Assembly: GCA_964397775.1 (NCBI GenBank)
Contig: CAYNKL010000119.1
Span: 1-12,682 of the forward strand
Direction of reading: 5' to 3'
Origin: an uncultured Rhodobacterales bacterium
Lineage (GTDB): Bacteria; Pseudomonadota; Alphaproteobacteria; Rhodobacterales; Rhodobacteraceae
DNA: 12,682 nt
Shown here: positions 1-12,682 of the stretch, in pieces
Numbering within the stretch: position 1 is the stretch's first letter
Layout of the letters: the number at the start of each line of letters is the position of its first letter
Notes under the pieces: model-generated
Told to the model about the DNA's origin: nothing
The model's database searches: none
The model's input: the letters and a program-made list of their open reading frames with translations, nothing else
Made by a program: the position numbers and the translations under genes

Positions 1-57
1 CCCCTGAACGAGCTGCGCAGCAGCGGCTCCAACTCCAACACCAACGGGGGTAACTGA
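1..57 (+). CDS. hflK: 3' end of upstream gene (likely hflK): open frame from the window start ending ...PLNELRSSGSNSNTNGGN* at TGA 55-57
   Basis: Frame 1 is open from nt 1 to the TGA at 55-57, three nt before the hflC ATG. hflK-hflC adjacency is the conserved arrangement. Only 18 codons are visible, so the identity rests on synteny alone. Confidence 0.4.
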   Translation, partial: PLNELRSSGSNSNTNGGN

Positions 58-60
58 GCC

Positions 61-1287
61 ATGGGCAAGCTGACAGCCTTTATCGTGGCGGTGGTCGTCG
101 TCGTGGTCATCGCCCTCTCGTCGATGTTCGTGGTGGATGAGCGTGAAAAGGCGCTCGTGCTTCAGTTCGGTCAGATCCGGGCCGTGAAGGAAGAGCCGGG
201 GCTCGCCTTCAAGGTGCCGCTGATCCAGGAAGTCGTGCGCTACGACGACCGGATCCTGTCGCTGGATACCGAGACCATCGAGGTCACGCCTTCCGACGAC
301 CGGCGTCTCGTCGTCGACGCCTTCGCGCGCTACCGGATCGAGGACGTGGTCCAGTTCCGTCAGGCCGTCGGTGTCGGTGGCATCCGCAGCGCCGAGGACC
401 GTCTTCAGGGCATCCTCAACGCGCAGATCCGCGAGGTTCTGGGTGCCGATCAGGTGACGTCCGACCGTATCCTCTCCGAGGACCGCCGCGACCTGACCGT
501 CCGTATCCGCGACAATGCGCGGGACGAGGCGCAGGCGCTCGGCATCGACGTGGTGGACGTGCGTCTGAAGCAGACGAACCTTCCCTCGCAGAACCTCGAG
601 GCCACCTTTGCCCGGATGCGGGCCGAGCGTGAACGCGAGGCCGCCGACGAAATCGCCCGCGGTAACGAGGCGGCGCAGCGTGTGCGCGCGCTTGCCGACC
701 GGACCGTGGTCGAGACCCTGTCCGAGGCGGACCGGGAAGCCAACGTGATCCGCGGTGAGGCGGATGCGCAGACCAACCGGATCTATGCCGAGGCTTATGG
801 TCAGGACCCGGAGTTCTTCGCCTTCTACCGGTCGCTGCAGGCCTACGAGACGGCGATCCAGGGTGGGACCTCCTCGATGGTCATGACCCCGGACACCGAG
901 TTCTTCGAGTACTTCTCGAATGCGCAACCGGACGAGACCAAGGCGCTTGCCGAGGTGCCGGCGCAGCCGTCCTCGGGGCGCACGCCGGAAGAGACCGCGC
1001 GCGAGTTCGAGGAAGAGACCGGGACAAGCACCGGCGGTGCCGCAGAAGAGCTGCAGAACCTGAGCGAGACCGCGCTTCCCTCGGAAGACGAGGAAGACGA
1101 TGGCCAAGGCGCCAGCGGCTCGGGTGATAGCGGCGCGACGGACAGTCAGTCCGAGGGTGGCGATGCCACCTCGGGTGACGGTTCCGGCAACGCCGACCAG
1201 AGCACCGATGACGGTTCGGGTGAAACCGGGTCCTCCGACGACGGATCGTCGGCCCAGGAGGACGAAACCGGGTCCGCTTCGGAGTGA
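61..1287 (+). CDS. hflC: HflC, SPFH/band-7 protease modulator (FtsH regulator), with a ~120-aa acidic Ser/Gly/Asp/Glu/Thr-rich C-terminal extension
   Basis: N-terminal TM helix (FIVAVVVVVVIALSSMFVV) is followed by an SPFH domain colinear with E. coli HflC. Matching blocks include VDEREKALVLQFGQI, DVVDVRLKQTNLP, ARMRAEREREA, FFAFYRSLQAYE and MVMTPDTEFF. After about residue 285 the sequence becomes low complexity (EDEEDDGQGASGSGDSGATDSQSEGGDATSGDGSGNADQSTDDGSGETGSSDDGSS). Confidence 0.88.
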   Translation: MGKLTAFIVAVVVVVVIALSSMFVVDEREKALVLQFGQIRAVKEEPGLAFKVPLIQEVVRYDDRILSLDTETIEVTPSDDRRLVVDAFARYRIEDVVQFRQAVGVGGIRSAEDRLQGILNAQIREVLGADQVTSDRILSEDRRDLTVRIRDNARDEAQALGIDVVDVRLKQTNLPSQNLEATFARMRAEREREAADEIARGNEAAQRVRALADRTVVETLSEADREANVIRGEADAQTNRIYAEAYGQDPEFFAFYRSLQAYETAIQGGTSSMVMTPDTEFFEYFSNAQPDETKALAEVPAQPSSGRTPEETAREFEEETGTSTGGAAEELQNLSETALPSEDEEDDGQGASGSGDSGATDSQSEGGDATSGDGSGNADQSTDDGSGETGSSDDGSSAQEDETGSASE

Positions 1288-1472
1288 CCGGATCGGATCT
1301 GCTGACGGGGCTTGCCTTCGTCCTGATCGTGGAGGGGCTGGTGTACGCACTGGCCCCTTCGCTTGTGGAACGCCTGCTGGAAGCGCTGCGTGCAATGCCC
1401 TTGGAGACACGGCGGATGCTTGGGCTGCTGACGCTGACGACCGGCATTCTGCTGCTTTGGGTCGCGCGATAG
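1284..1472 (+). CDS. DUF2065 (YjeT-like) small two-TM membrane protein
   Basis: The GTG start at 1284-1286 overlaps the hflC TGA at 1285-1287 (GTGA). The 62-aa product has two hydrophobic segments and a VLIVEGLVYALAPSLV...MPLETRRMLGLLTLTTGILLLWVAR pattern matching the YjeT/DUF2065 architecture. Its position between hflC and degP is the conserved alphaproteobacterial arrangement. Confidence 0.72.
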   Translation: MTGSDLLTGLAFVLIVEGLVYALAPSLVERLLEALRAMPLETRRMLGLLTLTTGILLLWVAR

Positions 1473-1483
1473 GGGGCTCATTG

Positions 1484-1512
1484 GTCACGTGACGGCGATT
1501 TCCAGTCACATG
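1484..1512. promoter_or_regulatory. Candidate operator: perfect 10-bp palindrome GTCACGTGAC (1484-1493) plus a related half-site GTCACATG (1505-1512) 21 bp downstream, in the DUF2065-degP intergenic region
   Basis: Direct reading of the sequence. The palindrome has no loop, so it is more likely a dimeric protein-binding site than an RNA hairpin. It sits about 140 bp upstream of the degP start. Confidence 0.3.
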
Positions 1513-1628
1513 CGCTTGAGGCGGTGAAACCAGACCTTTGGTGTTGCCGCGCTGCACCTATCTCTGCGACACTACAGTGAGGCAGGCGGCCCTCTGCGTG
1601 GCCGGCTGGCAGAGACAAGGAGTGACCT

Positions 1629-3125
1629 GTGACATCTCAAGCATTGGCAATCCCACAAAAATCGGCGCATCCGCTGAGGCTTTTCTGGATTGCATCCCTC
1701 TCGATGATGCTGATCGTCGCGCAGTCGGTGATGGCATCGGCCCGCGGCGCGCCGGAAACCTTTGCGGATCTGGCCGATCAGGTGAGCCCTTCCGTGGTGA
1801 ACATCACCACCTCGACCACCGTGGCCGGGCGCGCAGGGCCGCAGGGCATCGTTCCCGAAGGTTCGCCTTTCGAGGATTTCTTTCGTGAATTCCGGGACCG
1901 CCAGGGTCCCAGCCAGCCCCGCCGCTCGTCGGCCCTGGGCTCGGGTTTCGTCATTTCCGAAGACGGCTACATCGTCACGAACAACCACGTGATCGAATCC
2001 GCCGACGAGATCACCATCGAGTTCTTCTCGGGCGAGGAGCTTCCGGCCGAGGTCGTGGGCACCGATCCCAACACCGACATCGCGCTGCTCAAGGTCGAGT
2101 CCGACGAGCCGCTGCCCTTCGTGCCCTTCGGTGACAGCGACACCGCGCGCGTCGGCGACTGGGTCATGGCCATGGGCAACCCGCTCGGCCAGGGCTTTTC
2201 GGTGAGCGCGGGTATCGTTTCGGCGCGCAACCGCGAGCTTTCGGGCACCTACGACGACTACATCCAGACCGACGCGGCCATCAACCGCGGCAACTCGGGC
2301 GGACCGCTGTTCAACATGGCCGGCGAAGTCATCGGCGTGAACACCGCGATCCTGTCGCCCAATGGCGGCTCGATCGGCATCGGTTTCTCAATGGCCTCGA
2401 ACGTTGTGACGCGGGTCGTTGACCAGCTGCAGGAATACGGCGAGACCCGCCGCGGCTGGCTTGGCGTCCGGATCCAGGACGTGACCGATGACGTGGCCGA
2501 GGCGCTTGACCTTGCCAGCTCGGAAGGCGCGCTGGTTTCCGACGTTCCCGAAGGTCCTGCCGCAGAGGCCGGGATGGAAGCCGGGGACGTGATCGTCAGC
2601 TTCGACGGCAAGAAGGTCACCGACACTCGCCAGCTTGTCCGGATCGTGGGCAACACGACGGTCGGCAAGACGGTGCGCGTCGTGGTCAATCGCGAGGGCG
2701 AGACACAGACCCTTCGCGTGACGCTTGGCCGCCGCGAGGACACCGAGACCGCCGTTCCGGCCTCGCAGGAAGTCATTCCGGATCAGCCGTCGAGCATGGA
2801 CCTGATGGGCCTGACGCTCGCGCCGCTCGACGACGAGATGCGCGAGAACCTCGAGCTTGGCGGAGACGTCGAGGGGCTGGCCGTGATGGATGTCGATCCC
2901 ACGTCCGAAGCCTATGAGAAGGGTCTGCGTGCCGGTGACGTGATCACTGAGGCGGGACAGGACACCGTGGCCAGCCTCGGCGACTTTGAAACCCGCCTGC
3001 AGGATGCACGCGACGCGGGTCGCAAGTCGATCCTGCTGCTGGTCCGCCGTGGCGGCGATCCCCGGTTCGTGGCTCTGAGCCTCGAACAGGAGCAGGAGCC
3101 GGAGGCGGCGCCTGCCGACGAGTAA
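1629..3125 (+). CDS. degP: Periplasmic serine endoprotease DegP/HtrA (Do) family, trypsin-like domain plus two PDZ domains
   Basis: GTG start at 1629 with a GGAG Shine-Dalgarno 7 nt upstream. Signal peptide LRLFWIASLSMMLIVAQSVMASA. Catalytic triad contexts TNNHVI (His), DIALLKV (Asp) and GNSGGPLFN (Ser). The first PDZ domain is around GWLGVRIQDV...GDVIVSFDGKKV and the second around GDVITEAG. Confidence 0.92.
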   Translation: MTSQALAIPQKSAHPLRLFWIASLSMMLIVAQSVMASARGAPETFADLADQVSPSVVNITTSTTVAGRAGPQGIVPEGSPFEDFFREFRDRQGPSQPRRSSALGSGFVISEDGYIVTNNHVIESADEITIEFFSGEELPAEVVGTDPNTDIALLKVESDEPLPFVPFGDSDTARVGDWVMAMGNPLGQGFSVSAGIVSARNRELSGTYDDYIQTDAAINRGNSGGPLFNMAGEVIGVNTAILSPNGGSIGIGFSMASNVVTRVVDQLQEYGETRRGWLGVRIQDVTDDVAEALDLASSEGALVSDVPEGPAAEAGMEAGDVIVSFDGKKVTDTRQLVRIVGNTTVGKTVRVVVNREGETQTLRVTLGRREDTETAVPASQEVIPDQPSSMDLMGLTLAPLDDEMRENLELGGDVEGLAVMDVDPTSEAYEKGLRAGDVITEAGQDTVASLGDFETRLQDARDAGRKSILLLVRRGGDPRFVALSLEQEQEPEAAPADE

Positions 3126-3147
3126 CGGAACCTTAAGTCCGGTTCGT

Positions 3148-3180
3148 GACGGGCGCCCTTCGGGGCGCCCGTTTCGTTTT
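3148..3180 (+). terminator. Rho-independent terminator after degP: GAC-GGGCGCCC-ttcg-GGGCGCCC followed by GTTTCGTTTT
   Basis: Perfect 8-bp GC stem (3151-3158 / 3163-3170) with a 4-nt loop and a T-rich tail at 3171-3180. It lies 23 nt past the TAA. Confidence 0.75.
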
Positions 3181-3185
3181 GGGGC

Positions 3186-3674
3186 TTAGCGGTCCGAGGG
3201 TGTGGGCAGGATGATTGGCATGAGGCCGAGATCGCGGGCCATCTCTGCCGAAAGACGGTCGCTGTCGAGACCGCGCGCCGACTGGTAGCCGCGGATGGCG
3301 GCACGGGTCGCGGTGTCGAGCTCACCCGTGATCGGGGCGTCGAACAGGCCACGCGCTGCCAGCGCCCGTTGCAGAGAGGCGATGAATTCGGGCGTGAGCG
3401 CGTCGGGGCAGGGGGCCTCGAAGCGGAGCTCGTCCCGTGGGCGCACGACGCGTGGCACCGGAGCGCGGCGATAGACAGGCGCCCGCAGCACGGTGCCATC
3501 CGCGGCGATCTCGGCGGGGACCACCTGAACCTCTCCCATGACCTGCTCGTAGATGGCGGGCTGCAGCGTCTCGCTGGCCCAGCAGCGCTCTGTCGCGCCG
3601 GTTTTCTGCGGCGCCGGCATGGCGCAGGCCGAGAGGACGCCGAGTGCTGCGATAGGGGCCAGGCGGCGGGGCAT
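3186..3674 (-). CDS. Lipoprotein with a putative peptidoglycan-binding domain (PG_binding_1-like C-terminus)
   Basis: Minus-strand ORF. The chosen ATG (complement of 3672-3674) gives MPRRLAPIAALGVLSAC, a signal peptide with the lipobox L-S-A-C. The C-terminal TRAAIRGYQSARGLDSDRLSAEMARDLGL resembles the peptidoglycan-binding repeat fold. The longer 199-aa reading has a basic, non-signal N-terminus and is less likely. Confidence 0.55.
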   Translation of the reverse strand: MPRRLAPIAALGVLSACAMPAPQKTGATERCWASETLQPAIYEQVMGEVQVVPAEIAADGTVLRAPVYRRAPVPRVVRPRDELRFEAPCPDALTPEFIASLQRALAARGLFDAPITGELDTATRAAIRGYQSARGLDSDRLSAEMARDLGLMPIILPTPSDR

Positions 3675-3799
3675 TGCGGGCGGTGCCTTTCTGCGGCTGT
3701 TGATGCGGTGTGGCAGCGACGTTAACGGGGTTTGCCGCGGTCGGAAAGAAAGTGCCGGGCGTGTGGCTGCCTTTGCAACCGGCACCGCGGCGGGGATAG

Positions 3800-4204
<405 letters not shown>

Positions 4205-4271
4205 ACATTTGGCCGGGGCGCCGCGCAATCCGTCGCGCCCCTGGGGCGCGGTCGCCCGCGGCGCGGGGCTG

Positions 4272-4952
4272 ATGCTGGGCCTGTGGCTTGCGGGGGCAGG
4301 GCCAGCGCTGGCCGACAGGATCCTCGCGGCGGAGTATGGCGATCCGACCGGGCGATATGCCCACGGCGTGCTTGGCGATGACCTGGAATGGGGATCGCTG
4401 AAGCTTCGGCTTGCGGACGGGAGCCTGAGGCGGTTCATTCTGGACGAGTCGCTGGTGTTCGAGGACCTCGCGCCGCGGCTTTACGATGTGGACGGGATGG
4501 CGGGCCCCGAAGTGATCGTGGTGGAAAGCCATGTGGACGCCGGGGCGCGGCTGGCCGTCTGGGGACCCGGGGGCCGTATCGCCGCGACGCCCTTTATCGG
4601 GCAGCCCTTCCGCTGGCTGGCGCCGGTTGCCGCGGGCGACCTGGATGGCGACGGCCGGGTCGAGATCGCCTACGTGGATCGACCGCATCTGGCGCGGATC
4701 CTGCGGATCTGGCGCTTCGAGGGCGGGACACTTCGCGAGATCGCCAGTTTCGAGGGTGTGAGCAATCATCGTATCGGCTGGGCGCGGATCGTCGGGGGCT
4801 TGCGTTCCTGTGAAGGTGGTCCGGAGTTGATCCTGCCGAGCGGCGACTGGCAGGACGTGCTGGCGCTGAGGCTGGTGGATGGGCAGGTCCGTGCGCGCAG
4901 GATCGGAGCCTATTCGGAGCGCGCACTGGATGCGGCGATGGCCTGCGATTAG
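4272..4952 (+). CDS. Secreted hypothetical protein with FG-GAP/VCBS-like Dx(D/N)GDG motifs
   Basis: The ATG at 4272 gives the signal-peptide-like MLGLWLAGAGPALA-DR. The protein contains AAGDLDGDGRVEIAYVD and YDVDGMAGPEVIVVESH, which resemble FG-GAP/VCBS calcium-binding repeat motifs. The start is uncertain because the ORF is open from 4164 and would overlap the ferredoxin gene. Confidence 0.5.
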   Translation: MLGLWLAGAGPALADRILAAEYGDPTGRYAHGVLGDDLEWGSLKLRLADGSLRRFILDESLVFEDLAPRLYDVDGMAGPEVIVVESHVDAGARLAVWGPGGRIAATPFIGQPFRWLAPVAAGDLDGDGRVEIAYVDRPHLARILRIWRFEGGTLREIASFEGVSNHRIGWARIVGGLRSCEGGPELILPSGDWQDVLALRLVDGQVRARRIGAYSERALDAAMACD

Positions 4953-5018
4953 GCGAGGTCGACCGTTCGGGCATCGTGGGGCTTTGCTTTCGCGCGCGAG
5001 GCACTTAAGCCTGCACCC

Positions 5019-5831
5019 ATGAAAATACTTTATCTTGGCGACGTGATGGGGCGTGCGGGGCGCGCGGCGGTGGCAGAGCGGCTTCCGGCGCTGCGCGAGG
5101 CCTGGAAGCTCGATTTCGTGATCGTGAACGGCGAGAATGCGTCGAACGGCAGCGGGTTGACGGCGGAGCACGCGGGCGGGCTGTTCGAGGCGGGTGCGGA
5201 CGTCGTGACGCTGGGCGATCACGCCTTCGACCAGAAGGACATGCTGACGCATATCGAGAAGGACAACCGGATCATCCGCCCGCTCAACTACGCCAAGCAG
5301 GCACCGGGCCGGGGCGCGGCGCTTTTCTCCGACCGGCGCGGGCGCAAGGTGCTGGTGGCGCAGGTGCTGGGCCAGGTCTTCATGAAGCGGGCCTTCGACG
5401 ACCCCTTTTCGGCCCTCGACGAGGTGCTGCGCCGGCATCCCATGGGCGGGCAGGCGCAGGCCATCGTGGTGGACATCCACTGCGAGGCGACCTCCGAGAA
5501 GATGGGCGTGGGGCATTTCTGCGACGGTCGGGCGAGCCTTGTGGTCGGCACGCATACGCATGTGCCGACGGCCGATGCGCAGATCCTGCCGGGCGGCACC
5601 GGGTTTCTCAGCGATGCGGGCATGTGCGGGGACTACGATTCTGTCATCGGCATGGAAAAGACCGAGCCGATGCGGCGCTTCGTGACCGGCATGGGCAAGA
5701 CCCGCTTCCAGCCGGCGCTGGGCGAGGCGACTCTGTGCGGCGTGCTGGTGGAAACCGACGACCGGACGGGCAAGGCCACGCGTATCGAGCCTGTCCGGCA
5801 GGGCGGCCGCCTGCAACAGGCCGGCGCGTGA
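5019..5831 (+). CDS. ymdB: YmdB-family metallophosphoesterase (TIGR00282; 2',3'-cyclic-nucleotide phosphodiesterase-like)
   Basis: MKILYLGDVMGRAGR...FVIVNGENASNGSGLT...VVTLGDHAFDQKD...IVVDIHCEATSEKMGVGHFCDGRASLVVGTHTHVPTAD is colinear with YmdB-family calcineurin-like phosphoesterases and includes the metal-binding D/H/N motifs. Confidence 0.85.
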   Translation: MKILYLGDVMGRAGRAAVAERLPALREAWKLDFVIVNGENASNGSGLTAEHAGGLFEAGADVVTLGDHAFDQKDMLTHIEKDNRIIRPLNYAKQAPGRGAALFSDRRGRKVLVAQVLGQVFMKRAFDDPFSALDEVLRRHPMGGQAQAIVVDIHCEATSEKMGVGHFCDGRASLVVGTHTHVPTADAQILPGGTGFLSDAGMCGDYDSVIGMEKTEPMRRFVTGMGKTRFQPALGEATLCGVLVETDDRTGKATRIEPVRQGGRLQQAGA

Positions 5832-6751
5832 AAGGCGTCTTGCCCTTTGCCGCCCTGATCCTGATCGGGGCGGCCTGGGGCGGGACGCAGCCGCTGGCCA
5901 AGGTCGCCGTCTCGGAAGGGTATCGACCCTTCGGTATCCTCGTCTGGCAGAACGCGCTTGTCGCCGTGATCCTGGCCGGGATCACGCTCCTGCGCGGGCG
6001 CAGCCTGCGCACCGACGGGGTGGCCCTGCGGCTCTACCTGCTTATTGCCGTGATCGGGACGGTCCTGCCGGGGCTCGCTTCCTACAGCGCGGCTGTGCAT
6101 CTTCCCTCGGGCGTGCTTTCGATGCTGCTGAGCTCGGTCCCGATGCTGGCCTTTCCCGTGGCGCTTGCGCTTGGCATCGACGTCTTCGGCTGGCGGAGGC
6201 TTGCGGGCCTCAGCCTGGGGCTAGCGGGTGTCGCGCTGCTGGTGATGCCGGAGACCGGAGCGGCCGGCGCGGTTCCGGTGGTCTGGGTCGCGGTCGCGCT
6301 GCTGGCCTCGGCCTGCTACGCGATCGAGGGCAACTATGTCGCGCGGTTCGGGACTGACGGGCTCGACCCCTTGCAGCTTCTCGCGGGTGCCTCGGTCGTG
6401 GGGATGTTGCTGAGCCTGCCACTCGCCATCGCCACCGGGCAATTCATTGATCCGCGGGGCGCCTGGACGCAGCCCGACACGGCCATCGTCGCGTCGTCCC
6501 TTCTGCATGCTGCGGCCTATTCCGGCTATGTCGGACTGGTCGGGTTGGCGGGATCGGTCTTTGCCGTGCAGGTGAGCTATTTCGTCACGCTGTTCGGCCT
6601 CGCCTGGGCGATGCTCTTCCTCGGCGAGGGATATTCGGGCTGGTTCTGGGGCGCTTTGGCGCTGATGTTGGCAGGGCTGGCGCTCGTGCAGCCGCGACCG
6701 GCTGCTTCGCTTGTGCCGGTCCGACCCATGGGGCAGGATGCCCGGCGATGA
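5828..6751 (+). CDS. DMT-superfamily (EamA-like) transporter, about 10 TM helices
   Basis: A GTG at 5828 overlaps the ymdB TGA at 5829-5831 (GTGA). Downstream of it the protein is uniformly hydrophobic with an EamA-like duplicated 5-TM pattern (LILIGAAWGGTQPLAK..., ...YFVTLFGLAWAMLFLGE). Upstream of 5828 the same ORF is Arg/Gly-rich and non-membrane, so it is probably not translated. Confidence 0.68.
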   Translation: MKGVLPFAALILIGAAWGGTQPLAKVAVSEGYRPFGILVWQNALVAVILAGITLLRGRSLRTDGVALRLYLLIAVIGTVLPGLASYSAAVHLPSGVLSMLLSSVPMLAFPVALALGIDVFGWRRLAGLSLGLAGVALLVMPETGAAGAVPVVWVAVALLASACYAIEGNYVARFGTDGLDPLQLLAGASVVGMLLSLPLAIATGQFIDPRGAWTQPDTAIVASSLLHAAAYSGYVGLVGLAGSVFAVQVSYFVTLFGLAWAMLFLGEGYSGWFWGALALMLAGLALVQPRPAASLVPVRPMGQDARR

Positions 6752-6773
6752 ACGAGGCATTGGTTTCCCCGAA

Positions 6774-8552
6774 ATGATATTTTTCGACCTGAGCCAGGCG
6801 GCGGCCGCGTATCTGACGCTCGCGGTGGTGGTTGGCATGTTCGTGCTGTTCGTGCGCGAGACCTATCCGACCGAGGTCGTCGCCATCGGCGGCGTCGCGG
6901 TGCTGCTGGCGCTCGGGGTGCTGCCCTACGATGCCGCGTTGGAGGTCCTGTCGAACCCGGCGCCCTGGACCATCGCCGCCATGTTCCTCGTGGTCGGGGC
7001 CCTCGTGCGGACCGGGGCACTGGAGAGCTTTTCGAGCTATGCGCAGGGGCAGGTGAGCAAGCAGCCCAAGGCAGCCGTGGTGGGTATCCTCGTCGTGGTG
7101 GTCGTTGCCTCGGCCTTCATGAACAACACGCCGGTCGTGGTGGTGATGCTGCCGATCTTCGTGCAGATTTCCCGCTCGCTCGGCGTGGCACCCTCCAAGC
7201 TGCTGATCCCGCTCAGCTATGCCTCGATCCTCGGCGGGACCGCGACACTGATCGGCACCTCGACCAACCTGCTTGTGGACGGCGTTGCCCGGACCCGCGG
7301 GCTCGAACCCTTCTCGATCTTCGAGGTGACGCCGCTGGCGCTGATCCTCATCCTCTGGGGCGGCATCTACATGGCGCTCTTCGGGCGCAAGCTGCTGCCG
7401 GAGCGGGATTCGATGGCTGGCATGCTCTCGGACCGGTCGCGGATGAAGTTCTTCACCGAGGCCGTGATCCCGCCGGATTCCAACCTCGTCGGACGCGAGG
7501 TGCTGGGCGTGCAACTGTTCAAGCGCGAGGGCGTGCGGCTGGTAGACGTTGTGAGGGGCGATGAATCGCTGCGTCGCAACCTCGACGGTGTCATTCTGGA
7601 GGTCGGCGACCGCGTCGTGCTGCGGACCCAGATGACCGAGCTGCTGAGCCTGCAGCGCAACAAGTCGCTGAAGCGCGTGGACCAGGTCTCCTCGAAGGAA
7701 ACCACCACGGTCGAGGCGCTGATCTCGCCGGGCTGCAAGATGGTCGGCCGGTCGCTGGGGGCGCTGCGTTTGCGGCGGCGCTACGGTGTCTACCCGCTGG
7801 CGGTGCACCGGCGGAACCAGAACATCGGTCGGCAGCTCGACGATCTCGTGGTGCGGGTCGGCGACACGCTGCTGCTCGAGGGCTCGCCCGAGGATATCCG
7901 GCGCCTGTCGGAAGAGATGGACATGGTCGACGTCTCGCGGCCCTCGGCCAAGGCCTTTCGCCGCAGCCATGCGCCTGTGGCGCTCGGCGCGCTTGCGGGC
8001 ATCGTGATCCTCTCCGCGCTCGGTGTGGCGCCGATCCTCGCGCTTGCGGTCATCGCGGTGGCGGTGGTGCTGCTGGCCCGTTGCGTCGATGCCGAGGAGG
8101 CTTTCGGTTTCGTCGAGGGCCAGCTGCTGGCGCTCATCTTCGCGATGCTGGCCATCGGGGCGGCGCTGGAAGCCTCGGGGGCGGTGGAGCTGCTGGTAGG
8201 GGCGGTGGCGCCGGTCATGGAGATGCTGCCGGGCTGGCTGCTGGTCTGGGCGGTCTATCTGCTGACCTCGCTTCTGACCGAGACGGTGAGCAACAACGCC
8301 GTGGCCGTGGTCGTTACACCGGTGGCGATCGGACTGGGACAGGCGCTTGGGCTCGACCCGCGCCCGCTGGTGGTGGCGGTCATGGTGGCGGCAAGCTGCA
8401 GCTTCGCCACGCCCATCGGCTATCAGACCAACACCATGGTCTATGGCCCGGGCGGCTACCGCTTCGCGGACTTCCTGCGGGTTGGCGTGCCGCTGAACAT
8501 CAGCGTCGGCCTTTTGGCATCGCTTCTGATTCCGCTGTTCTGGCCCCTCTGA
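6774..8552 (+). CDS. SLC13/CitMHS-family permease with two central TrkA_C (RCK_C) regulatory domains
   Basis: N- and C-terminal polytopic membrane halves ([26 protein letters not shown]..., ...[25 protein letters not shown]...) flank two repeats of the RCK_C pattern ([11 protein letters not shown]...[12 protein letters not shown]...[11 protein letters not shown] and [11 protein letters not shown]...[10 protein letters not shown]...[13 protein letters not shown]). The ATG at 6774 (MIFFDL) is preferred over the upstream ATG at 6711, which would overlap the DMT gene. Confidence 0.8.
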
Positions 8553-8572
8553 CGCCCCACGCGCGCACGCCC

Positions 8573-8602
8573 TTGGCAAGCGGTGGGGGCTTGGCCTATA
8601 TC
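8573..8602 (+). promoter_or_regulatory. Candidate sigma70-type promoter for yebC: TTGGCA (8573-8578), 18-nt spacer, TATATC (8597-8602)
   Basis: Matches the consensus at 5 of 6 positions in the -35 and 4 of 6 in the -10, within a 90-bp intergenic region. It would give a leader of about 35 nt to the ATG at 8642. This is pattern-based only. Confidence 0.3.
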
Positions 8603-8641
8603 ACGCCCGATCAGAAACAGGTGGACGAGCGAGAGGCAAGC

Positions 8642-9382
8642 ATGGCCGGGCACTCCAAGTGGGCGAACATTCAACACCGCAAGGGGCGGCAGGACGCGGC
8701 GCGCTCCAAGCTGTTTTCGAAGCTGTCGAAGGAGATCACGGTGGCCGCCAAGATGGGCGACCCCGATCCCGAGAAGAACCCGCGTCTGCGGCTGGCAGTG
8801 AAGGAAGCCAAGGCGAGCTCGGTCCCCAAGGACGTGATCGACCGCGCCATCAAGAAGTCGCAGGCCGGTGACGGCGAGAACTACGAAGAGATCCGCTACG
8901 AGGGCTACGGGCCCAACGGCGTGGCGGTGATCGTCGAGGCGATGACCGACAACCGCAACCGGACCGCGTCCAACGTGCGCTCGACCTTCTCCAAGAACGG
9001 CGGCAACATGGGCGAGAGCGGCTCGGTAGCCTTCATGTTCGAGCGCAAGGGCGAGATCATCTACCCTGCGTCTGCCGGGGATGCCGACGACATCATGATG
9101 GCGGCCATCGAGGCGGGCGCCGAGGATGTGGAAAGCAGCGAGGAAAGCCATGTGATCTGGTGCGCGGACACGGATCTCAACGAGGTCTCGACCGCGCTGG
9201 AAGAGCAGCTTGGCGAATCCGAGAGCACCAAGCTGACCTGGAAGCCCGCGAACACCACCGAGCTCGACCTCGAGGGGATGCAGTCGCTGATGAAGCTTGT
9301 CGACGCGCTCGAGGACGACGACGACGTGCAGCGCGTCACCACCAACTTCGAGGCCTCCGACGAGGTGATGGAACAGCTCTGA
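8642..9382 (+). CDS. yebC: YebC/PmpR-family DNA-binding transcriptional regulator
   Basis: ATG at 8642 with a GAGAGG Shine-Dalgarno 6 nt upstream. [39 protein letters not shown]...[11 protein letters not shown]... is the highly conserved YebC N-terminus. The product is 247 aa with an acidic C-terminus. The long upstream extension of the ORF (from 8081) is Gly/Arg-rich and not coding. Confidence 0.92.
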
Positions 9383-9408
9383 ACGCCGCGCCGGGTCAGA
9401 GATAGGGA

Positions 9409-9447
9409 CACCCCGCCGACCTGTCGTCGCGGGGTGTTTTATTGCGG
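9409..9447 (+). terminator. Rho-independent terminator after yebC: ACACCCCGC...GCGGGGTGT stem followed by TTTTATT
   Basis: 9-bp GC-rich stem (9409-9417 / 9430-9438) with an internal CGAC/GTCG sub-stem, then a T-rich tract at 9438-9444. Confidence 0.6.
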
Positions 9448-9455
9448 GGGAACGC

Positions 9456-10046
9456 ATGCAGGCAGTCTTGGCGGGCTTTGCGCTCGGGTTTTCGCTGATC
9501 CTGGCCATCGGGGCGCAGAATGCCTTTGTGCTGCGTCAGGGGCTGCGGCGGGCGCATGTGGGCACCGTCGTGATCGTCTGCGCGGTGTCGGACGCGGTGC
9601 TGATCGCGGCGGGGGTCGCGGGCTTTGGCGCGCTGGCGGAGGCGGTGCCAGGGCTGGAATGGGGGATGCGCATCTTCGGGGCGGCCTTCCTGGGCTGGTA
9701 CGGGGCGCGCACGCTCTGGGCCGCGTGGAAGGGCGGGCAGGTGATGGAGGCGGGCGCGGCGGCGCAGTCGCGGCGGTCTGCCGTGCTGACCTGCCTCGCG
9801 CTGACCTGGCTCAACCCGCATGTCTACCTCGATACGGTGGTGCTGCTGGGATCGGTCTCGTCCCGCTACCCGGCGCTGCCCTTCGCGCTGGGGGCGATGG
9901 CGGCCTCGGGAGTGTTCTTCACCGCGCTGGGCTACGGCGCGCGGGGGCTGGCGCCGCTCTTTGCGCGGCCGGCCGCCTGGAGGGCGCTGGACCTGGTCGT
10001 GGGGCTGACCATGTGGGCCATCGCCGCGAGCCTGATCTGGGGGTGA
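9456..10046 (+). CDS. argO: LysE/ArgO-family amino-acid exporter (arginine/lysine exporter)
   Basis: The product is 196 aa with 6 TM segments. ILAIGAQNAFVLRQGLRRA and LTWLNPHVYLDTVVLLGSVS closely parallel the E. coli ArgO motifs GPQNAFVMNQGIRRQ and TWLNPHVYLDTFVVLGSLG. Confidence 0.85.
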   Translation: MQAVLAGFALGFSLILAIGAQNAFVLRQGLRRAHVGTVVIVCAVSDAVLIAAGVAGFGALAEAVPGLEWGMRIFGAAFLGWYGARTLWAAWKGGQVMEAGAAAQSRRSAVLTCLALTWLNPHVYLDTVVLLGSVSSRYPALPFALGAMAASGVFFTALGYGARGLAPLFARPAAWRALDLVVGLTMWAIAASLIWG

Positions 10047-10052
10047 GCGGCG

Positions 10053-10075
10053 ATGTCCCGGGCCGGGACATTTTT
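10053..10075 (+). terminator. Rho-independent terminator after argO: ATGTCCCG-ggc-CGGGACAT followed by TTTTT
   Basis: 8-bp stem (10053-10060 / 10064-10071), 3-nt loop and a T5 tract at 10071-10075, starting 7 nt after the TGA at 10044-10046. Confidence 0.65.
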
Positions 10076-10205
10076 CGATGGTATATGAATCAATGGGTTA
10101 GTGGTTAGCGTTAACCGGGACTTAGGAATGTTCCGCGGCAGCCCCTGCTTTGCAGCGGGTGGCCGATGTGGTTTTGTGGCCCCTGATGTAGGGGAGGTCT
10201 TGGGG

Positions 10206-12494
10206 ATGTGGTCGGAAGTCGAGGCATGGTTGCGCACGGGGCCGGGAGCCGCGATCGCCTCGCTTGTCACACTTCTGGCATTTGCCGGGATCGATGCCCG
10301 GTGGGGCTGGAACGTGATCCGGAGGTTGGCCGGCAGGGGCGCCCCCGCCACCGTGCAAAAGGTCGAGGTCGTCACGCCGGAGCCGCAGAAGACAGGCTCG
10401 AAATTCCCGAAGATCCTCCCGCCGCCCCGCGACCGGACCCTTGTTGGGCGGGAAAAAGAACTGGGGCGCATCCGCAGCCTGCTGGCCAGCCGCCACGGGG
10501 TGCAGATCACCGGCCAGACTGGCGTGGCGCTGAGCGCCGAGGGCGGGCGGGGCAAGACGGCGCTGGCCAAGGAATACGCCTGGCGTTTTCGCGACGCATA
10601 CGATGGCGGTTACTGGCTTGATGCCCAGACACGGGCGAACCTGCTGGCAGATCTGGCGCGTCTGGGTGAGCGCGCCTTTGACATGCCGGTGCGGGATTCG
10701 GTCACGGAGGCCGATGGACGTGCGGTGCTGGCGCGGATCGCGGACAGCGGGGCGCGATGGTTGCTGGTCTATGACAACGCCGACAGTTACGACGAGATCC
10801 CCGATGCGAAGCAGGGCGAGGTGCGCGACCTGATCTGCCAGGCGCCGGACGTCGATGTGATCGTGACCAGCCGCAGGGCGCTGGGCTGGGACGGCTACGG
10901 GCGCATCGACCTTGAGGTGCTGGACACGGATAGCCCCGAGGGCGGCGCGGTGGACCTGCTGTTGCAGGAGGCGGGTCTTGCGTTTCCCACGCCCGAGGAC
11001 AGGCAGGCCGCCTGGCTCGTGGCTCAGGAGCTGGGCGGTCTGCCGCTGGCGCTGGTGCTGGCCGGGGCGCTGGTGCGGGTAGACGGATGGAGCTTTGCAC
11101 AGCTGCGCGACGAAGTTTCTGAGGTGCTGACCCGCGCGCCCGAAAGCCCGCTTTACCCAAACAGCGTGGCGGGGGCGGTGCGGCTGACCTATGGGCGGCT
11201 GGGCGCGGATGCGCAGGCGCTGGCGGATCTTTGCGCCTGGCTGGCGCCAGAGGGGCTGACGGAGGCGCTGTTTGCGGGGGCGGTGAAAGACCCGTCTTGG
11301 CCAGCCTATTCCGATGATGCCGTCCCCGAGGTGCGGGCGGTTCTGGACGACCCGGCGCGTCTGCGCGCGGGGTTGCAGGAGTTGCGGCGCTGGTCGGTGC
11401 TGTCCGGTGAGGGCGGGATGCACCGGTTGACGCAAGCGGTTCTGCGGGCGGCTCAGACGGAGGGGGACTGTGACTTTGCCAGTGCGCGCGGGGCGGCGGC
11501 GGTTTTGGCGGCGCAGTTTCCGGGGGGGAGCGAGAATTCGCCGGTGCTTCAAGAAAACTGGGAGGTCTGTCGTACTCTGGTACCGCATGTCCGGTCGCTT
11601 TGGGGCACTTCGGTAGAGCCTTGGCGCGTGCGGTGGCAGCAGCCAGGATGGGCTGCCATGGACTATCTTTTGAGCCAGGGGGCGGTCTTCCTGTCGCGGC
11701 AAGAGGATCGTGAGGGGGCGATTGTCTTGGGCCGTCCCGCGCTTGAGTTGAAAGAGATGCGTCTCGGCGAAGAACACCGCGATATCCCGCTAGCGCTGGG
11801 CAACTTGGCTCTCGATCTAGCCGAGGTTGGGGCGCTGGCGGAGGCGCGGGCCAAGATTACACGCGCAGTGGCACTCGATGAGGTGCATCGGCGGCGCGAG
11901 GCGCGCGGCCAAATGGCGGGGACCTACATGCAGCAGGCCAAAATTGCGTTCCGTAGCATGGAGGCCGGTGGCGAGATCGCGGAGGGCGCGGAGGTCGAGG
12001 CTGAGGCCGCGCTGGAAGGAGCCGGAGAGATCTGGGAAACGCTGTTTGGCGCTGAGAGCGAAGAGATGGCGCTGGTCTGGAACGAGAGGGGCTATTTGAG
12101 GCAGCTGCAGGGAAGACAGCGACTGCAATGGCAGGCTTCGAGCCGCGCGCTTGAGATCACCCGGGCGTTGGATGATCCGGACCAAACAGTCCTGGCGACC
12201 TATGCCACGAATGTTGGCTCGACGGCGCTGGAGCTGGGGCGGGCCAATGACGCGCGAGGACCTTTGAAGGAGGCTTACGATCTGGCGCGCGAGGTCTATT
12301 TCGATCTTCCGGATCATTCGCATTACGTTGGATGTTGCAAAAAGCTGACCCTCTGCCTGCTGGTTCTGGCGCGCAAGGGTGGCCGCGGCGCGCGGCGTGA
12401 GGCCGAGGCGCTTGCTGCGCGGCATGGGTTGGATCTGGCGGAGATGGAGGCTGTTGCGGAGAGGTTCCCGTTGGAGCCGGTGGCGGAGGCGTAG
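10206..12494 (+). CDS. STAND NTPase with NB-ARC domain and C-terminal TPR-like repeats; the short N-terminus has a single hydrophobic helix and no recognisable effector domain
   Basis: The ATG at 10206 has a GGGGAGG Shine-Dalgarno 8 nt upstream; the ORF is open from the GTG at 10101. The NB-ARC motif set is complete. LVGREKELGRIRSLL precedes the P-loop SAEGGRGKTALA (about 10536-10571). The Walker B motif is WLLVYDNAD (about 10758-10784) and the RNBS-B-like motif is VIVTSRR. The GLPL motif is ELGGLPLALVLAG (about 11029-11067) and the MHD-like motif is GGMHRLTQAVLR (about 11412-11447). The C-terminal ~330 aa is helical and repeat-like, TPR-like (ALGNLALDLAEVGALAEA, ALEITRAL, AYDLAREVY). The N-terminus MWSEVEAWLRTGPGAAIASLVTLLAFAGIDARWGWNVIRRLAGR has one TM-length hydrophobic stretch. 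Confidence 0.8.
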   Translation: MWSEVEAWLRTGPGAAIASLVTLLAFAGIDARWGWNVIRRLAGRGAPATVQKVEVVTPEPQKTGSKFPKILPPPRDRTLVGREKELGRIRSLLASRHGVQITGQTGVALSAEGGRGKTALAKEYAWRFRDAYDGGYWLDAQTRANLLADLARLGERAFDMPVRDSVTEADGRAVLARIADSGARWLLVYDNADSYDEIPDAKQGEVRDLICQAPDVDVIVTSRRALGWDGYGRIDLEVLDTDSPEGGAVDLLLQEAGLAFPTPEDRQAAWLVAQELGGLPLALVLAGALVRVDGWSFAQLRDEVSEVLTRAPESPLYPNSVAGAVRLTYGRLGADAQALADLCAWLAPEGLTEALFAGAVKDPSWPAYSDDAVPEVRAVLDDPARLRAGLQELRRWSVLSGEGGMHRLTQAVLRAAQTEGDCDFASARGAAAVLAAQFPGGSENSPVLQENWEVCRTLVPHVRSLWGTSVEPWRVRWQQPGWAAMDYLLSQGAVFLSRQEDREGAIVLGRPALELKEMRLGEEHRDIPLALGNLALDLAEVGALAEARAKITRAVALDEVHRRREARGQMAGTYMQQAKIAFRSMEAGGEIAEGAEVEAEAALEGAGEIWETLFGAESEEMALVWNERGYLRQLQGRQRLQWQASSRALEITRALDDPDQTVLATYATNVGSTALELGRANDARGPLKEAYDLAREVYFDLPDHSHYVGCCKKLTLCLLVLARKGGRGARREAEALAARHGLDLAEMEAVAERFPLEPVAEA

Positions 12495-12539
12495 TGGGCG
12501 GCGGGCGCGTCTTGATGGCTGCGAGCCCCCTCACCCTAT

Positions 12540-12562
12540 CCCTCTCCCCCGAGGGGAGAGGG
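12540..12562. repeat. Extragenic palindrome CCCTCTCCCC-cga-GGGGAGAGGG (perfect 10-bp stem, 3-nt loop), REP-like element
   Basis: Direct reading of the sequence. It starts 46 nt after the STAND stop, is preceded by CCCTCACCCTAT and has no T-tract after it, so it is not a canonical intrinsic terminator. Confidence 0.5.
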
Positions 12563-12657
12563 GACCTGTTGCGCTGGCTTTGGCGGGGGCGCTGTCTCTC
12601 CAGTGGTCCGGGCCTGTCTTCCGGGCGTGCCCGGTCTCCGACCCTTCCTCGCTGAAA

Positions 12658-12676
12658 TCATGCCTCCGGCATGATG
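12658..12676. repeat. Palindrome ATCATGCC-tcc-GGCATGAT (8-bp stem) at the window edge, overlapping a possible ATG-ATG start of the next gene
   Basis: Direct reading of the sequence. The window ends before any context can be evaluated. Confidence 0.3.
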
Positions 12677-12682
12677 TCCGGG

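What the first reader, a model, noticed from the sequence alone, without database searches (positions are those of the whole stretch)
10206..12494. Solitary NB-ARC/TPR STAND NTPase with only a short hydrophobic N-terminal helix: candidate Avs/NLR-like defence protein with a minimal membrane-inserting effector
The protein carries every hallmark motif of the NB-ARC subclass of STAND ATPases shared by Apaf-1 and plant R proteins. These are the P-loop EGGRGKTALA, Walker B LLVYDNAD, VIVTSRR, the GLPL motif GGLPLAL and an MHD-type MHR motif. About 330 aa of TPR-like helical repeats follow, which is the sensor architecture of bacterial antiviral STAND (Avs) proteins. Bacterial NB-ARC proteins normally carry a recognisable N-terminal output domain such as a SARP DNA-binding domain, nuclease, protease, TIR or SIR2. 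Here the N-terminus is only about 75 aa and its sole feature is one amphipathic/hydrophobic helix (EVEAWLRTGPGAAIASLVTLLAFAGIDARWGW). By analogy with the N-terminal alpha1 helix of plant CC-NLR resistosomes such as ZAR1, and with TM-effector Avs/bNACHT proteins, oligomerisation could bring these helices together into a membrane-disrupting funnel. That would be an unusually compact one-gene abortive-infection design. The gene sits alone between housekeeping genes (argO upstream) with its own upstream terminator, an AT-rich leader and atypical codon usage, all consistent with a horizontally inserted defence gene. The function and effector mechanism are inferences.
Basis: partly seen in the sequence, partly recalled or inferred. 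Interest (0 to 1): 0.82.

Follow-up and report, generated by a model that had tools for sequence, protein, structure and literature searches.

The report
Membrane-anchored NLR-like sensor, hypervariable locus
This marine bacterial gene encodes a membrane-anchored relative of the plant and animal NLR/Apaf-1 immune switches, it varies sharply between near-identical strains as immune receptors do, and it is most likely an uncharacterised one-gene anti-phage sensor.

Summary
A confident AlphaFold2 model (pLDDT 89.9) matches Apaf-1, CED-4, plant NRC/ZAR1 NLRs and an archaeal STAND-TPR protein, followed by kinesin-light-chain-type TPRs. It is therefore an NB-ARC-clade STAND NTPase, although Pfam's NB-ARC model does not hit this protein itself and PADLOC finds nothing.

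The N-terminal hydrophobic helix is conserved. At least 48 relatives have one N-terminal helix with an acidic tail before it and a basic stretch after it, which indicates a constitutive N-out/C-in anchor. It is not a hidden ZAR1-like amphipathic helix.

Two further results are new:
- Orthologues at the same yebC/lysE site in other genera carry a TIR domain in place of the helix.
- Strains whose flanks are 95-96% identical (flank dS 0.09-0.2) carry alleles only 54% identical. These alleles are mosaic, and NBD and TPR similarities disagree between them.

The gene is always solitary. No mobile-element marks flank it, and I saw no empty site.

My verdict is a polymorphic single-gene NLR-like sensor. 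The defence role is probable. Membrane damage through clustering of the helices is plausible but untested. I rate it a new variant of a known kind, of moderate interest.

The parts
10053..10075 (+). Hairpin (ATGTCCC-GGGCC-GGGACAT) plus a short T-run after lysE. It is at best a weak terminator separating lysE from the STAND gene.
   Evidence: Read from the sequence. The consensus scanner did not call it. The hairpin is kept in L011 and L013 but the T-run is not.
10111..10183 (+). Conserved non-coding leader or promoter region of the STAND gene. It contains the imperfect inverted repeat CGGGAC-N8-GTTCCG. Sequence identity between alleles ends at 10183.
   Evidence: About 86-100% identical in all four alleles (window, L011, L013, L016), while the sequence downstream diverges. 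The reading frame into the gene differs between alleles, so the region is not coding. There is no Rfam match.
10191..10197 (+). Shine-Dalgarno sequence GGGGAGG, 8 nt before the ATG.
   Evidence: Read from the sequence.
10206..12494 (+). Complete CDS of 762 aa encoding a 1TM-NB-ARC-TPR STAND NTPase.
   Evidence: (P0001 is the same protein).
10206..10247 (+). Short acidic, Trp-containing N-terminal tail (aa 1-14, net charge -1), predicted to be periplasmic.
   Evidence: In almost all of the 48 family members the tail before the helix is net neutral to negative (mostly -1 to -4) and rich in W/F.
10248..10310 (+). Hydrophobic helix with core AAIASLVTLLAFAGI (aa 15-29), continuing through D30-A-R-W-G-W (to aa 35). 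It is the predicted single transmembrane anchor or effector helix.
   Evidence: Kyte-Doolittle score is 1.65 over 19 aa and 2.30 over 15 aa. AlphaFold2 predicts a continuous helix over aa 14-42 with pLDDT 50-60. The feature is conserved in position and charge asymmetry in 48 relatives.
10311..10451 (+). Basic W/R-rich juxtamembrane stretch (NVIRRLAGRG) and a Pro-rich disordered linker ending in the conserved FPKIxPPxxxRxLVGR arm (aa 36-82).
   Evidence: The 20 aa after the helix carry a net charge of +3. pLDDT is below 50 for aa 40-56. The consensus comes from alignment A1.
10452..10940 (+). Nucleotide-binding domain (aa 83-245). It contains the P-loop (10539-10568), Walker B LLVYDNAD (10761-10784) and sensor-I VIVTSRR (10857-10877).
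   Evidence: AAA_16 gives a sub-threshold hit over aa 79-196.
10944..11465 (+). Helical domain (ARC1) with GLPL (11034-11054), and a winged-helix domain (ARC2) with the MHD-type motif MHRL (11418-11429).
   Evidence: Foldseek matches to Apaf-1, CED-4, NRC, ZAR1 and 6mfv.
11163..11285 (+). Block (aa 320-360, ...SVAGAVRLTYGRLGADAQALADLCAWLAPEGL...) that is 92-98% identical at protein level in all four alleles. The NBD-type and TPR-type similarities switch partners downstream of it, by about aa 440.
11523..12458 (+). C-terminal TPR-like helical repeat sensor (aa about 440-751), the most variable part of the gene.
   Evidence: TPR_12 and TPR_10 hits and kinesin-light-chain matches. Allele identity is 32-72%, and dS is 0.97 to saturated against 0.09-0.2 in the flanking genes.

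Best explanation
The gene encodes a solitary, inner-membrane-anchored NLR-like immune sensor.

**Architecture.**
- A short periplasmic tail and one N-terminal transmembrane helix (N-out/C-in) hold the protein at the membrane.
- The cytoplasmic part is a nucleotide-dependent NB-ARC switch followed by a TPR solenoid.

**Proposed mechanism.**
- The TPR domain binds an invader protein, most likely from a phage.
- Binding releases autoinhibition, and the NB-ARC domains exchange nucleotide and oligomerise.
- Because no other output domain or partner gene exists, the output is the forced clustering of the N-terminal helices. Each helix carries an acidic residue (D30) near its cytoplasmic end.
- The resulting bundle depolarises or permeabilises the membrane, giving abortive infection or growth arrest.

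**Population pattern.** The locus is kept at a fixed chromosomal site (yebC-lysE-STAND-cysS). Its alleles are shuffled module by module (helix, NBD, TPR) by recombination between old, divergent lineages.

**Shown here:** the architecture, the fold, the family-wide helix and its charge asymmetry, the TIR-for-helix swap, the allelic mosaicism and the solitary context.

**Inferred:** the ligand, the oligomerisation, the membrane damage and the phage-defence phenotype.
For: **Fold.** The AlphaFold2 model has pLDDT 89.9 and pTM 0.84. The best Foldseek matches are 6mfv (archaeal STAND-TPR), Apaf-1, CED-4 and plant NRC/ZAR1/Sr35/Roq1 resistosomes, followed by KLC TPRs. All NB-ARC motifs are invariant.

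**Helix.** 48 relatives about 700-790 aa long have one strongly hydrophobic helix within the first roughly 40 residues. Almost all have an acidic or neutral tail before it (mostly -1 to -4) and a basic stretch after it (mostly +2 to +7).

**Effector position.** The closest relatives that differ at the N-terminus carry TIR_2, DUF4062 or HTH in place of the helix. At the orthologous yebC-adjacent site, Sagittula (L006) and a Paracoccaceae MAG (L009) have TIR-NB-ARC-TPR.

**Solitary gene.** No neighbour is conserved apart from housekeeping genes.

**Signature of genetic conflict.**
- Window versus L011/L013: 8 kb of flank is 95-96% identical in DNA and the neighbouring proteins are about 91-100% identical, but the STAND protein is only 54% identical. 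The break lies at 10183, 23 nt before the start codon.
- Flanking genes show dS 0.09-0.2 and dN about 0.002. The STAND gene shows dS 0.76 to saturated and dN 0.3-1.2.
- Window versus L016: the NBD is 88-100% identical, but the helix region is 0-38% and the TPR 32-55%.
- NBD and TPR similarity matrices disagree: the window NBD is closest to P0002 (90%), while its TPR is closest to P0006 (61%).
- A degraded remnant sits at the same site in Actibacterium.

**Precedent.** Csx28 has one N-terminal TM helix per protomer and forms an octameric depolarising pore. TM is a listed effector class in Avs and bNACHT surveys.
Against: - No PADLOC model hits this protein or its helix-bearing relatives.
- No relative was found on phage or viral contigs, and only distant ones on plasmids.
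- The locus is not in a recognisable defence island. The gene was present in every sufficiently long contig of this species, so it does not behave like a typical accessory defence gene.
- The hydrophobic core of this particular allele is short (15 residues) and among the least hydrophobic of the helix-bearing relatives compared.
- The helix region evolves almost neutrally between the sister alleles L011 and L013 (dN 0.30, dS 0.27). That fits a mere anchor as well as it fits a pore.
- No oligomer model could be built here, and there is no experimental evidence.
Confidence: 0.5

Rival explanations
1. It is a membrane-tethered sensor in which the helix is only an anchor. The protein still senses an invader protein through its TPRs, but the output is something else. 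Candidates are sequestration of the bound target at the membrane, nucleotide consumption, or recruitment of an effector encoded elsewhere, as in helper-NLR or trans-effector arrangements.
For: The helix region shows dN/dS of about 1 between sister alleles, and apart from an acidic residue that often follows it only its hydrophobicity and charge asymmetry are conserved. The core is short in this allele. The helix is exposed and therefore constitutively inserted, not switchable.
Against: No partner gene is conserved in any of about 15 loci. In STAND proteins the N-terminal position is the output position, and TIR replaces the helix exactly there at the same locus. An acidic residue after the hydrophobic stretch recurs in many members.
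Confidence: 0.25
2. It is a non-viral conflict or recognition system. This would be a polymorphic NLR-like receptor for kin or allorecognition, gene-transfer-agent particles, plasmids or contact-dependent toxins, analogous to fungal HET-type NB-ARC/NACHT repeat proteins.
For: The evidence is old, mosaic alleles maintained at a fixed locus that is occupied in every contig seen. That pattern is also the hallmark of allorecognition loci. The host group, Rhodobacterales, is known to produce gene transfer agents (general knowledge, not tested here).
Against: Characterised bacterial STAND/NLR-like proteins with repeat sensors are anti-phage. No second polymorphic partner locus was seen.
Confidence: 0.15
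3. It is a housekeeping signal-transduction ATPase or transcription-linked regulator of the AfsR, MalT or SARP-like STAND type that acts on neighbouring genes such as lysE/argO or yebC.
For: The gene shows conserved linkage to yebC and lysE in several genera. More distant relatives carry HTH_31 or SARP domains.
Against: There is no DNA-binding domain in the protein or in an adjacent gene. Gene order relative to lysE differs between genera. The extreme allelic divergence beside 99-100% identical neighbours does not fit a housekeeping regulator. A pseudogene remnant was found.
Confidence: 0.03
4. It is an amyloid-signalling (BASS-type) NLR whose short N-terminus templates a separate Bell-domain executioner protein.
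For: The N-terminal region ahead of an NB-ARC-TPR core is short, as in BASS NLRs.
Against: No adjacent gene has a matching C-terminal motif or a Bell domain. The N-terminus is a hydrophobic helix that obeys the positive-inside rule, not a beta-prone motif.
Confidence: 0.02

Closest known systems
Antiviral STAND NTPases (Avs/AVAST families) and bacterial NLR-related proteins (bNACHT)
   Same: It has the same three-part layout: an N-terminal output, a central STAND NTPase and a C-terminal TPR-like sensor. It is a single gene. 'TM' is a listed N-terminal class in these surveys.
   Different: The NTPase is of the NB-ARC/Apaf-1 type, not NACHT and not a catalogued Avs clade. No PADLOC model matches. 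The output is a single helix, not an enzyme. There is no defence-island or mobile-element context, and no phenotype is known.
Bacterial TIR-NB-ARC-TPR proteins, including the FxsT (FxSxx-COOH system TPR protein, NF040586) group
   Same: The NB-ARC plus KLC-type TPR core is homologous (NF040586 E=2e-60 over aa 73-735). Homologues 33-45% identical carrying TIR lie at the same chromosomal site.
   Different: The score of 205 bits is below the curated cut-off of 300. There is no TIR domain, and no FxsA or radical-SAM neighbours were seen.
Plant CC-NLR resistosomes (ZAR1, NRC, Sr35)
   Same: The NB-ARC fold and motifs match. The idea that oligomerisation brings N-terminal helices together into a membrane channel with an acidic ring is the same.
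   Different: There is no four-helix coiled-coil domain or MADA-type motif, only one naked hydrophobic helix followed by a disordered linker. The helix is probably inserted in the membrane all the time. The sensor is TPR, not LRR.
Csx28 (type VI-B CRISPR accessory protein); Cam1 from memory
   Same: In Csx28 each protomer has one N-terminal TM helix, and the membrane-localised oligomer (an octamer) depolarises the membrane during phage infection.
   Different: The sensing domains and triggers are unrelated. In Csx28 the pore is lined mainly by its soluble four-helix bundle. No structure or activity is known for the protein studied here.
Bell / Babybell / HeLo-like membrane-targeting domains on NLRs
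   Same: An N-terminal hydrophobic helix acts as the executioner element of an NLR pathway.
   Different: Those domains are 80-100 aa bundles that cup helix 1 and carry a conserved N-terminal motif. Here there is no bundle, and Pfam finds no domain in the N-terminal region.
Fungal NB-ARC/NACHT repeat NLRs (HET-type)
   Same: The repeat sensors are hypervariable, domains are shuffled, and polymorphism is old (abstracts listed).
   Different: They are eukaryotic, mostly have WD/ANK/TPR sensors with recognisable N-terminal domains, and act in allorecognition.

Membership tests
STAND NTPase, NB-ARC (AP-ATPase) clade | Walker A GxxxxGK[TS], Walker B hhhhD, sensor-I Arg (TxR), GLPL motif and an MHD-type His in the winged helix | tested here: met
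   GGRGKT (K117), LLVYD190N, VIVTSR223R, GGLPLAL and MH406R are present, and all are invariant in 18-41 relatives.
STAND NTPase, NB-ARC (AP-ATPase) clade | NBD-HD1-WHD fold similar to Apaf-1, CED-4 and plant NLRs | tested here: met
   The model has pLDDT 89.9. Foldseek matches to 6mfv, 3shf/3sfz/1z6t (Apaf-1), CED-4, NRC2/3/4 and ZAR1 have probability 1.00 and E from 2e-9 to 1e-5. No NACHT protein appears in the top 50.
STAND NTPase, NB-ARC (AP-ATPase) clade | Pfam PF00931 at its gathering threshold | tested here: not met
   This protein gives no hit at E<=1. Homologues P0012, P0051, P0062, P0080, P0087 and the L006 and L009 proteins do pass (23.5 bits), so this is a limit of model sensitivity for this subfamily.
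Avs / AVAST / bNACHT as catalogued defence systems | Match to a defence-system HMM (PADLOC-DB v2) | tested here: not met
   There are 0 hits for the window protein and for P0006, P0009 and P0016. The TIR-bearing homologues hit only TIR-level models.
Avs / AVAST / bNACHT as catalogued defence systems | Demonstrated protection against phage and a phage-protein trigger | not testable with these tools
   This needs experiments.
FxSxx-COOH system TPR protein (NCBIfam NF040586, FxsT) | Score at or above the curated cut-off, and the FxsA/radical-SAM gene neighbourhood | tested here: not met
   The score is 205 bits against a cut-off of 300. The neighbours are lysE, yebC and a CitMHS transporter.
Plant-type CC-NLR (ZAR1-like resistosome) | N-terminal four-helix coiled-coil domain that hides the alpha-1 helix in the resting state | tested here: not met
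   AlphaFold2 gives helices at aa 2-11 and 14-42, then disorder to aa 82. There is no bundle.
Bell/HeLo-like membrane-targeting domain | A helical bundle of about 80-100 aa around a hydrophobic helix 1 | tested here: not met
   The N-terminal region before the linker is only about 45 aa and forms one helix. Pfam finds no domain in the N-terminal region.
BASS amyloid-signalling NLR pair | An adjacent gene whose C-terminus shares the NLR's N-terminal motif | tested here: not met
   The adjacent genes are lysE and, in sister contigs, an unrelated 92-aa ORF and cysS.
AfsR/SARP or MalT-type STAND regulators | A DNA-binding domain (SARP/BTAD or LuxR-type HTH) | tested here: not met
   Neither this protein nor its neighbours have one. 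SARP and HTH domains are present only in more distant relatives.
Single-pass (N-out/C-in) membrane-anchored protein | An N-terminal hydrophobic helix of TM length with positive-inside charge asymmetry | tested here: inconclusive
   The charge asymmetry (-1 before, +3 after) and the family-wide pattern in 48 members are met. The hydrophobic core of this allele is only 15 residues, or 21 if D30 and R32 are included. No dedicated TM predictor or experiment was available.

The most novel reading that the evidence does not exclude
This would be a minimal bacterial 'resistosome', in which the entire cell-death effector of an NB-ARC immune receptor is one transmembrane helix. When a TPR allele recognises a phage protein, the NB-ARC ring bundles 4-8 of these helices, with their acidic residue (D30 in this allele) forming a ring, into an ion-conducting pore. 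The helix, NBD and TPR modules would be maintained as an old, recombining allelic series by balancing selection in ocean Roseobacter populations. That would be a prokaryotic counterpart of polymorphic plant and fungal NLR loci.
Probability: 0.3. Interest if true: 0.75.

Novelty: new variant of a known kind. Interest (0 to 1): 0.55.

Why it matters
- **Smallest effector.** If the single helix is the effector, this would be the smallest known output module of an NLR-type receptor. It would also be a simple system for studying how NB-ARC oligomerisation is converted into membrane damage, the question raised by ZAR1/NRC resistosomes.
- **Population genetics.** Independently of mechanism, the locus is a clean natural example of NLR-style modular allelic diversification in abundant marine bacteria. 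The chromosomal site is fixed, the neighbours are about 91-100% identical in protein (the adjacent lysE, yebC, CitMHS and ymdB at 99-100% over the true genes), and the alleles are about 54% identical. TM and TIR outputs are interchanged at orthologous sites.
- **Gap in catalogues.** Current defence-system catalogues (PADLOC v2) miss the whole NB-ARC-TPR family, which has 13,335 clusters at E<1e-30.

Tried and rejected
- **Pfam, NCBIfam, PADLOC on the protein.** There is no NB-ARC hit for this protein, only a sub-threshold FxsT hit, and no defence model.
- **PDB sequence search.** It found only KLC TPRs.
- **Mobile-element signs.** I looked for flanking direct or inverted repeats, tRNA genes and known RNAs. 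None were found, apart from a weak sub-threshold 'whalefall-1' match on a downstream hairpin.
- **Promoter and terminator scan.** Nothing was called.
- **Viral contigs, the phage collection and plasmids.** There were no close relatives.
- **Exact-pattern scan of JGI metagenomes with the conserved leader.** No hits. The protein-based metagenome scan gave only distant relatives (<=37% identity) and no extra alleles of this locus.
- **Search for an empty site or further alleles through exact LysE and CitMHS look-ups.** This returned only the window allele again (L076) and the P0006 allele.
- **dN/dS with Bio.codonalign and with repeated MAFFT calls.** Both timed out. I recomputed with my own Nei-Gojobori code. 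The YebC rows that involve the window in that table are off-frame and should be ignored.
- **Rejected ideas.**
  - The in-frame upstream ATG/GTG (10128/10101) as the start codon. The leader is conserved as DNA, but its frame into the gene differs between alleles.
  - A BASS/Bell pair.
  - A SARP/MalT regulator.
- **Not possible here.** A multimer model, and inspection of the model coordinates, which are not exposed.


Full report
**1. Observation**

The + strand carries an ORF whose best start is ATG 10206. A GGGGAGG Shine-Dalgarno sequence lies 8 nt upstream, and the stop is at 12494 (762 aa). An independent short-read assembly (L076) is 100% identical over window 9037-11907, and its gene call starts at the same Met.

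- P-loop EGGRGKTALA, aa 112-121
- Walker B LLVYDNAD, aa 186-193
- VIVTSRR, aa 218-224
- GGLPLAL, aa 277-283
- MHRL, aa 405-408
- hydrophobic stretch AAIASLVTLLAFAGI, aa 15-29

The upstream neighbour is a LysE/ArgO-family exporter at 9456-10046. The rest of the window is housekeeping: SPFH, DegP-like protease, ferredoxin, YmdB, EamA, a CitMHS/TrkA_C transporter and YebC.

**2. What the protein is**

Sequence profiles are weak for this protein:
- Pfam finds only TPR_12 and sub-threshold AAA_16, TPR_10 and nSTAND5 hits. It finds no NB-ARC hit even at E<=1.
- PADLOC finds nothing.
- NCBIfam gives FxsT (NF040586) at 2e-60, but 205 bits is below the 300-bit cut-off.
- The PDB sequence search returns only kinesin light chains.

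Structure settles the question. An AlphaFold2 model built on a 41-sequence alignment has pLDDT 89.9 and pTM 0.84. Its best Foldseek PDB matches are:
- the archaeal STAND-TPR protein 6mfv
- Apaf-1 (3shf, 3sfz, 1z6t)
- CED-4
- the plant NLRs NRC2/3/4, ZAR1, Sr35 and Roq1
- KLC and LGN TPR domains

No NACHT protein appears in the top 50. Closer and more distant homologues pass the Pfam NB-ARC threshold. G113, G114, G116, K117, D190, N191, T221, R223, L279-L283 and H406 are invariant across the family.

The protein is therefore an NB-ARC (AP-ATPase) clade STAND NTPase with a KLC-type TPR sensor. It has no enzymatic or DNA-binding domain.

**3. The N-terminus**

The model gives a short helix at aa 2-11, a long low-confidence helix at aa 14-42, and then a disordered Pro-rich linker to aa 82. 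There is no helical bundle.

A profile search of 1.84 billion representative proteins shows a very large NB-ARC-TPR superfamily, with 13,335 clusters at E<1e-30. Among the best 150 and the first hits, 48 proteins about 700-790 aa long share one feature. Each has a strongly hydrophobic helix within the first roughly 40 residues. In almost all of them a W/F-rich tail of net charge mostly -1 to -4 precedes it, and 20 residues of net charge mostly +2 to +7 follow it.

This is the positive-inside signature of an N-out/C-in signal anchor. It places the ATP-dependent domains in the cytoplasm.

The window allele has one of the least hydrophobic versions:
- The core is 15 residues, with a Kyte-Doolittle score of 1.65 over 19 aa.
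- It is followed by D30-A-R-W-G-W and a basic stretch.
- An acidic residue immediately after the hydrophobic run recurs in many members.

I conclude that the helix is a real, conserved, probably constitutive membrane helix. It is not a sequestered amphipathic helix of the ZAR1 alpha-1 type.

**4. Context across genomes**

The species-representative genome scan returned ten loci. In Thalassococcus, Tateyamaria, Puniceibacterium, Sagittula, a Paracoccaceae MAG and Actibacterium the homologue lies in the yebC/lysE neighbourhood. Gene order differs between genera, being yebC-STAND-lysE in some and yebC-lysE-STAND here. Specific cases:
- **Sagittula (L006) and the Paracoccaceae MAG (L009).** The protein at this site starts with a TIR_2 domain (E about 1e-20) instead of the helix.
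- **L009.** A low-GC 3.2-kb insert with an IS1-type transposase and an XRE/M78 pair precedes the gene.
- **Actibacterium (L010).** Only degraded fragments remain.
- **Hoeflea and a Salinarimonadaceae MAG.** The gene sits among other housekeeping genes.

No partner gene is conserved anywhere. Other close relatives carry TIR_2, DUF4062 or HTH_31 at the N-terminus. The helix therefore occupies the slot that is exchangeable for a known immune effector.

**5. Allelic hypervariation (the main new result)**

Metagenome contigs L011 (protein P0006) and L013-L015 (P0009) have the same gene order as the window, from DegP to LysE. They continue downstream into a 92-aa ORF, cysS and leuA.

*Divergence from the flanks.*
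- Their DNA is 95-96% identical to the window over 8 kb (window 2128-10183). The neighbouring proteins are about 91-100% identical.
- Identity collapses at 10183, 23 nt before the start codon.
- The STAND proteins are only 54% identical. The first roughly 800 nt cannot be aligned by blastn, and the rest is about 73% identical.
- Flanking genes give dS 0.09-0.2 and dN about 0.002. The STAND gene gives dS 0.76 to saturated and dN 0.3-1.2.

*Mosaicism.*
- A fourth allele (P0002, contigs L016-L018) has flanks about 87% identical to the window. It is mosaic relative to the window. The NBD is 88-100% identical (dS 0.32, dN 0.056), the helix region 0-38%, and the TPR 32-55% with saturated dS.
- L011 and L013 share the NBD (86-100%) but differ in the TPR (45-72%; dS 0.97, dN 0.25) and in the helix region (dN 0.30, dS 0.27).
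- Domain-wise identity matrices disagree. The window NBD is closest to P0002 (90%), while its TPR is closest to P0006 (61%). P0013 has an outlying NBD (30-37%) but an ordinary TPR (52-59%).
- One block, aa 320-360, is 92-98% identical in all four alleles. The similarity relationships switch downstream of it, by about aa 440.

*Other features of the locus.*
- A 73-nt leader (10111-10183) is conserved in all alleles. Its reading frame into the gene is not conserved, so it is regulatory and not coding.
- Every sufficiently long contig sharing the window's CitMHS protein carries a STAND allele. No empty site was seen.

These data indicate old, divergent allelic modules exchanged by recombination at a fixed locus. 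That is the pattern of polymorphic immune or recognition receptors. It is neither a housekeeping gene nor a recent island insertion. No repeats, tRNA or mobile-element genes flank the gene in the window.

**6. Mechanism**

*Shown.*
- The protein has a membrane helix, an NB-ARC switch and a variable TPR sensor.
- The gene is solitary.
- The helix is interchangeable with TIR at the same locus.
- The locus evolves in the manner of a conflict gene.

*Inferred from established STAND/NLR biology.*
- Ligand binding by the repeats relieves autoinhibition.
- Nucleotide exchange drives oligomerisation.
- Oligomerisation brings the N-terminal modules together.

Since the only N-terminal module is one helix, the simplest output is a helix bundle that perturbs or perforates the inner membrane. 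Csx28 shows that a defence protein with a single N-terminal TM helix per protomer can form a depolarising octameric pore. Surveys of Avs and bNACHT proteins list TM as an effector class.

The helix may equally be only a tether. Its near-neutral evolution between sister alleles is compatible with either reading.

I put about 0.65-0.7 on an immune or conflict function. I put about 0.35-0.4 on the helix being the effector.

**7. Comparison and membership**

The protein passes the NB-ARC clade tests on motifs and fold, but not on the Pfam HMM. It fails membership of five groups:
- FxsT, because it is below the cut-off and in the wrong neighbourhood
- catalogued Avs/bNACHT, because no HMM matches
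- CC-NLR and Bell/HeLo domains, because there is no bundle
- BASS pairs, because there is no partner
- SARP/MalT regulators, because there is no DNA-binding domain

It most likely works like an Avs/NLR sensor with a membrane effector. It is not a member of any named defence family.

**8. Verdict**

Novelty: new variant of a known kind, namely a STAND/NLR-like sensor with a minimal single-helix N-terminus that is absent from current catalogues.

Interest is moderate (0.55). The architecture class is anticipated by published surveys. The value lies in three things: the clean TM-for-TIR exchange at one locus, the modular allelic series in marine Roseobacters, and the minimal effector hypothesis, which can be tested directly.

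Noticed in passing
window 10111-10183: A 73-nt leader upstream of the STAND gene is conserved (about 86-100%) in all four divergent alleles. It contains the imperfect inverted repeat CGGGAC-N8-GTTCCG (GTCCCG in the other alleles). Gene callers on sister contigs start their ORFs inside it (P0006 begins MSRGSPCFAAGGRCGFVAP...). It is probably a promoter or operator, and it may also serve as the upstream anchor for allelic recombination.
   Followed up: partly
window 12540-12562: A perfect 10-bp hairpin, CCCTCTCCCC-CGA-GGGGAGAGGG, lies 46 nt after the stop codon with no T-run. It gives only a sub-threshold Rfam 'whalefall-1' match (17 bits against 37, E=0.64). It looks like a REP-type intergenic element or a Rho-independent-like stem.
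   Followed up: partly
L016, L017, L018 (2.4-2.5 kb contigs): Three independent assemblies carrying the P0002 allele all break about 110 nt upstream and 30-120 nt downstream of the gene. This is what assembly-graph bubbles caused by strain-level polymorphism at this locus would produce.
   Followed up: no
L009 3819-6447: A low-GC (0.48-0.58 against 0.64) 3.2-kb insert lies between yebC and the TIR-NB-ARC-TPR gene. It carries an IS1-family transposase, an XRE-HTH/M78 (ImmA/IrrE-like) protein and a 164-aa ORF with no Pfam match. This shows that the yebC-adjacent site accepts foreign DNA in some lineages.
   Followed up: partly
L010 10001-10730: In Actibacterium sp. 188UL27-1 only fragments of the STAND gene remain between yebC and lysE (GLPL to WHD, and the extreme C-terminus). 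This is a pseudogene remnant. It is followed by ORFs with no Pfam match.
   Followed up: partly
window 11163-11285 (aa 320-360): This block is 92-98% identical at protein level in all four alleles, including pairs whose surrounding NBD is only 13-48% identical. It could be a recombination junction, a gene-conversion tract or an unusually constrained winged-helix segment.
   Followed up: partly
window 10761-10784 and alignments A1/A2: The Walker B motif is hhhhD-N. The second acidic residue usual in Apaf-1 and plant NLRs (DD) is an Asn that is invariant in the 18 close relatives and at least 90% conserved in the 41-sequence alignment. This suggests a slow-hydrolysing switch.
   Followed up: no
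window 8081-9382 and 5624-6751: The mechanical ORFs for YebC (8081) and EamA (5624) are over-extended at the 5' end and overlap their upstream genes. Homology and sister-contig gene calls place the real starts near 8642 and 5828. A DUF2065 ORF of 62 aa called on the sister contig between the SPFH and DegP genes was not examined in the window.
   Followed up: partly
L011 10580-10858 (-), L013 10388-10666 (-): A conserved 92-aa ORF with no Pfam match lies on the opposite strand between the STAND gene and cysS in the sister contigs. The window ends before reaching it. It is absent where lysE follows the STAND gene, so it is probably not part of the system.
   Followed up: partly
L001 (Salinarimonadaceae, Hyphomicrobiales): A helix-bearing homologue 52% identical to the window protein occurs in a different order of Alphaproteobacteria, next to recR and ymdB. 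It is as similar to the window protein as the same-species alleles are to one another, which suggests transfer of alleles between orders.
   Followed up: no

What the first reader, a model, noticed from the sequence alone, without database searches (positions are those of the whole stretch)
11500..12494. Sharp drop in third-position GC in the STAND gene, especially the C-terminal TPR sensor region, relative to all flanking genes
Neighbouring genes (degP, yebC, argO, the transporters) use almost exclusively G/C-ending codons. From about 11520 onward the STAND gene is full of A/T-ending codons, for example aat, ctt, caa, gaa, tgt, cgt, act, gta, cat, tat, ttg, aaa, cta, gtt, att and aca. The 5' part (10206-10500) is also noticeably enriched in such codons. 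This compositional discontinuity points to foreign origin. Modular replacement of the sensor domain is also possible, as expected for arms-race-driven defence sensors, or very low expression.
Basis: seen in the sequence. Interest (0 to 1): 0.55.

Follow-up and report, generated by a model that had tools for sequence, protein, structure and literature searches.

The report
Mosaic, swappable NLR-like sensor gene
The dip in G/C-ending codons is real but modest, and it marks a swappable sensor (TPR) module of an NLR-like ATPase gene that differs drastically between otherwise almost identical marine Roseobacter-group genomes.

Summary
The GC3 drop is real but moderate. GC3 is 0.70 in 11523-12368, 0.81 in the rest of the gene and 0.85 in the nine neighbouring genes. 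The claimed 5' enrichment (10206-10500) is not there (GC3 0.83).

Comparison with related contigs explains the dip better than composition does. Two metagenome contigs (L004, L005) are collinear with the window. They are about 96% identical in DNA up to base 10183, with flanking proteins 88-100% identical. Their gene at this site is only 54% identical in protein.

The closest allele (L168) shares the nucleotide-binding half: 95% aa identity and dS 0.19. Its TPR half is 43% identical, with synonymous sites saturated. The low-GC3 stretch coincides with this diverged block. L004 and L005 show a second, independent TPR swap.

The gene is an AP-ATPase/NB-ARC-type STAND NTPase with kinesin-light-chain-like TPRs and a short hydrophobic N-terminus, which is a TIR domain in some relatives. 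It is patchily distributed but always sits next to yebC. Low GC3 in the TPR part is family-wide. It therefore marks the module, not one recent event.

A defence function is inferred, not shown: there are no PADLOC hits. I rate it a new member of a known kind, of moderate interest.

The parts
10047..10183 (+). Conserved intergenic leader between argO and the STAND gene. The left junction of the variable block lies at its 3' end.
   Evidence: About 96% identity to L004/L005 runs ungapped up to 10183 and then collapses. Positions 10111-10177 are 87% identical to L168.
10184..10205 (+). Start of the allele-specific block. It includes the GGGGAGG ribosome-binding site 8 nt before the ATG at 10206.
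   Evidence: Read from the sequence and from alignment A1.
10206..12494 (+). STAND NTPase gene of 762 aa: short N-terminal module, AP-ATPase/NB-ARC-type NBD-HD-WHD, and C-terminal TPR array. The longer ORF from GTG 10101 runs through the conserved non-coding leader and is probably not the true start.
   Evidence: ORF list. Pfam TPR_12 scores 38.2 bits, above its cut-off, and AAA_16 is weak. The AF2 model has pLDDT 89. Foldseek finds 6mfv (STAND-TPR), Apaf-1, NRC2/3/4, CED-4 and KLC TPR. Homologues start with MT(D/E)F... after the leader.
10206..10343 (+). Variable N-terminal module, residues 1-46, with a hydrophobic helix at about residues 14-29. This is the effector position; relatives P0012 and P0017 carry a TIR domain here.
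   Evidence: Only 11-40% identical to any allele. AF2 predicts helices 2-11, 14-26 and 31-41 at low confidence. TIR_2 is listed for relatives.
10344..11030 (+). NBD cassette 'a', residues 47-275: Walker A GGRGKT at 10542-10559, Walker B WLLVYDN at 10758-10778, and TSR at 10866-10874 in the position of the family's T-x-R (TTR in most members).
   Evidence: 95% aa and 94% nt identity to L168, dS 0.19, but only 35% aa identity to the near-conspecific L004/L005. Invariant G114, G116, K117, T221 and near-invariant D190, N191, R223. TSR read from the window translation. GC3 0.834.
11031..11522 (+). NBD cassette 'b', residues 276-439: GGLPLAL motif at about 11028-11048 (it straddles the cassette a/b boundary), helical and winged-helix domains, and an MHD-like MHR at 11418-11426.
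   Evidence: 80% aa identity to L168 and 70% to L004/L005. Invariant L276, L279, P280, L281, A282, L283 and H406; motif position read from the sequence. GC3 0.793.
11154..11243 (+). Island conserved in all alleles, encoding SVAGAVRLTYGRLGADAQALADLCAWLAPEGL. It is a candidate crossover tract between the NBD and TPR cassettes.
   Evidence: At least 0.9 nt identity to L168, L004 and L005 in sliding windows. The longest exact matches to L004/L005 (31-46 nt) lie here.
11523..12368 (+). TPR sensor cassette, residues 440-721.
   Evidence: GC3 0.702. Not alignable to L168 by blastn. 43% aa identity to L168 with pS 0.78 (saturated), and 61% to L004. TPR_12/TPR_10 hits and kinesin-light-chain-type TPR matches.
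12369..12494 (+). Conserved 3' end of the gene, residues 722-762 plus the stop codon. This is the right junction of the variable block.
   Evidence: 82-85% nt identity to L168 and L005. GC3 returns to 0.805.
12495..12682 (.). Conserved downstream intergenic DNA with a G+C-rich palindromic REP-like element: CTCTCCCC-CGA-GGGGAGAG at about 12542-12560. The window ends here.
   Evidence: 91% identical to L004 and 93% to L168. L004 carries a second copy of the element.

Best explanation
The window carries one allele of a hypervariable, mosaic NLR-like gene. The gene occupies a fixed chromosomal site downstream of yebC-argO in a Roseobacter-group bacterium.

The gene is built from cassettes: an N-terminal module, NBD part a, NBD part b, and a TPR array. 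Short conserved tracts separate them: the 5' leader up to 10183, the island 11154-11243, and the 3' end from 12369. Homologous recombination at or near these tracts exchanges cassettes between diverged allelic lineages. As a result, genomes that are about 96% identical in the flanks carry genes only about 54% identical, and alleles with nearly the same NBD carry unrelated TPR arrays.

The low-GC3 stretch is the TPR cassette. TPR cassettes of this family have lower GC3 than NBD cassettes and than the host background in almost every genome examined. The dip is therefore a property of the exchanged module pool. It would reflect long separate history and turnover, with GC-favouring forces less effective. 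It is not a mark of one recent import.

Inferred function: the protein is a STAND switch. The TPR array binds a ligand, the AP-ATPase domain exchanges nucleotide and oligomerises, and the clustered N-terminal module executes the response. That module is a hydrophobic helix here and a TIR domain in relatives. The most likely role is phage or other non-self sensing.

Shown: architecture, mosaicism, allelic replacement, patchy distribution, and the family-wide GC3 dip. Inferred: recombination at the conserved tracts, the cause of the low GC3, and the defence role.
For: Allelic replacement:
- Window 128-10183 is 96.4% identical to L004 without gaps, then similarity collapses.
- Flanking proteins are 88-100% identical to L004/L005 (most 96-100%, the unannotated 262-aa ORF 91% and 88%), with dS 0.06-0.15 against L004. 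The STAND protein is 54% identical.

Mosaicism:
- Against L168, aa identity by segment is 40 / 95 / 80 / 43 / 68% (N, NBDa, NBDb, TPR, C-end). Against L004 it is 27 / 35 / 70 / 61 / 68%.
- dS is 0.19 in NBDa, against saturated synonymous sites in the TPR part.
- The left switch against L168 is abrupt, at about 10341.
- Neighbour-joining trees for the three parts are incongruent.

Second swap:
- Between L004 and L005, NBD dS is at background and TPR dS is 0.6-1.4, with 65% aa identity. P0006 was seen on 8 contigs and P0009 on 5.

GC3:
- GC3 follows the recombination-defined segments: 0.80 / 0.83 / 0.79 / 0.70 / 0.81.
- The TPR part is lowest in six of seven homologue loci, and the gene is below the flank mean in all seven.
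- The dip persists at conserved residues: 0.68 in the TPR part against 0.81 in the NBD.

Distribution:
- Only 5 of about 74 Roseobacter-group loci with both yebC and LysE carry the gene, plus one weak partial hit.
- It is always adjacent to yebC or yebC-LysE.

Architecture:
- Walker A, Walker B, T-x-R, GLPL and MHD-like His motifs are conserved.
- The AF2 model has pLDDT 89.
- Foldseek hits are 6mfv, Apaf-1, plant NRC/ZAR1 and CED-4.
- TIR replaces the N-terminus in P0012 and P0017.
Against: - The exact window allele (P0001) is known from this single MAG contig only, so its particular mosaic has no independent confirmation.
- No donor of the TPR cassette was found. The best match is 61% (L004), and 52-54% in a dedicated search.
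- TPR GC3 (0.57-0.77 in most alleles) is lower than the background of every sampled host (0.76-0.87). Simple exchange among these hosts therefore does not explain the dip.
- L171 shows no dip.
- The blind within-gene block test is only marginal (14/200).
- No PADLOC model matches the window protein or its close alleles.
- The neighbours are housekeeping genes, not a defence island.
- dN/dS in the TPR part is 0.2-0.3, so there is no gene-wide sign of positive selection.
- The trees are NJ without bootstrap.
Confidence: 0.7

Rival explanations
1. There is no module exchange. The TPR region simply evolves fast in place under relaxed or diversifying selection. Weak codon selection in a poorly expressed gene lets AT-biased mutation lower GC3.
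For: - The GC3 dip is family-wide and lies below every host background.
- GC3 correlates weakly with residue conservation (Spearman 0.16-0.22).
- dN/dS is higher in STAND (0.2-0.5) than in the flanks (0.01-0.1).
- One lineage carries an in-frame stop codon, so the gene is dispensable.
Against: - In-place acceleration raises dN, not dS. Yet TPR dS is 5-10 times the flank dS between L004 and L005, and saturated between the window and L168, while NBD dS stays at background.
- The identity switches are abrupt.
- Domain trees are incongruent.
- NBDa of the near-conspecifics is only 35% identical.
- Expression level cannot differ between two halves of one transcript (inference).
- Conserved TPR columns still have GC3 0.68.
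Confidence: 0.12
2. The window's mosaic is a metagenome-assembly chimera. The assembler switched between two co-occurring alleles at a conserved tract, so the GC3 step marks a join between strains rather than a real gene.
For: - The contig is from a MAG, and the exact protein is on record only once.
- Conserved tracts exist where paths could switch.
Against: - Exact matches between known alleles in the conserved island are at most 46 nt. That is shorter than the final k-mers of common assemblers (my own knowledge).
- The reading frame is intact, and the AF2 model is confident across the junction (pLDDT 88-97 around residues 430-450).
- The same kind of mosaic is seen between L004 and L005, whose alleles recur on 8 and 5 contigs from separate assemblies.
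Confidence: 0.08
3. The whole gene is a recently acquired foreign island from a lower-GC donor, inserted next to argO.
For: - Distribution among relatives is patchy.
- Gene GC3 is 0.77 against 0.85 for the neighbours.
- Its position relative to LysE differs between genera: after it here, before it in L001, L002 and L006.
Against: - Homologues lie beside yebC in at least eight lineages, including near-conspecifics.
- There is no tRNA and no flanking direct or inverted repeats, and one search shows no ORF suggestive of a mobile-element gene; no dedicated integrase search was run.
- NBD GC3 (0.79-0.83) is close to the host value.
- The leader and the 3' flank are conserved with the other alleles.
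Confidence: 0.08

Closest known systems
AP-ATPase / NB-ARC clade STAND NTPases with C-terminal TPRs (e.g. PDB 6mfv archaeal STAND-TPR protein; Apaf-1, CED-4, plant NLRs such as NRC2/3/4 and ZAR1)
   Same: - Walker A, Walker B, T-x-R, GLPL and MHD-like motifs are conserved.
- The NBD-HD-WHD fold, followed by a helical repeat sensor, gives Foldseek probability 1.0.
- The layout is tripartite: effector, NTPase, repeats.
   Different: - Sequence identity is only 13-18%.
- Pfam NB-ARC does not reach threshold for this protein.
- The N-terminal module is a stretch of about 46 residues with one hydrophobic helix, not a CARD, CC or TIR domain.
- No oligomer or ligand is known.
FxSxx-COOH system TPR protein (NCBIfam NF040586; the TIR-AP-ATPase-TPR component described by Kaur et al. 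2020, PMC7159879)
   Same: It is the best family-level HMM match, at 205 bits over residues 73-735. Distant relatives are annotated with this name and carry TIR.
   Different: - The score is below the 300-bit cut-off.
- No FxSxx peptide, radical-SAM or vWA-MoxR genes lie nearby. The neighbours are yebC, argO and, in L004, cysS.
- There is no TIR domain in this protein.
Bacterial antiviral STAND systems (Avs/AVAST; bNACHT, Kibby et al., bioRxiv 10.1101/2022.07.19.500537)
   Same: - Single-gene tripartite STAND NTPase with a repeat-type sensor and a swappable N-terminal effector position.
- Patchy distribution and high allelic diversity.
   Different: - No PADLOC model matches.
- Walker B is LLVYDNAD. 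It lacks the NACHT D[GAS]hDE signature quoted in that paper.
- The gene is not in a defence island.
- No anti-phage activity has been tested.
Hypervariable repeat domains of fungal and plant NLRs (Dyrka et al. 2014, PMC4986451)
   Same: - Sensor repeats are far more variable than the NBD.
- The N-terminal, NBD and repeat modules are combined in different ways.
- Allelic lineages are much older than the surrounding genome.
   Different: - Here the variation is exchange of the whole TPR array between diverged alleles at one bacterial locus.
- Internal repeat-unit shuffling is not seen: there are no near-identical internal repeats.
- No site-wise positive selection has been shown.

Membership tests
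STAND NTPase, AP-ATPase/NB-ARC clade | P-loop Walker A (GxxGxGK[ST]) and Walker B (hhhhD[DN]) | tested here: met
   GGRGKT at 10542-10559 and WLLVYDN at 10758-10778. G114, G116 and K117 are invariant, and D190 and N191 nearly invariant, in 29 sequences.
STAND NTPase, AP-ATPase/NB-ARC clade | GLPL motif and MHD-type histidine in the winged-helix domain | tested here: met
   GGLPLAL, with L276, L279, P280, L281, A282 and L283 invariant. MHR, with H406 invariant and R407 nearly invariant. The third residue is R, not D.
STAND NTPase, AP-ATPase/NB-ARC clade | Pfam NB-ARC (PF00931) match at the gathering threshold | tested here: not met
   Only AAA_16 (22.8 bits against a cut-off of 32.6) and nSTAND_NTPase5 (14.6 against 34) are reported for the window protein. 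Some homologues have weak precomputed PF00931 hits.
STAND NTPase, AP-ATPase/NB-ARC clade | NBD-HD-WHD fold similar to Apaf-1, CED-4 and plant NLRs | tested here: met
   The AF2 model has pLDDT 89 and pTM 0.83. Foldseek against the PDB gives 6mfv E 9.5e-9, Apaf-1 2e-8, NRC2/3 about 1e-7 to 1e-6, and CED-4 1e-6.
STAND NTPase, AP-ATPase/NB-ARC clade | C-terminal superstructure-forming repeats (TPR) | tested here: met
   TPR_12 scores 38.2 bits, above the 30.1 cut-off. There are kinesin-light-chain TPR matches by sequence and by fold. The model is all-helical over residues 449-751.
FxSxx-COOH system TPR protein (NF040586) | HMM score at or above the curated cut-off of 300 bits | tested here: not met
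   205.2 bits.
FxSxx-COOH system TPR protein (NF040586) | Neighbourhood with an FxSxx precursor peptide, radical-SAM maturase and vWA-MoxR genes | tested here: not met
   The window's genes are HflC-like, DegP, YmdB, EamA, an SLC13-type transporter, YebC and ArgO. In L004 the downstream genes are a 92-aa ORF, cysS and leuA.
Known anti-phage STAND systems (Avs1-5 and others in PADLOC-DB v2) | Match to a PADLOC protein model | tested here: not met
   0 families for the window protein at E <= 1. 0 for P0002 and P0006. The TIR-bearing relatives match only TIR-type models.
Known anti-phage STAND systems (Avs1-5 and others in PADLOC-DB v2) | Protection against phage that depends on the NTPase and the effector | not testable with these tools
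   This needs an experiment.
bNACHT (bacterial NACHT NLR-related proteins) | D[GAS]hDE signature after Walker B | tested here: not met
   The sequence is VYDNADSYDE. The residue after the Walker B Asp is N. The signature is as quoted.
Mobile genomic island / recent HGT insertion | Integrase or transposase, tRNA or attachment-site repeats, or target-site duplication at the borders | tested here: not met
   No tRNA. No flanking direct or inverted repeats beyond chance-size matches. No ORF suggestive of an integrase or transposase appears in the list, though the window's other ORFs were not scanned against Pfam for this. The window ends 188 bases after the gene, so the right side is only partly visible.

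The most novel reading that the evidence does not exclude
This locus may be a bacterial counterpart of plant R-gene or fungal het/NLR polymorphism. It would be a single-copy NLR-like gene kept at a fixed core-genome site, beside yebC, across genera as an ancient trans-species polymorphism. Effector, NBD and TPR-sensor cassettes would be reshuffled at short conserved junction sequences, generating new recognition specificities in marine Roseobacter populations. The low GC3 of the sensor cassette would then be the compositional trace of this separate, fast-turnover module pool.
Probability: 0.3. Interest if true: 0.65.

Novelty: new member of a known kind. Interest (0 to 1): 0.5.

Why it matters
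If the reading is right, a small compositional anomaly has pointed to a natural case of sensor-domain swapping in a bacterial NLR-like protein. The flanks are almost identical and the junctions are well defined. That gives ready-made chimeras (same NBD, different TPR) for testing what the TPR array recognises and how specificity evolves in bacterial STAND receptors. It also shows that an immune-type gene can be highly polymorphic inside a housekeeping neighbourhood, outside classical defence islands. For annotation practice, it shows that a GC3 dip alone does not prove recent foreign origin. Here the dip is a family-wide property of one module.

Tried and rejected
- **Donor search:** a search with the TPR cassette alone found nothing closer than 52-54%. 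No donor was identified.
- **Conspecific genomes:** an ArgO-anchored scan of species-representative genomes found no conspecific; the best match is 82%, Mameliella alba. The same scan of JGI metagenomes also found none. The population-level survey therefore rests on three contigs plus L168.
- **Exact window protein:** a look-up found no other contig.
- **Other scans:** PADLOC found nothing. Rfam found nothing in the window. The promoter/terminator scan found nothing around the gene. The repeat and tRNA scans showed no mobile-element borders.
- **Sequence search of solved structures:** it gave only kinesin-light-chain TPR hits. The fold search was needed to place the NBD.
- **First change-point script:** it timed out. 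The vectorised rerun is.
- **Longer ORF from GTG 10101, or ATG 10128:** I considered it as the true start, because the frame stays open through the leader in three alleles. I rejected it because homologues begin after the leader, and only ATG 10206 has a good Shine-Dalgarno sequence.
- **Per-site conservation as the cause of the dip:** rejected.
- **yebC-LysE gaps of 2.3-2.9 kb in other genera as hidden divergent STAND genes:** rejected. In L009, L015, L023, L040, L050 and L060 the gap ORFs read like a LysR-type regulator, with other unrelated ORFs beside it. That reading is by eye from the translations, not from a family search. L008, L033 and L034 showed only other or doubtful ORFs.
Full report
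**The observation**

I defined ten genes in the window and computed base composition by codon position.
- The nine genes other than the STAND gene have GC3 of 0.79-0.91, pooled 0.851. The STAND ORF has 0.766.
- Within it, 11499-12491 has GC3 0.716 (237/331). Fisher p = 4e-9 against the neighbours.
- When each codon's expectation is taken from the neighbours' synonymous usage, z = -6.3.
- No 200- or 331-codon window in any neighbour is as low.
- The shift affects most amino acids.

So the drop exists, but it is a step of about 0.11-0.15, not a collapse. Total GC only falls from about 0.70 to 0.63. A blind scan for the best low-GC3 block inside the gene gives 11433-12455, with 14 of 200 permutations doing as well.

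**What the gene is**

The likely start is ATG 10206, preceded by GGGGAGG. The longer ORF from 10101 runs through a conserved non-coding leader. The 762-aa product has these features:
- Walker A GGRGKT, Walker B LLVYDN, a T-x-R (TSR here, TTR in most relatives), GGLPLAL and an MHD-like MHR. The key residues are invariant or nearly so in 29 relatives.
- Pfam finds TPR_12 above threshold but only sub-threshold P-loop families.
- NCBIfam's FxSxx_TPR model scores 205 bits, below its cut-off of 300.
- An AlphaFold model built on the family alignment is confident (pLDDT 89, pTM 0.83).
- By Foldseek the model matches the archaeal STAND-TPR protein 6mfv, Apaf-1, plant NRC/ZAR1 resistosome subunits, CED-4 and kinesin-light-chain TPR domains.

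The N-terminal 46 residues hold a hydrophobic helix, modelled at low confidence. Relatives P0012 and P0017 have a TIR domain in that position. PADLOC has no model matching this protein or its close alleles.

**The decisive evidence: related loci**

Homologues at 47-69% identity occur in Roseobacter-group bacteria (Puniceibacterium, Thalassococcus, Tateyamaria and several MAGs) and in one Salinarimonadaceae MAG. Where context is available, they lie directly after yebC, or after yebC-LysE.

Two contigs, L004 (ENA) and L005 (Tara), are collinear with the whole window.
- DNA identity is 96.4% and 95.7%. The match is ungapped to L004, with one gap to L005, from the start of each locus to window base 10183.
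- Flanking proteins are 88-100% identical; most are 96-100%, and the unannotated 262-aa ORF is the lowest at 91% and 88%.
- Flank dS is 0.06-0.15 against L004.
- At 10184, about 22 bases before the start codon, similarity collapses.
- The STAND proteins are only 54% identical.
- Similarity recovers near the 3' end of the gene and is 91% in the 188 bases after the stop.

So the coding region is an allelic replacement between genomes at about the species boundary.

**Mosaic structure**

The closest allele, P0002 (contigs L168-L170, from three sequencing runs), is 69% identical overall. That figure hides a mosaic.
- Window 10344-11522 aligns to L168 at 88.6% without gaps. Positions 11523-12367 do not align by blastn. 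Positions 12368-12615 align at 87%.
- Amino-acid identity by segment:

| Segment (residues) | vs L168 | vs L004 |
|---|---|---|
| N-terminus (1-46) | 40% | 27% |
| NBD part a (47-275) | 95% | 35% |
| NBD part b (276-439) | 80% | 70% |
| TPR (440-721) | 43% | 61% |
| C-end (722-762) | 68% | 68% |

- Against L168, dS is 0.19 in NBD part a, while synonymous sites are saturated in the TPR part (pS 0.78).
- Sliding identity shows an abrupt switch at about 10341. There is an island conserved in all alleles at 11154-11243, and identity recovers at about 12370.
- Neighbour-joining trees differ by part. In NBD part a, window+L168 lie far from L004+L005. In NBD part b the two pairs are sisters. In the TPR part the window lies with L004/L005, and L168 is outside them (no bootstrap).

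GC3 by these externally defined segments is 0.80, 0.83, 0.79, 0.70 and 0.81. The TPR segment against the rest of the gene gives p = 4.6e-4.

**A second, independent swap**

L004 and L005 have flank dS of 0.10-0.28 and an NBD at the same level. From about residue 357 onward, their TPR parts are only about 65% identical, with dS 0.6-1.4. Elevated dS rules out simple in-place protein acceleration. These alleles recur on 8 and 5 contigs respectively, so they are not assembly accidents.

**What the GC3 dip means**

- In all seven homologue loci with context, the STAND gene's GC3 is below the mean of its neighbours, by 0.03-0.13. In six of seven the TPR part is the lowest.
- L168 shows the same pattern (NBD 0.83, TPR 0.62). 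L171 is an exception.
- Across ten alleles, GC3 rises slightly with residue conservation. Even so, conserved TPR columns have GC3 0.68 against 0.81 for conserved NBD columns.

The dip is thus a regional, family-wide property of the TPR module. It is not a fingerprint of one recent import into this strain. It cannot be an expression effect either, because both halves lie in one transcript (inference).

TPR GC3 is below every sampled host background. Exchange among these hosts alone therefore does not explain it. Two possibilities remain:
- the module pool includes lower-GC hosts that were not sampled;
- frequent turnover weakens GC-favouring selection or biased gene conversion against AT-biased mutation. 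This rests on established population genetics, not on a test here.

I could not separate the two.

**Distribution**

In an ArgO-anchored survey, about 74 Roseobacter-group loci carry both yebC (at least 80% identical) and LysE.
- Only L001, L002, L004, L005 and L006 carry the gene, plus a weak partial hit in L034.
- Puniceibacterium antarcticum (L015) lacks it, although P. sediminis has it.
- In L009, L015, L023, L040, L050 and L060 the yebC-LysE gap holds an ORF that reads like a LysR-type regulator, by eye from the translations, plus unrelated ORFs. Other gaps held only other or doubtful ORFs.
- One lineage (L172/L173) has an in-frame TAG in the gene.

The gene is thus a dispensable accessory gene at a conserved site. 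No tRNA or border repeats were found, and the ORF list shows nothing suggestive of an integrase.

**Mechanism**

Shown:
- the architecture;
- allelic replacement bounded by conserved tracts;
- cassette-level mosaicism in two independent allele pairs;
- patchy distribution;
- the family-wide low GC3 of the TPR module.

Inferred:
- Recombination uses the conserved leader, the 11154-11243 island and the 3' end as crossover tracts.
- The protein works as a STAND switch: the TPR array binds a ligand, the NTPase oligomerises, and the N-terminal helix (TIR in relatives) executes the response.
- The diversity reflects a conflict, most likely with phages.

This is how Avs and bNACHT proteins and eukaryotic NLRs work. 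Membership in those bacterial families was tested and not met.

**Caveats**

- The window allele is known from one MAG contig only, so an assembly chimera cannot be fully excluded. Shared exact matches between known alleles are at most 46 nt, and the model is confident across the junction.
- The window ends 188 bases after the gene, so return to 96% identity on the right side cannot be shown.
- No genome-wide GC3 distribution of the source organism was available.

**Verdict**

The 'modular replacement' reading is supported by independent evidence. 'Recent foreign island' and 'low expression' are not supported. This is a new member of a known kind: a hypervariable NLR-like STAND sensor. Its locus structure is tidy enough to be experimentally useful. 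Interest is moderate.

Noticed in passing
window 12527-12570; L004 about 12290-12330 and a second copy about 12460-12500; L005 and L168 downstream regions: A G+C-rich palindromic REP-like element (CCCTCACCCTATCCCTCTCCCCCGAGGGGAGAGGGGACC) lies just after the STAND stop codon in all alleles. L004 has two copies. It may terminate transcription or serve as a recombination tract.
   Followed up: partly
window 10100-10183: The leader between argO and the STAND gene is conserved among the window, L004 and L005, and 87% identical in L168. It can form a hairpin (GCCCCTGC-TTT-GCAGCGGGT). The STAND reading frame stays open through it from ATG 10128 in three different alleles, although homologues start downstream. 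No Rfam match.
   Followed up: partly
L001, L002, L003, L006, L171, L172 (locus coordinates about 8000-12300): The STAND gene is immediately downstream of yebC even where the genes upstream of yebC differ. In L171 these are a B12-binding radical-SAM gene and a V4R gene. In L006 a PhoX gene lies between yebC and the STAND gene. It is unclear whether this linkage to yebC is functional or just ancestral.
   Followed up: no
L172 9986-9988 and L173 (same allele): An in-frame TAG splits the STAND gene into ORFs of 363 and 453 aa, at a position aligned with window residue D302 (FARLR*ELA against FAQLRDEVS). It is seen in contigs from two different samples. It may be a pseudogene or a split gene.
   Followed up: partly
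proteins P0012 and P0017 (relatives, not in the window): These relatives carry an N-terminal TIR domain in place of the hydrophobic N-terminus. P0012's TPR part groups with P0008 while its NBD part a groups elsewhere, so effector and sensor shuffling extends across the family.
   Followed up: partly
window 61-1287: The Band-7/HflC-like protein ends in a long acidic, Ser/Gly/Asp/Glu-rich low-complexity tail of about 110 residues. This is unusual for HflC-type proteins.
   Followed up: no
L005 12891-14434 against L004 13083-14540: cysS downstream of the STAND gene is called as 463 + 50 aa in L005 and 485 aa in L004. The best tblastn identity is only 79%, although the DNA is about 94% identical. 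That suggests a frameshift or a further variable patch next to the STAND locus.
   Followed up: no
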